From the NCBI GenBank assembly GCA_007376485.1, contig VMGJ01000002.1, positions 15,134-79,133 of the forward strand: a DNA stretch of 64,000 nt. Reading direction: 5' to 3'. Below, in pieces: positions 1 through 64,000 of this stretch; the first letter of the stretch is position 1, and the number at the start of each line of letters is the position of its first letter. The stretch comes from Parcubacteria group bacterium Licking1014_17. GTDB lineage: Bacteria; Patescibacteriota; Minisyncoccia; 2-02-FULL-40-12; IGHO2-01-FULL-4-A. The notes beneath the pieces are model-generated. The model saw nothing but the letters and a program-made list of their open reading frames with translations, was not told the origin of the DNA and made no database searches. A program made the position numbers and the translations under genes.

Positions 1-706
1 TATCGCCGGGGAACAGTTTTTTATGTTCAAAATTGACATTCAGGGGATAAATAAAATCATTACCGTTGAAAAAAGCCCCCACGGCAACCTCCACGCCGAC
101 AGCCATTTTTTGGAGCTGGAATTTTTTTATCTTTTTTGCCCAGACTATTTTATTCTGCTCAAGAATTTCAATCAGATCTTTGCCGTCATCTTCCTGCGCT
201 AAAAACAATATTCCCTTCTGGTCTGAAGAAATATTGCCCGACGGCTTAAATACGTATCTGCCCGGGTTCGTTTTAATGAAATCTATGGCTGAATCAAAAC
301 TTGTGAAATCCCAGTGAGGAAGCGTGAGCATTCCTGCCCTTTTCATCTCGTCCTGCCCGAATTCCCTGTCTTTTTCCAGTTTGTCCGTGTATTCGCTGCC
401 CCCGACAACCAACTTCCCGGCGGCCCTCAAGGAATCGGCAATTTTCCCGAAGTCAACGTCATCAAATACAATAACATCCGCCCAATCCTTATATTTTCCC
501 CAATCATCGACTTTATCGAGTATCCCGTCGTAAACGTCCTTATCCCCTTCGCGTTCAATGTAGGCTTTTACTTCATGGCCTTCTTTTTTTACCTGCCAAG
601 CCAAATCACCGCTTAAACTTTCAAACGAAACAAATAAAAACTTCTTTGCCGGAAAAGAATTGGCGCCGTTGGTTTGTTCGTGATTGTTGTTTGAACCGTT
701 GGACAT
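1..706 (-). CDS. ATP-grasp enzyme, PurD-like (phosphoribosylamine-glycine ligase-like). It is 5' complete and its 3' end runs off the window.
   Basis: Reverse-complement reading from the ATG at 706 gives MSNGSNNNHEQTNGANSF...SLSGDLAWQVKKEGHEVKAYIEREGD...VVGGSEYTDKLEKDREFGQDEMKRAGMLT...YVFKPSGN. The GxxxLAW N-terminal motif and the ATP-grasp-like segment match PurD. The plus-strand ORFs 66..616 are low-complexity shadow ORFs. Confidence 0.5.
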   Translation of the reverse strand, partial: MSNGSNNNHEQTNGANSFPAKKFLFVSFESLSGDLAWQVKKEGHEVKAYIEREGDKDVYDGILDKVDDWGKYKDWADVIVFDDVDFGKIADSLRAAGKLVVGGSEYTDKLEKDREFGQDEMKRAGMLTLPHWDFTSFDSAIDFIKTNPGRYVFKPSGNISSDQKGILFLAQEDDGKDLIEILEQNKIVWAKKIKKFQLQKMAVGVEVAVGAFFNGNDFIYPLNVNFEHKKLFPGD

Positions 707-848
707 AACAAGCAAAATCAGATTAGCAACCTGATAGAAATTTTCTAAAAAGATTATCTATTTTCAGTACCGAGATTGCTTTCACTTATAATTAAAATAT
801 AGCGCAATAAAAAATACAGTCAATAACCAAAAGTTATTTTTCTGTTGA

Positions 849-1412
849 TTACTTTAAAAAAATTTCTCCGGGCTTGCATTCATTCCTGAAATATTTCCAC
901 TCTTCGCATTCAGAACCGTCTTTAAACACGCAGTAACCTGCTTGCCCGTCCTGCGTATTTCTAATATCCAGCTTGCCGCTCTGCCGTTCGCAGTAAACCG
1001 AAGCCGGATTGGCAAGCTGGGGCGCTTCGCCGCCGCTCTTTCCGTTCATATTTGTGCCGGGTGCGTTAGATTCAAACGCCGGTTTATTTTTATTCAAAAA
1101 ATAAATTGATGGGATTATAATTGCCAGTAAAACGGCAATCGTGCCGAAGGCAAAATAATACCGGCGCGATACGGGTAAAATGGCAGGTTTTTCGCCACTT
1201 TTTTGAGCATTTCTCAAATCGGCAATCTTGTCCAAAAGCTTGATTTTTAGTTCGTTTTTGAAATCTTGGTTCAGCTCGACATTCGGTTTAACTTCCATAA
1301 AAGCCGTAATTACTTTCATCCAAATTTGCTCTTCGCTTCTCAAAGACGGCTCTGATTTATACAGATTTTCCAAAATTTCTCTTATAAAATTGTTCTTTTC
1401 TTCCTGGTTCAT
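849..1412 (-). CDS. Membrane-anchored putative anti-sigma factor with a C-terminal DUF333 domain.
   Basis: The protein has an N-terminal cytoplasmic part, one transmembrane helix (FAFGTIAVLLAIIIPSIYF), and a C-terminal NPASVYCERQSG...GYCVFKDGSECEEWKYFRNEC segment typical of DUF333. Its start sits 7 nt downstream of the ECF sigma gene. Confidence 0.55.
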   Translation of the reverse strand: MNQEEKNNFIREILENLYKSEPSLRSEEQIWMKVITAFMEVKPNVELNQDFKNELKIKLLDKIADLRNAQKSGEKPAILPVSRRYYFAFGTIAVLLAIIIPSIYFLNKNKPAFESNAPGTNMNGKSGGEAPQLANPASVYCERQSGKLDIRNTQDGQAGYCVFKDGSECEEWKYFRNECKPGEIFLK

Positions 1413-1418
1413 AATTTT

Positions 1419-1976
1419 TTAAATATTTAACAAAAATAACAGCAGGCTCATCACAATTTTTCCGCGCAATTTATTGATGGCTCGCGAAAAAATCATTTTA
1501 CAATTGGTTTCGCTCTTGCCGACTATTTCCGTAATTTCCTTGTACAGTAATCCGTCCCAGATTCTCAATATTATGATTTCCTTCTGCTCCTCGTTCAGTT
1601 CCTTCAGATATTTTTTCACCTCATCCAATTTCATTCTGACATCCAGATCGCGGTTCATATCCTCTCCCGATGCCAAGTCCCAGAAATCATATATTTCAAC
1701 GTCGTCCTTTTTGGTCCGGTAGTAATCAATCACCGTATTTCGGGCAATTCTGTAAATCCATGAAGAAAAAGAACCTCTGCTTTCATCAAACGACATTAAT
1801 TTTTCAAGCGCTTTCATAAACGTCCGGCTTGTCAGGTCTTCGGCTGTTTCTTTCTGCCCCACCCGGTAGTAAATAAACCTGTAAATTTTCCCGAAATAGG
1901 CGTCGTAAAGCTTCCCGAATTCCTCCGACTGCCCTTCTTTGCACCGTCTGACAATTTGTGATTCTTCCGCTTCCAT
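1419..1976 (-). CDS. ECF-family RNA polymerase sigma-70 factor.
   Basis: Contains sigma-70 region 2 (YRIARNTVIDYYR) and region 4 (EQKEIIILRIWDGLLYKEITEIVGKSETNCKMIFSRAINKLR). Confidence 0.8.
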   Translation of the reverse strand: MEAEESQIVRRCKEGQSEEFGKLYDAYFGKIYRFIYYRVGQKETAEDLTSRTFMKALEKLMSFDESRGSFSSWIYRIARNTVIDYYRTKKDDVEIYDFWDLASGEDMNRDLDVRMKLDEVKKYLKELNEEQKEIIILRIWDGLLYKEITEIVGKSETNCKMIFSRAINKLRGKIVMSLLLFLLNI

Positions 1977-2015
1977 AGTTCATACGACAATCACGCCGAA
2001 AAGTGACATGACATA

Positions 2016-3287
2016 TCAAACCAAGCTCCAAATCAAGGCGATTGCCGCCGCCGCCATAATTACGGTTATGAGCCAGCCCAGGATATTCGAAAACCGGGAA
2101 TTCACGCGTTCGCCCATGATTTTTTTGTTGTTTGAAATCAACATTATCAGAATTAAAAGCGGCGGAGCAAGAACGCCGTTAAGAGCCGCGGCATAATAAA
2201 GTATTTTGAACGGCGGAATAGGCAAGAAATTGATAATCAAGCCCACGACGGTCGCGATGGTGATTACCCCGTAAAATCCGTGGGCTTGGGACAGCTTTTT
2301 GTATAATCCCTCTTTCCATTGGAACGCTTCCGAGCAGGCATAAGACGCCGAAGCGGCCAAAACCGGTACTACTAAAAGTCCGGCTCCGATTATTCCGATT
2401 GCGAATAAAATATAAGCGAAATTACCGGCGATTGGGCGCAATGCTTCGGCGGCTTTGCCGGCGGTATCAACGTTCATTATTCCTAATCGCCCCAACGTAG
2501 CGGCAGCGGTCAAGATTATGAAAAAAGTAATGAAGTTTGAAAAAAACATCCCGAATACCGTGTCGGTTTTCATTTTTTTTACATCACGCTCTGTTATCCG
2601 CGGTTTTCCCACGTCCATCTCTTTCAGCTTATGCTCAACAATTTCTTCCTCGACTTCTTCGTTTGACTGCCAGAAAAAGAGATAGGGAGAAATGGTGGTT
2701 CCCAGAAAAGCAACGATGTTCAACAGATAACTTTTACTCCAAACGATTGTCGGTTTAATTGTAGAAATAAATACTTCGCCCCAATTTTGCTTGACCGCGA
2801 ACGCGGTTATCACATATGCCAAAAGAGTCAGCGCCAGATATTTCAAAAATTTTACGTACGTTTTATAGGTGATGAAAATCTCAAGAATCAAAATCAGCGC
2901 GGTTGTTCCGAGCAGCAGTACGGCGAAGGGCAGTCCGATAATTAATTTTAGGGAAGAAGCCATGGCGCCCAAATCCGCCCCGATATTTACGGTGTTGGCG
3001 AACAATAGAATGGCGATTGCGGCATAGAGAATCTTTTTTGAGTAATGGTTTCTGATTACACCGGACAGCCCTTTGCCTGTCACCAGCCCGATTCTGCCAC
3101 AAATTTCCTGAACCACAACCATAAACGGAAAAGAGTAGAGCGCCGCCCATAATTGATGATAGCCAAATTGCGACCCGGATTGAGAATAGGTGGCGATTCC
3201 CGAAGGGTCATTATCCGAAGCGCCGGTTATAAACCCGGGTCCGAGAAATTTGAAAAACTTTTTGATTTTCTTCTTTATCTCCGACAT
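2016..3287 (-). CDS. mntH: NRAMP-family divalent metal (Mn2+/Fe2+) transporter.
   Basis: Carries the GPGFITGASDNDPSGIATYSQSGSQFGY...MVVVQEICGRIGLVTGKGL NRAMP signature. The protein is polytopic and 423 aa long. Confidence 0.85.
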   Translation of the reverse strand: MSEIKKKIKKFFKFLGPGFITGASDNDPSGIATYSQSGSQFGYHQLWAALYSFPFMVVVQEICGRIGLVTGKGLSGVIRNHYSKKILYAAIAILLFANTVNIGADLGAMASSLKLIIGLPFAVLLLGTTALILILEIFITYKTYVKFLKYLALTLLAYVITAFAVKQNWGEVFISTIKPTIVWSKSYLLNIVAFLGTTISPYLFFWQSNEEVEEEIVEHKLKEMDVGKPRITERDVKKMKTDTVFGMFFSNFITFFIILTAAATLGRLGIMNVDTAGKAAEALRPIAGNFAYILFAIGIIGAGLLVVPVLAASASYACSEAFQWKEGLYKKLSQAHGFYGVITIATVVGLIINFLPIPPFKILYYAAALNGVLAPPLLILIMLISNNKKIMGERVNSRFSNILGWLITVIMAAAAIALIWSLV

Positions 3288-3374
3288 CTACGATTATATT
3301 TTAGCACAAAACCGCAATTTATTAATAAAGACCGGGCGTGCGAAACCACCCGGTCTTAAAAAGGACAGTGCTTC

Positions 3375-3668
3375 TTAATGTCCTACCGATTCAACCAATG
3401 TGAAATAATAATTGAGCACCTCCGCCAGTTCACCCGTATCATCAATGAAGCCAATGAACACATCGCCCCCGTGTTTCAGAATTTCTGAAATTGTGAATGG
3501 ACCCCTGCCGTGTCCCCGAATTAATAATTCTATATCTGCTTTGATGCAACCCTGGTCAAATACTTTCGGGTCCAAAAAGCATATTTCATCCTCGATATGG
3601 ACTATTTTATTCATCCATCCACGAGAATCGCAAATGAAAGTTTCTTTTAACTTTACACAAGTTAACAT
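3375..3668 (-). CDS. Hypothetical protein of 97 aa.
   Basis: Clean ORF with no recognisable motif. Confidence 0.3.
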   Translation of the reverse strand: MLTCVKLKETFICDSRGWMNKIVHIEDEICFLDPKVFDQGCIKADIELLIRGHGRGPFTISEILKHGGDVFIGFIDDTGELAEVLNYYFTLVESVGH

Positions 3669-3893
3669 AGCCGTATCTCCTATTTCCGATTTCTGATTTA
3701 TTTAAGTTGACAAGGAACCAAAACCAAAATAGCACTTGCGCGCTACAAATGCAAATACCTCTATACACAAAAATTACCTCAAATAATCGGCTATATTAAT
3801 CCAATTGGCGAGTTCCGACGGATTTGACACATACCCGCGGGTGTCAATACTCGCGCCTTTATGGATTCCCAGATGCAGGTGTTTTCTTTTAAC

Positions 3894-4326
3894 TTACTGG
3901 CTGGGGGTTGGCGTCGGATTCGGTGTGCCGGTTGGAATTGGCCTGATTTGAATTGATTGGGCGGTAATACTGCCGTCCGAATTAGCCGTGCCGGTGATAG
4001 TCACGGATTTGCCGATTTCCAAATCGCTTGGCGTTCCGCCGGCAAACTTGCTTATCTCGGTAGTACCCGAATAAAAAACGATTTTGGATCCGCCGTCTCT
4101 TAATTTAACAGTGATGCTTTGATTGTCCTTGGCGATTATATCCCCAGCGGTAAAATTACCGCCGGCCGTGCCGCCCCTCGCGCCGCGAAGTCCGCTGAAG
4201 TTTGCCACGCCGGCTACGCCGGATTCCTTGAGGCAAACTACCCTTGGCATATTGCATCCCGCCGAAAAATCCGGCGCCTCCGAAAACAACCGCGGCGACA
4301 ACTGCCGCCAATACTGTCTTATTCAT
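3894..4326 (-). pseudogene. DUF5666-like secreted protein that appears frameshifted between its signal peptide and its mature domain.
   Basis: The ATG at 4326 encodes a signal peptide ([23 protein letters not shown]) and then stops after about 57 codons. The Gly-rich and beta-rich mature domain ([53 protein letters not shown]...[10 protein letters not shown]) continues in the -1 frame down to 3894. Confidence 0.4.
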
Positions 4327-4332
4327 TTTTTA

Positions 4333-5556
4333 TTATTCATAACGTAACGCCTCTATGGGATTAAGCCCTGCCGCGCGCCTCGCGGGGTAGTAACCGAAAA
4401 TAATCCCAATAGCCGTCGATACGCCGAACGCTAATATTATCGAAGATAAAGAAATAGAAGTGGTAATACCGCCGAACTTTGAAACCAATAGGCTGGTAAT
4501 CCAACCAACAATCACGCCCGCCGCACCGCCGATGAAGGTAAGCATCACCGCCTCGGCTAAAAATTGCTGGCTGATATCTTTACGTTTGGCGCCGACCGCC
4601 TTGCGAAGGCCGATTTCTCGGGTTCTTTCGGTAACCGTGGTCAGCATCATATTCATAATGCCGATTCCGCCGACTATGAGCGATATGCCGGCGACTGAAC
4701 CAAGAAGAATTGTAAATGTATCGGCGATAGACGATGCGGCGGCGACAATATCGGTCTGGTTCATAATGCTAAAATCGGCCAATGTCGGGTCGGAAATATT
4801 ATGCCGCCCCAAAAGCAGACTGGTTATCTGGCTTTGGGTTTCAGTCATTACCTTTTGGCTGGAGGCCTGCACACTTATCGTGCTCACATAATTGCCGCCC
4901 GACAGAAAACGCTGTGCCGAAGAAATTGGCACGAAAATCATATCATCCTGGTTACTGAAACCGCTCCCGCCCTTGCTTTTTGTAACGCCGATAATCTTGA
5001 ATTCGATTTTTTTAATGCGGATTGCCTGCCCAACCGGATCTACGCCTTCGCCGAAAAGATCATCTCTAACTGTCGGCCCTATCACAACCACCTTAGATAA
5101 ACTTCTTATGTGCTGGCCGGTGATAAAAGAGCCGGAATCAATCTCTATGTTCCTGATTTGTGGGTAGTCGGCAGTCGTACCCAAGACCTGCGTGTTAGTG
5201 TTTGTGCCTTTAGCTGCTATCTGGTAGCGGCCGCTTAATTCCGGCGCCACCGCTGCCACTGTCGGGATTTCCTGCCGAATGGCTTCGGCGTCATCCAGGG
5301 TTAAACTCTGGGCGCTGCCCCGACCAGAACTCACCTGGAAGCCCAGCCCGCGTTGAGTGCCGGGCATAACAATTATCAGATTTGAGCCAAGGGATTGGAT
5401 ATTATTTTCAATAGTGCTTTTGGCGCCCTGGCCTATGGAAATCATGGCGATAACCGAACCGATGCCGATGATAATGCCCAAAACCGTTAGGCCGGAACGG
5501 GCCTTGTTCACCAGAAGCGCCATAGATGTTTCTTTGAACAAGTCGGGATATTTCAT
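4333..5556 (-). CDS. ABC transporter permease of the MacB/FtsX family.
   Basis: Starts MKYPDLFKETSMALLVNKARSGLTVLGIIIGIGSVIAM (a MacB-type N-terminus) and has a C-terminal FtsX four-helix domain. Confidence 0.85.
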   Translation of the reverse strand: MKYPDLFKETSMALLVNKARSGLTVLGIIIGIGSVIAMISIGQGAKSTIENNIQSLGSNLIIVMPGTQRGLGFQVSSGRGSAQSLTLDDAEAIRQEIPTVAAVAPELSGRYQIAAKGTNTNTQVLGTTADYPQIRNIEIDSGSFITGQHIRSLSKVVVIGPTVRDDLFGEGVDPVGQAIRIKKIEFKIIGVTKSKGGSGFSNQDDMIFVPISSAQRFLSGGNYVSTISVQASSQKVMTETQSQITSLLLGRHNISDPTLADFSIMNQTDIVAAASSIADTFTILLGSVAGISLIVGGIGIMNMMLTTVTERTREIGLRKAVGAKRKDISQQFLAEAVMLTFIGGAAGVIVGWITSLLVSKFGGITTSISLSSIILAFGVSTAIGIIFGYYPARRAAGLNPIEALRYE

Positions 5557-5560
5557 TAAT

Positions 5561-6280
5561 TTACTTGAACGGGACTTTAGTTCTCAATTTATTTTGATTT
5601 TTTTTATCGCCGACAATCAGGCCATCGCGGATTTCAATGATACGATCGGCGTGTTCAGCCACATAACGCTCGTGGGTAATTAAAATAACCGTGCGTTTTT
5701 GTTTCTCGTTCAGTATTTGAAAAGTGTAAAGCACGACTTCGCCGGTCTTAGTGTCTAAATTACCGGTCGGCTCGTCGGCTAAAATTATAGAAGGGTTGTT
5801 CACCAGCGCCCGGGCGATAGCCACGCGCTGCATCTGGCCGCCGGAGAGCTGATTGGAACGGTGTTGGTAATGGCTTTCATCTAAGCCAGTATTTTTAAGC
5901 GCTTCCTTGGCGCGGGTTTCTCTTTTTTCCTCGGGCGTATTCGTATACATCAGAGGTAGCATGGCATTACGCAAAACTGTGGCCCTGGGCAGTAAGTTGA
6001 ACGACTGGAAAACAAAACCAAGCTTATCTTTGCGGATGTCAGCCAGTTCATCATCGGACAATTTGGAAACATCATGGCCATCGAGAATGTACTGGCCGCT
6101 GGTAGGCGTATCCAGTGCCCCGATAATATTCATAAGCGTTGATTTGCCCGAACCAGACGGTCCCATAATAGCCACGAATTCACCGTCTTTAATACTAAAG
6201 GTTAATCCTTTCAAGACGGTCGTTTCCACGTTGCCGTTGCCGCTTTTGTAAATTTTAGTAATATTTTTACAATCAATCAT
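5561..6280 (-). CDS. ABC transporter ATP-binding protein, MacB/LolD-like.
   Basis: Shows Walker A (GPSGSGKST), the [15 protein letters not shown] signature, and Walker B ([11 protein letters not shown]). The true start is the ATG at 6280 ([11 protein letters not shown]), which overlaps the upstream stop codon. Confidence 0.9.
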
Positions 6281-6284
6281 ATTT

Positions 6285-8051
6285 TTAACGGGAACCGTTA
6301 AGTCCTCTTGTTCCCCCGCCCGCATTAAGAATACTTCTGTTTTGAGTTGAACTTTGAGTACTGGCTGTTGAAGAAGTAATAGTGCGGGTAACAATCACAT
6401 CGCCTTCTTTTAGTCCGTCGGTGATTTCAGCATAAGAATCGCTGATTAGCCCGACTGTTATTGTTTGCCGCTTCGGTTGGGAATCAAGAACAATGCCGGC
6501 GCTGCTTGCGCTCTGGGCTAAAAGTTCATTGGCGGAACTGGAAGCCTCGCTCGGCATTTCCACGTAGCTGAAATCACTCGAAGTTTTAATCGCTGAGAGC
6601 GGCACCATGAGAACGTTTTGTTTTGAATCCGTGATAATGGATGCCGAAACGCTCATTCCCGGTTTAATCCGGCTATCTTCAGCGTCAAGGCCGATTTTGA
6701 TATTGTAGCTGACAACTCCCTGGCTCACCGCCCCGATAATATCCACATCAGCTACTTTGCCGGTGATGGTTAGATTTTCCACGGCATCAAACGTTAAAGT
6801 AACTTTTTGGTCAATTTTAATCTTAGCCACATCAACTTCATTGAGGGAAATCTCGGCAATCCTTTGATTAGAAATTACCGTGACTGCGGCAGTGCCTCCG
6901 GAAGCGGAGTCCCCGCGCTTAATATTTACCGCTGCTACCGTGCCGGCAAAAGGCGCCCGAACGTAATAATTAGCCAGATTATCCTTGGCGTCCTGCAGCA
7001 CTGCTTGCCGCTGCTGCACTGCTATTTGCTGGCTGGCTAAGTCGAGGGGGTTGCTTTGCTGAGCATTACTAAAATTTCTCTGGGCGCTGGCCAAATTCTG
7101 TTGATTTGAGGTGATTGAATTCTGGATATTCGCCAGTGTATTTATATGGCTGTTCAGTTTGCTTACATAGCCGGCGATATCGGATTGATATTGGGTGATG
7201 GCCGAAGGGATTGGTCGCGAAGTTTGATATTGTTTCATGCTTAAAACCACGGTATCAAGAATGTTCTGTTCGTCTTTAACCGTTTGGGCCATCAATTTGA
7301 CAGTTTCAAGCGTTTCATTAATGAGGACGATGATTTGCTCCGGTGAAGAATAGCGGCTGGTGTTTTTGTAGTTATCAAAATTAGCGCTGAATTTTGCCGC
7401 CGCCGTTTGATAGTTGCCCGCGGACTGATAAATCATAACGTCCATCTGAAAAACACTGTATTGATCCATTAAGTCCCGATAAGCGCCGGTGTTAGCCTGA
7501 GTTGAGCTGCCAACCTTGGCATCGTAAAGAATGCCGCGAATACCGGTTGAAATGTCGGGCAGGTCGAGAAAAGCGTTGGCTACGCCGTTGAATCCGTTTT
7601 GATAGGCCTGCCCCAAATTGCTCTGGGCGTTGGTAATCGTATCTTGCAATTGGGGGATACTGGAACTTTGGCTCAGTTTGGTTTTTTGTAAGCTTATTTG
7701 AGCATTTTCCAAACTAATTTCTGCGTCCCGGATGGCTTTCAAAGCATCTTGGGTATTAAGTTGAACCAGTAAAGTTCCGGCCCGGACGGCTTGTCCGTTT
7801 TTTACACCCACGTAGACCACGTCGCCGGAGACCTTTGGTTTTACATCCACCTGATTTGATGCCGAAATCTGCCCGCTTCCCGAAATGGAAGATATTATTG
7901 TTCCTTTTTGGACGCTGGCGAGTACATATTGAGATGCTGCCGTGCCGCCACTGCCTCTGACCAGCAAATAAATTATAACGATTACCACCAGCGCCGAAAC
8001 CGCGGAAATTACTTTGTGTTTGCTGATAATTTTTTTAATTTTTTGTATCAT
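6285..8051 (-). CDS. HlyD/MacA-type periplasmic adaptor (membrane fusion protein).
   Basis: Has an N-terminal transmembrane helix, biotinyl-lipoyl-like segments (VKPKVSGDVVYVGVKNGQAVRAGTLL and RAPFAGTVAAVNIKRGD), and a long Q/N-rich coiled coil. Confidence 0.8.
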   Translation of the reverse strand: MIQKIKKIISKHKVISAVSALVVIVIIYLLVRGSGGTAASQYVLASVQKGTIISSISGSGQISASNQVDVKPKVSGDVVYVGVKNGQAVRAGTLLVQLNTQDALKAIRDAEISLENAQISLQKTKLSQSSSIPQLQDTITNAQSNLGQAYQNGFNGVANAFLDLPDISTGIRGILYDAKVGSSTQANTGAYRDLMDQYSVFQMDVMIYQSAGNYQTAAAKFSANFDNYKNTSRYSSPEQIIVLINETLETVKLMAQTVKDEQNILDTVVLSMKQYQTSRPIPSAITQYQSDIAGYVSKLNSHINTLANIQNSITSNQQNLASAQRNFSNAQQSNPLDLASQQIAVQQRQAVLQDAKDNLANYYVRAPFAGTVAAVNIKRGDSASGGTAAVTVISNQRIAEISLNEVDVAKIKIDQKVTLTFDAVENLTITGKVADVDIIGAVSQGVVSYNIKIGLDAEDSRIKPGMSVSASIITDSKQNVLMVPLSAIKTSSDFSYVEMPSEASSSANELLAQSASSAGIVLDSQPKRQTITVGLISDSYAEITDGLKEGDVIVTRTITSSTASTQSSTQNRSILNAGGGTRGLNGSR

Positions 8052-8067
8052 TTATAAAATATTAATA

Positions 8068-8574
8068 TTAACGCGGCGCTAAAGGCATTGGCGACATTGG
8101 CATTGACGGCAACACTCTGATGAATTTCGCCATTATCTGGCCGGAATTGTCTGGATTGCCGATTATTACGATGTTATTGCCCACCTTCAAATCATTGGGA
8201 CTGACAGTATCCCGTAAATATCTGGTTACCGTGTCGTTTTCAACGATGACAATCTTTTCGACGTTATCCTGCCCCTTAATAATTAACGTCGGCCCTGATT
8301 TCTCCAGACTTGCCGGGGGGTCAATTTTAATAATCAAACCAGCCACGCCGTGGCCATCGGATAGATCTCCTCCGCCTAAACCACCGAATAAGCCGCCTCT
8401 GGGACCGCCGAAGTTCCGGTGATAGTTTTCAGCCCATGTGTATGAAAATCCCGCCTTGCGATATCCAATCATCATGCCGATACTAAACGTTCCTACCAGC
8501 ACAGCAATGCCAAACAACACAAGAATAATGACCATGAACATTTTTGATTTTAAAAATTGTATAAAATTGTCCAT
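8068..8574 (-). CDS. Membrane-anchored DUF5666-like protein, a paralog of the 3894..4326 gene.
   Basis: Has a transmembrane helix, a Gly-rich linker (GGPRGGLFGGLGGG), and a beta-rich domain (GLIIKIDP...TLIIKGQDNVEKIVIVENDTVTRY...LKVGNNIVIIGNPDNSGQIMAKFIRVL) that resembles the domain of the 3894 gene. Confidence 0.4.
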   Translation of the reverse strand: MDNFIQFLKSKMFMVIILVLFGIAVLVGTFSIGMMIGYRKAGFSYTWAENYHRNFGGPRGGLFGGLGGGDLSDGHGVAGLIIKIDPPASLEKSGPTLIIKGQDNVEKIVIVENDTVTRYLRDTVSPNDLKVGNNIVIIGNPDNSGQIMAKFIRVLPSMPMSPMPLAPR

Positions 8575-8588
8575 ATTATTATTAATTA

Positions 8589-9014
8589 TTATTTTTTATT
8601 ACGGGTAGATTTTATTAACGAAACAAACTTTTCGTAATTTGAGCCTACAAATTTCACAAACAGCAGCACAAAAGTCAGAGGGATTAAGAAAATAACTATG
8701 GAGCTTCCGGGCATCGATTCCAAGAGAGACAAAATAAAACTTTGCCAGTATTTAATCACTATGCCCGGGTCGGAATATATTAAAGACAAATAAGGGCCGA
8801 AACTGGATTCTGACAACACTTCCTTTAAACCGATAAACGCGAAAATTGACAGAAAAAGGAAAACCGCCGCGGCTGCGATAAAAACCCCCAAATGCCTCTT
8901 AACCAAGCGGATTCGTTTTTCAAGCCCCAGACGCCTGATTATCCGCGAAAAAAGACCATGGGGTGGTTCCATCGGAACAATATAGTCGTAATTTGTTTTC
9001 TCATTTTCCCGCAT
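8589..9014 (-). CDS. Membrane protein, possibly the anti-sigma factor for the adjacent ECF sigma.
   Basis: Lies immediately downstream of the ECF sigma gene and has a cytoplasmic N-terminus followed by transmembrane helices. There is no sequence-level motif. Confidence 0.35.
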   Translation of the reverse strand: MRENEKTNYDYIVPMEPPHGLFSRIIRRLGLEKRIRLVKRHLGVFIAAAAVFLFLSIFAFIGLKEVLSESSFGPYLSLIYSDPGIVIKYWQSFILSLLESMPGSSIVIFLIPLTFVLLFVKFVGSNYEKFVSLIKSTRNKK

Positions 9015-9174
9015 AAGCCCCTACGATATCAATACGACCGGCTTATGCCTTTTGGTTCATCCCGAACGAAGCAGCAACAGCCAGACATAAGTTAGCGTGT
9101 GTCTACTGGCTATTCATTTAATGACTATGATCAGCCATTTATGAACCCGCAAGGGCTACTTTGTACGGGATTCG

Positions 9175-9741
9175 CTATTTTGAGGTCAGTATCTTTTTCA
9201 ACAACAAAATACCCCTAAAATATTGAGTTTTGACGGTATTTATCGGCTTTTCAAGCAATTCCGCGATCTCCCGAAATTTCAAGCCGTCATTAATATGCAT
9301 ATTTATGACCGAGTTATACTGGGCCGGCAGTCTCGCCAACGCCAAAGATAATCCCCTTGCGGTTTCCTTTGATGATAAGAAATCAACAACCGACGGAGCC
9401 ATGTCCGGTATGTTGTCAACAAAACTATGCTCGCTCTGGTCATCTTTAATTTTCGAAAACGGCACCGCGGTTTTTTTCTTGAGCCAGTCAATGGCGGTAT
9501 GTTTGGCTATAGTAAAAATCCACGCCCTAAAGCTTTTAAACTCATCGAAACGCTTTAGGTTTCGCCATACCTTAATGAAAACTTCTTGGGTTATATCAGA
9601 GGCGTTGCCCGTGCTGCCCGTATATCTGCGGACAAATCCGTACACGAGAGGAAGATACCGCGCGACAAGACTCTCGAGAGCCGACTCATCGCTATCTTTT
9701 AAATAACGCGCGATTAATTGTTCATCTGTGAACTGATTCAT
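9175..9741 (-). CDS. ECF-family RNA polymerase sigma-70 factor.
   Basis: Contains region 2 (FRAWIFTIAKHTAIDW) and region 4 (INDGLKFREIAELLEKPINTVKTQYFRGILLLKK). The start was moved to the ATG at 9741 (MNQFTDEQLIARYL). Confidence 0.8.
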   Translation of the reverse strand: MNQFTDEQLIARYLKDSDESALESLVARYLPLVYGFVRRYTGSTGNASDITQEVFIKVWRNLKRFDEFKSFRAWIFTIAKHTAIDWLKKKTAVPFSKIKDDQSEHSFVDNIPDMAPSVVDFLSSKETARGLSLALARLPAQYNSVINMHINDGLKFREIAELLEKPINTVKTQYFRGILLLKKILTSK

Positions 9742-9825
9742 GATTAAAACAAAATTATAACATATCCGATCAAGAAACAGCAGTTGAGACAACAAGTCTC
9801 CCGCGCTCGGTTAATTAGAAAAGTT

Positions 9826-10302
9826 TTAGTAATGCACATACACCGGCGTTCCGACATCGGCGAAATTGTAAAGCTGTTCCATGTCGCGATACGAAACATT
9901 AACGCAGCCATGGCTTCGCGGTGTGCCAAAGGCGTTATGCCAATAAGCGCCGTGAATATAATAACGAGGAAGGAAAAGGAGATTCCACTTTGTGTGAGGA
10001 AAGTTATAATACGTCCCGTTGCTGTTGCGTCCGAAATAATTCACAAACGGGATTTTTTGGCGGACGGTGAATTCCCCCGGCGGGGTTGGATACCACTTTA
10101 CTCCGGAAGAAATCAGGATGTTGCCGACTTCCGCATCGCCGAGATAATAACGGAGCCTTTGTTCGGTTAAATTAATATCAATTTTTTTCTTCGGTAACAG
10201 TTCATTAGGCACGGAGGCCGGCGCGTTAGCTTCTGAAACTAATGGAATAAAAGAAAAGAATATCGCTACTATAATGCCTACTGTTTTTAGCTTTGCACTC
10301 AT
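9826..10302 (-). CDS. L,D-transpeptidase (YkuD domain), secreted.
   Basis: Has a signal peptide and the catalytic HGAYWHNAFGTPRSHGCVNV motif, with the His and Cys of the SHGC box. Confidence 0.8.
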   Translation of the reverse strand: MSAKLKTVGIIVAIFFSFIPLVSEANAPASVPNELLPKKKIDINLTEQRLRYYLGDAEVGNILISSGVKWYPTPPGEFTVRQKIPFVNYFGRNSNGTYYNFPHTKWNLLFLPRYYIHGAYWHNAFGTPRSHGCVNVSYRDMEQLYNFADVGTPVYVHY

Positions 10303-10379
10303 ATAAACTATGACGATTAATAACTCTCGGCGGTATGCCGTATTTTATCCGCCATAGCTTACCTATTGCACAATATCCC

Positions 10380-11036
10380 CTACTGCACAAGACGCGCCGA
10401 TACCACGAGGCGCTGTTTTGTTGAAAATAACGGCGTGCAGGTTATAAGCGTTAAATGAGGAGTGGGCGTGGGATTTAAAACGGAAACTTCGGTAGGCATG
10501 ACGGTTTTCACCTCATCAACCTCATAGGTATATCGCCCGCCCAGCCAGAGTACTATTATTCTGTCGCCTATCGCAACCGAATCCAGATTATAAAATGTTT
10601 TCTTGATCGGCGGGCGGTAAAGGAAGCGGTGTCCGAAAATAACCGTATTGCCGTTTTTGTCCGGTGTTGAAGTGCTCGGGTAAATCCAACCGCCTTTTGA
10701 AAGAGTGCCCGCATCCTTGCCGGTATAAATTGGCATATCAATATTCGCTTTCTCAATTATGACTCTGTTTGCCTGCGGCGCTTGGCCGGCTGTGCCGTTT
10801 GGCGCCTTATCACTGTTGCCAATTGCAGTATTTTGGAATGCCTCGACAACATCCGTCTGGCGCTGCAGTTCGGTAATCTTTTGAGACGTATCGCCCATAT
10901 ACCCGCCTCCGTGAAACAGATCGGGCATAAAAGGCAATAAAGCTAAAGCCGTCCCTGATACAACAAACACGATACCGATAATCAGGTATACTTTTCTTTT
11001 TTTAATCTTATTCTTTTTGGGCTTTAAAAAATTCAC
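10380..11036 (-). CDS. Sortase family transpeptidase.
   Basis: Has an N-terminal transmembrane anchor, catalytic His (GNTVIFGHRF), the TLITC motif (HLTLITCTP) and a conserved Arg (VVSARL). Confidence 0.8.
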   Translation of the reverse strand: MNFLKPKKNKIKKRKVYLIIGIVFVVSGTALALLPFMPDLFHGGGYMGDTSQKITELQRQTDVVEAFQNTAIGNSDKAPNGTAGQAPQANRVIIEKANIDMPIYTGKDAGTLSKGGWIYPSTSTPDKNGNTVIFGHRFLYRPPIKKTFYNLDSVAIGDRIIVLWLGGRYTYEVDEVKTVMPTEVSVLNPTPTPHLTLITCTPLFSTKQRLVVSARLVQ

Positions 11037-11112
11037 CTTTATTTTTAACCGCGCGCAAAAGAAGCCAAACCCCTCCTTTTGTGCGTATAAGCAACCCTTC
11101 TAATATTATAAG

Positions 11113-12882
11113 CTATTTGCCGATTTTCTTGAGAAACTTTCTTGGCGAAAATCCGATTCCGAAAGCAATCATCGCAAGTCCGGCTGTTATCATTGAAGCG
11201 AACATAGCGTAAAGCAATTCGAGATCGAGAGAAAAACCGGTATTCGGCAGGGTCGTGGCGGCGCCCAGCACTTCACCCGCTGGCGTGGGAGTGGGATATG
11301 CCGCCGCAATTACTATAGCAGGAGTTTCCGTGGGCGTCGGCTCGGGAATTTCTATGCTGGCACCGGCGACTGATCCGCCACTGCCGCCGCTGCTGCCATG
11401 ACTGGGATTATTGAACGCCCCGTTAATATCGCCGTTTACCAAAGTGCATATCTTATGGTCGCCGAAATTCAGAACTACCTGCCCGCCAGGAGCACAATCG
11501 TTTTCAAACCCTTTAAATTCATAGCCGCTGGGCGGACCATTTTCGCCTACATTGTAGGTCCCCGGCGCCAAGGAATAATAGGTACCTGCGCCCGAGCCGG
11601 CAGCTGGACTTCCGGAAACATCCGTACCGGAATTGTTCACATCAGCCAGTGTGGTTTTGATTAACATTCCTAAAATCCAATTCGGCTGAAGGAGCGTGGG
11701 TTGGAGAAGACTTCTCACATGAACAACGATATCCGAAGGCACGATTCCGCCGCCATGAGTGTTATTAACTACAGTGATGACAAAGAGAGTAGTGTCACCC
11801 GGCGGAGTTGGGGTCGGGGTCGGAGTTGGAGCTGGAGACACTGACCCTGATGGTGTGGGAGTGGGCGTAACACTGCCGGAAGGGGTAGGCGTGGGAGAAA
11901 CCGATCCCGAAGGCGTAGGTGTCGGTGTAACGCTGCCGGAAGGGGTAGGCGTGGGGCTGGAGGTTTCAGTCGGCGTGGGGGTAGGCGTGGGCGTTGGCGA
12001 AGGGCAGATAAATGTGGCTAACGACAAACCCGGAACATAATTGATTGTGGCATTGTTCCCGATATTAACTTTCTGGCCGTAGACAGCCGTGATATCACCA
12101 TTTGAAGATGGCTCCAGAAGTACGCCGCCATTTAAGGAATAAAAGACAACAGAATTGCCCGGGTTTGACTGGACATCAATAGAATTATCGCCGGTATTTT
12201 GCGATGAAACCAAAAGAAGAAATCCGGAACCGTTGGCGCCGGCTTTGGCATTTCCTTCCAATAGGATTGTGCCTTTTGCCATTACAACCGTGCCGGCAGC
12301 ACCGAACGAGGCGTCAATAAAGAAGCTTGAATTCATTCCTAAAATAATATTTCCGGTCACATAAATCGGTCCTTCAATTATGGCAGCTGCGCCAGGACCC
12401 AAAATTAAATTCCCATCAATTTTAACCGGACCTATAAAAGTGGGGTTGTTTAACATGGAAATAAGAACATCTCCAGTAATAGTTCCCCCTTCGGCGGCGG
12501 CATTTTCCCAATCGGATTCGCTGATTGGAGGAAGCGGCTCCGGAGCCGCGCCTTCGGTGACTGTGCCCGTAACTTTGATACCAAACGGCGGGATATTATT
12601 AATAGTTCCCGCGGCAGTGGCGTTCCCGTTTATTTTTGACCATGCTCCCGTAGCACCAACATTAGCATCTGAACGGACATTGCCATTCACCAAAGCATTA
12701 GCGCCTAAGCTGACATCTTTACTATCTGACTGTACCGCATAAGGAAAAGATATTGTCGTCCCCTGCTTACAGCTTGAATCCGCCCGGCTGTTTTGGGATT
12801 GGGCAATCAAAACAATGCCTACGACTATGGCAATTATTGAAAGAAAACTGACGCCGGTCCTCTTAATTGTTTTTGTGCTCAT
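11113..12882 (-). CDS. Cell-wall-anchored surface protein with a C-terminal LPNTG sorting signal, a candidate sortase substrate.
   Basis: Has a signal peptide, a Pro/Thr-rich stalk ([23 protein letters not shown]... with a tandem SGSV[T/S]PTPTP x4), and a C-terminus of LPNTG followed by a hydrophobic transmembrane stretch and the basic tail RKFLKKIGK. Confidence 0.75.
11815..11990. repeat. Tandem roughly 30-nt repeats encoding SGSV(T/S)PTPTP x4 plus PT dipeptide runs.
   Basis: The DNA and protein periodicity are visible directly. The plus-strand ORF 11759..12040 (GVGVG...) is the shadow of this repeat. Confidence 0.7.
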
Positions 12883-15800
12883 ACGCGTTTCCGGGTGGAA
12901 GGTTTTCTGACACGCCGTGTCGTTTTCCTTCCAGAACGGTTAATTAATTTTCTTTTTAATTTGGGTTTGCCCCTCGGCTTTCTTGACTTGCCCCGAATAT
13001 ATACCATTTCGTTGCCTATTGCAAAGAGCAATGCCAAGGCTGAAATAATTATCAATAAGGGGAAACTCTGGCTCTTGCCGCCAGGGGTTTTTGTTACCGG
13101 AACGTTTTGCCCGACTAGATCTGTTTGTGTAAGTTCAGCCGACTGATTTTCCGGGCTAAAAGTCGAGGCGCCTTTGACTTCGCCGCGCGAAGCAACACTA
13201 TCTGCGTTTGCCGCATTTGCCCCAATCGTATTGACCACGGCTTGAACAACTACCTTTTTTGCCTGCTCCTTCACTTTTTCAAGAACCGGCTCGTCTTTTT
13301 TGGGCTCGTCCAGATTCAACAGCTGGTTCTTTTGCCGTATTACTCCGTTATCGCTGTTGCCGATTATACTGAATGAACTTATAGCCGCCACTTCGGAAAT
13401 TACCTTCCTGAACGTGTAAGAATTAATTGCCTCAACATAAGCGGAATTCGTGTAAACCCCGGATTTCACATTTTCCGGAATCTCAAGCGAATAACTGATT
13501 TCAGCCTGTTCCCTGACGGCAAGCGTATCCAGCGGATAGGTGCTTTGAGCCATAATCTGCCCGTCAGGACCGCGCAGCGTGTCGTAAACTATGACGCTGT
13601 ACATGTCAATACCGCCGACGTTATGGGCGACGACAGTAAACTGAATCACGTCATGGGGACGAACGCCGGAGCTCGCGGCATCGTTTGTCTTGCTGACCAC
13701 AAGCGCCGCGGTTTGAACCGGTTCCGAGGAATATTGGGCGGCTTCCGTATAAGTTACGGTGGGATTCACGACCGGCATTACATTTTGATTTTGAGAATTT
13801 TGCGTTGATTCGTTATTTGGACCGTTCTGATTTGAATTATCCTGATTCTGGTTGCCACTCGGCGTTGACGAATCATTATTCTGCTGTTGGCTGTCCTGTT
13901 GATTTCCGGAGCTCCCAGAGTCCGGAGTCAACGCTGGCGATGTTGCCGGAGCCGGCGTCAACACTGTCTCGGTCAATACTGATTCGTTGTTTGATAAATT
14001 TTGCTCGGGTCCCATTCCACCTATGCGTGCGTAGGTTTGCACCGTCTCGCCGCCGGCAAAATCAGCGTTGGAATCCAAAGTAACGTCAAAACTGCTCTGG
14101 CTCTTGGGCGCTAATTTCCCGAGTGAAAATGTTATCATACCCAAGCTCTGACTGGCGGTGAAATCCTGAATGCCCGCCACGCTATCAAGCGTGAAAAATG
14201 AAGGATTGTAGCGCCATTCAAGGCTGGCGTCAGCCATGGAAGATTCCCCCTCATTTCCATAACCAATGCGGTATGTTACCGGCTGATTCTTGGCAGTCGG
14301 CAAGTCCGGAACCGGCTGTACGCGACTCTGGATGACGGACAAATCGGGATAACCAAAAATGACATTGCCGTCCCAAGTGCCAAAAATATTAATCATTCCA
14401 ATAAATAGGTCCGCGTTAATCAGATTCGTGTTGGCAAAATTGAGAATATTGGCGAGCGCCTTAGTGTTGCCGGAGAATATTTCGGCGTGCCTGATGCTCT
14501 CGGCTTCAACCGAGTTATTGCCCGAGTCGGTTCGTAGGTCAACATTATTATTAATATTTGCCGTATTTTCATTATCGATTGAAAACGAAGTTGACGAAGT
14601 TTCCGACGCCTGCACAAGGGTAGCTTCCATCAGTCCGTAATTGGGGCCGGTATCCTTAGCGCTTGCCGAGAAAAACGCCAGGCCGTTGGGCGTCTGGGCC
14701 AAAGCCACCTGGTCCGGGATAGAGTAAATACTGCCCGACCATGCACCCAAAGTGTTGACCATGCCCAAATACCATTTGCCGTTGTAAATCGTGCTGTCGG
14801 TGAAAGTGTTTACGTTGGAGACCGTCAGCGAGTCGCCGGTCTGGATATTTCCGTCGCGGATTTCACCGAGATCCTGGCTTGTGCTTCCCGTAGCCGCGAT
14901 TTCGTTGCCGCCGCTCGATGCGTCAACTAACACGTTATTGTTAATCGTTGATGTGTTCGTGTTCGCTATTTCCACATTGACCGTTCCCACGGTGTCGGCA
15001 TTGACATTTGTGCCGGTTACCGACGGTCCAATGCCGTAATGGTCGGCAAAATACATTTCGGACGGAAGCACCAAATCTCCCTTCCAGTCGCCGAAAATAT
15101 TTATTGACGAAATAGTCCAATGGGAATTAATAAGATTCGTGTTAACGATATTAAGAATATTGATAACCGCGTTAACGTCGCCCGTGTGAATATCGGCGGC
15201 GCGTTCGGTATTATTGATTTGATTCTCGCCCGAAACACCTAATGCACTCACGTTGTTCGTGATATTGGCGCTGTTTTTATTGGTAAGCTTGAATGAATTG
15301 ATGTTCTGGCACTGCGCGTCTCCGCACAAACCCTCGGCGAGAGTTTTTGTGATTTCGGATGAACCGGCGTCGGGATTATTGAGCAACAGGTCAGTCGAAA
15401 GATTATTGAAATTCTCAAATATCTGAGTGATGTCCGAATTTACGAGATTTGTGTTGACGACGTTCACGACGTTTGCATAGAGATTCACTTCGCCGCTGTT
15501 TATCTCGCTATATCTGCTTCCCGGCTCCGAATTAATCGCGTTCCGGCCGCTGATGCCCTGCACGTCCGCGTTGTTTGTGACTTTGACGTCGTTCGTGTTG
15601 ATAATTTCAACGACTGTCTGAAGATTCTGCCCCTCATCAACCACCAAACCATCAGGCTGGGTTATTTTCAGCTCGGAAGCGGGAACGCAGGTGTTTTGAG
15701 GCACATCCGACGGGCTTGGAGACGGAGACGGCGTCATTTCCGCGCTTAGCGAACTTACTAGAGCCAGCGAATCAAAACTCGGTGAAGCTAAAACTTCTGA

Positions 15801-16304
15801 ATTATCAGGCGAAGGAGTCGGTGTCGGGGTATGAATAATAACGCATGGCATTGCTTCCTGTCCTTCCGCTGATGAACTGGCTGTGCTCACAACCGGAGTA
15901 TCGCCGACACCGCCGGCATTTACATTCTGTTGGAGAACGGCATTGCCGCCAGCCGCCGATGCGTCATTTATTGTAATTGTGAAATCCGGAGTGCTTGAAA
16001 TCGGCGAGGGTGTCGGTGTCACCACGGTTTCGGATACATTTCCAGTATCGGGTTGGGTTTCAGGGCTCACTGCCGGAAATTGGCTTACTGACGGTTCCGG
16101 CGTGAGCGAAGGAATTGGCTCCACGACAACATTTACATCAACCAGTTGATCGGCAGGCGGTATCGTCTCCATGGCATAAACTTTTCCGGCGGAAATTATG
16201 AAAGGAAAGATAATCAGATTAAGTATGAAAATGGACGCCACAAAACGCCGCCCCAAGCGAACGAGATTTTTATTAAAAAGTAATTGTCGACCGGCTGTTT
16301 TCAT
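12879..16304 (-). CDS. Giant 1141-aa secreted surface protein with DUF11-like domains and four copies of a novel roughly 65-aa N/T-rich repeat.
   Basis: Has a signal-anchor sequence and a repeat reading NNxxV...SGxNxI...[36 protein letters not shown], present four times. Two DUF11-like segments are present ([24 protein letters not shown]... and [25 protein letters not shown]). There is a Q/N-rich low-complexity block, and a C-terminal hydrophobic segment with a very basic tail (PVTKTPGG...[15 protein letters not shown]...[12 protein letters not shown]). It overlaps the 11113..12882 gene by 4 nt. Confidence 0.7.
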
Positions 16305-16360
16305 GTCCTACCCGAACGTTCCCGGGGAGCGTTCAGCCCCCCGGGAACAATCCGTACGAG

Positions 16361-16957
16361 TTATTTAATCGTCTTCTTAACTATCTTATTGAAGAGATTG
16401 AAAACCGTGCTTGTCTGGGTGGCAGAATCGCTGGTGCCAGTCCACATGCTGGTCGCTTTCAGAGTACCATCGGCAAAAACGGTATTCGTTCCGGTATTGC
16501 CAAAAGCGCCGACCAAGGTCTTGAATGTGACTCCCTGAGTGGAGTCTGTGTCGGTTATTGCTTTGTCTTTGTTCTTGATTATGGCTTCCGAACCCGCGTC
16601 TACGGTCTCAATCTTGTCGGCGCTGGTGTTGCTCGACTCGACTGATACGTCAACGGACGTGCTGTTGGCGGCATCCTCGGTTGAAGTCGCGGCTTGCGTA
16701 TTGCCGGTAGACATTGATGTCGCGCTCTGGTCATCGGTTGATGACACGACGTTACTGCCTGAATTTGACGATGCCGAAACACTGGTGTGGGTAATGTTTG
16801 CCGTGTTCGCCGTATCCATGAACGCGCCGAAGAACACGCGATTCCTAATCTTGGCAAACGAACCTTCGGTAATGCCAGTGATTGTCGCGGCATGGGTGAT
16901 GCCCGCTGTAAAAGCGATCACTCCCAAGACCGTCAATAATACTGCTACTTTTTTCAT
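16361..16957 (-). CDS. Secreted 198-aa protein of a paralogous pair, built from the repeat module of the giant surface protein.
   Basis: Signal peptide, then ATITGITEGSFAKIRNRVFFGAFMD...ANITHTSVSASSNSGSNVVSS... Confidence 0.6.
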   Translation of the reverse strand: MKKVAVLLTVLGVIAFTAGITHAATITGITEGSFAKIRNRVFFGAFMDTANTANITHTSVSASSNSGSNVVSSTDDQSATSMSTGNTQAATSTEDAANSTSVDVSVESSNTSADKIETVDAGSEAIIKNKDKAITDTDSTQGVTFKTLVGAFGNTGTNTVFADGTLKATSMWTGTSDSATQTSTVFNLFNKIVKKTIK

Positions 16958-17059
16958 TTTTTACATGTCATCACGGGGAGGATAATGGCTATTCTGAAAT
17001 AGACACTATCCCGCGCCAAGATGACATTTTTTAAACACAAAAAATAACCCTTGTGGGTC

Positions 17060-17656
17060 TTATTTAATCGTACGCGTGATGGTGAAAGCCGAAATATTGA
17101 ACAGATTGGCTAAACCTGTCGCTGTTTGAGCTATGCCGGTCTTCATCACCGTATCCCTAAGTTTATCGCCGGAAATCACCGCATTGCTGCCTGTTGTGGC
17201 AATGGCAGCGATAGCATTGGTGTTCTTAATGTCGTTTTTATTATCCAGATCTATTTTAACTTCATCTTCGTTCTTAATTTTGGCATCGGAACCGTCGCTG
17301 ACATTGCTGATTGCATCATCCGTTGTCGAAGCCGATTCTACTGCCACGGCTGCTGTTGTTTCATTCGCTTCGTTTGTTACCATCGTCGCCGCTGTCGTAT
17401 CGCCGGTTGTAACACTGGTTGCTCTTTGTTCTCCGGCAGAGGTTACGGTGTTATTGCCCGAACCCGAGGAAGAAGTGACCGTGTTCGTGATGGTGGCTTT
17501 GTTGTTGTTGTCCAGGAAAACTCCGACAAAGAAAGAGTTGAATATCTTTCCTGTCGAACCTCCATTGATGCCGGTTATGGTCGAAGCCGAAACCGAGCCT
17601 GCAATCGCGAAAACGAATATAACTAAGGATACCACTAATAATTTTCTCATATACAC
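17060..17656 (-). CDS. Secreted 198-aa protein, paralog of the 16361..16957 gene.
   Basis: Signal peptide, then STITGINGGSTGKIFNSFFVGVFLD...ATITNTVTSSSGSGNNTVTS...TGDTTAA. It is the same length and layout as its paralog. Confidence 0.6.
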   Translation of the reverse strand: MYMRKLLVVSLVIFVFAIAGSVSASTITGINGGSTGKIFNSFFVGVFLDNNNKATITNTVTSSSGSGNNTVTSAGEQRATSVTTGDTTAATMVTNEANETTAAVAVESASTTDDAISNVSDGSDAKIKNEDEVKIDLDNKNDIKNTNAIAAIATTGSNAVISGDKLRDTVMKTGIAQTATGLANLFNISAFTITRTIK

Positions 17657-17989
17657 CTCCTTCCTATTAAACTAGTTACCTCCAGGTAAACTAGCGCGCA
17701 CTTTACTCTGGAAATAAATTTCCCAGATTTAACCCTTATAACACGACAACCTTTTTTTGTGCAAGATATTGACAAGAATAGATGTTGATAACTTAAAAAT
17801 AACAACAATATCGGCAAAAATATTTTAAACCACAGATTGTGATGAATTTATACTACGAAAAGGCTCTGGAATAAATTATTTTTCAACCTTCGACCTGTTT
17901 TAATCTTACTCATACAACGGCTAATCTTCAGAGTTCGTGACTGCAACGCGGATTCCGTGAAAATAATCAGAATTTTTTTCCTGCCGATG

Positions 17990-19321
17990 TTAGTTACCGT
18001 AACTGCATTGTTTAACGTAGCCAAACGCCGGATCTCTAAAAACATAATTTGAACAGGAAACACTATTGGTGTACGTGCCGTAGTAGAATATATTGTTGGC
18101 GCCATAACGCACCTGGTGTGTGCCGTTGAAGTAGCACATTTGGTTTTCACCGGCGCAGAATGTCCAACCGCTCTGATATGAACCGCTGCCGCCGATATTT
18201 ACATTCAAAGCTCCACAGCTGTTGGTTGAGGCGCAGATTACAACCACCGTGGCGCTGTTAGTCATGCCCGTAAGCGTCATATTACTGCCGCTAAGGTTTA
18301 CCTGCATCGAGCCCGGATTGGAATTATAAGCCGCGTAATAACTGCCGCCAGAACCGCCATAAATCGAGATGTTCATGCTCTGGCCTATGGTTAAGCTGGG
18401 ATTATTCTGGCTGAATGAAAGCTGATTATTATAATTATAGTTGTAGTTGTTGTAAGATGAGCCCGACCCAACGGTAATATAAAGCGTGCCACAATATGAC
18501 TGGTTGTAAGAGCAAACGCGGAGCGAGCCCGAGCCGGTATTTTTGCCGATAATCGTAATAGTGTTGTTGCCGATTACAGAGTCGAAGATATTAAGAGTGT
18601 CAGGAAACATGTTGTAAGGCGTGGCACCGCCGGAAATAGTGATGCTCGCCGTCCCGCCGATGTTGATGCTGACGTTATTCTGGCTGAATGAGATTTGACC
18701 GCCGCCCATATTGCCGCCGGATTGGTATTGAACAGTCACATAAATGCTGGCGCAATTGGACGAGTATGAACTTAAGCAGATGGTTATAGTCGCTGAACCG
18801 TAATTACTGCCATAAACGGAAATCTGACTGCCGCTGATGCTGGATGTGGCGACTGAAGGATTGGTATTTCCGGAAATATAAATCGAGGCACCGCTGTTAT
18901 AAGCCGTAATCGTAGACGACTGCCCGATCGTCAGCGTGAGATTCGTCTGGCTCAATGATAAACTGCCGCTTCCGCCCGTGCCGGGCCAGGTGACACTTGA
19001 CGACTGCTGGCTGTTAACCATGACATATGCCTGACTGCCGGGAATTACGCCGTAAAAAGATGTACTAAACACAATTGAGAAATATCCGTTATAATCCGTC
19101 ATTCCGATATACTGCGATTGCTGGCCGTAATAATTTTTCTGGTAATACAGCGTAACGCTCGAATTCGAGTCGCCGTTGACTGTCATTTGAACATTATCCC
19201 CGCTGCCGGTGGCGGAAACCGACAACACAGGACTCATGGCATGAACGCTCGCCGAAATAGCCCAAAAACCGCCGATAATAACCGTGCTTACAACAAAAAC
19301 CCGTAATATGTTTTTACACAT
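17990..19321 (-). CDS. Secreted protein with three roughly 78-aa Ig-like S/N/Y-rich repeats and a Cys-rich C-terminal domain.
   Basis: Has a signal peptide and repeats LSLSQTNLTLTIGQSSTITAY.../ISFSQNNVSINIGGTASITIS.../LSFSQNNPSLTIGQSMNISIY.... The C-terminus reads WTFCAGENQMCYF...SVSCSNYVFRDPAFGYVKQCSYGN. Confidence 0.6.
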   Translation of the reverse strand: MCKNILRVFVVSTVIIGGFWAISASVHAMSPVLSVSATGSGDNVQMTVNGDSNSSVTLYYQKNYYGQQSQYIGMTDYNGYFSIVFSTSFYGVIPGSQAYVMVNSQQSSSVTWPGTGGSGSLSLSQTNLTLTIGQSSTITAYNSGASIYISGNTNPSVATSSISGSQISVYGSNYGSATITICLSSYSSNCASIYVTVQYQSGGNMGGGQISFSQNNVSINIGGTASITISGGATPYNMFPDTLNIFDSVIGNNTITIIGKNTGSGSLRVCSYNQSYCGTLYITVGSGSSYNNYNYNYNNQLSFSQNNPSLTIGQSMNISIYGGSGGSYYAAYNSNPGSMQVNLSGSNMTLTGMTNSATVVVICASTNSCGALNVNIGGSGSYQSGWTFCAGENQMCYFNGTHQVRYGANNIFYYGTYTNSVSCSNYVFRDPAFGYVKQCSYGN

Positions 19322-19496
19322 AGTATTTAAATTATTGCTTATTACTATGAGTTATACTAAATGACAATATTTTGCAATAGCACGGGTAATATGGATACTT
19401 AGAGTCTAAAATAAACAAGGGATTGACAATAGAATACGGCACATATTAAAATCGCAGTGTGTAATTATGCACTTTTTAAAATTGGAGGTGAAAAAT

Positions 19497-19772
19497 ATGA
19501 GTTGGGTTGAAAGAACACGAAAACTCTCTAAGGGGGCCAGGAAATACTACAGAAATAAAAAGAAGAACGAGCGGCTTTCTGTCGAAGGAAAGGGCAACCG
19601 TTCGCGTGTCCAAGCCGACAAGTGGCTAACGGAGCACAAATTGCCCATCCCGCAAAATCCACTACCCAATAGGAAGCTAAAACCAAAACCGATCGCGTTG
19701 CCTCCTCCGCCACCCATACCACCTAAACGATTACTCGAAGACCCATGGGCTTGGCTTTGGCGCCAACTCTGA
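19497..19772 (+). CDS. Hypothetical basic, Pro-rich 91-aa protein.
   Basis: A GGAGGTG ribosome-binding site lies 7 nt before the ATG at 19497. There is no recognisable domain. Confidence 0.3.
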   Translation: MSWVERTRKLSKGARKYYRNKKKNERLSVEGKGNRSRVQADKWLTEHKLPIPQNPLPNRKLKPKPIALPPPPPIPPKRLLEDPWAWLWRQL

Positions 19773-19842
19773 GAGTATTTTTACTCTCTTCCCCAAAAAA
19801 GATATCGTCTCTACGATATCTTTTTTTCTTTTTTTCGGCCCC

Positions 19843-20331
19843 CTAAAACAATACTCCCCAGACAAAAATTACCGTCGCGACAGCCAGTATCAGCAGTTTT
19901 CCGAACGTTCCGAGGAAAAAACCGAATAAAGCGCCGGCTGCTACTTTAAGAGACTGCTTTACATTCTTGCTGGCCGCGAACTCCAAAATCGCGCCGCCGA
20001 ATATTGAACCAAGTATGAGACCAGGCAAACTAAAAAGGAGAGCGCCTACAATCCCGCCCAAAATTGAACCGATAATTCCGTATTTGCCGCCGCCGAATTT
20101 TTTCACGCTGTAAACTCCGGCTATCAGGTCGGCCAGCATGTAAAGCACGCAGAAAACAACAATCAGCCAGAAATTAATTTTTCCGAGAGAATTCATCCCC
20201 CATTGAGCTATGTAAATGCCAACGGCACCCAGAGTCAGTAGGGCTCCGGGGAAAACCGGAATTACGGTCACTACGAAAGCCGCGATGAGCAAAATTATGA
20301 TAGCAACCGCCAATGTAATTGAAGTAATCAT
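19843..20331 (-). CDS. DUF456-like polytopic membrane protein.
   Basis: Four Gly-rich transmembrane helices (FPGALLTLGAVGIY...GIIGSILGGIVGALLFSLPGLILG...). Confidence 0.5.
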   Translation of the reverse strand: MITSITLAVAIIILLIAAFVVTVIPVFPGALLTLGAVGIYIAQWGMNSLGKINFWLIVVFCVLYMLADLIAGVYSVKKFGGGKYGIIGSILGGIVGALLFSLPGLILGSIFGGAILEFAASKNVKQSLKVAAGALFGFFLGTFGKLLILAVATVIFVWGVLF

Positions 20332-20332
20332 A

Positions 20333-20833
20333 TTACGGTTGGAAAAGCTCCTCCGGAGAAAAGCGAACCTGTTTTACTTCGGGAAATTGTTTTGCGGTGG
20401 CTTCGATTTGAAACCAAAGTATGCCCGCGCGGCATGATCCCCCGCTGGTACGGTTCACCGGGTCGTCAAACGTCAGTATGAGTGTCCCACCCGATAATGA
20501 CGCGGCTTTCAGCGCAAATCCCGGCAATGGATATTCCGTGCTGATGCCTTGGGCTTTTTCCTCCGGAGTCAGCGCGCCGGAAATAAGCAAACGGACAGTG
20601 TCCTGAATCGGCGTCTGCGTTACCGGAATACTTCTTTCTATAGAAACAAGCCCTTGGCGGCTACACTGAATATTACCCGAGGCGTCTTGGTCCTTTTTCG
20701 CGTTATAATAGTACAACAGCATGGTTCGCGTCGGACTTTCTTTTTCCCCGCCCTTAGGTATTTTATAAATCCACACACCTAAACCAACAAGAATAATAAC
20801 CGCCGGCACAATAAAAAGTAGTTTTGTTTTCAT
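20333..20833 (-). CDS. GerMN-domain (sporulation/germination-like) membrane-anchored protein.
   Basis: Has an N-terminal transmembrane helix and LYYYNAKKDQDASG...TVRLLISGALTPEEKAQGISTEYPLPGFALKAASLSGGTLILTFDD...FPEVKQVRFSPEE. Confidence 0.6.
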   Translation of the reverse strand: MKTKLLFIVPAVIILVGLGVWIYKIPKGGEKESPTRTMLLYYYNAKKDQDASGNIQCSRQGLVSIERSIPVTQTPIQDTVRLLISGALTPEEKAQGISTEYPLPGFALKAASLSGGTLILTFDDPVNRTSGGSCRAGILWFQIEATAKQFPEVKQVRFSPEELFQP

Positions 20834-20987
20834 ATAACAATTATAACATTACGGCGGAAGATTTACCGAAACCGCTTGCCATTTTACTTTCCGTGTTTTA
20901 GTATTGGCTGTGACTTATAAAAGAAGTTAACCATTATTTACTGATACCCACAGCACATTGTTATTTTACGTAAAGGAGGTGAGAAAG

Positions 20988-21242
20988 TTGGAATTGTTAG
21001 TTCTACAAGATAGCGATGACAGCACGCTTTCCGGCACGGACCCAGAGTCAATACTTCTCAATGCGGAAACTAAAAGAATAATAGCCGTTGAGATCATCAA
21101 AGGAAAAAAGAAATGCAGGATTATTTACCAGGGATCGAGTTTTTCAGAAGAAGATTTTGAAGAAAAGATGGAGAAATTTGACAAACCACCGGGAAGTTTT
21201 TCACGAGCCATTTCTCTGGACACAGAACTGATAAAACCATAA
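20988..21242 (+). CDS. Hypothetical 84-aa protein.
   Basis: An AAAGGAGGTG ribosome-binding site sits 6 nt before the TTG at 20988. A rho-independent terminator follows. Confidence 0.35.
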   Translation: MELLVLQDSDDSTLSGTDPESILLNAETKRIIAVEIIKGKKKCRIIYQGSSFSEEDFEEKMEKFDKPPGSFSRAISLDTELIKP

Positions 21243-21278
21243 CCTGCCCAGGTTCGCATCCGCCATTTTTATTCTTTA

Positions 21279-21308
21279 AAAAGCCGCTTAATCGCGGCTT
21301 TTTTATTT
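21279..21308 (+). terminator. Rho-independent terminator.
   Basis: A GC stem (AAGCCGC-ttaat-GCGGCTT) is followed by TTTTTATTT. Confidence 0.6.
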
Positions 21309-21369
21309 CAAATAAAAAGAAAGCCCACCCCATGTGAAACGCGCGTGGGGCAGGCGTAATGTTTGGAAG

Positions 21370-21672
21370 TTATGAATGGAGATTTTGGCTGGGACTCTTC
21401 CGCCTGATGCTCCGCCACGCCAGAAATATTCCGAACAAAACTGACACGGCGATAGACGGCAGGGTGGCACGAGAAAGAACCCACATAGACACCACCTTAA
21501 TAACTTCCCTGGTGGGAACTATCTCTTCATTTGTTAGTTGGGGCTTGTTAAACACCAACCCACCAAGAGAAAAAAGAATCAAAAGAAAAAGAAACACGGT
21601 TATCATGTCTCTCCAAATCTCTTCTCTCCTTATAACCCTTACTACCAGATTTACCCTCCCTAATGTTTTCAC
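21370..21672 (-). CDS. Hypothetical small membrane protein.
   Basis: ORF with two hydrophobic helices and weak coding signal. Confidence 0.25.
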   Translation of the reverse strand: MKTLGRVNLVVRVIRREEIWRDMITVFLFLLILFSLGGLVFNKPQLTNEEIVPTREVIKVVSMWVLSRATLPSIAVSVLFGIFLAWRSIRRKSPSQNLHS

Positions 21673-21829
21673 GCGAATCTCCTTTCTCTGTGCTAGGGTT
21701 AAAAACTATTTATCTTCGTTAAAACCATCAGTAAAAGAGCTGCAAGAAGACATTACATCATAATTCAGATAAAAAAGCAAATTTCCTAAGCTATCCCAAA
21801 GAAAAGCCGACGTTGCCGGTTTGGTATTA

Positions 21830-22291
21830 TTACCCCAGCGGCTTTTTAATAACATTGGGTTCTTCCGCTGATTCGTTAAAAATTTTAGCACTTTTTTTGA
21901 TCAGATTTTTGTCGCTCACTTGTTTTATGGTAATACCGGCCTCTTTTAATCTTTGCTTCGTTATTTGGCTATGCATAGGATCTCTTGCCCCATAAACAAC
22001 ATGTTTTATCCCGCTTCTAATTATTCGACTTACGCAATCCGCCATTCCCTCTGTGGCACGTTTACTGCATGGTTCCACGGTACAGTATAATATGGAGGAC
22101 CCATCTATCAGATTTTTATTTTCCACTTCGCTTATTACCCTGTCTTCCGCGTGAATCTTCCCGTCATCGCCGCTTGGAAAAGATACCACAATTTTGCTGT
22201 CGGTTATTAGGCAAGCGGAAACAATCCCTCTCGGATCTTTTGACTTTTTTGCCGTTGCGAAAAGATGTTGAAATATTTTTTTGTCGTTCAC
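21830..22291 (-). CDS. CMP/dCMP-type zinc deaminase.
   Basis: Shows HAEDRVI...CTVEPCSKRATEGMADCV (the H-A-E and P-C-x-x-C zinc ligands) and IIRSGIKHVVYGARD. Confidence 0.75.
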   Translation of the reverse strand: MNDKKIFQHLFATAKKSKDPRGIVSACLITDSKIVVSFPSGDDGKIHAEDRVISEVENKNLIDGSSILYCTVEPCSKRATEGMADCVSRIIRSGIKHVVYGARDPMHSQITKQRLKEAGITIKQVSDKNLIKKSAKIFNESAEEPNVIKKPLG

Positions 22292-22418
22292 ATTAAAAAA
22301 TCAATGCCTAATTTACAAAACTGACCTATTTGCATTTTAACACGGAAATAAACAGAAAGCCCGCCTTCCGGCGGGTTTCCGTTTCCGTATCCTTAACTCC
22401 TTAATTTAAAGTTTATTT

Positions 22419-22727
22419 CTATTTTTTAACAATCCAAACTGGTGAAGCTATATCCCATCCGACCAAGTCATTGCCAAACTGCCTTTTCAAAGAATCCGAC
22501 ACGGGATCCATATACTCGGCAAGTTGGTTTTCCTTTGATTCCCGATCTGATATGTCATAGGTGAATCCTATGCCAAACTGATTCTTTGACACTCTTCTGA
22601 TATACAGCTGAAGATATTTTGGGTCTTCAGCCGCCCACTTTTTCGCGACTTCTTCAAGCTGTTCTATGGAAATTTTGTCGTTGAATTTCCATAATCCCAT
22701 AATGTAATTAGTGGAATCTTTTTCCAT
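22419..22727 (-). CDS. Hypothetical 102-aa protein.
   Basis: Clean ORF with a downstream hairpin terminator at about 22345-22380 on the minus strand. Confidence 0.4.
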   Translation of the reverse strand: MEKDSTNYIMGLWKFNDKISIEQLEEVAKKWAAEDPKYLQLYIRRVSKNQFGIGFTYDISDRESKENQLAEYMDPVSDSLKRQFGNDLVGWDIASPVWIVKK

Positions 22728-22892
22728 GGAAGTGAAAGAAAAGGAATGGAAAGGAACGGAATGTTTTGATTATATCATATTTTATGGTTTACACAACTAT
22801 TAATCCCCCGCCGTCAACGGCTATCTTTAGGCAATAAAAGAATCCCCGGTTGGCTGACCGGGGGAAATGGGATAGTGACTATTAGGTTACAT

Positions 22893-23354
22893 TTACTCTT
22901 CGGGCGGCTTTTCCGCCGGAAGAGTATTGCTCAAGATTGCCGGAGGCATTTGCATCAGGGCGTAGAAGATGTCCCCCGCGATCTTGACGGTAGCCCTGAT
23001 TTCCTCCTCAAGGTTGGTATCCCCTCGAAGTGGACGTACAACCTCCCGGGCAATATCTAATGCTTTTTGATAGTTTTTTCTAGCTACTTCAGCCTGCTGC
23101 GGACTCGCCGGGACGAGAATACTTTTGTCGTTCTGTTTTAGAAGATCAGCTACCCGTTTTTGAAGATCGGCTACCTGACGCTGGAGCTGCTGATTTTTCT
23201 CCCACAGGGTCCTGTTGGCTTGTCTGACCTTGGCCAACTGTTCTTCACACCCGGCGGTAGTAGACTGGCTCGATGGAGCTCCCTGCCCCAGCACCGGCAA
23301 TCCGCTCGCTACAAATACCAAAAACATAACAGAGAAAAACAAGAACTTTTTCAT
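22893..23354 (-). CDS. Secreted coiled-coil protein.
   Basis: Has a signal peptide and a heptad-like Q/L-rich segment (QLQRQVADLQKRVADLLKQ). The local GC content is higher than in the flanks. Confidence 0.45.
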   Translation of the reverse strand: MKKFLFFSVMFLVFVASGLPVLGQGAPSSQSTTAGCEEQLAKVRQANRTLWEKNQQLQRQVADLQKRVADLLKQNDKSILVPASPQQAEVARKNYQKALDIAREVVRPLRGDTNLEEEIRATVKIAGDIFYALMQMPPAILSNTLPAEKPPEE

Positions 23355-23477
23355 TTTCCACTCCTTTTGTTCGTGGATAAACTACTACACGATTCTGACC
23401 GCCTCACGGGCGATGTTATTCATGAATTCCGGGTCGGAGTGCGGCAGTGCTTTCTGCAGATATTGAAGGTGTTCCCT

Positions 23478-23849
23478 CTAGTCCGGCGGGAACACGAAGA
23501 CATCAAGGTCATTAACCCCCGTGATAATTTGCGCCTCTATACACAAATCGTTAAAATTCTCACCGAGAATATCCCAAGCCGTCTCAATGCGAATGTATTT
23601 ATTGAAATACATCCCACCAAGGACTAGGGATCTCCGATTCCAAACATCTCCTTCGCGATTAGAGCATTCCGTCCTTTCTTTTACAAGAGTGACAAACTCA
23701 CTCGCCCTTTCATCATCAGTGATGATAATCAGATCAACATCCTTACCCCAATCGTCTCGAACAAGGCTGCCAAAAAGCCATATTTCACACACATGCATGT
23801 GTGTGATGAGAATTTTTGCCAACGAGATCGCTGCCGTGCGACTTACCAT
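23478..23849 (-). CDS. Nucleotidyltransferase-domain (Pol-beta superfamily, MNT-like) protein, solitary.
   Basis: LFGSLVRDDWGKDVDLIII matches the GS...D.D minimal nucleotidyltransferase motif. No adjacent HEPN partner is present. Confidence 0.55.
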   Translation of the reverse strand: MVSRTAAISLAKILITHMHVCEIWLFGSLVRDDWGKDVDLIIITDDERASEFVTLVKERTECSNREGDVWNRRSLVLGGMYFNKYIRIETAWDILGENFNDLCIEAQIITGVNDLDVFVFPPD

Positions 23850-23948
23850 TTCCGACTCCTTTCGTTTATGTCGTTTATGGATAATTTAAACCCAATTTTC
23901 AAAAAACAACCTAACTGTTTTATATTAACACAAGATTAAAAAACAATC

Positions 23949-23993
23949 AAGAGCTTGTCATGGTTCAATACCTTGGAACCATGACAAGCTCTT
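23949..23993. promoter_or_regulatory. Perfect 18-bp inverted repeat with a 9-nt loop, 50 nt upstream of typA.
   Basis: AAGAGCTTGTCATGGTTC-aataccttg-GAACCATGACAAGCTCTT. Confidence 0.5.
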
Positions 23994-24041
23994 TCCTTAT
24001 TATAAAAATTATGGTATCATATATCGCTTGCTTATAATCCG

Positions 24042-25886
24042 ATGAAAGAGAAATTATCAAATTTAAGAAATATAGCCATCATCGCCCATGTTGACCACGG
24101 CAAAACAACGCTGGTTGATTTTTTATTGAAACAATCGAACACTTTTCATGCCAAAGCGGAAGAATTAGGCAAGGATTTAATTATGGATTCCAATGATTTG
24201 GAGAAAGAAAGGGGTATAACGATCCTGGCAAAGAATACCTCGGTCAATTATAACGGCACTAAAATTAATATCATTGATACGCCGGGCCACGCCGATTTCG
24301 GAGGAGAGGTAGAACGGACTCTAAATATGGCTGACGGGGCTCTATTGTTGGTGGATGCCCAGGAAGGCCCGATGCCTCAAACAAAGTTTGTTCTTAAAAA
24401 AGCGATTGATTTGAATCTGAAGATTATTGTCGTTATAAATAAAATCGATAAACCGGGCGCCGACCCCAAGCGGACCATCGGTGAAGTGTCCAACCTTTTT
24501 CTGAATCTTTCTACGCATGAAAGCCATCTGGATTTTCCAATTATTTATGCCATCGGCCGCGAGGGAAAGGCATGGGATCATGAGCCGACGGCTGAAGAAA
24601 AATCAGCCGAAGGAAATCTTGAACCGCTTTTCAAGAAAATAATAGAATGCATCCCGGCGCCGGAAGTTGACGCAGACGCGCCCCTGCAAATGCTCGTTTC
24701 AAACTTGGATAGGGATAATTATCAGGGTAAATACACCATCGGCCGGATTGCCCGCGGAAAAATCAAAATCGGCCAGGCGGTGACGCTCATCGACCTGACT
24801 GGCAATAAAGAAAACGGGAGAGTAGATAAAATTTTCACGTTTCAGGGATTGGTCAGGACGGAAGTTTTCGAAGCCTCTGCCGGAGATATAGTCGCGGTCA
24901 CCGGAATCCCAAATTCCCACATAGGCATGACGGTCGCCGATTTCGATTCGCCTGAAGCGCTGCCAACCATAACAATAGAGGAACCGACATTAAGAATAAG
25001 AATCGGACCGAACACGTCCCCTTTCAAGGGCAAGGAAGGCACGATTTTTACGTCGCGGCAAATTGCTGAGCGGCTTCATCGGGAAGTAGAGACGAACGTG
25101 GGCATGAGATTGCAGGAGCTTGGCGGAACTGATTTTTTGGTTTCGGGCCGCGGAGAACTGCACCTGTCAATTTTAATTGAAACCTTAAGGCGCGAGGGAT
25201 TTGAAATGGAAATTTCAAAGCCGGAAGTCATTATAAAAGAAATCGACGGCGAGAAAATGGAACCATTCGAAGAAGTGACAATTGACGTGCCGGAAGAATA
25301 TGTGGGGGTCATTACGGCGGAATTCGGAAAAAGAAAAGCAAACTTAATTGATTTGGCCAATCACAATAATGGATATTCGAGGCTTGTTTATCACATTAGC
25401 ACCCAGGCATTTCTGGGCTTGCGGAATATTCTGGTCGTGGATACAAAAGGAACGGCAATTATCAACAGCGTATTGCTTGGCTACAAGGATCTTGCCGGCA
25501 GCGTGCCCAGAATAAGAAACGGCGCCCTCATAGTTTCTGAAACGGGAAAGGCGGTGGCTTTCGGTCTTCAAGTAGCGCAGGGCAGGGGCATTGTTTTTAT
25601 TCCGCCAACTATTCCTGTCTACGAAGGAATGATAATAGGTTTAAATAGCCGGAAAGAAGATATAGAAATTAACGTATGCAAAGGCAAAGAACTTACGAAT
25701 ATGAGGTCAAAATCTTCCGACGAAGCGATTGTCCTTGCCCCGCCTCTTGTATTTACTTTAGAGCAGGCAATAGATTTTATTGAAGACGACGAGCTTCTTG
25801 AAGTAACCCCGCAATCTTTGCGTTTAAGAAAAAAACATCTCACAAAAAACGACAGAGTCCGCGTTAAAAGAGAAAACAGAGAATAA
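24042..25886 (+). CDS. typA: Translational GTPase TypA/BipA.
   Basis: Has the G1-G4 motifs ([18 protein letters not shown]), the EF-G-like domain layout, and a BipA-specific C-terminus. The protein is 614 aa long. Confidence 0.9.
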
Positions 25887-25917
25887 CAGGCGCCCCTCCT
25901 TTGTCGGGATAAACTCC

Positions 25918-25952
25918 GCGCCGAGGCGATAAACTCGCAACATACAATTTGG
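25918..25952. repeat. Left copy of a 35-bp imperfect direct repeat flanking the toxin-antitoxin module.
   Basis: CGCCGAGGCGATAAACTCGCAACATACAATTTGGC here, against CGCCGAGGCAACAAACTCACAACATACAACTTGGC at 26793..26827. Confidence 0.6.
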
Positions 25953-26079
25953 CATGTGCACTGAGCTTGTCGAAGTGCTCCACACTGTGGACGACGTTAG
26001 AACCAGAACACAGAAATCCACGGGGTATATTCACATACCAAACATAGCTTTTTGATTTTGTCCTACCCTTTCACAACCA

Positions 26080-26406
26080 CTATTTTTCCGATAGAGCCTT
26101 CCCGAGTTCAGGAATATCTTTTTGTATAGTCTTCCAAACTTCTTCAAGGTCAACTTCAAAATATCCATGAATAAGCATATTTCTCATCCCTATTATTTTA
26201 TCCCAAGGTACATGCTTATTGCTCTCGTGAAATCCAGAAGAAAGACGATTTGATGCCTCACCTACAATTTCAATTTCGCGTATTACAGCGTCCTGAAGTA
26301 ATTTGTTCTTCAGAAATTCATCACGATTCACATCACCTATGTGTTCAACTATTGTTTTTATCGCATCTTTGATGTGTTGTACAAAAACAGAATCACTTTT
26401 TTCCAT
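26080..26406 (-). CDS. hepT: HepT-like HEPN (DUF86) toxin.
   Basis: Carries the RNMLIHGY motif (R-x4-HxY) and overlaps the mntA gene by 14 nt. Confidence 0.8.
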   Translation of the reverse strand: MEKSDSVFVQHIKDAIKTIVEHIGDVNRDEFLKNKLLQDAVIREIEIVGEASNRLSSGFHESNKHVPWDKIIGMRNMLIHGYFEVDLEEVWKTIQKDIPELGKALSEK

Positions 26407-26680
26407 AGAATATCTTTAAATCATGCATTACATTATCCTTAATATACGGGCTTAAAAATCCTTCTGTTAATAGGTCCACCTCAATCCCCAGTTTCTCTGA
26501 TAATTCATTCTTAAACCCTGCAAAATCAAATAAACCCAAAGGTTCTTTGAGTTTAACAAGTATATCAATGTCACTATCTTCATTTGCTTCTCCTCTGGAG
26601 TGTGAACCGAAAAGTCCGGCATAAACAACGCCATATTTGTCCAGAATAGGCTCTATTTTTTGAACATTAACTCTATCCAT
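26393..26680 (-). CDS. mntA: MntA-like minimal nucleotidyltransferase antitoxin.
   Basis: Has GLFGSHSRGEANEDSDIDILV (the GS-x9-DxD motif) and is 95 aa long. Confidence 0.85.
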   Translation of the reverse strand: MDRVNVQKIEPILDKYGVVYAGLFGSHSRGEANEDSDIDILVKLKEPLGLFDFAGFKNELSEKLGIEVDLLTEGFLSPYIKDNVMHDLKIFYGKK

Positions 26681-26699
26681 ATTGTTAATGTATCACATA

Positions 26700-27295
26700 A
26701 GAAAGCATGAATCCAGCCCATGGGCTACTCACTCCCCGCCACGGTGGGGTCGGCAGGCAAATTCTATACAATCTGCCTGCCGAGGCGCGAAGCGCCGAGG
26801 CAACAAACTCACAACATACAACTTGGCTCCCTCTGTTTGAAAAAATACGAACTTTTTTCCGCGAAAATCTTGATGCTGAATTCTAACGCTCGGGCGAGGC
26901 GGAATTCCCCCCACACCCCCCTTCCGCCTCGCTCATGATCATGATTGAGTTCTGTTGGAGGTGGAAGCGCGCCGGCCAATAACAAAAAGGATATGGCGGG
27001 TCTTTGGCGTGGCGGCACCCGCTCGGCGATTCTCGGAGAGTTATGTGGTCATTTTACCGCGTAGTGGCGCTACACGTCCACTCTCCTTCGTCGCCTCGCG
27101 TGTCAGGCGTCTTTGCACATTTTATCTGTGCTTGCCCCGCCCCCCTGTGCGCGCACAAGAGAGCCGCCTGCTGGCGGCTCTAAGCTCCCCTAATTTGTTA
27201 TTATCCACAGCTAGTTGACCTCAAACCAAAAATTTGCTAGTCTTATTAGGTAACAAAATTGATAAAACCTCGCCGTATTTAATACAAGGTTTTGT
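26700..27295 (+). ncRNA. GC-rich (roughly 58% GC) structured non-coding block, possibly an unclassified ncRNA. Its strand is uncertain.
   Basis: There is no credible ORF on either strand. Many perfect hairpins are present (GGCAGGC...GCCTGCC; GCGAGGCGGAA...TTCCGCCTCGC; GAGCCGCC-tgct-GGCGGCTC). It ends at a strong terminator hairpin at 27297..27343. Confidence 0.3.
26793..26827. repeat. Right copy of the 35-bp direct repeat flanking the toxin-antitoxin module.
   Basis: See the 25918..25952 entry. Confidence 0.6.
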
Positions 27296-27296
27296 A

Positions 27297-27343
27297 CCAA
27301 AAGAGCGTGTCCTAGGTCTAGGGCCCGCTCTTTTGGTTTTTAC
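27297..27343 (+). terminator. Rho-independent terminator.
   Basis: ACCAAAAGAGCG...CGCTCTTTTGGT 12-bp stem followed by TTTTT. Confidence 0.6.
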
Positions 27344-28014
27344 CAGATTTTGTAGAGATATTTCTTATCAATTACCTTTCGTAAATCCTTGTTTTTGCCG
27401 GTAAAATAATCTTTGATCGCTCCGCTTGCAAGATCAGATAATTGCATGGCATTCACATATTCTGAATTTACATGGGTGATGTGCTTGATTCGTTCGATCG
27501 TTTTGGTGTTTACTCGCCCAAACAAGTATTCATCAAAACTTTTGAAATAATCGCCGTTGTACATTCTCCTGTCGGCTCGATCAATCACCACTTCCACTCC
27601 GGTAAGATTTTGCTTATTTGTGGCAAATAGTACGAGTTTTGATAAATTGTAATCGTCAAAAATGTTATGCAGTTTTGCGTGTCCGGCGGTTGCAAATTTG
27701 CCTTTGTAGGTTCGCTTGTCTACGAGGCGGTAATAAATCGGAATTTGCAACTTATTTACGATACCGAGCATGTCTTTGTACATGGTCAAAGGAATAATCG
27801 TGGACTTGATCTCGCTTCTAAATCCGTATTTTTGCCTGATCTCCATAATCTCATTTTCTACCGCGAACAATTTCACAGAATCCAAACAAATCGCGGTAAG
27901 GATATAAAACAGACTTGCTCCAGTCGGGATTTTATTTCCGTCCGGATCTGTTTCAAATGGCTTTCCTGGATCGCCTGACTCATCTATAAAAATGTAATGC
28001 TGTATATTGGCCAT
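27340..28014 (-). CDS. DUF3800 family protein.
   Basis: The N-terminal YIFIDESGDPG motif is typical of DUF3800. The protein is 224 aa long and is the last gene of a four-gene operon. Confidence 0.7.
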   Translation of the reverse strand: MANIQHYIFIDESGDPGKPFETDPDGNKIPTGASLFYILTAICLDSVKLFAVENEIMEIRQKYGFRSEIKSTIIPLTMYKDMLGIVNKLQIPIYYRLVDKRTYKGKFATAGHAKLHNIFDDYNLSKLVLFATNKQNLTGVEVVIDRADRRMYNGDYFKSFDEYLFGRVNTKTIERIKHITHVNSEYVNAMQLSDLASGAIKDYFTGKNKDLRKVIDKKYLYKIW

Positions 28015-28019
28015 AAATC

Positions 28020-28229
28020 CTAGTGTTTTGTTGCGTCTACTAATTTATAGGATGATTTTGCCTTCGGTGTAGGCGGCAACGTTTTACCTTTAACCCCTGT
28101 AATTTCCTCACCTGTTTTACCCCCTCTCGGCCCAATAATTTCATACTGGCCAGATCGAGGCACTGCTTGTCCCGGTTTTAGTTTAGGCTTCATCATTCTC
28201 TTGATTATTTTTACAATATTTTTCTGCAA
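28020..28229 (-). CDS. Small basic hypothetical protein of 69 aa.
   Basis: Sits with small gaps on both sides inside the operon. Sequence reads GQYEIIGPRGGKTGEEITGVKGKTLPPTP. Confidence 0.4.
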   Translation of the reverse strand: MQKNIVKIIKRMMKPKLKPGQAVPRSGQYEIIGPRGGKTGEEITGVKGKTLPPTPKAKSSYKLVDATKH

Positions 28230-28256
28230 AATCTGACAGTTGTTTAGTCAAAGATT

Positions 28257-28802
28257 TCATATCATCAGCGATCTCGCCACCAAACGCCATTCTTCCATGG
28301 ATTCAATCTCTTTATTACCTACTTCCGATTTATTTCTTATATATAAAGCCCCGTGGCGTAGGCCAATATTTTGAGAGAATGCTTGCACCTGAGGATTGAT
28401 TAGAGCGTGGCTACTCGTATATATAACCGGGAATTCTTTACTTTCAGAAATTTGGATAAAAACAAAGTTCTTTTCGACTTTATCCTCTTTATCAATATGC
28501 TTGTGCTTCTCAATTTTACACTGAATTTTTTGGTTGCTTTTATTATTTAAAAAGCTACTGATTTGATCATGGGTAAAAGTGCCAAAATTAGCATCTGAGA
28601 GTCCCGCACGCTTACCGTCTTTATCTACTCCAATAATAACAATGCCACCACCGCTCTCATTGGCCATGGCAAATATTGTTTTTATGATTTCTAACTTCTT
28701 CGCTATATCAGTCCAGGGGATGTCTCCCTTATATTCCAGATAAACTTCCTCTTGGTCATGGTAGAGTGCTTCGAGTAACTCATTTGGTATTTCGTCTATC
28801 AT
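28257..28802 (-). CDS. AlbA_2 (Schlafen-like divergent AAA) domain protein, stand-alone N-terminal domain.
   Basis: EYKGDIPWTDIAKKLEIIKTIFAMANESGGGIVIIGVDKDGKRAG matches the AlbA_2 core. It overlaps the upstream phosphatase gene by 4 nt. Confidence 0.6.
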   Translation of the reverse strand: MIDEIPNELLEALYHDQEEVYLEYKGDIPWTDIAKKLEIIKTIFAMANESGGGIVIIGVDKDGKRAGLSDANFGTFTHDQISSFLNNKSNQKIQCKIEKHKHIDKEDKVEKNFVFIQISESKEFPVIYTSSHALINPQVQAFSQNIGLRHGALYIRNKSEVGNKEIESMEEWRLVARSLMI

Positions 28803-29383
28803 GGTCGTATTGCTTCTAATTTATATTCCCAGCCAGGCTGCCAAGAGTGAGTCTTACGCCAATCTTCGGCAAAAGCCTGTTGCCATGTTTTATTCTTAAG
28901 CAAAACATCGAGAGCAAGTTGGGGTGCTTTATGAGCTACAATGGCAACCGATTTACCATTATAGTTCTGTTTCAAGAATTCTAAAAAATCGGAAAGTCTA
29001 GTTTTAACGTCTTCGTAGCTTTCGCCATTAGGAAACCTCTTCATGATCATGTCCTCTTGCATCGGCTCTACAATAGATGACGGCTTGGCATTATAATCGC
29101 CGTAGTTACATTCTCTAAGCCTTGCATCTGGAATAATTGGCATAATGCCTCCCCATGTTAGCTTGGCTGAATTATAAGCTCTTTTTAGATCAGAACAGAA
29201 AACAACATCAAATTTCTTGTCTTTAGTTTGACTTTTGAGGTCTTTTGATTGTTGAATTCCTAGTTCAGATAGCTCGACATCATACCAACCGGATGAAACG
29301 TTTTTCTGATTATCGGTGGTTGTACCATGAACAAAGTAAGTAATCTTTACAGACATATTTATTGGGATTCTATCAAAAATCAA
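28799..29383 (-). CDS. Histidine phosphatase (phosphoglycerate mutase-like) family protein.
   Basis: Has the Y(F)VHGTTTDN catalytic His motif, CSDLKRA, and IVAHKAPQ. Confidence 0.7.
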   Translation of the reverse strand: MIFDRIPINMSVKITYFVHGTTTDNQKNVSSGWYDVELSELGIQQSKDLKSQTKDKKFDVVFCSDLKRAYNSAKLTWGGIMPIIPDARLRECNYGDYNAKPSSIVEPMQEDMIMKRFPNGESYEDVKTRLSDFLEFLKQNYNGKSVAIVAHKAPQLALDVLLKNKTWQQAFAEDWRKTHSWQPGWEYKLEAIRP

Positions 29384-29409
29384 GGGAAATTTAAAGTTTT
29401 CTGGAAATA

Positions 29410-29476
29410 GGACTCGAACCAGAAAAGGTGAATAAAATAAAGGAAAGCGATTTTTGACAGGAATTGGACTGGAACC
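29410..29476 (-). repeat. Two degenerate copies of a tRNA 3' end (T-arm/acceptor), candidate att-site remnants.
   Basis: GGACTCGAACCAGAA at 29410 and GGACTGGAACCAAGA at 29466, against the genuine T-arm/acceptor at 29583..29593 of the adjacent tRNA. Confidence 0.45.
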
Positions 29477-29505
29477 AAGAGCTGATTGCGCCAGAACACG
29501 AAACT

Positions 29506-29536
29506 AAAAAGTGCCAATAATATCGGCACTTTTTAG
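29506..29536 (-). terminator. Rho-independent terminator immediately 3' of the tRNA-Asn gene, with bidirectional shape.
   Basis: AAAAAGTGCCAATA-at-ATCGGCACTTTTT. Confidence 0.55.
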
Positions 29537-29571
29537 GACGCATATCGGTCGCTTGGAACCTGACCTAAATG

Positions 29572-29908
29572 CTCCGGCGCCTGGACTCGAACCAGGAACC
29601 ATCTCCTTACACATAATCCATTACTTTCGTAGTGGGGTGGACTATATCTTACCCGTGTCCCGTTGTTAGCGGATTTAGGGTTTTCGGTATCTAGTCTCTA
29701 CGGTGTCCCCTCGATTCGGGCTCGCCCTGGGCGAGCTTGTCCTGAGCTCGTCGAAGGACGAAGCGAGTCGAAGGGTTCCCACGGTATTACCCATTCGCCT
29801 ATTGGCAAATTAGGGCTTCACCGTTATCCCGAAAAGTTTCAACCTAAGTTTCCTTAGGAAGCTGCGATAAATTCACAGGGAGCCGCTCTACCATTGAGCT
29901 ACGCCGGA
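29572..29908 (-). tRNA. tRNA-Asn(GUU) interrupted by a roughly 265-nt group I intron in the anticodon loop.
   Basis: The 5' exon (29908..29875) reads TCCGGCG-TA-GCTC-AATGGTA-GAGC-G-GCTCC-CTGT. The 3' exon (29609..29572) reads TAA-GGAGA-TGGTT-CCTGG-TTCGAGT-CCAGG-CGCCGGA-G. Joined, they give the anticodon loop CUGUUAA with a perfect 7-bp acceptor stem. The intervening 265 nt ends in G, follows an exon U, and contains the group I P7 motif GUAGAGACUAGA...AUAGUCC. Confidence 0.6.
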
Positions 29909-29940
29909 ATCTTTTTTATTTAAGGTGCTGCCCATTTCGC

Positions 29941-29986
29941 CCCTCGACCAGCTCGGGGCAAGCCCTTCGACAGGTTCAGGGCAAGC
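29941..29986. repeat. Two tandem units of the dispersed 23-24-nt repeat family.
   Basis: CCCTCGACCAGCTCGGGGCAAGC followed by CCTTCGACAGGTTCAGGGCAAGC. The same family occurs at about 25947, 29700-29770 (inverted, inside the intron) and 49532-49656. Confidence 0.6.
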
Positions 29987-30480
29987 TACGTCGGAATATT
30001 CAGTTTTACATTCAAAGTTTAGCAGATTAAAAACAGAGACACAAGAAGGCAAAATCGTGCGGACTTGACAAAAAAGTAGATATAAGCAAGTATTGAGTCA
30101 GCTGTTTTACAATTCAGCGGAAAGGAGCATGAATTGAGCACAAGGGATTTTCTCGACAGAGAAAAATATAAAGCACCGCTAACTCTCAACCTTTGGATTT
30201 TCTGTGCCAAGGCCGGCCGGTTTTTGAAATACGGGGTGCCGTTGAACTTCTTGCTTAGTTGCCAGCGGGTATGCAAATGGATTTACAGACACACCGGCTT
30301 GTGGCCGAGGCATGAAAGCTTTGGTTTTAAGTGGCGCCAACGCCTCACACGGCTCAAAAAAAAATTGGCCGACGAGGAATACATCCTACAGATTACCAAC
30401 CAGCACGTCCGCGGAGTTGGACTTGGTCGGTATCTAAATCTGAAGTGGATAAGACGACGTTTTTCCAGAATTACCTCCCA

Positions 30481-31524
30481 CTAGTTGGAATGGATAGCCA
30501 AAAGAGACCGAAAAACGGTGTCCGTGTGAGAAATCTTTTCCGTCCACATTTCTATCAGCGCTTTCTCCGAAGGGAAAGGCGCTTTTGTTTTTTTGTATTC
30601 TGGTGTTTTTTCATAATCCAGTTTCAGCTGAGGGTAGATTTTATTCCTATATAATGCCAAAATATTCTCTGCCGCTCCTTGATACTGAGTTTCAATGTGC
30701 CGCAAAACGCCTTCGGAAATTTTATTCCCCTTCTTAATCTCTTCTTCCACATAATTTGACCAGAAGTCTGGAATTTTTATTCCCATGATTACGAAGGCCA
30801 TCTTACTCCAATGGCTGGCTAAATTTTTCTTGTCCAAGCCGATATTATCATCGGCATGGATTTTCAACCCCATCAGTTCCAGCATATTTTTCTGCTCAAG
30901 CCCTATTATTATTCTGCAAACCTCCCCACTGAAGGCCGCGAATTTGCCGTATTTAATATTTGCCATTTTACCCTTTTCTATCTCTTCGGCTATATTATTA
31001 AATTTTCTGGCGATCCAATTGGCGTTGTTAGAGTTAGTAAAATCCACGGCTACCACAACCGGATTTTCGCCGTTTATCTTTAAGATTACATCAACACCAT
31101 TCTCTAAATCATCATATTCCGAGGCCGGATATGCCTCAATGTTGCCTTTAAACCATTCATTCATCAGCCCTATAAATAACGCCTCGGATATTTTGGAATA
31201 CAGATAATTTTTAAGCTCTTCCTCTTTTTCTTTTTCGCCAAATTTCTCGGCGAGGGTTTCCTTAAGCGCTTCAACCCGCTGAATATCCTGTAGTTTCTCC
31301 CGCTCTAAATCTCCCGAATCTTCGGGGTTAACGACTATTTTGGGACGATTATTTTCTAAACCACCGGGGCCAAGAACATATTTTTCGTAAAATTTCCCCT
31401 GCAATTCACTAAGCAAATGTTTGCCTTTTTTATAAGCCATTTCCTCTAAAGAAACATCGCTCTCTTCCGGAGATTTTTCTAACAGCGTAATAACAGTATC
31501 AGAACTTGCAAATTTTTCTCTCAT
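30481..31524 (-). CDS. Hypothetical 347-aa protein, fourth gene of the dnaG/rpoD operon.
   Basis: Begins 8 nt after the rpoD stop. It is acidic and lysine-rich with no motif. Confidence 0.5.
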   Translation of the reverse strand: MREKFASSDTVITLLEKSPEESDVSLEEMAYKKGKHLLSELQGKFYEKYVLGPGGLENNRPKIVVNPEDSGDLEREKLQDIQRVEALKETLAEKFGEKEKEEELKNYLYSKISEALFIGLMNEWFKGNIEAYPASEYDDLENGVDVILKINGENPVVVAVDFTNSNNANWIARKFNNIAEEIEKGKMANIKYGKFAAFSGEVCRIIIGLEQKNMLELMGLKIHADDNIGLDKKNLASHWSKMAFVIMGIKIPDFWSNYVEEEIKKGNKISEGVLRHIETQYQGAAENILALYRNKIYPQLKLDYEKTPEYKKTKAPFPSEKALIEMWTEKISHTDTVFRSLLAIHSN

Positions 31525-31531
31525 ATAATCT

Positions 31532-32758
31532 TTAATATCCTTTTAATTTTTCAGATTTATGATGCTGGCGGATTTTTTCGAGAGCTTTGGCTTCGATTTG
31601 GCGGATTCTTTCGCGGGTGACGCCGAAAACTTTGCCCACTTCTTCCAGAGTATGAGTCACGCCGTCGGCAAGCCCGAAACGCATTTCAAGAATTTTTTGT
31701 TCGCGCGGCGAGAGGTCACTGATGATTTCTTTTAAGTGGTCGCGTAGGATTCTCCTGCCGGCGGTCATTTCGGGCGAAACCGAATCTTCGTCCGCCACAA
31801 AATCGGCCAAGAGCGAATCATCGCCGTCATCCCCTACCGGCGCCTCAAGCGATACGGTGTCCTGCGAGATTTTCATGATGTGCCGGATTTTATCAATATC
31901 TATATTCATCTCGGCGGCAACTTCCTCCGGCAGCGGCTCGCGCCCCAAATCCTGTATCAGCCGGCGCACCACTTGCTGGTATTTGTTTATGGTTTCAATC
32001 ATATGCACCGGAATGCGGATAGTCCGCGCCTGGTCGGCGAGGGCGCGCGTAATCCCCTGCCTGATCCACCAAGTGGCGTAAGTTGAAAATTTAAATCCCT
32101 TTTTGTAATCGAATTTCTCGACGGCGCGGGAAAGACCGATATTTCCCTCCTGAATCAAATCAAGCAGGGTTAGATTCGGGGAACGCCCGACGTATTTTTT
32201 GGCGATAGACACCACAAGGCGGAGGTTCGACAGCATCAGTTTCTGTCTTGCCGATTCGTCTTTCTTTTCAATGCGCTTGGCAAGTTCCGCTTCTTCATCG
32301 CCGGTCAGTAGCGGATATTTCCCGATTTCGCGAAGATACATTTGCACGGAATCCGAACCCGCCTCCAGCTGTTCGGTTTCCAGTTTTTTCTTTTCCTCGT
32401 GTTCCTTGCCCATTCCTTCGGAAAATATCTTCCCGGTATCAAGGATGTTGATGTTGGCGGCTTTCAGCCTTTCATAAAGATATTCAATGCCCTTGACATC
32501 GTCTTCTACATTGGGAAAAGTGTGCAAAATCTCGTATTCCGTGATAAAACCGCGGTGCCTGCCTTTGTCTATCAGGCGTTCAATCATTTCTTCGGCAACA
32601 ACCTGCCTTTTGTGCCTTTTTGCGGGCGCGTTTTTCATCGCCGCCTTTGAAGCGGTTTTTTTTGATATTTTTTTCTTCCGAGCCGGCTTCCTTGTTTTCC
32701 GGGCTTTCCTTGCCGTTCCCGCTTTCTTTTTTTTCTTGGGGCGTGATTTTTTTGCCAT
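31532..32758 (-). CDS. rpoD: Primary sigma factor RpoD with an N-terminal Lys/Arg-rich extension.
   Basis: Contains regions 1.2 to 4, including [27 protein letters not shown] and [21 protein letters not shown]. Confidence 0.9.
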
Positions 32759-32796
32759 AATTTGTAATTAATAAAAAATAAAAACTCTAAAAAATA

Positions 32797-34611
32797 TTAT
32801 TGGACCAGTTCTTTGGTGAGAGAAGAAAATTCCGCCAGTAATTTAGCCAGTGAAGTTTTGTCGCATGCCTTCTCGGCTCCTTTAATATCATACTCGAGAG
32901 AACCGAGTTTTGCCATAATCCCCTTTCTCTTTATGTGGCAAAGGATATTTTTGAATTCCTCCTCAAGGTGCTCTATGTTCCTGTCCTTCCACAATTCGTC
33001 GGATTTCAGATAAGCAACTTCGATATTCATCGAAATCGGGCTGAACACCGGGTTTCCGGTCAAAGTTTTTACGGCCCAATCGGGCCTATCTTTTTTTACG
33101 GACTCGTCGCCCGCCATAATTTTCAGATGTTCGGCAATGCTTTTGAACGTAGAGGATAAAAACGGAATCGCGGACTCGGGTATTGAGCCGGCTAAGCATG
33201 GCTCTTTTATCAGCAAAGAAATCAAATCCTCTTCAGCCGGGCTTAAAGCGCCGGTAACTTCATGGGCGGTAACGGCTTCCCCCTTCGCCTCCTCGGGCGT
33301 ATAGCTTCTTCGGGCCTTCACATTTGCCAGCTCGCTGTAAATAAAATCATCTTTTACTTTAAGCGCCAAAGCGGCTTCAGCCACCCAGTGAGACTGCTCG
33401 ATTTTATTCGCGATTGACGCCACTAATGGCAATATTTTTTGGGCGAACAACTTTTTCCCCAGAGCAGTTGAAGTATCAAAAACCTTTTTTGATAAATCAA
33501 AAAAGTACGCCATGAACGGCACCGATTTTGAAGCAATCTCCGTCCATCTATCTCCGTATTTTCTTACGTAGTCGGCAGGGTCCTTAATACCTTCTTCGTC
33601 TATTGGTATAACGCCCACGTTTAACCCATGTGACAAGGCAAGGTCAACGCCGCGTTCAAGAGCTATGGCTCCGGCGCTATCGGCATCAAAGCACAAATCA
33701 AGATTGTCGGTGTATCTCTTTATAAGACGAAGCTGGCCATCGGTAAAGGCGGTTCCGGATGATGCGACGGAGTTATCCGCACCCGCCTGATGGGACATAA
33801 TGACATCCATATTACCCTCAACCACCACACAGCGCCCTTTCTGCCTTATCGCCATTTTAGCGTGGTTTAATCCGTAAAGAATTCTGCCTTTGTCATAAAT
33901 CGGTGTCTGTGGGCTGTTCACATATTTCGCCGGGGTTTCCCCCGCCGCTGTGTCTTTACTACCGGTTTCAAAAACTCTGCCGGCAAAACCGACTACTTGG
34001 CTGTTTAGGTCGAAAATCGGAAACATTATCCGCGAGCGGAAACGGTCGTAGTCTTCCCCGCTATTTTCCCTTCTTACGCTCAAACCGGCATCCCGGATTT
34101 CATTACTGTTGAATTTCCTGCCAAGAAAATCTTTAAGCGAACGCCAGCTGTCGGGTGCGAAACCGAGCCGGAATTTTTCTATGGACTCACCGGTAAGTCC
34201 CCTGCCGTAAAGATATTCAAGCGCGCGCTTGCCTGTGGCTGATTCATGAAGCTGTTTTTCAAAAAACTTTGCTGAAAGCTCGCAGATTTCGTAAAGGCGC
34301 GATTTAAGATTCTGGAATTCCGGACGGACGGGTTCAAGCTCCACTCCGGCGCGCGCCGCCAGAATTCGCAGAGCTTCGGGAAATTCCACGCCTTCAATCT
34401 GCCTTATAAAACCAAAAATATCCCCGCCCAGCCCGCAACCGAAGCAATGCCAAATCTGTCTTTCGGGAGAAACAAAAAATGAGCCAGTTTTCTCGTTATG
34501 AAACGGGCACCGGGCTTTGTAATTAATCCCCGCTTTCTGAAGTTTGACATAGCCGCCAATAAGCTCAACTATATCAACCCTGTCTTTGATTTTAGAAATA
34601 TTGTCTTCCAC
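32797..34611 (-). CDS. dnaG: DNA primase DnaG.
   Basis: Has the CHC2 zinc finger (CPFHNEKTGSFFVSPERQIWHCFGCGLGGD), a TOPRIM domain (VVVEGNMDV...DADSAG), and a C-terminal helicase-binding region. Confidence 0.9.
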   Translation of the reverse strand: MEDNISKIKDRVDIVELIGGYVKLQKAGINYKARCPFHNEKTGSFFVSPERQIWHCFGCGLGGDIFGFIRQIEGVEFPEALRILAARAGVELEPVRPEFQNLKSRLYEICELSAKFFEKQLHESATGKRALEYLYGRGLTGESIEKFRLGFAPDSWRSLKDFLGRKFNSNEIRDAGLSVRRENSGEDYDRFRSRIMFPIFDLNSQVVGFAGRVFETGSKDTAAGETPAKYVNSPQTPIYDKGRILYGLNHAKMAIRQKGRCVVVEGNMDVIMSHQAGADNSVASSGTAFTDGQLRLIKRYTDNLDLCFDADSAGAIALERGVDLALSHGLNVGVIPIDEEGIKDPADYVRKYGDRWTEIASKSVPFMAYFFDLSKKVFDTSTALGKKLFAQKILPLVASIANKIEQSHWVAEAALALKVKDDFIYSELANVKARRSYTPEEAKGEAVTAHEVTGALSPAEEDLISLLIKEPCLAGSIPESAIPFLSSTFKSIAEHLKIMAGDESVKKDRPDWAVKTLTGNPVFSPISMNIEVAYLKSDELWKDRNIEHLEEEFKNILCHIKRKGIMAKLGSLEYDIKGAEKACDKTSLAKLLAEFSSLTKELVQ

Positions 34612-34717
34612 GCTGGAGGGATAGTTTCTGAATTATAACACAGGCTGTCAAGGGATTGCAAAAAGGAAAAGAGTTCCCAGGCATCGGGGAACTCTTTAAA
34701 AACTCCACACAAAAGAC

Positions 34718-35134
34718 TTATTTCGGGAGATGAAACCGGAAAAGAACCGGTTCCACGGAGTCAGCTCCGGCAAGCACAACGATGGTTTTACCGTCGGCTC
34801 GAATAAGCTTGGGAAACTTATCTATCCCGTAATGAATTGCATTGAGAATTCTCCCAATATCCACATCTTTCAGAACGCCAATCCCTGAACCTTGTGATTT
34901 CCAGTCTTCCGCCGTAGGGTCCGCAACGACGCAGTCGGCTGTCAACATGTTAGTCATGTTTAATTTATATTCCGAAGTTGTGCCAATGTACATCTCCACA
35001 CTTGTCACAATCAGTTCCCGCGTGAAAATAGAACCCGGCATTTCTTTCAAAAGATTCAAAATCCTTTCTTTCTTTTTTGCTGGGAATTGTTGTTCTTTCT
35101 TTTGCATCACCTCGATGCCCTTTCTGATCAACAT
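34718..35134 (-). CDS. Hypothetical 138-aa protein.
   Basis: Clean ORF with no motif. Confidence 0.4.
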   Translation of the reverse strand: MLIRKGIEVMQKKEQQFPAKKKERILNLLKEMPGSIFTRELIVTSVEMYIGTTSEYKLNMTNMLTADCVVADPTAEDWKSQGSGIGVLKDVDIGRILNAIHYGIDKFPKLIRADGKTIVVLAGADSVEPVLFRFHLPK

Positions 35135-35220
35135 AAATCCCCCCTATTTTCTACTCTTCGGCAATTTAGGTAGTGAATAATCTACGGATTGCTTTCGGGA
35201 AAATTTGAATTTATATCCCG

Positions 35221-35415
35221 TCAAAATCCAAAAAATATCCACCAAGTAATCCACAGAGAAAGCCGTAAAAAGTAACCCGCAGAGAACAAAAAACACTTTC
35301 CCCCCATAGTTAAATTTTCGCCGTCCAATACCTCCAGAAAAAAGAATACCACTAATGCATAGCAGATAATCAACAAAACCAAATCAACAATCAAGTCTTT
35401 TCTTTTGGGACCCAT
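35221..35415 (-). CDS. Small two-helix membrane protein, the duplicated copy.
   Basis: A GGGAGG ribosome-binding site lies 5 nt before the ATG at 35415. It is a distant paralog of the 35494..35805 gene. Confidence 0.35.
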   Translation of the reverse strand: MGPKRKDLIVDLVLLIICYALVVFFFLEVLDGENLTMGGKCFLFSAGYFLRLSLWITWWIFFGF

Positions 35416-35425
35416 CTTCGCCTCC

Positions 35426-35509
35426 CTATTTTCTGCCCTCAACAACTTGGGCGGTTATGTTCTGTGGTACCTCTTCGTAAGATTGGAACTCTATTATTTG
35501 TAGAATATC
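35426..35509 (-). pseudogene. Duplicated fragment of the fusA 3' end.
   Basis: Encodes ...[21 protein letters not shown] against the fusA C-terminus [21 protein letters not shown]. The post-stop CCCTATTT(T/C)C(T/C)GCCC sequence is duplicated too. Confidence 0.6.
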
Positions 35510-35805
35510 CTAAGCCTGGGATTCAATATTCTCATAACCTCCAGAATCCATCCCTTGGGATCCTTGCCTGTAAAAAGGCTACGGACCAAGACGGCGAATA
35601 GCCCAACTAACATGGCAGGTGGAATTATGCAACAAATGATTTCGGCGATTCTCCGCTGGGTATCAACTTTATACCAATCCACTAAGATTTCGGTTTTGCA
35701 CATGTAAAACCACATGAGCAAAAGAACTGCGCAAATGACTATATCTGCGGCACCTAGGTACTTAAGCATCTTGCGATTCCGATCCATTGTTTCCTGATCC
35801 ATCAA
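35494..35805 (-). CDS. Small membrane protein of 103 aa.
   Basis: An AGGAGG ribosome-binding site precedes its start. It has two transmembrane helices with cysteine pairs and sits directly after the fusA stop. Confidence 0.4.
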   Translation of the reverse strand: MMDQETMDRNRKMLKYLGAADIVICAVLLLMWFYMCKTEILVDWYKVDTQRRIAEIICCIIPPAMLVGLFAVLVRSLFTGKDPKGWILEVMRILNPRLRIFYK

Positions 35806-35811
35806 CCCCTC

Positions 35812-37923
<2,112 letters not shown>

Positions 37924-37972
37924 TATAAACTACGCCGGATTTCGCTCCGTTCATCCGCTTTAATATATTTAT

Positions 37973-38440
37973 TTACCACGCAAAATGGGCGAACGCTTTG
38001 TTGGCTTCCGCCATCCTGTGCATATCCATTTTCTTTTTTACGGCCGTGCCGGTGTTGTTGACCGCGTCAATTATTTCTTTAGCCAAAAGTTCCGCCATCG
38101 GCTTCCCTTTGCCGTTTCTTGCGCTTTCGATAATCCAGCGCAAAGCCAGGAGAATTTTTCTTTCCGCCCGAACCTCGTAAGGCACCTGGTAATTGGCGCC
38201 GCCGATTCTGCGAGATTTTAATTCAAGCTGGGGACCGGCGTTTTCAATAGCCAAAGCCATAACTTCCAGCACCGGTTTTCCGACTGCTTTTTCGGCTTTT
38301 TCCAACGCGTCATAAACAATTTTCTGGGCAATGGATTTCTTACCCGCCTGCATCACCATATTTATAAGCTTGGCGACAATCGGCGAAGCAAAACGCAGGT
38401 CAGGCTTAGTAATTATTTTATGTTTAATCTTTTTCCTCAT
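37973..38440 (-). CDS. rpsG: 30S ribosomal protein S7.
   Basis: 155 aa with conserved ...GKKSIAQKIVYDA...RRIGGANYQVP... Confidence 0.95.
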   Translation of the reverse strand: MRKKIKHKIITKPDLRFASPIVAKLINMVMQAGKKSIAQKIVYDALEKAEKAVGKPVLEVMALAIENAGPQLELKSRRIGGANYQVPYEVRAERKILLALRWIIESARNGKGKPMAELLAKEIIDAVNNTGTAVKKKMDMHRMAEANKAFAHFAW

Positions 38441-38448
38441 CCCGTTTA

Positions 38449-38859
38449 TTATTTAGGTCTTTTCACTCCGTACTTACTCCTCCCTCTTTTGCGGTTCTCA
38501 ACGCCCGCGGCGTCAAGCATGCCGCGGACAATGTGATATTGGACGCCCGGCAAATCTTTCACCCTTCCGCCGCGGACAACGACGATTGAGTGTTCCTGCA
38601 AATTATGTCCGACACCCGGTATGTATGCCGTAATTTCCATTCCGTTCGTAAGACGGACGCGAGCGATTTTCCGCAGAGCCGAATTCGGTTTTTTCGGCGT
38701 GACAGTCGTTACCTTGGTCAGAACACCCCTTTTAAAAGGAGAAAATCTGCTTATGGGCCGGTTTTTGATGGTATTAAAATTAAAAGACAGCGCGGGCGAA
38801 CGCGATTTTGTTTTCTGCCCTTTTCTGGCGCCTTTTAATAATTGATTAAATGTCGGCAT
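38449..38859 (-). CDS. rpsL: 30S ribosomal protein S12, with a roughly 12-aa insertion near the N-terminus.
   Basis: Has the [10 protein letters not shown] motif and ...[19 protein letters not shown]. Confidence 0.95.
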
Positions 38860-38910
38860 AACGCTCTTTTTTGACTTTATAAAAGCCGCCGCGTGGCGGA
38901 CTTATTGGAT

Positions 38911-39549
38911 TTATCCTGTCCCTATAATAAGTCCAAACAGAAAATTAATCAAGGGGTAAAATAACGGGAATATGAAGAATATGAAAAGCACGAAAATTAT
39001 CATACTGTACCGCAGAAGAAAATACTTGAAAGCGTCATATTTACTGGAAAGAAAAGTAAACAACAGCCAGTGGCCGTCAAGAGGCGGAATCGGTATTATG
39101 TTAAATATCGCCAATAAAATATTCATCCAGACGATATAGCCGAATAACTGGAATAAGTTGCTGTTGCCGTTCAGGGGTGTATGAGCCAGCACTCTCCATA
39201 GAACACCGAATATTACCGCAAGGATAATATTGGATAACGGACCCGCGAGCGCCACTTTGAAAGTCCCCCACTTTTTGTCGCGGAGATTGTTGGGATTATA
39301 CGGCACCGGCTTTGCGTAGCCGAAAACAAATCTGCCTATGCCCAAGCCGCTACTGGCAATTATGAACAATATCGGCAAAATAACGGAACCGAACAAATCC
39401 AGGTGCTTCAACGGATTAAGCGTCAGCCTGCCCTGGTTTTTGGCCGTCGGGTCTCCTAAACTGTTGGCGACGACGCCGTGGGACAGTTCATGGAGGACAA
39501 CCGAAAACAAAATCACTATGATTTGGAAAACAATAATCATAAAACCCAT
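38911..39549 (-). CDS. Site-2 protease-like M50 family membrane metalloprotease.
   Basis: Has the HELSHG zinc motif inside a transmembrane helix and is polytopic, 212 aa. Confidence 0.7.
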   Translation of the reverse strand: MGFMIIVFQIIVILFSVVLHELSHGVVANSLGDPTAKNQGRLTLNPLKHLDLFGSVILPILFIIASSGLGIGRFVFGYAKPVPYNPNNLRDKKWGTFKVALAGPLSNIILAVIFGVLWRVLAHTPLNGNSNLFQLFGYIVWMNILLAIFNIIPIPPLDGHWLLFTFLSSKYDAFKYFLLRYSMIIFVLFIFFIFPLFYPLINFLFGLIIGTG

Positions 39550-39756
39550 TGTATTGTAAAATTAGCAGTTTTTTGCTAATATGTAAACATAATATTAATA
39601 GTTTATTGAATAATGCCTTATAGCACCGTTGGAATCATAAATTGCACGGTCTTGAGCTCTTGGCGAAAGAATTTATGATTTCACCGGAACGAGCAAACCT
39701 CGCCGGGGTTTGCGAGTGGTGATAAAAGGCGTTATTCAATTATATTAACGACATTC

Positions 39757-39945
39757 ATGACCCGTTGTCCCAAATGCGGCAAAAAACCAATGACGGCGAA
39801 CAAGCGCAAACTCTTGCGCGGTCATTATAATCCCGTAAACAGGTACCGCAAATATCCAAATCTCCAGTGGGCGTTGGTTGGCGGCAAGCGGATGAAAATC
39901 TGCACGTCTTGCATCCGGACTCTCTCAAAAACAAAATCCGCTTAA
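39757..39945 (+). CDS. rpmB: 50S ribosomal protein L28 (zinc-ribbon form).
   Basis: MTRCPKCGKKP...RKYPNLQWA...GKRMKICTSCIRTL, a C4-type bL28. Confidence 0.75.
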   Translation: MTRCPKCGKKPMTANKRKLLRGHYNPVNRYRKYPNLQWALVGGKRMKICTSCIRTLSKTKSA

Positions 39946-39992
39946 TCCGGAGATGTTTTCTTATGGACAATCGCCCTCCAGGGCGGTATTTT

Positions 39993-40030
39993 TATATTAT
40001 CGGGCTGTGGTGTAATGGCAGCACGAGTCC
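39993..40030 (+). other. tRNA 5'-half-like fragment. Its acceptor strand is complementary to the fragment at 40193..40232.
   Basis: CGGGCTG-TG-GTGT-AATGGCA-GCAC-G-AGTCC-ATGGGGG, with an intact acceptor strand and D-arm. No matching anticodon 3' stem follows. Confidence 0.4.
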
Positions 40031-40099
40031 ATGGGGGTTGAAGTAAACGATTTTACTTCAACGGGAATTTTAGAAAAATTTATTTTTCGTCGTCGCGGT

Positions 40100-40174
40100 C
40101 GGGCCGTAGTGTACCGGTAACATACACCCTTGGGGTGGGTGCGATAGCGGGTTCGATTCCCGCCGGCCCGACCA
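40100..40174 (+). tRNA. tRNA-Pro(GGG), with the CCA encoded.
   Basis: CGGGCCG-TA-GTGT-ACCGGTA-ACAT-A-CACCC-TTGGGGT-GGGTG-CGATA-GCGGG-TTCGATT-CCCGC-CGGCCCG-A-CCA. Confidence 0.8.
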
Positions 40175-40192
40175 GGGCGACGAAAATTCCCC

Positions 40193-40232
40193 GGAGGTTG
40201 TAGACCGGGTCCAACTCCCGGCAGCCCGACCA
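40193..40232 (+). other. tRNA 3'-half-like fragment (T-arm plus acceptor plus CCA) pairing with the 39993..40030 fragment.
   Basis: ...CCGGG-TCCAACT-CCCGG-CAGCCCG-A-CCA. CAGCCCG is the exact complement of CGGGCTG at 39993. Confidence 0.4.
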
Positions 40233-40242
40233 ATTCAATTTC

Positions 40243-41148
40243 TCATTTTCTTCCTATCGAAAAAACAAACGTTTTATAATACCGCGCGGGGAGAAATTGT
40301 TTTTTGAAGTCCAAGGGACTGCCTTTTTCGACGCCGCCCATATCAACGGTTTTATATCCCGCTTTTTTCAGCCATTCAAGGTCCTCCAGATAAAGCATCA
40401 AACCCAAATCATGGACGGAGTAATCATGGATGCCGATAGCGGCATAAAAATCGGTTGAATTCGGAATCGGCCAACCGGCGTTGAAACCAACAACTCTTCC
40501 GCCAACAATCATAGCTCGGGCAGTTTTGGCACAGCGGAAATTTGCGTCAATAATTGAATGATATTCATGGGCATAAGCCCTATCCCCGTATTTTCTGTGT
40601 TTTTTCCATTCATCAACAATCCGATACAGTTCTTCTTTCGGCGTTTTTGAAATATCCAAAATTTCGACTTTATGCTCGCGGTAGAATTTGCTTTTCGCGT
40701 TGCGGATTGATTTAAAATGGCTGCCGGGCAGAGCCGGATCAAATTTGTCCATATTCATAATCGGCCAGACTAAAGTGTAAGCGATGGGACGTGCCCGCAG
40801 GTTTTTGGGCATAAGCTGCAAAATCTGCCGCCTGACTGTTTCAGAGACTTCGGTCCAGAATTTTTCCGTTTCCGGGCTTTTGAACACTTCCCCACAAAAA
40901 TCTATTATTTTCCTGCCACCGTCCAAAATCGGAGCGATAGGTTCGGAAAATGTGCACCATTCTTTTTTTCTGCGGGTCAAAAAAAGCATTTCACCGCCAG
41001 GCCAAAAAGCAAAATATCTTTTTTCTTTGGGACTTGAATAAATATGGAACCATTCTAAATTGTGTTCCGGGGCGTAACCGAATTTTGCGATTGACGATTG
41101 CGCGCGGCCCGTTATTTCTTTGCTTCCGTCATCTTCAACCAGTTCCAT
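40243..41148 (-). CDS. DUF2156-like (MprF C-terminal / aminoacyl-tRNA-dependent transferase-like) protein. The assignment is tentative.
   Basis: 301-aa soluble protein next to the tRNA-Pro gene. The call rests on weak similarity in motif spacing only. Confidence 0.35.
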   Translation of the reverse strand: MELVEDDGSKEITGRAQSSIAKFGYAPEHNLEWFHIYSSPKEKRYFAFWPGGEMLFLTRRKKEWCTFSEPIAPILDGGRKIIDFCGEVFKSPETEKFWTEVSETVRRQILQLMPKNLRARPIAYTLVWPIMNMDKFDPALPGSHFKSIRNAKSKFYREHKVEILDISKTPKEELYRIVDEWKKHRKYGDRAYAHEYHSIIDANFRCAKTARAMIVGGRVVGFNAGWPIPNSTDFYAAIGIHDYSVHDLGLMLYLEDLEWLKKAGYKTVDMGGVEKGSPLDFKKQFLPARYYKTFVFSIGRK

Positions 41149-41254
41149 AAATTCAATATACCAAAAAAATCCCGGTATTCATATGATACTTTTTATAAAA
41201 AATAAAAAGAGCCGACCCGGGCTGTCGGCTCTCAAATCCTTTATTCTGATGCTG

Positions 41255-41610
41255 TTGCTATAAGGCGGGAAATGATTGCGCGGACAAACATTCCCCAGTT
41301 TAATATCAATGCCGTACTTCCACGCCCGGGCTCTTAAAAAAAGAGGGGTGAAAGTTGGGGGCATTAAACCTCGCGAGCAAGGTACTGATGACCTTTACCC
41401 GCAAGATTCCGCGATGGAACGCGTCGACCCCATATGCATAGGCAAACGGGGTTTTGGCGAGGAGGATTTAGCAGAGCTGACTCGCCCCGCAATCCATCCT
41501 CACTGTTCGCGTCCCAAAAAGAACTGTGGGTCGGGGCAAGCTCCCCAAGAGAATTTACCCCGACCCCTTTCTCTGAAACGGTAAACCACCATGCATTATT
41601 TAGTATATGA
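41255..41610 (+). ncRNA. rnpB: Candidate structured ncRNA, possibly a reduced RNase P RNA (rnpB). Strand and identity are tentative.
   Basis: A roughly 350-nt GC-rich gap with no protein-like ORF. It contains GGGGUGAAAG...GGGGCAUUAAACCUCGCGAGCAAGG, resembling the conserved RNase P GGUAAAC.CC...GAGCAAGG block, and CCCGGGCUC, resembling the P4 5' strand. Several long hairpins are present. Confidence 0.3.
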
Positions 41611-41634
41611 GATCGTCAAGTAAAGTCAATAGTT

Positions 41635-42225
41635 CTAAAATATTGTGTCTTCGTCAGCCCTTTTGTAAGAAAATATCTCTTTTTTTGAAAACCAATGACT
41701 GATTTCTCTTTTAGCTTCGGGAATAGAACCGGATGCGTGGACTATATTCCTGACTGTCCTTTTATTTTTGTTAGCAAGCGCTGGCGAATCAACGGAAAAA
41801 TCACCCCTTATGGTGCCCAAATCGGCGTTCGCCGGAATAGTTGAACCCACTATTTTTCTGCTCATTTCCACGGCATGAAGCCCTTCAAAAACCATAGCTA
41901 CAACCGGTCCAGAAGATAAAAACTCAATATTCCACTTATGGATAATTTCTCCGATTTTATAAGGATTATCGCTCCCCATTTCCTTTACTGGGTCCTTGCC
42001 ATATTTTTTGAAACTCTCAAGCGTTTTATTGCCCATTCCTTCCAGTTGTTCCTTCGTCGGCAAATAATGTTTGGCAATATGCGCGGGCGTGGGCTTGACC
42101 AATTTTAAGCCAACAAGCTTCAACCCTCTTTTTTCAAACCGCTGGATTATCTCCCCCACAATACCCCTTTGGACCGCGTCGGGTTTCGCCAAAATAAGTG
42201 TCTGCTCTTTCAATAAATTGCTCAT
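41635..42225 (-). CDS. ndk: Nucleoside diphosphate kinase, with insertions.
   Basis: EQTLILAKPDAVQRGIVGEIIQRFEKRGLKLVGLK and NIVHASGS (active-site His). Confidence 0.85.
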   Translation of the reverse strand: MSNLLKEQTLILAKPDAVQRGIVGEIIQRFEKRGLKLVGLKLVKPTPAHIAKHYLPTKEQLEGMGNKTLESFKKYGKDPVKEMGSDNPYKIGEIIHKWNIEFLSSGPVVAMVFEGLHAVEMSRKIVGSTIPANADLGTIRGDFSVDSPALANKNKRTVRNIVHASGSIPEAKREISHWFSKKEIFSYKRADEDTIF

Positions 42226-42230
42226 AAAAA

Positions 42231-43124
42231 TTATTTTATGCTCTTGATGGAGTAATTTTCCCCATCAAGCGTTAATTCAATTAAGCCGTTCTTATCAGTA
42301 CGATAATACGGAATGTGATTTTGGGCAAGACGGTCCAGAATTATCTGGCTGGGCAAATTATAGCGATTATTCTCGCCCACCTCAATAAACGCCGCCTTTG
42401 GTTTGACCGCGTTGAGAAATCTTTCCGATGTCGAGGTCTTGGAGCCGTGATGGGCGACTTTCAAAAAATCGCTGCTCAAACTGGCGTGGGAAGCGATTAA
42501 TTTATCTTCGACCTGCGACCCAATATCACCCGGAAATAAAACCGACTGCTTGCCGTATTCCAATCTTAGCACCGCCGAACTATTGTTCGTGGAGCTGACG
42601 GGCGCGTCTTTTTGGTTTTCAAACGGGTATAAAACCACCAGTTTCGCGCCACCGCCGATATCTACCGTCATTCCCCTCTCAACAGTTTCATCTTCAACTT
42701 TCTTTACACTCTCTTCTTTGTGCCATTCGTCACACAGCGAGGTTACGCAACGAACACCGGTTTCCAGAATTTCCCCGACGCTGTATCTGTCCAGAACACT
42801 TATCAATCCCGTCAAATGGTCGCTATCGGTGTGGCTTAAAACCAGCGCGTCAATTGACCGGTCAAAAAATGGCATAACTTTCCCGATTTCTTCCACCACC
42901 TTATTATCAGGTCCGCCGTCAATCAAAACCTGATTGCCGTTCGGCGATTCAATCAAAACGGCGTCGCCCTGTCCGACGTCAAGAAAATAAACTTTCAGCA
43001 ACCCTTTGCGGTCGGATACCGCGCGATAGCCGAGAAAACTGGCGGCGGCTATTAATACTAAAACCAGAAACGCCAGCCATTGCGCTTTCGGTATGCCGAC
43101 TGCTTTTTTGTTTTCTTCATTCAT
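42231..43124 (-). CDS. comEC: ComEC C-terminal metallo-beta-lactamase domain protein, encoded as a separate gene.
   Basis: VYFLDVGQGDAVLIE...LVLSHTDSDHLTGL (the HxHxDH motif). It overlaps the upstream ComEC membrane gene by 8 nt (ATGAATGA). Confidence 0.75.
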   Translation of the reverse strand: MNEENKKAVGIPKAQWLAFLVLVLIAAASFLGYRAVSDRKGLLKVYFLDVGQGDAVLIESPNGNQVLIDGGPDNKVVEEIGKVMPFFDRSIDALVLSHTDSDHLTGLISVLDRYSVGEILETGVRCVTSLCDEWHKEESVKKVEDETVERGMTVDIGGGAKLVVLYPFENQKDAPVSSTNNSSAVLRLEYGKQSVLFPGDIGSQVEDKLIASHASLSSDFLKVAHHGSKTSTSERFLNAVKPKAAFIEVGENNRYNLPSQIILDRLAQNHIPYYRTDKNGLIELTLDGENYSIKSIK

Positions 43125-44685
43125 TTTCAGGAACCGGTGGTTTCCCGCGCCAGCTTAAAAATAAAACAACGACAGCCGCCAGATAAAAAACAAAAACCGC
43201 CTGCCACGGAATTTTGACCGTTACATTGCCGCCCGGAATGGAACCGCCGATTTTTATTACTTTTATGACAAACTCCGACACCACCCAAGATAAACTGCCC
43301 AATATCTTTCCCAAAAAAGGAATTATTATGCCTAAAACGCCGGTGGCGAAACCCATTATCATTATTACGGGTATCAATGGCAGTATAATGGCGTTGACGG
43401 GCACGGAAATCAGAGAAAAACTTCCGAAACTGAATATGATTAAAGGCAGCACTGCCATTTGCGCCGAAATTGTCATGGCTAAAGTTTCGCGAAAATTGTA
43501 AACCGAGGGAGCCCAAAGAAAATATTTTTCAATCAGCGGACTGATGTAAACCAGCCCGAGCGTCGCGAGAAACGAAAGCTGAAAGCCGACGTCATAGCGC
43601 AAAATCAGCGGTTGGATAAGCACCATAACCGCCGCGGCGCCGATAATCGCCGTGCCCGGACTGCTTAGTCTGCCGTTCCGCCGTGCTATGAGGACGAGGA
43701 CGCCCATTATCGCCGCCCGGATTACCGAGGCGGCGGCTCCGACAAATATTGAAAAAACTGCGATGCCGATTATGGAAAATAACATCGCTCTCTTCCGCCC
43801 CAACACCGCCAAAAATATGAAAAGGAAAAATTCGGCGATAATAGTGATGTTGTATCCGGACACAGCCAGAATATGGGAAGTGCCGGTGCGCTTGAAATCG
43901 TTGGTCAGCGTTTCATTCTCAAAAACTCTGCCGCCTAAAAGCGTTCCGCCGACAAAAGAGGCGTTGGGCTCGGAGATCGAACGGGTAATTGAGTTTTCAA
44001 AAACATTGCGAACGGCGTAAATCGGCTTCAGAACGGATATTTTCACTTTGTCGGGAAAAGGGATTCCCGCCTGGTTGTTTATCACGGATATTTCGGGAAA
44101 ACTCATGGTTGTATAAATGCCGTCCTTCGCCAGATAAGATTTGTAATCAAACCCCTCAATAAAACCCGGCAGAAGTGGCACGCCATCCACGGATATGGTC
44201 TGCCCGAATTTATATTCCGGATAAGTATCCGATATGACGAGAACTTTCTCGTTCAATGAAATAGCGTGGTTACCGCTTATCAGTTGTCTGGCGCCGACAA
44301 TTATATTCCGCTTGCCGTTGTGAACACGCGTCGGTTCAGCCACATAACCTAAAATTGTTATCGTAACTTTCGGTTTTCCGCTTGTCTGTTTAACCTCCGC
44401 AAGCGACGCCGCTATTTCGGAAAGTCCGCGCATGCTGTAGCTGACTGATTGAAAACGCCAAATTCCCATAACCGCCACGACAAGTGCGAAACCGGCGACT
44501 AAGGGAATCAATTTTTTATCTTTCAACAGCGGTATCTTGCGCCAACTTAAAGCAACCAGAAAAACCCCCAGAGAAAAAAGGACAAACATAACATTTGCCG
44601 GCACCGAAAAAAAAGACGCTATAAAAACGCCTAAGACAAATGATAAGGATAAAACAATAAATACACGCGACGGATGCATAATCAA
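43117..44685 (-). CDS. comEC: ComEC/Rec2 competence membrane channel (DUF4131 plus competence domain).
   Basis: Polytopic 522-aa protein with an N-terminal OB-like DUF4131 and a competence-domain helix bundle. Confidence 0.75.
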   Translation of the reverse strand: MIMHPSRVFIVLSLSFVLGVFIASFFSVPANVMFVLFSLGVFLVALSWRKIPLLKDKKLIPLVAGFALVVAVMGIWRFQSVSYSMRGLSEIAASLAEVKQTSGKPKVTITILGYVAEPTRVHNGKRNIIVGARQLISGNHAISLNEKVLVISDTYPEYKFGQTISVDGVPLLPGFIEGFDYKSYLAKDGIYTTMSFPEISVINNQAGIPFPDKVKISVLKPIYAVRNVFENSITRSISEPNASFVGGTLLGGRVFENETLTNDFKRTGTSHILAVSGYNITIIAEFFLFIFLAVLGRKRAMLFSIIGIAVFSIFVGAAASVIRAAIMGVLVLIARRNGRLSSPGTAIIGAAAVMVLIQPLILRYDVGFQLSFLATLGLVYISPLIEKYFLWAPSVYNFRETLAMTISAQMAVLPLIIFSFGSFSLISVPVNAIILPLIPVIMIMGFATGVLGIIIPFLGKILGSLSWVVSEFVIKVIKIGGSIPGGNVTVKIPWQAVFVFYLAAVVVLFLSWRGKPPVPENE

Positions 44686-45356
44686 CTTACCGCACTGATT
44701 TCCTTCAAAACTTTTTCAAAAACATTGACGGCTACGACCGCCTGGTTGTGCTTCAAACTGAAACCGGCATCATGAACGATTAAATTTCTAAGTTTATGGG
44801 CGTCCCAGAGTTCCTGCAAACTGACCAAATTACCCGGCTTGATTAAAATAAGCCGTTCACCCATAGTTTCTCCCTGATAACCGGCGGCTTTAAGCGCATC
44901 ATCAACAAATTTATCCGCCTCAATGACGGCAATTTTCCATTCCGCTTCGTTGTATGACTGGGCTTTTGCTTTTATCGCTTCCCAACTGCCCTGTTTCAGG
45001 GTTGTTTGCATGATGGCGGGCGCGCCATCGCTTCCCGCGGGCGGCGTTTGAGTAGTTCTCGTTGCTTCGCCCATGGCTTTATTAATGGCGCGGATTCTGA
45101 AGAAAAGATATACCAGAACGAATATGAAGAAAATAATAAAAGCAATCGCGACTTTTTTCGCCGTGGCGATGAGGTCAGGGTCAGTTAAATCTAAGTGGAA
45201 GAAATTGCCGATGTTCCTGAAAAAATTTATTATCGGCTCAAAAATATTCGGGAGATTGATATCGGTTCTCAACCCGCTAAAATTCGGACCCCGCGGAGCC
45301 GAGGATTGTCCCAGCGTGAATACCCATGATGGAATTGTTGGCTGTGGTAAAAGCAT
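44682..45356 (-). CDS. Hypothetical membrane protein of 224 aa.
   Basis: One transmembrane helix and a soluble C-terminal domain. It overlaps the comEC start by 4 nt. Confidence 0.4.
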   Translation of the reverse strand: MLLPQPTIPSWVFTLGQSSAPRGPNFSGLRTDINLPNIFEPIINFFRNIGNFFHLDLTDPDLIATAKKVAIAFIIFFIFVLVYLFFRIRAINKAMGEATRTTQTPPAGSDGAPAIMQTTLKQGSWEAIKAKAQSYNEAEWKIAVIEADKFVDDALKAAGYQGETMGERLILIKPGNLVSLQELWDAHKLRNLIVHDAGFSLKHNQAVVAVNVFEKVLKEISAVS

Positions 45357-45365
45357 ATTTATAAT

Positions 45366-46769
45366 TTAACGTGATAATTCATAAGCATGGGCAACGCGCA
45401 AAATGGTTGCTTCGTCAAAATGCCTGCCCATTATTTGAAAACCGACCGGCAATTCTTTGCCGTCAATCAGTACAGTCCCGCAGGGCACGGAAATCGCCGG
45501 GATGCCGACAAGATTCGCCTGAACCGTAAACATATCAGCCATGTAAGCCGACAGCGGATCCGTCAGCTCCCCTATTTTCGGCGCAACCATCGGCGCGACC
45601 GGACCGACAATAACGTCAAAATTTTTATAAACTTTTTCAAAATCTTTCCGTAAGAGAGTCCTGACTTTCTGCGCCTTTAAATAATAGGCGTCGTAGTAGC
45701 CGGCGGACAACGTATAGGTGCCGATAATTACCCGGCGCCGCACTTCCGGACCCAAAAATTCGGCGCGGGTATGCAAATAGGAATCAATGTAAGAATCGCC
45801 ATCCGATGAAACCTTGCCGTATTTGATGCCGTCGTAGCGCGCCAAGTTTGAAGAAACTTCTGACGGAACAAGGATATAATAAGCCGCCAAAGCGTATTCA
45901 GCCGTTGGGATATTTACATAATCAACATAAATGCCGAGCTTACCCAGCACGCTTATCGCTTTTTCAACGGAAATTTTAATATCCGGGCTGATGCCTTCGC
46001 CGAAATACTCTTTCGGAACCGCGGCTCGCAAACCCTTAACGGGCTTATCCAATTCTTTGACAAAATCCGGAACTTCCGCCGGCGAGCTTGTAGAATCCAT
46101 CGGATCGCGCCCGGAAATGACATTCAATACTATTGCCGCGTCCTCGACAGTTTTTGTTATCGGACCGATTTGGTCAAAACCGGAAGCCATGGCAATTAAG
46201 CCGTGGCGCGACACTCTGCCATAAGTCGGCTTTAATCCGACAACGCCGCACAATGACGCCGGCATTCTGATTGAGCCCCCAGTGTCGGAGCCCAGAGCAA
46301 AAACCGCCATGTCCGCCGCTACTGCCGCCACAGAGCCGCATGAAGAACCACCGGCGATGCGCTTGTCGTCGTAGGGATTCAGGGTCGGACCAAAAGCTGA
46401 ATTTTCGCCGGTCGTACCCATGGCAAATTCATCCAAATTTGTTTTGCCAAGAATAACGGCCCCCGCGGCTTTTAACTTTGACACAGCCGTAGCGTCGTAA
46501 GCCGCTGTATAATTTGAAAGGATTTTAGAGCCGGCAGTGCAATGCTTTCCTTCCACAAGAATGGAATCTTTAACAGCGCAGGGAATACCGGCAAGCGCGC
46601 CGCCTGATTTTTCCGCTTTTTCATCACCTTTATAAACCTCCAGATAGGCGTTTAATTTTTTATCGTGAAGTTCAATTTCGCGCAAAAATCCCTGCCTGAT
46701 TTCCTCGGCACTCGCCTCGCCGTTCTCTATCATGTGCAGGACTTTTTTAATTGTCAGGTCGCTGTTCAT
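45366..46769 (-). CDS. gatA: Glu-tRNA(Gln) amidotransferase subunit A.
   Basis: Has the amidase signature (GGSSCGSVAAVAA, the Ser-cisSer-Lys triad region). The start was set at the ATG at 46769 (MNSDLTIKKVLHMIENGE). Confidence 0.9.
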   Translation of the reverse strand: MNSDLTIKKVLHMIENGEASAEEIRQGFLREIELHDKKLNAYLEVYKGDEKAEKSGGALAGIPCAVKDSILVEGKHCTAGSKILSNYTAAYDATAVSKLKAAGAVILGKTNLDEFAMGTTGENSAFGPTLNPYDDKRIAGGSSCGSVAAVAADMAVFALGSDTGGSIRMPASLCGVVGLKPTYGRVSRHGLIAMASGFDQIGPITKTVEDAAIVLNVISGRDPMDSTSSPAEVPDFVKELDKPVKGLRAAVPKEYFGEGISPDIKISVEKAISVLGKLGIYVDYVNIPTAEYALAAYYILVPSEVSSNLARYDGIKYGKVSSDGDSYIDSYLHTRAEFLGPEVRRRVIIGTYTLSAGYYDAYYLKAQKVRTLLRKDFEKVYKNFDVIVGPVAPMVAPKIGELTDPLSAYMADMFTVQANLVGIPAISVPCGTVLIDGKELPVGFQIMGRHFDEATILRVAHAYELSR

Positions 46770-46790
46770 AAATACTAAGTAAAATATTAA

Positions 46791-46930
46791 TTGAGAAATA
46801 CGTTTTTGAGCAGTACAGCGAGCCAGTTTTGCTTGGTCCCGCACCGGTATGGTGCGGGAAAACTGGCGAGGTATAAGTGAGGGCTTCGCTGGAAAGCCCG
46901 AACATCTGCGAAAAAATGTATTTCTCAATG
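46791..46930 (-). ncRNA. Copy A of a three-copy, roughly 140-nt structured RNA element, lying between gatC and gatA.
   Basis: Core GAGCAGTACAGCGAGCCAGTTTTGCTTGGTCCC.CACC...GGTG.GGGAAAACTGGCGAGGTATAAG...CGCTGGAAA...CATCTGCGAAA. The closing stem is TTGAGAAATAC/GTATTTCTCAA. It starts 12 nt after the gatC stop. Confidence 0.55.
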
Positions 46931-46941
46931 CTAAAGAACCC

Positions 46942-47247
46942 CTACTTTGCTTCTAAAATTGACTTCACTTTTACGAAATTCTCTTTTCGGCGCGGCGCCT
47001 GTCCGACAAGTTTTTCGGTATTTTCTAATGACGGCTCTATGGAATTCGTATCATCGCGGAAAACATTTTCCATGCCCGTTACCTGCGCCGTCGGCTCCAC
47101 ACCCGCCAAATCAAGTTCACCTATTTTATTGACGTAATCCAAAATCGGCTCCAACTCTCCGGTCAGTTTTTCCCGCTCTTTCGCGGTCAATTTTATCCGC
47201 GCCAAATGAGCGACATATTCAACTTCTTTTTCGGTAATACGAGACAT
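46942..47247 (-). CDS. gatC: Asp/Glu-tRNA amidotransferase subunit C.
   Basis: 101 aa, ...ITEKEVEYVAHLARIKLTAKEREKLTGEL... Confidence 0.85.
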   Translation of the reverse strand: MSRITEKEVEYVAHLARIKLTAKEREKLTGELEPILDYVNKIGELDLAGVEPTAQVTGMENVFRDDTNSIEPSLENTEKLVGQAPRRKENFVKVKSILEAK

Positions 47248-47377
47248 AAGTTAAAAATAGCACAAAAAATACAAAACCTAAAGATATTTGACGTTACTCA
47301 TTAATAATGTTATTATTAACACAGCCCACAAAGATTGTTGATTCCTTGACAATTTGGTTTAAGAAACGAGGTGTAAC

Positions 47378-47791
47378 ATGACACGCATTCTTTTTTCTGT
47401 TTTGGGGGTTTACATCCTGTTGTTATCTGTTTCCTGTGGTCCTACCCCACCGACCGTCCTGATTACAACATCACAGACGGAGACAAAGGTAAATCTAGAT
47501 GCTGCAATCACGATCGGTAATCACACGTGGCTGCCTCTTAATTTAGAGCAGGGCAAGCCCTTTGGGGAGCCGGCACGCCCTATTAACCACGTTCTGGACA
47601 TTCTCAATATTCTTAAAGCATTTGAGGATGCCCACCCGGAGTTGGAGACCACCGGGTGGTTCATTGAGAAGGAACAGCGTGCAAGTGGGACTATGAGGAA
47701 TATATTTGGTATCTGGGTTGATCATAGACCCAAACAGGCTTGCATATGCGACTGCAATTGCGGGCCCACACCAAAACTCGAAAAAGAGTAG
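47378..47791 (+). CDS. Hypothetical lipoprotein-like secreted protein.
   Basis: GAGGTG ribosome-binding site, a signal peptide with LSVSC, and a C-terminal CICDCNC. Confidence 0.5.
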   Translation: MTRILFSVLGVYILLLSVSCGPTPPTVLITTSQTETKVNLDAAITIGNHTWLPLNLEQGKPFGEPARPINHVLDILNILKAFEDAHPELETTGWFIEKEQRASGTMRNIFGIWVDHRPKQACICDCNCGPTPKLEKE

Positions 47792-47876
47792 GAGATAACG
47801 ACAAATCGGTTAGGGATTGCGGTATTTTGATAAGAAGCCACCATCCCCGGCCGATTTTTTTATTGATACAGCTCAT

Positions 47877-48030
47877 AGCCGAAGCCAAACTGCTTTTGAG
47901 CAGTACAGCGAGCCAGTTTTGCTTGGTCCCCCACCGGCACGCCGGTGGGGGAAAACTGGCGAGGTATAAGCGGAGGTTTTCGCTGGAAAAACCGGAGCAT
48001 CTGCGAAAGGGCAGTTTGACTTTGGCGCCA
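47877..48030 (-). ncRNA. Copy B of the structured RNA element, immediately 3' of ligA.
   Basis: Same core as copy A. The closing stem GCCAAACTGC/GCAGTTTG(A)C has different sequence but is still complementary. It abuts the ligA stop codon at 48031. Confidence 0.55.
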
Positions 48031-50178
48031 TTATTTTACCATCCTCAAAAACTCCCCTTCCGAGATTATTTTCACTCCCAGTTTTTTGGCTTTATCAAAT
48101 TTTGAGCCCGGTTCGTGGCCGGCGACGACATAGCTGGTTTCCTTGGATATCGACGATAAGGCGTCGCCGCCATTTTCGCGGACGAGTTTTTCGGCATCCT
48201 CGCGAGTAATGGTATCAAGCGAACCAGTGAAGATGAACGACAGTCCTTTCAATTTCTGCGATTTTTGCGATTTGCTTTGCGCCAGCACTTTCACCCCGGC
48301 TTTTTTGAATTTTTCCAAAAGTTTTTTGCTGTATGGTTTTTTGAACCACTTATAAATTTCTTCAGCCGTAACATCACCGATGTCTTTTATTGAATTCAAT
48401 TCTCCGGCTTCGGCACCGGCGATTTTTTCGATTGTGCCGAACTGGCGCGCCAAATCAACAGCCGTTTCAATGCCTACGTGCGGAATCCCCAAACTGAAAA
48501 CAAATCTATCCAGCGTCACGGTTTTGTGCGACTGAATGGCGCCAATTGTATTTTCGGCGGATTTGTCGGCAAATCTTTCCAGGTTCATCAGGTCTTCTTT
48601 TTTTAATTTATACAAATCAGTAACATCCCTGATTAAGCCGGCATCAACAAGCTGGTCAATTATTTTCGGACCGACACCGTCTATATTCATCGCTCCTTTG
48701 GAAACAAAATGATACATATATTCCCTTTTTCTCGCTGGACAGTTCTCGTTGACGCATTTGTGCGCGGCATAACCCTCTTCCCTGACAATCGCGCCCTCGC
48801 AGGCGGGACATTTTTTGGGAAAATGAAATTCTTTTTCCTTGCCAGTTCTCAATTCCTTCAAAACTTTTTTTATGTCCGGAATGACATCGCCCGCCCTTCC
48901 GACAACCACCGTATCGCCTATTTTCACTCCGAGCCGTTTTATTTCATCTTCGTTGTGGAGGGTGGCGCGCGATATCGTTGTCCCGCCGATTTCCACCGGC
49001 TCAAGCACCGCTACCGGCGTGAGCGTTCCGGTACGCCCGACGCTGACAATGATGTCATTCAATTTTGTCGTTGATTCGCGTGGAGAAAACTTGTAAGCAA
49101 CAATTGCTCTCGGTGCTTTGCCGATAATGCCCAGCTTTTTTGACATTTTATTGTCGTTGATTATTACAACCGTGCCGTCAATTTCATAAGACAGCTTTTC
49201 GCGGTGTTTTTCCCAGTAGTCGCGGAAACCGCCGACTTCGTCAATCGTGCGGCAATATTTATTGTTTGGATTGGTTTTAAAACCAAGCGCCTTGAGAATC
49301 AGATGCTCCTCTTCATGGGTTTCCTGCCCGAAATTTGTGAGCAACGAATACGCGTACGAATCAAGTTTGCGCGAAGCGGTCAGTTTGGGGTCAAGCTGTC
49401 TGATGGAACCGGCGGCAAGATTGCGAGGGTTTTTATAAGTTGCCTCTCCGGCTTTTTTCTGTTCGGCGTTCATGCGCTCAAATTCTTTTTTGCTCAAAAA
49501 AACCTCACCTCTCACAATAATTTCTTCCGGCAGCCCCTTCGACAAGCTCAGGGCAGGCTCCTTCGACAAGCTCAGGGCAGGCTCCTTCGACAAGCTCAGG
49601 GCAGGCTCCTTCGACAAGCTCAGGGCAGGCTCCTTCGACAAGCTCAGGGCAAGCCCTTTTTCCCCCATTTCCTTCAAAAATTCTTCTCTGCTATTCAACT
49701 TCAGCGGTATGGCTTCAACTGTTTTCAGGTTTTGAGTAACATTTTCACCGATAAAACCGTCGCCGCGGGTGGCGCCGACAGCCAAGCTCCCGTTTTTATA
49801 AATCAGCTCAATCGCTAAGCCGTCTATTTTTAATTCGCAGAAAAATCCGGAATCAATAGCGCGGCTATCCAATCTTTTTACGCGGTCTATCCAGTCGTTT
49901 AAATCATCTTTATTAAAAACATCATTGAAAGAAAGCATCCTTCCCGGATGGGTAAACTTTTCAAATTTATCCAACGGCTTGCCGGCAACGCGCTGGGTCG
50001 GCGAATCGGGGGTCACGATTTTTGGGAATTGCTGCTCTAAATCAAATAGTTCCTTTTTGAGCGAGTCCTCAACCGATTCTTCGATTATCGGCGCGTCCAA
50101 AACCAGCCGGTGATAACGGTATTTATTGATTAAAACCCTTAATTTTTCAGCCCTTTGAGCGGCTTCTTTTGTGGTCAT
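48031..50178 (-). CDS. ligA: NAD-dependent DNA ligase LigA, carrying an in-frame (EPALSLSK)x5 insertion.
   Basis: Has the KxDG adenylation motif region (ELKIDGLAIEL), the OB domain, a Zn finger (CPACEGAIVREEGYAAHKCVNENC), an HhH domain and a BRCT domain. The protein is 715 aa. Confidence 0.9.
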   Translation of the reverse strand: MTTKEAAQRAEKLRVLINKYRYHRLVLDAPIIEESVEDSLKKELFDLEQQFPKIVTPDSPTQRVAGKPLDKFEKFTHPGRMLSFNDVFNKDDLNDWIDRVKRLDSRAIDSGFFCELKIDGLAIELIYKNGSLAVGATRGDGFIGENVTQNLKTVEAIPLKLNSREEFLKEMGEKGLALSLSKEPALSLSKEPALSLSKEPALSLSKEPALSLSKGLPEEIIVRGEVFLSKKEFERMNAEQKKAGEATYKNPRNLAAGSIRQLDPKLTASRKLDSYAYSLLTNFGQETHEEEHLILKALGFKTNPNNKYCRTIDEVGGFRDYWEKHREKLSYEIDGTVVIINDNKMSKKLGIIGKAPRAIVAYKFSPRESTTKLNDIIVSVGRTGTLTPVAVLEPVEIGGTTISRATLHNEDEIKRLGVKIGDTVVVGRAGDVIPDIKKVLKELRTGKEKEFHFPKKCPACEGAIVREEGYAAHKCVNENCPARKREYMYHFVSKGAMNIDGVGPKIIDQLVDAGLIRDVTDLYKLKKEDLMNLERFADKSAENTIGAIQSHKTVTLDRFVFSLGIPHVGIETAVDLARQFGTIEKIAGAEAGELNSIKDIGDVTAEEIYKWFKKPYSKKLLEKFKKAGVKVLAQSKSQKSQKLKGLSFIFTGSLDTITREDAEKLVRENGGDALSSISKETSYVVAGHEPGSKFDKAKKLGVKIISEGEFLRMVK
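49532..49656. repeat. Five tandem copies of a 24-nt unit (CCTTCGACAAGCTCAGGGCAGGCT) inside ligA.
   Basis: The repeat is in frame. It encodes EPALSLSK x5 on the coding strand and SFDKLRAG x5 / LRQAQGRL x5 in the shadow frames. It belongs to the dispersed repeat family. Confidence 0.8.
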
Positions 50179-50318
50179 TTACTCTAAGAATATAACATAA
50201 AATAGCGTAAATGCGAGCGACACCGAGCCTAAACTACCTTTAGGCAGCACAGCGCTATTTGCTAACAATCATTCCATATGTTATTAAACAATCAGTCGGA
50301 AAATTGAAAGGAGTTACT

Positions 50319-50531
50319 ATGAAAGCGACCGTAAGCGCAGTCTTTGAAGCTTATCAAAGAGCAGTGGCGGAACGGGAGAAAGCAAGAAACGGTGATAGAG
50401 AACCCGGCAGCTACGGCGAAATGCTTGTGTTAACCGTACGTCTCGAAAAAGTTCTCCTGGAATGTGATGTTAAAATTGAACTACCCCAAGGGACAGAAAC
50501 GTTCATAGCCCCCGCGCTGAGCAAGCTATGA
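50319..50531 (+). CDS. Hypothetical 70-aa protein.
   Basis: AAAGGAG ribosome-binding site plus an ATG at 50319 (MKATVSAVFEAYQRAVAEREK...). Confidence 0.3.
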   Translation: MKATVSAVFEAYQRAVAEREKARNGDREPGSYGEMLVLTVRLEKVLLECDVKIELPQGTETFIAPALSKL

Positions 50532-50641
50532 AAAGCTTCAATCCCAACATCAAAAGTCCCCCATTTATTGGGGGCACTTTTTTTATTCCTATCATACTTT
50601 ATTCGAGATACAAGACTATTTTCTTTCAGACGATTCCATAA

Positions 50642-50789
50642 CCGAAGCCAAACTGCCTTTGAGCAGTACAGCGAGCCAGTTTTGCTTGGTCCCCCACCAG
50701 CGTGCTGGTGGGGGAAAACTGGTGAGCTATAAGCGGAGGTTTTCGCTGGAAAAACCGTAGCATCTGCGAAAAGGCAGTTTGGCTTCGGC
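50642..50789 (-). ncRNA. Copy C of the structured RNA element, 10 nt 3' of the pilX-like gene.
   Basis: Same core as copies A and B. It has a 20-bp closing stem CCGAAGCCAAACTGCCTTT/AAAGGCAGTTTGGCTTCGG and an internal compensatory stem GGTTTT/AAAACC (GGGCTT/AAGCCC in copy A). Confidence 0.55.
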
Positions 50790-50798
50790 TATAAATTA

Positions 50799-51185
50799 TT
50801 ATTCTGGCGTGCTTATTTCAAGCGTCCTTGTTACGCCCATGTATCTGCCTGTCGCGCGGAGAGGGTTTTTCGCGCACATTGTGACGGCATCCCCCGGAGG
50901 AAACGTTTCGGTCGGAACGTTCGGGTCAAAAAGAAAATATTGGATTCCTTCAATAGACATTACTGGCGGTTCTACCGCGTCGCCGGCTTTATTGACATAA
51001 AGGCAATATTCCATGGCGGAGTCGGCGGCGTAAATAGCCGCCGACGAATACCTTACGTCGCGGGCGGTTTTGATTTTCGGAACGAATATCGCGGAGAGTT
51101 CAATCGTAATCAACATCAAGAAAGAACAGAAAAGCAGTGTTGTCAGGAGAATCGAACCTCTGTTGTTTTTTAATTTTATTCCCAT
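50799..51185 (-). CDS. PilX-like minor pilin or pilus assembly protein.
   Basis: N-terminal hydrophobic segment (RGSILLTTLLFCSFLMLITIEL) and AADSAMEYCLY, a PilX_N-like pattern. Confidence 0.5.
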   Translation of the reverse strand: MGIKLKNNRGSILLTTLLFCSFLMLITIELSAIFVPKIKTARDVRYSSAAIYAADSAMEYCLYVNKAGDAVEPPVMSIEGIQYFLFDPNVPTETFPPGDAVTMCAKNPLRATGRYMGVTRTLEISTPE

Positions 51186-51186
51186 A

Positions 51187-51738
51187 TTACTGTGACTGAA
51201 GTTGTCTTAATGAAACCGTTGTCTGAAAATTTTCAACACTGTCCGAGCCCGTTGCCCTGACCGCCCCGATTATAGTTACTCGCGGCTGATAGCTGTCGTC
51301 CGGGTCCTGCCCGAAGATGCAGAATTTCAAATCCACGACCTCAACCAAATTAAAATTAAGAATCGACGATTCGGTGACAGGACCAGCGAGCGAAGACAAA
51401 ACATCGCGATTTGCTTCGAAAGTTCCGTCGGTTTTATAATATTTCACGATTCCGTTGTCAGGATGCTGAATAGTAATTGACGACACGCAATCGCCCATCG
51501 TTGCGGGTTCCAGAATTTCGCTGACCCTGATTTCCTTTGTCATTCTTTCAATCATATAGGTCATTGTCTCCTGAACCTGCTGGGTATCAAAGGATCTTCT
51601 CTGTTCCTTGAGAGCGCTGACAAAAACGCCAGATACCACGACAATAATCGTGGCAAAAATGGTGGACGCGACCAGTATTTCAACCAGGGTGAACCCCGCA
51701 CGATTGTTCTTTTTTAATTTAACATTAATACCAGTCAT
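51187..51738 (-). CDS. Type IV minor pilin, PilW-like.
   Basis: Prepilin leader plus G|FTLVEILVAS and 183 aa. Confidence 0.6.
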   Translation of the reverse strand: MTGINVKLKKNNRAGFTLVEILVASTIFATIIVVVSGVFVSALKEQRRSFDTQQVQETMTYMIERMTKEIRVSEILEPATMGDCVSSITIQHPDNGIVKYYKTDGTFEANRDVLSSLAGPVTESSILNFNLVEVVDLKFCIFGQDPDDSYQPRVTIIGAVRATGSDSVENFQTTVSLRQLQSQ

Positions 51739-52252
51739 ATAAATGTTCCTCGGCTCTTATTTCCATCCTGTTATCGCTTTTTTCCAGCCACCAAACGGTC
51801 ACAATCACGATTTTCTCGGAACCTGATGTGCCGGTGGTTATGCTGACTTCCCTGTTATAAATTGTTTTATCACTGTTGCCGGAGTTATGAACGTAAGCGT
51901 TTAAAGATCTATTGAGATACAAAGCCGATTCTTCGGAAGCCGCCAATGGCGTTAATTCCTGCGAACTCCACGCAACCGTGTAATTCCCGTCAATAACGCG
52001 CTGGCTCGAACCGAAAGAGCCGAAATCACGCCCGGCTATCCAGTCGCTGTCGCGAAGATTCCTCACGACTTCTATGCCCTCCTGCGCCAAACCGCTGGCG
52101 ATAAACGAATGACGGGTCCTTAGGGCAATATTCCTGTTCATGGAAAAAATCGAAAACGTTCCCGCAAGCACCGTGCTGATTACGAAAGACGCCACCAGCA
52201 CTTCCATTAGCGTGAACCCCCGACTGTATTTTTTTGCCGTCCGGCTATTCAT
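51725..52252 (-). CDS. Type IV minor pilin, PilV-like.
   Basis: RG|FTLMEVLVASFV prepilin N-terminus. It overlaps the downstream gene. Confidence 0.65.
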   Translation of the reverse strand: MNSRTAKKYSRGFTLMEVLVASFVISTVLAGTFSIFSMNRNIALRTRHSFIASGLAQEGIEVVRNLRDSDWIAGRDFGSFGSSQRVIDGNYTVAWSSQELTPLAASEESALYLNRSLNAYVHNSGNSDKTIYNREVSITTGTSGSEKIVIVTVWWLEKSDNRMEIRAEEHLYDWY

Positions 52253-52256
52253 ATAG

Positions 52257-52841
52257 TTAGTTTAAAAGCTGCATCGTGCCGCCGTTGGATATAATCAAAG
52301 CGGAACACTCCCCCGCATCGGCGGCGCTGGCGCAATTTACGCTTTTGAAAACGGGACTGATGAAGTAGCGTTCTTCGGCAATAGCTGGATCGTTATCGAT
52401 AAATATTGTCGGGTTCGGCGGTTCATAAAAAACGTCGGCGGGCTTGTTGCCGGTTGGGTCTATCACCTCGAAATTTTTATTGCTGATAATTATCGTATCA
52501 ACTACGGGATCGCCGTTGTCGAAATTCCGGTTTATGCCGGCGCAGGATCCGCTCATAGGCTTTTTGGCGTACATAACATAGACTGTCTTATCGGAAAAGT
52601 GTATGCCGTAGCCGCACATAAAATCGCCCAGATAAGGGCTACCTGCCAGCGCGAAAGATTGTGCCTGCCTCAAGTCAGCCATCAGCTTATTCGCGATTTG
52701 ATGGCGGGCGGATTTATTTTTCCCGGCATCCCTGAAGTTAAAAAAAATCAAAGTCATCAGAAGAGTCATAATAGCCATCGTCGTAATCATTTCCACGAGG
52801 GTAAACCCCGACTGGCTGGTTCTTTTAAGTGGATAATCCAT
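52257..52841 (-). CDS. Type IV minor pilin, FimT/GspH-like.
   Basis: SG|FTLVEMITTMAIMTLL prepilin N-terminus. Confidence 0.65.
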   Translation of the reverse strand: MDYPLKRTSQSGFTLVEMITTMAIMTLLMTLIFFNFRDAGKNKSARHQIANKLMADLRQAQSFALAGSPYLGDFMCGYGIHFSDKTVYVMYAKKPMSGSCAGINRNFDNGDPVVDTIIISNKNFEVIDPTGNKPADVFYEPPNPTIFIDNDPAIAEERYFISPVFKSVNCASAADAGECSALIISNGGTMQLLN

Positions 52842-52973
52842 TAACTATTATTATAATTCTTTGCCTCGTACCACGCAAAAGGTTCACGTGTTAACAATAG
52901 GGATAAATCCCTAAAAATACGCAAAGCGTAATACCCCAAAGCCACGCCCGTAAAGGCGTGGTTCGGGGTTTAC

Positions 52974-53753
52974 CTACCGGAAAAAAAGGGAAACAAAATC
53001 GCGGAGCACAACACCGAGAAAAATATAGGCGATGGCGGCAACGCCCAAAAAACTGCCGAAGGGAAGACGGGTTTTCAGATTGGCTTTGCGAAAAATCAGC
53101 AATACTATGCTCGCGACGGCGCCCAGAATAAAGGCAAGATACAGCGTAATCAATCCACCCAGAACGCCGAAAATAAAACCGGCGACCGCGGCAAGTTTAA
53201 CGTCGCCTAAACCGATCCCCTTGCCCCTGGTAACAAGCCATGCCGCCAAAAGCGGAGCCGCCATGACGGCCGCCGCCAGCAGTGAATACAAACTCAACTG
53301 CCCGAAAGGGCCTGCCGTGTGGGACAGTCGCGCCAGTATTCCAAAAGCCGCCGAAATTGCGAAAAGAATGATTATCAGCGAATCCGGAATAACATAATTG
53401 AAAAAATCAATCGCCGCGATAATCAAAAAAATCTGGAAAAGAAAAATAGAATACAGCCACACCGTAAATCCGTAATCACTCAAAATAAAATACGACAACA
53501 GCCAGCCGACGGCTGATAATAACTCAACGACCGGATACGTAAGCGAAATCCGCTGCCGGCACTGCCGGCAGCGGAATCGCAATAACACAATGCTAACTAT
53601 CGGAACAAGGTCATACCATTTTATTTCCGTCCCGCATTTTGGGCATTTTGATTTTCCCCGGACGAAACTTAGCGACCGAGGCAAGCGATATATAACCGAA
53701 TTGGAAAAACTGCCGAATATTAAACCCAAAACACCCAAAACGGCATAAACCAT
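52974..53753 (-). CDS. pilD: Prepilin peptidase (A24 family) PilD.
   Basis: N-terminal Cys box (CPKCGTEI...CRQCRQRI) and polytopic membrane topology with the conserved Asp pair. Confidence 0.85.
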   Translation of the reverse strand: MVYAVLGVLGLIFGSFSNSVIYRLPRSLSFVRGKSKCPKCGTEIKWYDLVPIVSIVLLRFRCRQCRQRISLTYPVVELLSAVGWLLSYFILSDYGFTVWLYSIFLFQIFLIIAAIDFFNYVIPDSLIIILFAISAAFGILARLSHTAGPFGQLSLYSLLAAAVMAAPLLAAWLVTRGKGIGLGDVKLAAVAGFIFGVLGGLITLYLAFILGAVASIVLLIFRKANLKTRLPFGSFLGVAAIAYIFLGVVLRDFVSLFFR

Positions 53754-53769
53754 TTAGTTGGAGAAATAA

Positions 53770-54348
53770 TTACTGATTCTGACCTAAGTCAAAGATGCAA
53801 CTTGGGATTGTGGCCGGATTGCAGGTTTCTTTCAATGGGCCGCCATCAATTTTAGCCCCACCTCCCCCACTCCAAAGACTGCTGTTTATATCGGCATCTG
53901 AATTAAGCCCAGTGCTTTTCTTTTCTAATTCAGCCCAAACCTGATATTGAGTAGCGCTACCATAAGCGTAGCCATAGCATCTGCTTGTCGCACTCGTACC
54001 GGTATAGCCAGTGCATGCGCTCGCCAACGGATCCTGCGGAACTTTTGTCAGGTAAGGCGCCAGCTTGTCCATCTCGGTTTGTGTGTTATTGACAGGATAG
54101 TGGCTGTTGTCATCAAAATACTGTTCTATGGCTGTTCTCACCTGCGTGATATCGGCAATTCTCTTGGTATCCCTTGATTTCGCGCGGGCGGTGCCTAATT
54201 GCAGAAGCAATATTGTGGCTAAAATAGCAATAATGGCTATAACCACGAGAAGTTCCACCAAAGTGAAACCCTGATTCTTGTTTCTCTTCGCAAATTTTGT
54301 GAGTATTGACACTATTTTTTGGAAAACAACCTGCCGGCGGAACTTCAC
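53770..54348 (-). CDS. Major type IV pilin, PilA-like.
   Basis: Leader ...KRNKNQG|FTLVELLVVIAIIAILATILL with Glu5. The C-terminal domain has two Cys pairs. The exact start is uncertain (GTG at 54348). Confidence 0.7.
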   Translation of the reverse strand: MKFRRQVVFQKIVSILTKFAKRNKNQGFTLVELLVVIAIIAILATILLLQLGTARAKSRDTKRIADITQVRTAIEQYFDDNSHYPVNNTQTEMDKLAPYLTKVPQDPLASACTGYTGTSATSRCYGYAYGSATQYQVWAELEKKSTGLNSDADINSSLWSGGGGAKIDGGPLKETCNPATIPSCIFDLGQNQ

Positions 54349-54434
54349 GCCTCATTGCTTGAAGCCAGCCGAGCTGGATGTTTTCAGTTATTGTCTTTTA
54401 AAATTATAAGGTGCCGGCGCTAACTTTTCAAATA

Positions 54435-55643
54435 TTATCCTCCACCGACAAGGCTGTAAATAGGCATCAGAACGGCCGCCACCAGAAAAGCCACGCCGAC
54501 GCCAAGAACAACTATTATAATTGGCTCCAGAAGCTGGGACAGATTTTGGATGCTGGTTTCCGCTTCCGACTTGTAAAACTTGAATATATTTTCAAACATG
54601 TAATCGGTCTTGGCGGTTTTTTCTCCGGTTTCAATCATTGACGAAGCCAGAGGCGGAAATTCCTTGTATTTTCTGAACACCTCGGAGATGGTTCCGCCGC
54701 CTTGTACGCTTTCTTTCGCCTTAAGAAGAATATCCTTATAAACCGCGTTCCCGACCGAATCGGCGGCGATGGTAAGCCCGTTCAGTATTGGCACGCCCGC
54801 TCTAATCAGGGTTGAAAGGGTTTCGGAAATTCTCGCCAGATAAAGATTTCTCACTATAGAGCCAAAGCGGGGCATATGAATTTTTAGATTATCAAGCCGG
54901 TATTTGCCCGATTCCGTCCGTAAATAAAAGTAAATGGAAATTACAGCGGCAAGAAACAGTGTAATCAGCAGAAACGCGTTTCCGTTGATAAAATTCGACA
55001 GCCACATAAGAACTCTGGTGGTCATAGGTATTTCGGTAACGCCGGATTCCTCTATCACCACCAACAATTTGGGAATTATCGTTGTCATCATAATAATGCC
55101 CACAATGGACATTACCACGAGCACGAATGCCGGATAATAAAGCGCGCTTTTGATTTTGGACGCCAACCCGGCGCTGCGTTCCAGATAATCCGCGAGATAC
55201 ATAAGCGACCCCTGAAGTTTTCCGGAAACTTCCCCGATTTTAACCAAACTTATGTAAAGATCGTTAAAAACATAATCGTAATCCGACAGCGCCATGGACA
55301 GCGACGTTCCGCCTTCAACGGACGCGGCTATGTTCAAAATAATTTTGGCGAACGAGGCTTTCTGAGTCTGTTCCCCTAAAATCTTCAGTCCTTCCAAAAG
55401 CGGCATCCCGGCGTCAATAAGTGTTGCCAGTTGGCGCGTAAATATCACCAGATCGCGGTTGTTGGGACCCGAAAACCAACCAAGAACGTCTCTTATGAAA
55501 GCATTTTCTTTTATCTGCTCAAGGGAAACTACCGTCAGCTTTATCTGCTGGAGAGTGTTAATAGCGACGGTATCAGTCGCGGCCTCTATTTTTCCCGCTA
55601 TCAGCTTCCCCGCTTCATCTTTTGCTTTATATTTAAATTCCAT
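54435..55643 (-). CDS. pilC: Type IV pilus platform protein PilC (GspF family).
   Basis: Two T2SSF repeats and a 402-aa polytopic protein. Confidence 0.9.
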   Translation of the reverse strand: MEFKYKAKDEAGKLIAGKIEAATDTVAINTLQQIKLTVVSLEQIKENAFIRDVLGWFSGPNNRDLVIFTRQLATLIDAGMPLLEGLKILGEQTQKASFAKIILNIAASVEGGTSLSMALSDYDYVFNDLYISLVKIGEVSGKLQGSLMYLADYLERSAGLASKIKSALYYPAFVLVVMSIVGIIMMTTIIPKLLVVIEESGVTEIPMTTRVLMWLSNFINGNAFLLITLFLAAVISIYFYLRTESGKYRLDNLKIHMPRFGSIVRNLYLARISETLSTLIRAGVPILNGLTIAADSVGNAVYKDILLKAKESVQGGGTISEVFRKYKEFPPLASSMIETGEKTAKTDYMFENIFKFYKSEAETSIQNLSQLLEPIIIVVLGVGVAFLVAAVLMPIYSLVGGG

Positions 55644-55645
55644 TT

Positions 55646-57427
55646 TTATTCGATTACTTCGTCATTTTTGTTTTCGCCGCTCTCAATTTCATTGGCGACC
55701 TGCAAAAGTTCCTCAAAAGTTGAAACGCCGTTAAGCACTTTCATTACCCCGTCTTCATACATCGTTATCATTCCCTGATGCCGGGCCTCATCGCGTAATT
55801 TCTTTTCCGAAATATCAGTAAGAATCACTTTTTCCAGTTCGTCGGTCATTGCCAATGTCTCGACAATCGCTATTCTGCCTTTATATTGCTTCCCGTTGCA
55901 TTCTTTACAGCCCCCGCCCGCGCGAAAAATTTTAAAACCGTCGGCTTTCAGGTATTTCGCGCTTACATCCTTAGGCAAATTGGCGAGAACTTTTTTAATC
56001 AAAGCTTCCTCGCCGAGATTCGCTTTATCCGGAACCTTGCACGAAGAGCAAAGCCTCCGCAGCAACCTTTGGGCGACTACGAGATTCAGCGCCGGGGCGA
56101 TTAAGTATTTTTCAACACTCATATCAATAAGCCGGGGAATGACGCCGATGGTGTTGTTGGTGTGAATCGTGGACAAAACTATATGTCCCGTCAATGCCGC
56201 CTGTATCGCCAGTCCAGCTGTCTCTTTGTCTCGGATTTCACCGACCATTATCACGTCCGGGTCCTGGCGCAATATATGCCTTAGACCGCTGGCGAAAGTA
56301 TATCCGATTTCTTCATGAACCTGGGACTGGTTCACGCCGGTCACGTAATATTCTATCGGATCTTCCAGGGTGACGATGTTGATAACCTCATCGTTCATTT
56401 TGCGCAGGATTGCCGCCAATGTCGTGGATTTGCCGGAACCGGTCGGTCCGGTAATTAGAATGGAGCCGAAGGGCTTGGCGATATTTTCAAGGATGAGATT
56501 CAAATTGCGCCCTTCAAGACCCAAATCCGTCAGTTCTATGTCACCCACGAACGGATCCAGAATACGCAAAACCACTTTTTCTCCGGTTCTCGTGGGGAAA
56601 GTGGAAACGCGGAAATCAACCGTTCTGCTTCCGATGGTCGTTGAAAACCTTCCGTCCTGAGCCAATCTTGTTTCGTCAATTTTCATGTCGGATAAAACTT
56701 TAATCCGGCTTATCAGCGATGAAAGCAGGCTCGAAGGCAAAGTTAGGGAAGTTTGCAAATCGCCGTCAATTCTGAACCGCACCCTGATTTCACTGCCAAA
56801 AGGTTCGATATGGATATCGGACGCCTTATTTTCAACGGCGTATTTGACTACAATCGCGACCACTCTCGTCGCCGGCGCTTCGGCGGTTATATCCTCCAGT
56901 TTTCCCGTTTTTTCATCAATTGATAGTTCCTTATCAAGCTGGTCTTTTGAAAATGTTTCCAAAGCCCTGCCGACTTCCTGTGTCAAAGTTTTAAAATTCC
57001 TGCTCAGCGAATCGAAATCTTTCTGCCCGATGACGTATTTTTCCACGGTTACGTCCATGTCGGCGGAAATAAATTTCAGGGCTTCCATGCCTCTCGCGTT
57101 CTCCGGGTCCATTACGCCCACTTTCAATAACTGGTCCGTTTTCGCGAAAGGAACTATTTTATAGACAGAAACCAAATTATCCGGGAAATTTTTAAAAGAT
57201 TCCTTGTCTATTTCCGCGCTCGACAAATCGGCCGCCGGAAGTTGATAAAGTTCCGATTTCAATTGGAGCAGGGCTTTATCACTAATTAAATTCTTATGAA
57301 CCAGAAGCTCCCCGAAACTTTTGCCGGTATCAACGGATTCCTGTTCAATTTCGGCCGCCGCCTCCGGAGTTATGATGTTTTGGCTGACAAGAACCTCAAC
57401 AAGCAATTTTGGGGATGAAGAAGTCAT
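55646..57427 (-). CDS. pilB: Type IV pilus assembly ATPase PilB (GspE family).
   Basis: Walker A (GPTGSGKSTT), Asp box, His box, tetracysteine motif (CSSCK...CKEC) and an N-terminal GSPII_E_N domain. Confidence 0.9.
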   Translation of the reverse strand: MTSSSPKLLVEVLVSQNIITPEAAAEIEQESVDTGKSFGELLVHKNLISDKALLQLKSELYQLPAADLSSAEIDKESFKNFPDNLVSVYKIVPFAKTDQLLKVGVMDPENARGMEALKFISADMDVTVEKYVIGQKDFDSLSRNFKTLTQEVGRALETFSKDQLDKELSIDEKTGKLEDITAEAPATRVVAIVVKYAVENKASDIHIEPFGSEIRVRFRIDGDLQTSLTLPSSLLSSLISRIKVLSDMKIDETRLAQDGRFSTTIGSRTVDFRVSTFPTRTGEKVVLRILDPFVGDIELTDLGLEGRNLNLILENIAKPFGSILITGPTGSGKSTTLAAILRKMNDEVINIVTLEDPIEYYVTGVNQSQVHEEIGYTFASGLRHILRQDPDVIMVGEIRDKETAGLAIQAALTGHIVLSTIHTNNTIGVIPRLIDMSVEKYLIAPALNLVVAQRLLRRLCSSCKVPDKANLGEEALIKKVLANLPKDVSAKYLKADGFKIFRAGGGCKECNGKQYKGRIAIVETLAMTDELEKVILTDISEKKLRDEARHQGMITMYEDGVMKVLNGVSTFEELLQVANEIESGENKNDEVIE

Positions 57428-57451
57428 TACAATTTAATGGCGCACTCCCCC

Positions 57452-57721
57452 TTAGGGGGTAAACGGATTATTTTTGCCCGGCGTGCCTGGATTCACTGGA
57501 GCTTCGCCAAACATTCTTAAGTTCTTAAAAGACGCCTTGCTGAATAAGTCGTAGTCCAGGGAAAAACTTTTGAACTTCAGAAAATCGCCGCTATTCTGCA
57601 CTGGTACCTGATTGGGCTGGGTAATGAACGGTTTTAGAAACTGCAAGTAATAAAACAGACCGAATACCGCTCCCAGTAATATTATCGCCAAGCTTATGAA
57701 AGGATTTGTTCTTGAAGCCAT
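57452..57721 (-). CDS. Small membrane-anchored protein in the pilus operon (PilP-like?).
   Basis: 89 aa with one transmembrane helix, positioned between pilO and pilB. Confidence 0.3.
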   Translation of the reverse strand: MASRTNPFISLAIILLGAVFGLFYYLQFLKPFITQPNQVPVQNSGDFLKFKSFSLDYDLFSKASFKNLRMFGEAPVNPGTPGKNNPFTP

Positions 57722-57722
57722 A

Positions 57723-58253
57723 TTATTTCAGATTATAAACAACGATGGTTAAACTGGCGCTCATGGAAAGAGCCCCATCGCCCGCGCCCGAGCCCTTGGA
57801 AACTCTTATTTGGGCCACATCGGACAGCCTTAGATTTTTTTCTATATTATCCAAAAAAGATATCAAGCTGCCGTAATTGCAATACAGGTCAACGAGGACT
57901 GTTCTTTGTTCATAAGGCCCTTCCGACTGGTCATTCTGGCTGCTTATGGATATGTTGGTGAGCTGCGTACCCGATTGGGCCGCCGCTTCGTGGACGCTGA
58001 AAATAATCTGGTCGGTCTGCTCCGATTTCGGAAGCAAAACGGAAAGTTTGTCTATGCTGGCTTTATTCTGGTTGTATTTCATGTCCAGCTCGCTGAATTT
58101 CTGGTTAGCCGACTCGTAATCGGCAAGAAGGTTTTCCCGCTCGGTGATGGTTGCTTTCGCCAGTTTAATTTCATCATATTTGGGCGCCACCAAAATAAAC
58201 AACAGCACTACAGCCAGTCCGAATATTATTGATGAAATTAAACCCTTGCTCAT
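57723..58253 (-). CDS. pilO: PilO-like pilus assembly protein.
   Basis: N-terminal transmembrane helix, coiled coil and C-terminal ferredoxin-like part. Assigned from position in the pilMNO order. Confidence 0.55.
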   Translation of the reverse strand: MSKGLISSIIFGLAVVLLFILVAPKYDEIKLAKATITERENLLADYESANQKFSELDMKYNQNKASIDKLSVLLPKSEQTDQIIFSVHEAAAQSGTQLTNISISSQNDQSEGPYEQRTVLVDLYCNYGSLISFLDNIEKNLRLSDVAQIRVSKGSGAGDGALSMSASLTIVVYNLK

Positions 58254-58259
58254 AATTTT

Positions 58260-58823
58260 TTATTTCGCGCTTTTTAACAAAAAGCCGGCGGCATCTATTT
58301 TTATCACAGCGCTGAATTCAACCCTGCCCCCGGATTGCGCGCTCACGCCGTTAATAACCACATCTTTTACCGAACTGTCCCCATAAAAAGCGGCCATTTG
58401 CCTTGCCACCGTCACGAAACTGTCCGCGCTCGCGGAAAAATTTATGGATTTCTGGTCGGAATTGACATCAACCGACCCCAGAATTACCTGCGGCAGCAAA
58501 AGCTTACTGAATTTTTCAAGCCCCTGCGACCAGCTTATATGGGCGTCCAGTAGTTTGCTGACGTTAGAAAGCTGCTTGCCCACCACCACAAGCCTGGCTT
58601 CCTTGTTTTTATCGCGGTTCTTATCGATATCGCCGATTTTCGCGTTAAGTTCGTCAACTCTGCCGAAAAGATTGGCGCGGTAATTCAAAAGCACAAAATA
58701 GCCGGCGGCAACAATAAATAAAACCACAAAACCGATAACCAGATTCCTGGTTTGACCGGGAATTTCAACCTCTATCTTCCTTCGTGTCTGCGGAAGAATT
58801 TGTAATCCTCCATTATCCACCAA
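58260..58823 (-). CDS. pilN: PilN-like pilus assembly protein.
   Basis: Cytoplasmic N-terminus, transmembrane helix and periplasmic domain. Assigned from position. Confidence 0.55.
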   Translation of the reverse strand: MVDNGGLQILPQTRRKIEVEIPGQTRNLVIGFVVLFIVAAGYFVLLNYRANLFGRVDELNAKIGDIDKNRDKNKEARLVVVGKQLSNVSKLLDAHISWSQGLEKFSKLLLPQVILGSVDVNSDQKSINFSASADSFVTVARQMAAFYGDSSVKDVVINGVSAQSGGRVEFSAVIKIDAAGFLLKSAK

Positions 58824-58909
58824 TTTTTTGTTTAATTATTATTGCCCGTAATCCCGCTATAAGGTTATTTTAACAAATTCAAACGGCTTGGTTATGCACA
58901 TGTGCGGTT

Positions 58910-60004
58910 TCAAACTCCCCTCATCGCCAAGCCGACGGCCACAGCCAGCGTGGAGCTTAAATCGTTTCTCAAAGTCTCCAGCTCCGGCGCGATAACAACC
59001 CGAGCCAAAGCGTTTCCGATATCCACTGTTCCTCCAACGCCGGACCTAAAGTATTCAAGGAAACCCGGCATGCTTAATATCCCGCCGATAACGATAACTT
59101 TTGACATCTTAACGCCCCTGGAATTTTCGTAATTCTGCGCGATTCTAAGAGTTTCGGTGATGATTTTATCAACACTGGCGGAAATGACACCCGCTACGGC
59201 CGGATTATCAGGCAGTAGTCCGTTTGTTTTCTTGATATCGTCGGCTTTCGCGAAACTTGCTTTCATCGCCAGAGCGATATTTTTCGTAATTTCAAAACCG
59301 CCGAAATCTATATTCTGGTTTATTCTCTCAACGCCGTTGTCAACCAGCATGATTGCCGTCCCCTTGCTGCCGATGTTCACGATGGCAACCGGCGACAAGT
59401 CATTGCCGACCAGGGAACGTATCAGTGCGAAACTTTCCGTTTCCAACACCTTCATGTTCAGCCCCGCTTTTTTCATAATCCGCTGGTATTTTTCAATTTC
59501 GCTTTTCGGCACCGCCACCAAAAAAACTTCCACATTGGCCGGTTTCTTTTTCTCGGTTTCGGCGTCAGGAACAATTTGCCTGGATTCCCCGACTACGTTT
59601 ATTATTGACCAGTCAAGCATGACTTCGCTTACCGGAACGGGCACATATTTTCTCGCTTCAAATGAAACGGCGTTCGCAAGTTCCTCCTCGGAAACATAGG
59701 GCATGTTGATAACGGTGGAAAACGTCAGATACGACGGGATCGACAGTACTGCGTCTCTCGTCGTAATCCCCGTCCGTCTGAGAATCTCGATAATTCCTCC
59801 GGCGGCTTCGTCCTCGGACAAGCGGGGCTGTTTGGCACCGGCCGTCTGGATGGCTTCATTCATTGCTTCGCCGCTCCTGCCTACTTCTATAATTCCGTAA
59901 TTTTCCAGCTTGTAGCGGCCGGATGATTTCGACATTTCAACCACCTTGATTGAGGACGTGCCAATATCAACACCCAGTATTTTGTTGGAACCGAAGAATG
60001 ACAT
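58910..60004 (-). CDS. pilM: PilM, an actin-like ATPase of the pilus inner-membrane complex.
   Basis: ILGVDIGTSSIKVVEM phosphate-1 motif with actin/FtsA fold motifs. Confidence 0.8.
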   Translation of the reverse strand: MSFFGSNKILGVDIGTSSIKVVEMSKSSGRYKLENYGIIEVGRSGEAMNEAIQTAGAKQPRLSEDEAAGGIIEILRRTGITTRDAVLSIPSYLTFSTVINMPYVSEEELANAVSFEARKYVPVPVSEVMLDWSIINVVGESRQIVPDAETEKKKPANVEVFLVAVPKSEIEKYQRIMKKAGLNMKVLETESFALIRSLVGNDLSPVAIVNIGSKGTAIMLVDNGVERINQNIDFGGFEITKNIALAMKASFAKADDIKKTNGLLPDNPAVAGVISASVDKIITETLRIAQNYENSRGVKMSKVIVIGGILSMPGFLEYFRSGVGGTVDIGNALARVVIAPELETLRNDLSSTLAVAVGLAMRGV

Positions 60005-60142
60005 GGTTTATATCTTAATAATAACACAAGCTCTCTGAAAAATATCAACATTTTGGTATGATATGAAAAATAGCTCCCGAATTGCCGCCTCAAGACACTC
60101 CGCGAATGATTTCCCGCGGCGGCAATTTGAGAAATATAAAAC

Positions 60143-60868
60143 TTGCCTGACAATATTTACCCGCTAATTTTGGACATTATTTTCCCCAGATATTGTTTAT
60201 CCTGCGGCGTTATTCTATGGCGGGAAGAATTTGTTTACTTGTGCGATAATTGCGCCCAAAAAATAAAATTAAACGACTCCCCCGCGCGCTGCGCTTTTTG
60301 TCACGCCGACAGCAAAAACGGGTTGACCTGCCGGGTTTGCTCGAGAAAATACGATTTGGACGCGCTTTTGGTGGCGGCTTATTATGAAAATCCGCTCGTC
60401 CAGAAAATGATAAAGCTGGTCAAATATCAATTCGCCTATACCATTGCCGATGATATAGCCAAACTAATGGACAAATATCTGCTGAAAATAAAAATAAAAG
60501 GCGGCTTGGACAAAAATTTTCTTTTGGTTCCGGTGCCGCTGGACAAAAAGCGCCGCGCATGGAGGGGCTTCAACCAATCGGAAATAATTTGCGATTTTCT
60601 TTCGAAACAAATTCCCTGCAACTACGCTAAAAACATTCTCGCCAAAAAAAGCGGCTTGACGCCCCAGGTACACGTCGCCGAAAGAAATTCGCGGCTGGCA
60701 AATGTTGTCGGGGCTTTCGGCTGTTTGGACACTGAACTGGTCAAAAATAAAAATATTCTTCTCGTTGACGACGTAGCGACGACTTGCGCCACTTTGAACG
60801 ACTGCGCGCGGGCGCTGAAGTCCGCCGGTGCACGGTATGTCGCGGGATTCGCTTTTGCGAGAAACTAA
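60143..60868 (+). CDS. comFC: ComF family protein (double zinc ribbon plus phosphoribosyltransferase domain).
   Basis: CLSCG...CDNC...CAFCH...CRVC followed by the PRTase motif ILLVDDVATTCATL. Confidence 0.75.
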   Translation: MPDNIYPLILDIIFPRYCLSCGVILWREEFVYLCDNCAQKIKLNDSPARCAFCHADSKNGLTCRVCSRKYDLDALLVAAYYENPLVQKMIKLVKYQFAYTIADDIAKLMDKYLLKIKIKGGLDKNFLLVPVPLDKKRRAWRGFNQSEIICDFLSKQIPCNYAKNILAKKSGLTPQVHVAERNSRLANVVGAFGCLDTELVKNKNILLVDDVATTCATLNDCARALKSAGARYVAGFAFARN

Positions 60869-60928
60869 ACATCAAGCCGACGAGTTGACGCTTTTTGGCA
60901 CTATTAAAGTCGCAAATTAAATTAACTA

Positions 60929-61810
60929 CTAGTCCAATAGCAATTTTACTATCCCGTTCAATTCTTCCAAAGTGGCGAACCTGATGACGATATTGCCTCC
61001 AGAGGCGCCGTTTTTAATCAGCACCGGCACGCCCAGATTCTTGGATAAATTATCCTGCAATTCGATAAATTTCCTGCCGCCGGTAATTACCGGCTTTCTG
61101 CCGCTCCTGTTTTTCCGCGCTTCTTCTTCGGCGTCTTTAATGACCGCCTGCCCGCTTAACATCTGCCTGAACATGTTTTTCTGGGACGCCTCGTCCTTAA
61201 AAGCCAAGAGTGTTCTCGCCTGGGTTCGGGAAAGCTTGTTGCTTCTCAACGCCTGCTTGATTTCCGCCGGCAAACCCAAGAGGCGTATCGTGTTTGCCAC
61301 TACTTCCCTGCTCTTTCCAACCTTTGTGGAAATTTCTTTCTGGGTCAGCTTGAATTCTTCCGCCAATCTGTTGTAAGCCTCCGCCTCTTCCATCGGATTT
61401 AAATCCTCGCGCTGGACGTTTTCAATAAGCGCCACTTCCAGTTTCATCCTATCCTCGTCAATATTATCTTTTATTATAACCGGCACCGTCGGTAACCCGG
61501 CAAGTTTCGCCGCCCGCCAGCGCCTTTCGCCGGCAATCAGCTCGTAATTCACATTTATCCCCTTTTCGGTTTCCTCCGTAATTTTTGAAACCAAAAGCGG
61601 CTGAAGAACTCCGTATTTTTTGATGGACGACGCCAGTTCATCCAGGGCGTTCTTATTGAAATCGCGCCTCACCTGGCTCGGGTTCGACTTGATTTTTCCA
61701 GTTTCAACATAAAAAATATTACTGCTCCGCGGCTCCGCTGCGCTCTTTCTTGCCATGGTTGGTATTAGCGATTCAAGCCCCCGACCAAGACCGCTGTTTG
61801 TTTTTTTCAT
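60929..61810 (-). CDS. parB: Chromosome partitioning protein ParB/Spo0J.
   Basis: ParB box LIAGERRWRAAKLAGL and an HTH. Confidence 0.9.
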   Translation of the reverse strand: MKKTNSGLGRGLESLIPTMARKSAAEPRSSNIFYVETGKIKSNPSQVRRDFNKNALDELASSIKKYGVLQPLLVSKITEETEKGINVNYELIAGERRWRAAKLAGLPTVPVIIKDNIDEDRMKLEVALIENVQREDLNPMEEAEAYNRLAEEFKLTQKEISTKVGKSREVVANTIRLLGLPAEIKQALRSNKLSRTQARTLLAFKDEASQKNMFRQMLSGQAVIKDAEEEARKNRSGRKPVITGGRKFIELQDNLSKNLGVPVLIKNGASGGNIVIRFATLEELNGIVKLLLD

Positions 61811-61811
61811 T

Positions 61812-62573
61812 TTATATAAGATTTAAAATTTCTCTGGCTAATTGATGATAAGCTTTGGCTCCCTTCGACCCGGGATCAAATTGAAACACCGTCTTGCCGT
61901 AACTCGGCGCTTCCGCCAAAGACACGCAACGCGGGATGATAGTCTCAAAAACCGGCCCCGGAAAATTTTTTTCCACTTCATTGGCAACCTGCCGCGACAG
62001 GGTATTACGCCTATCAAACATTGTAAGCAGAACTCCGTAAATTTTCAATTGCGGATTGAGAGATTTCCTCACAAGCTCGATTGTCTGCAGTAATTGCCCC
62101 AGCCCTTCCAGCGCGAAATATTCGCACTGAACCGGAATAACCAGCCCTTCGGAAGCCACAAGCCCGTTTATCGTCAAAAGCCCGAGCGACGGTGGGCTGT
62201 CTATAATAATGTAATCGTAATTGGTCCTAATTTTGTCCAAAACTTTTTTCAGGCGCGACTCGCGTTCGTCAACTCCAACCAGCTCCACTCCGGCTCCCGC
62301 CAGGCTTGACGCCGCCGGCAGAATGTCAAAACCCATCAGCCGCGATTTTCTGATAATCGCCTCTGGTTCCTGCCCGTCAACAAGGGCGTGATAAAGATTC
62401 AGGTGGTCATCCGCCAAGTGGACATCCAAAGCAGAAGTGGCGTTCGCCTGCGGATCTAAATCCACCAGCAGGACGTATTTGCCCATCGCCGAAAGATACG
62501 CCCCCAAATTGCTGGCAGTCGTGGTCTTTCCCACTCCCCCTTTCGCGTTGATTACTCCAATAATCCGAGCCAT
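61812..62573 (-). CDS. parA: Chromosome partitioning ATPase ParA/Soj.
   Basis: Deviant Walker A KGGVGKTTT. The start is adjacent to the parB stop. Confidence 0.9.
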   Translation of the reverse strand: MARIIGVINAKGGVGKTTTASNLGAYLSAMGKYVLLVDLDPQANATSALDVHLADDHLNLYHALVDGQEPEAIIRKSRLMGFDILPAASSLAGAGVELVGVDERESRLKKVLDKIRTNYDYIIIDSPPSLGLLTINGLVASEGLVIPVQCEYFALEGLGQLLQTIELVRKSLNPQLKIYGVLLTMFDRRNTLSRQVANEVEKNFPGPVFETIIPRCVSLAEAPSYGKTVFQFDPGSKGAKAYHQLAREILNLI

Positions 62574-62725
62574 ATGATTTTATTGTAACGGATTATTTTT
62601 CTTTTACAACAATCTTGTAGGCTAGAACCCATGAATGTTGACAGATACCAATTTTATTAGTATGTTATGTCTGTTTTTGCACCTAGTTCCCGAACAACAA
62701 TTCTTTTAGAAACGGAGGATTTATC

Positions 62726-63235
62726 GTGGAAAAAACGAAAGTTGACTGGAAGGTTATCAAGTCGTTTTTCTTTGAGGCAATGCTCAAAGGGTGGGTTGAT
62801 GGTTTTGAAGTCAAACCTGACTACCTCGGCCTCTATGAGATATCCCACACCAACCAGGAGGGTACTCTACTACTCAAAGATAAGTGGCACGCCCCGGGCG
62901 ATAAGTTCTTTGGTTCAACGCGGATATGGGTAAGGAATGGGGATTGGGTCTTGATCTAGGCAATGGCCTATATGGGTTCATACCCCAAAGAAATAAACCC
63001 ATTTCTTAGGAACGCCCTAAAAAACGCCTACCAAAGCAGAAGATTTCACGGGGGTCGTGGGTTCATGTACAGTGGTAATATCGATGGGAAACATTACCGC
63101 TACGAAAACGAAAGCTACCCCGATACGATCTGGGAATTCCATGGAAGTGAGACAATTTTTGAACGGAAATGGACAGACCGTGAAGTAGAAGATAGAGTCG
63201 GGGGATGTACTTTTTTCGGCGGGTCAATGATTTAA
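62726..63235 (+). pseudogene. Gene split by a single in-frame TAG (62960..62962) into 77-aa and 90-aa ORFs. It is either a nonsense-mutated pseudogene or a readthrough candidate.
   Basis: ORFs 62726..62959 and 62963..63235 share one reading frame and are separated only by ...GAT TGG GTC TTG ATC TAG GCA ATG GCC.... Confidence 0.45.
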
Positions 63236-63257
63236 ACACCTCTGAATCTCCCTGTTT

Positions 63258-63293
63258 ACGGCTGCGGCTTCGCGCGCAGCCGTTTTCATTTTT
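63258..63293 (+). terminator. Rho-independent terminator.
   Basis: ACGGCTGCG-gcttcgcg-CGCAGCCGT followed by TTTTCATTTTT. Confidence 0.65.
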
Positions 63294-63321
63294 CCAAATA
63301 ATTGGTATAAAATATCTGTAT

Positions 63322-63406
63322 GCCTGGGTGGCGGAACTGGCAGACGCGCACGACTCAAAATCGTGTGCCGCAAGGCATGGGAGTTCGACTCTCCCCCCAG
63401 GCACCA
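63322..63406 (+). tRNA. tRNA-Leu(CAA), class II with a long variable arm and the CCA encoded.
   Basis: GCCTGGG-TG-GCGG-AACTGGCAG-ACGC-G-CACGA-CTCAAAA-TCGTG-TGCCGCAAGGCAT-GGGAG-TTCGACT-CTCCC-CCCAGGC-A-CCA. Confidence 0.85.
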
Positions 63407-63475
63407 AATGTAACTTCGTTTTTTTATTTTCCTAAATGTGTTAAGATATTTTTAATAAAATAAACCTAATATAAT

Positions 63476-63955
63476 ATGCCAATGGAAAAACCAGATTTAA
63501 ATTCGGGGGACGAAGGGAATAAAGATAAAAAAGAAAGTATTGAGGAACCCCATTATGAAGAAGCGATAGTTAAGGGTGTTGATTTAAGAGCCGGTTGGAA
63601 TGAAAGAAGAAAACAACATGAAATAAGATTTATTCAAATTGACACGGAGAAAAAATATGCGCTTGAATCCATTGAAAAAGCCATAAAAAATCGGCAGGGA
63701 GGCAATTTTGACGTGAGCGCAGAGATAGCAAGAAAGGCGGTCATTGAGGCAGCTAAAGAGATAATAAAAATATCCGACGACATCAAAGACACTGATTTGG
63801 CGCGCAAAGTTATGGAAAAAGCGAAAGAGATAGCGCTCGAAAATGCGCGAAAAAAAGACAAGGGTTTACCCGGCGGCGCCCCATTGGCTAATGCCGACCC
63901 CTATGAAGTATCCTTGAAAGTAGAGGAATTCGTGAAAACTCTCAAAAACTCCTGA
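63476..63955 (+). CDS. Hypothetical charged (K/E-rich) 159-aa protein.
   Basis: Clean ORF downstream of tRNA-Leu. No motif. Confidence 0.4.
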   Translation: MPMEKPDLNSGDEGNKDKKESIEEPHYEEAIVKGVDLRAGWNERRKQHEIRFIQIDTEKKYALESIEKAIKNRQGGNFDVSAEIARKAVIEAAKEIIKISDDIKDTDLARKVMEKAKEIALENARKKDKGLPGGAPLANADPYEVSLKVEEFVKTLKNS

Positions 63956-64000
63956 TTATTTTTTCCGCGCCGCGTTTTATAGCAATCGCCGTGAGTATCC

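Follow-up and report, generated by a model that had tools for sequence, protein, structure and literature searches.

A tandem array within the ligA gene of a Parcubacterium is probably a small REP-like dispersed repeat clustered inside the gene

We found that a tandem array of 24-nt units lies in frame within ligA in a metagenome-assembled genome (MAG) of a Parcubacterium, and that its unit belongs to a dispersed repeat family with further copies in the 64-kb stretch of DNA analysed here (the window). The array is probably an intragenic cluster of this small REP-like repeat, selfish or passenger DNA that is tolerated in a permissive loop of the ligase. This kind of array is already documented among intragenic REP clusters, one of which resides in a DNA ligase (PMC3733652). 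The ligA array would thus represent passenger DNA of a catalogued kind and no designed switch in a replication enzyme.

The array and the intactness of its host gene

The gene and the parts of the array are as follows.

48031..50178, minus strand: ligA, NAD-dependent DNA ligase, 715 aa, complete (ORF, Pfam, catalytic residues, AF2 model)
49529..49658, minus strand: tandem array of the REP-like element (TRF, exact matches, coding-strand reading, junction comparison)
49647..49658, minus strand: left (5') array edge, AAGGGCTTGCCC (direct sequence reading, junction comparison)
49529..49537, minus strand: right (3') array edge, AG followed by GGGCTGC (coding-strand reading, junction comparison)

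TRF assigned the array a period of 24, 5.5 copies, 96% matches and a score of 232. The 24-mer GGCAGGCTCCTTCGACAAGCTCAG occurs four times head to tail as an exact match and was absent from 100 shuffles; a 16-nt core has five exact occurrences inside the array, which is laid out as five 15-nt cores CTGAGCTTGTCGAAG with four 9-nt spacers GAGCCTGCC between them. The earlier note had described five perfect 24-nt units; the tandem 24-nt array is real, but its perfect full units number four, and its edges are diverged. Read along the coding (minus) strand, the unit is GCC CTG AGC TTG TCG AAG GAG CCT, in frame within the complete 715-aa ORF as that note had stated, and the array encodes the peptide GL-ALSLSK-(EPALSLSK)x4-GL. 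Translated in its six frames, the unit is free of stop codons in five, and Pfam searches with the repeat peptides returned nothing above threshold. The unit has a GC content of 62.5%, compared with 46.4% for ligA.

At the left edge, the spacer is the 8-nt '23-nt-type' GGCTTGCC, identical to the unit junction of the genome's own intergenic tandem copies. At the right edge, the final core closes with AG, and GGGCTGC opens a degenerate spacer GGGCTGCC (49536-49529), 3' of which the host sequence resumes with GGAAGAAATT..., encoding PEEIIVRGEV, the motif III strand. Comparison of the array junctions revealed no visible target-site duplication.

Judged by its sequence, ligA is apparently catalytically intact and functional despite the array. 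The protein matches PF01653, PF03120, PF03119, PF12826 and PF00533, which make up the complete set of Ia, adenylation (NTase), OB, Zn finger, HhH and BRCT domains, and E. coli LigA (2owo) is a full-length match to the 715 residues (E=3e-149). Motifs I (KxDG), Ia, III, IV and V are all present. The catalytic residues K117, D119, G120, R138, E225, D334, G335 and K363 and the four zinc cysteines C457, C460, C475 and C480 are retained and invariant in the 70 sequences aligned, so that a pseudogene, which had been named as a possible objection, is not what we observe. The AF2 model of the array-bearing protein matches solved LigA structures in fold.

Because the sequence comes from a MAG, and because the element often lies at contig ends in other assemblies, a position indicating that it breaks assemblies, the array or its copy number might be a product of assembling a multi-copy repeat from short reads. 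We regard this as hardly credible, since on either side of the array LigA continues colinearly and in frame, with homology to relatives up to the loop, and the ligA ... gatC neighbourhood matches that of a relative. In addition, genes on 13 independent metagenome contigs and on megabase-scale contigs contain arrays of the element, and the present array, at about 130 nt, is within the reach of a single read, its exact copy number being as assembled.

The host loop and the predicted structure of the insert

The array encodes residues 177-214, in the nucleotidyltransferase (adenylation) domain; its assignment to the N-terminal adenylation region was therefore right as to the domain, although the site is not at the extreme N terminus. 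Alignment places the insert between E. coli LigA residues 161 and 163, in a loop between motif Ia and the motif III strand. Among 120 relatives aligned, 0 to about 30 residues occupy this exact site, and many of these loops are encoded by heptanucleotide tracts. The loop is thus naturally hypervariable in the clade, which would explain why LigA tolerates the insert. Directly ahead of the array, part of the loop is specific to the lineage:

49651..49689, minus strand: lineage-specific loop part, R164-L176, REEFLKEMGEKGL (120-relative alignment, AF2)

AF2 modelled a helix at 164-173, resembling the first helix of the loop of ~29 aa in long-loop relatives. Insert residues 181-207 were modelled as coil with a pLDDT <50 (block means 37/32/42), while most blocks of the flanking NTase core had a pLDDT of about 85-95. 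The loop location predicted in the earlier note was borne out in this model, in which the insert is a low-confidence coil between well-modelled elements and affects no catalytic motif. The model suggests that about 40 residues of (EPALSLSK)n form a disordered excursion from an intact fold. A LigA loop that accepts 40 or more extra residues is useful for engineered tags or sensors.

The retention of this segment in an essential gene could also mean that (EPALSLSK)n was selected as a tether or interaction module of LigA, and the published survey speculated that the activity of replication and repair genes might change when REPs insert in them (PMC3733652). We give this explanation only a slim chance: the peptide was seen in none of the 120 aligned relatives, its pLDDT is 32-42, it has no Pfam family and the element DNA is translated in other frames in other hosts. 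Moreover, the identity of the units extends to their DNA, a sign of recent expansion rather than of long-term selection on the protein.

A dispersed REP-like element in and beyond the window

The window contains five loci of the element, the ligA array and four further copies:

25958..25978, plus strand: single intergenic copy, GCAC-TGAGCTTGTCGAA-GTGC, with a 4-bp stem and an exact 13-nt core
29737..29761, plus strand: single copy in a group I intron, CTTGTCC-TGAGCTCGTCGAA-GGACGAAG, with 6 contiguous pairs
29939..29986, minus strand: two diverged intergenic tandem copies with a 23-nt period (TRF, core matches)

Outside ligA the cores start at 25962, 29743 and 29945/29968, and one common core is enclosed by differing complementary stems that co-vary (GCAC/GTGC, GTCC/GGAC, GCCC/GGGC). 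The first copy is flanked by convergent ORFs, 24042..25886(+) and 26080..26406(-). The second is part of a 42-nt insertion within a peripheral hairpin loop of the intron; Rickettsia palindromic elements (RPE) occur in RNA genes too, which is a parallel to this copy. The tandem pair sits just upstream of the tRNA gene that carries the intron. Trial splices of this intron-split tRNA analysed with ARAGORN gave Tyr or His according to the boundaries chosen.

The consensus of the element consists of a conserved core of 13-15 nt, (C)TGAGCTTGTCGAA(G), which a short and variable stem of complementary bases encloses. With a conserved part of about 21-23 nt and a tandem period of 21-27 nt, it is within the 20-40 bp of a REP-like unit. 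Pairing frequencies outside the 15-nt core were 0.94 and 0.94, then 0.62-0.67 at the third position, and background beyond; perfect 16-bp stems were present at three loci (L026, L049, L072). The family therefore consists of stem-loops with co-varying stems, whereas the units in ligA retain stems of only 2 bp, or 4 bp with a bulged A. RNA folding of the ligA array was no better than that of shuffled sequence, being worse than the shuffle mean (z=+1.85), so that we rejected mRNA structure as its role. Given these reduced stems and the lack of excess folding, the term 'palindromic' barely fits the ligA copies.

Single hairpins, inverted doublets and tandem arrays of the element were seen in many bacterial phyla. 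Tandem pairs occur in at least 119 genome stretches, cultured isolates included, from Eremiobacterota, Bacteroidota, Proteobacteria, Actinomycetota, Cyanobacteria, Chloroflexota, Acidobacteriota and others, and a 17-mer is present in at least 120 viral-contig stretches. Sphingobium megaplasmids have 6-18 element places each, and Sphingobium carries an inverted doublet between convergent genes. The multi-copy, dispersed placement typical of REPs is thus seen both in the window, with its five loci and the convergent-gene site at 25962, and in Sphingobium. In related plasmid sets tandem arrays are nearly absent (one record only); the plasmid copies have no repeat annotation, the sole feature under any match being 'hypothetical protein'. 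E. coli was searched and contained no copy. Cultured phages yielded a single 19-nt match in one lineage (E=0.6), which we discarded as probably due to chance.

The element resembles the REP/BIME/REPIN clusters of Proteobacteria in forming singlets, inverted doublets (Sphingobium) and clusters with multiple copies per replicon, but its sequence is unrelated to classical REPs. A close precedent to the ligA array is formed by the intragenic REPs of Di Nocera, De Gregorio and Rocco (2013), which are short dispersed stem-loops, mostly intergenic between convergent or unidirectional genes, some of them in frame in genes, where clusters and dimers encode 20-82 aa (PMC3733652). They are enriched in replication and repair genes, the DNA ligase of Opitutus terrae being listed, and were argued by the authors to be neutral because they are sited in loops or linkers. 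By the definition given there, these REPs carry a terminal GTAG or CGTC/TGTC tag, and in CGTC REPs a stem of 8-9 bp that begins with A-T pairs is combined with a loop of 4-5 nt and a CCA tail (PMC3733652). In contrast, our element has neither tag nor CCA tail, and its 13-nt core is joined to a G+C stem of 3-5 bp. It commonly forms head-to-tail arrays, which are 'negligible' for CGTC REPs, and its core is identical across many phyla rather than species- or class-specific. Compared by that published description, the element falls outside the GTAG and CGTC REP superfamilies, to which it may be distantly related.

A second precedent is provided by the RPE of Ogata et al. (2000), which, as reviewed in PMC10969869, are selfish palindromic repeats that lie in frame in unrelated housekeeping genes without destroying them, as does our element. 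However, they are single insertions of about 100-150 bp with a conserved peptide, confined to Rickettsia, whereas the element is 23-24 nt long, tandem and phylogenetically widespread. With its 24-nt unit, its host a Parcubacterium and a peptide that has no Pfam family, the array is not an RPE, and the likeness is one of behaviour only.

Rfam searches with the hairpin returned no family, only weak sub-threshold hits (for example AaHKsRNA41 with 31 bits against a gathering score of 97), and a literature string search with the element DNA and its peptide translations gave no relevant match. It is conceivable, though we consider it doubtful, that the family is undescribed and horizontally spread across phyla, with a 15-17-nt core identical from CPR to Actinomycetota, and that its 21-27-nt arrays repeatedly colonise essential genes as portable in-frame cassettes in any of five frames. 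If so, bacterial proteins would owe disordered segments in their loops and tails to a general and as yet unnamed kind of insertion, and a conserved trans-acting partner or a mobilisation route would be implied; the identity of the core across distant phyla would raise the question of what recognises or moves the element.

The same identity, maintained while the stems co-vary, is consistent with a core that is recognised as DNA or RNA, be it by a nuclease, a transposase, a nucleoid protein or an RNA-binding factor, in which case the array would act on the ligA mRNA or on local DNA and its translation would be incidental. Copies in REP-like positions between convergent genes fit such a role, and REPs have been proposed as RNA elements (PMC3733652). 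Such a cis-acting function of the ligA array is nevertheless improbable, as its stems are degenerate and confer no excess folding stability, the hairpin matches no Rfam family and the core has no known partner.

Frame, period and copy number

Supporting the reading of the ligA array as a tolerated cluster of the dispersed repeat, the identical 24-nt array is found in frame in radical-SAM, NAD-kinase-like, aconitase-X (AcnX), xanthine-dehydrogenase-family and phosphoglucose-isomerase (PGI) genes of other organisms, and arrays of the element also occur in genes for Obg, a HemN-like radical-SAM protein and a HIRAN helicase. When arrays with three or more copies were compared, 16 of 26 with a period divisible by 3 lay in an open frame of 250 aa or longer, compared with 1 of 34 with other periods (Fisher p=4.7e-7). 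Several long 'host frames' at GC-rich loci (L152, L153, L172 and L236) seemed to be spurious, and we left them out of the count of real proteins. That the period is divisible by three is best accounted for by survivorship, which filters the places where arrays can persist, and not by a design for switching. Periods of 3n within genes against 22/23 nt outside them constitute a natural experiment on frame selection.

These observations bear on the proposal in the earlier note that the arrangement resembles a contingency locus, with the array kept because slippage-driven, in-frame changes in copy number tune a LigA loop and create adaptive heterogeneity. As in the contingency loci and in-frame VNTRs of pathogens, perfect tandem repeats with a frame-preserving unit lie in a coding region; four perfect head-to-tail units are a good substrate for slippage, and the array is sited in a loop. 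In contrast to such loci, the host gene encodes a core intracellular housekeeping enzyme and not a surface, host-interaction or restriction-modification function, and the repeat is a dispersed element rather than a locus-specific simple sequence. Equal arrays are found between genes, within the loop of a ribozyme and in numerous unrelated enzymes with housekeeping roles in other phyla, and the 3n period is accounted for by the filter. As the segment is predicted to be disordered, a change in copy number would only lengthen it. Searches for copy-number variants of ligA among 5.8 billion protein clusters returned the MAG's own sequence only, the LigA of Parcubacteria group bacterium Licking1014_17 with 100% identity, the next match having 69% identity; an exact lookup of the LigA protein among contigs found no encoding contig, and a 27-nt junction scan of metagenome contigs gave 0 matches. 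With a unit that is a copy of a dispersed element, a housekeeping host gene and no variant found, the contingency reading is unsupported, and we judge it very unlikely.

Based on these findings, we propose the following course of events for a tolerated cluster. At least one copy of the element would have entered the DNA for the NTase surface loop of LigA, between motif Ia and the motif III strand. Since no target duplication is visible, entry probably occurred by template switching or illegitimate recombination at the microhomology AAGGGCT. The 24-nt variant may have arrived by transfer or originated locally from the 23-nt type, and copies would then have been amplified or homogenised through replication slippage. 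The host gene would have survived because a 24-nt unit keeps the frame and five of its six frames have no stop codon, while arrays of other periods would be purged from genes by selection. Slippage could presumably still alter the copy number in frame, which would make the array a neutral VNTR and not a switch. We infer that the LigA insert is neutral; the perfect identity of the units could instead mean a very recent acquisition, before selection acted.

Annotators should note that a single DNA element, when translated, gives rise to peptides such as (EPALSLSK)n, (PSTSSGQA)n, (LRQAQGRL)n, (FDKLRAGS)n and (PELVEGAC)n.

The repeat array in ligA and the enzyme that carries it

The earlier note had described an in-frame tandem array inside the essential ligA gene, and this description is right: the array is a real feature, supported by Tandem Repeats Finder (TRF), by exact 24-mers and by the 715-aa ORF.

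48031..50178, minus strand: ligA, 715 aa (ORF, domain search)
49529-49658, in the minus-strand ORF: tandem array with a 24-nt period (TRF)

It was the sole strong array reported by TRF (5.5 copies, period 24, 96% matches, score 232), and the 24-mer has four exact head-to-tail occurrences, whereas it was absent from all 100 shuffles that preserved dinucleotide frequencies. The unit reads GCC CTG AGC TTG TCG AAG GAG CCT on the coding strand, with 62.5% G+C versus 46.4% for ligA, and the peptide across the array is ...GEKGL-ALSLSK-(EPALSLSK)x4-GL-PEEIIVRGEV.... Excess fold stability was absent for the array as RNA (z=+1.85). An assembly artefact had also been considered. LigA sequence continues colinearly and in frame on either side of the array, and the gene order is conserved, gatC lying downstream just as at the relative's locus L241; these two observations exclude a chimeric join, and the copy number is that of the assembly. 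Another repeat reported by TRF inside ligA, at 49860-49901, may be due to chance: it consists of two imperfect copies of 21-22 nt (CGCGGTCTATCCAATCGTTTTA), encodes roughly DWIDRVKRLDSRAID and precedes the array by about 200 nt in the coding direction.

The other concern, that the insertion disrupts a catalytic motif and marks a pseudogene, is answered by the protein itself. The ORF encodes the full LigA domain set, and its alignment with E. coli LigA runs over the full length, with 51 extra residues (164-214) placed between positions 161 and 163 of the E. coli protein. In a 70-sequence alignment the following are invariant, and the window protein has every one of them: the catalytic lysine motif (E115-L116-K117-x-D119-G120), motif Ia (T137-R138-G139), motif III (R223-G224-E225, immediately C-terminal to the insert), motif IV (D334-G335), motif V (K363) and all four zinc cysteines. 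The protein is 100% identical to LigA of the metagenome-assembled genome 'Parcubacteria group bacterium Licking1014_17', and the runner-up among 5.8 billion protein clusters searched shares 69% identity.

The insertion site was proposed to be a surface loop, a placement that agrees with relatives and with structure prediction. The stretch from 'EAIPLxL' to 'LVVRGEV' varies from 0 to ~30 residues across 120 relatives. The protein resembles those with a long loop (for example P0067, LSQEQVIKNLHEAGL-KEIAERIARE-GLPKEII), the first helix being retained and the array standing in place of the second segment; the encoded (EPALSLSK)n segment was found in no LigA relative in the 120-sequence alignment. 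Compared with solved LigA adenylation domains, the AlphaFold2 model (mean pLDDT 81.5, most flanking NTase core blocks ~85-95) gives matching folds, at TM-scores of 0.70-0.83. The model contains a helix at residues 164-173 and a confident motif III strand at 219-228, and residues 181-207 are coil with pLDDT <50 (block means 37, 32 and 42), so that the encoded array segment is predicted to be disordered. We found no indication of a function of the insert for LigA.

A dispersed hairpin element

A 16-nt core of the unit, CGACAAGCTCAGGGCA, recurs in the window with 1-2 mismatches at 25957, 29738, 29945 and 29968, against a chance expectation of 0.01 matches. All window copies have TGAGCTTGTCGAA in common (ligA coding orientation), and their complementary flanks differ.

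25962: element copy, stem GCAC/GTGC, between convergent ORFs
29618-29884, minus strand: group I intron (Rfam RF00028, 42 bits, E=1.5e-8)
29743: element copy, stem CTTGTCC/GGACGAAG, inside a 42-nt insertion in a peripheral hairpin of the group I intron
29939-29986: two element copies in tandem, 23-nt period, stem GCCC/GGGC at 29966 (TRF)

The ligA unit is one base longer than the 23-nt unit and otherwise the same, and its stem has shrunk to 2 bp, or to 4 bp if an A is allowed to bulge. At its left edge the ligA array reads AAGGGCTTGCCC, exactly as the junction between units does in this genome's intergenic tandem. Judged by its sequence, the ligA unit is a copy of the dispersed element.

The intron (~267 nt) splits a tRNA gene (29567-29912, minus strand), which for this reason was missed by ARAGORN and by Rfam at its gathering threshold. 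The 5' exon reads TCCGGCG-TA-GCTC...GAGC-G-GCTCC-CTGTGAA, the 3' exon provides the T-arm CCTGG-TTCGAGT-CCAGG and the acceptor CGCCGGA, and candidate anticodons are His GTG or Tyr GTA. Elsewhere, at 11874-11999, TRF reported 2.7 copies of a repeat with a 30-nt period (score 92) and, after them, GGCGTG hexamer and dodecamer repeats.

Outside the window, the distribution of the element is patchy. Two cores spaced 21-27 nt apart occur in at least 119 stretches of species-representative genomes, and the hosts among the matches listed are Eremiobacterota, Bacteroidota, Alpha-, Beta-, Gamma- and Deltaproteobacteria, Actinomycetota, Cyanobacteria, Chloroflexota, Acidobacteriota, Zixibacteria and Verrucomicrobiota, including cultured Variovorax, Novosphingobium, Sphingobium, Ramlibacter, Agromyces and Flavobacterium. 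On a Sphingobium megaplasmid the element forms an inverted doublet in the gap of two convergent genes; megaplasmids of this type carry it at 6-18 places each, none annotated as a repeat. The 17-mer CCTGAGCTTGTCGAAGG occurs in at least 120 stretches of viral contigs, and many of the copies among the matches listed are extended to CCGTTCGYCC-TGAGCTTGTCGAA-GGRYGAACGG, in which as many as 16 stem pairs are perfect. Outside the 15-nt core, the pairing frequency among the matches listed falls from 0.94 to background after ~3 positions. The element was absent from 5,426 E. coli genomes and essentially absent from cultured phages, and Rfam holds no family for it.

On one viral contig (L049, 1175-1278 and 6241-6494), sub-threshold Rfam matches to 'Aggregatibacter sRNA 41' (RF02901, ~30 bits versus a gathering threshold of 97) overlap long-stem copies and probably reflect the hairpin only. 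Pseudomarimonas arenosa contig11 (L154, 1900-2790) contains a higher-order repeat, in which a ~276-nt block occurs four times at a spacing of 182-251 nt, each block comprising a 23-nt element array of 2-5 copies and an inverted variant copy.

Reading frame and persistence inside genes

ligA is not the only gene with such an array. When two units of the identical 24-nt variant (48 nt) were searched for as an exact match, 13 metagenome contigs (58-65% G+C) were found. There the array is in frame in a radical-SAM protein and an NAD-kinase-like protein, both reading EPALSLSK as in ligA, in aconitase X, where it breaks the Pfam match into two, and in a xanthine-dehydrogenase-family subunit and phosphoglucose isomerase. 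Further Pfam-confirmed hosts of element arrays are an Obg GTPase (C-terminal tail), a HIRAN-helicase and a HemN-like radical-SAM protein, whose domain contains an array of 21-nt period.

Only one of the six frames of the unit contains a stop codon. A 23-nt array on the stop-bearing strand meets TGA every three units; the opposite strand is open in all three frames, so that there the filter works on total insert length rather than on stop codons. Sixty arrays of at least three copies from genome loci (among the matches listed) were compared by period. Of the 26 whose period is a multiple of three, 16 lay in an open frame of 250 aa or longer; of the 34 others, one did (Fisher p=4.7e-7, Mann-Whitney p=3e-5). 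Some of these frames are spurious in GC-rich DNA.

These data bear on the significance attached to the array in the earlier note, a contingency-locus-like arrangement, which we found unsupported. A contingency locus combines a gene with useful variation, observed hypervariability and a functional consequence; ligA is not a gene whose variation is useful, and the searched collections held no second sequence of the host species. Nor does divisibility by three point to design: the identical array recurs in unrelated enzymes and in non-coding DNA, which argues that it reflects which arrays persist in genes.

Most simply, the array in ligA is explained as an intragenic cluster of a REP-like selfish repeat. 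In most of the metagenome hosts with visible junctions the array starts with the spacer (A)AGGAGCCTGCC and ends with ...GTCGAAGG; the flanks in these hosts are host-specific, and none has a target duplication. The junction sequences suggest that AAGGGCT, a short homology, was probably where template switching or illegitimate recombination brought the repeat into ligA; expansion and perfect unit identity would be the expected product of replication slippage. The gene survives the insertion because the frame used lacks a stop, because the 24-nt unit keeps the frame and because the site is a loop already freely length-variable in the clade, three points that the data show directly.

A REP survey of >80 species by Di Nocera et al. 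describes REPs wholly inside ORFs, with DNA synthesis and repair genes in excess, including a DNA ligase in Opitutus terrae, and argues from the location of such insertions, in flexible linkers or loops, that they may be neutral (PMC3733652). The element behaves like these intragenic REPs and like the Rickettsia palindromic elements, the classic in-frame selfish DNA within genes (PMC10969869). It differs from the REPs, as defined in that survey, in that it falls outside the GTAG/CGTC definitions, forms head-to-tail arrays and has a core that is identical between distant phyla. A literature search of incomplete coverage found nothing for its DNA and peptide strings.

Other repeats in the same LigA loop

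The main remaining interest lies in the element family and in the repeat-rich character of this loop in Parcubacteria. In Parcubacteria relatives, the loop is encoded by heptanucleotide tracts with lineage-specific units (L240, gene 1501-3504; L241, 743-2758; L242, 82-2157; proteins P0004-P0118). Examples are a perfect (AAACTGG)x4.6 giving KLETGNWKLET, (CTACCAA)x4.7 giving LPTTNYQLPT and (AAATCCC)x~7 giving KSQIPNPKSQ.... In the 120-sequence alignment (the window protein and 119 relatives), a perfect 7-nt repeat could exactly encode eight or more of the loop residues in 16 sequences, and 37 have at least three i/i+7 identities, compared with 3-7 for periods 5, 6, 8 and 9. A tract slipping by one unit would frameshift the essential ligA gene. 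These tracts recall the STRR heptamers of cyanobacteria. Four relatives (P0099, P0042, P0083 and P0073) carry further odd inserts in the same loop, such as 'PARNASHSDAGG', 'GGLSEARPEGGPFSL' and 'SSNWSLVSGQDKKLVTSNQKPVTS', which look like translated DNA of yet other repeats.
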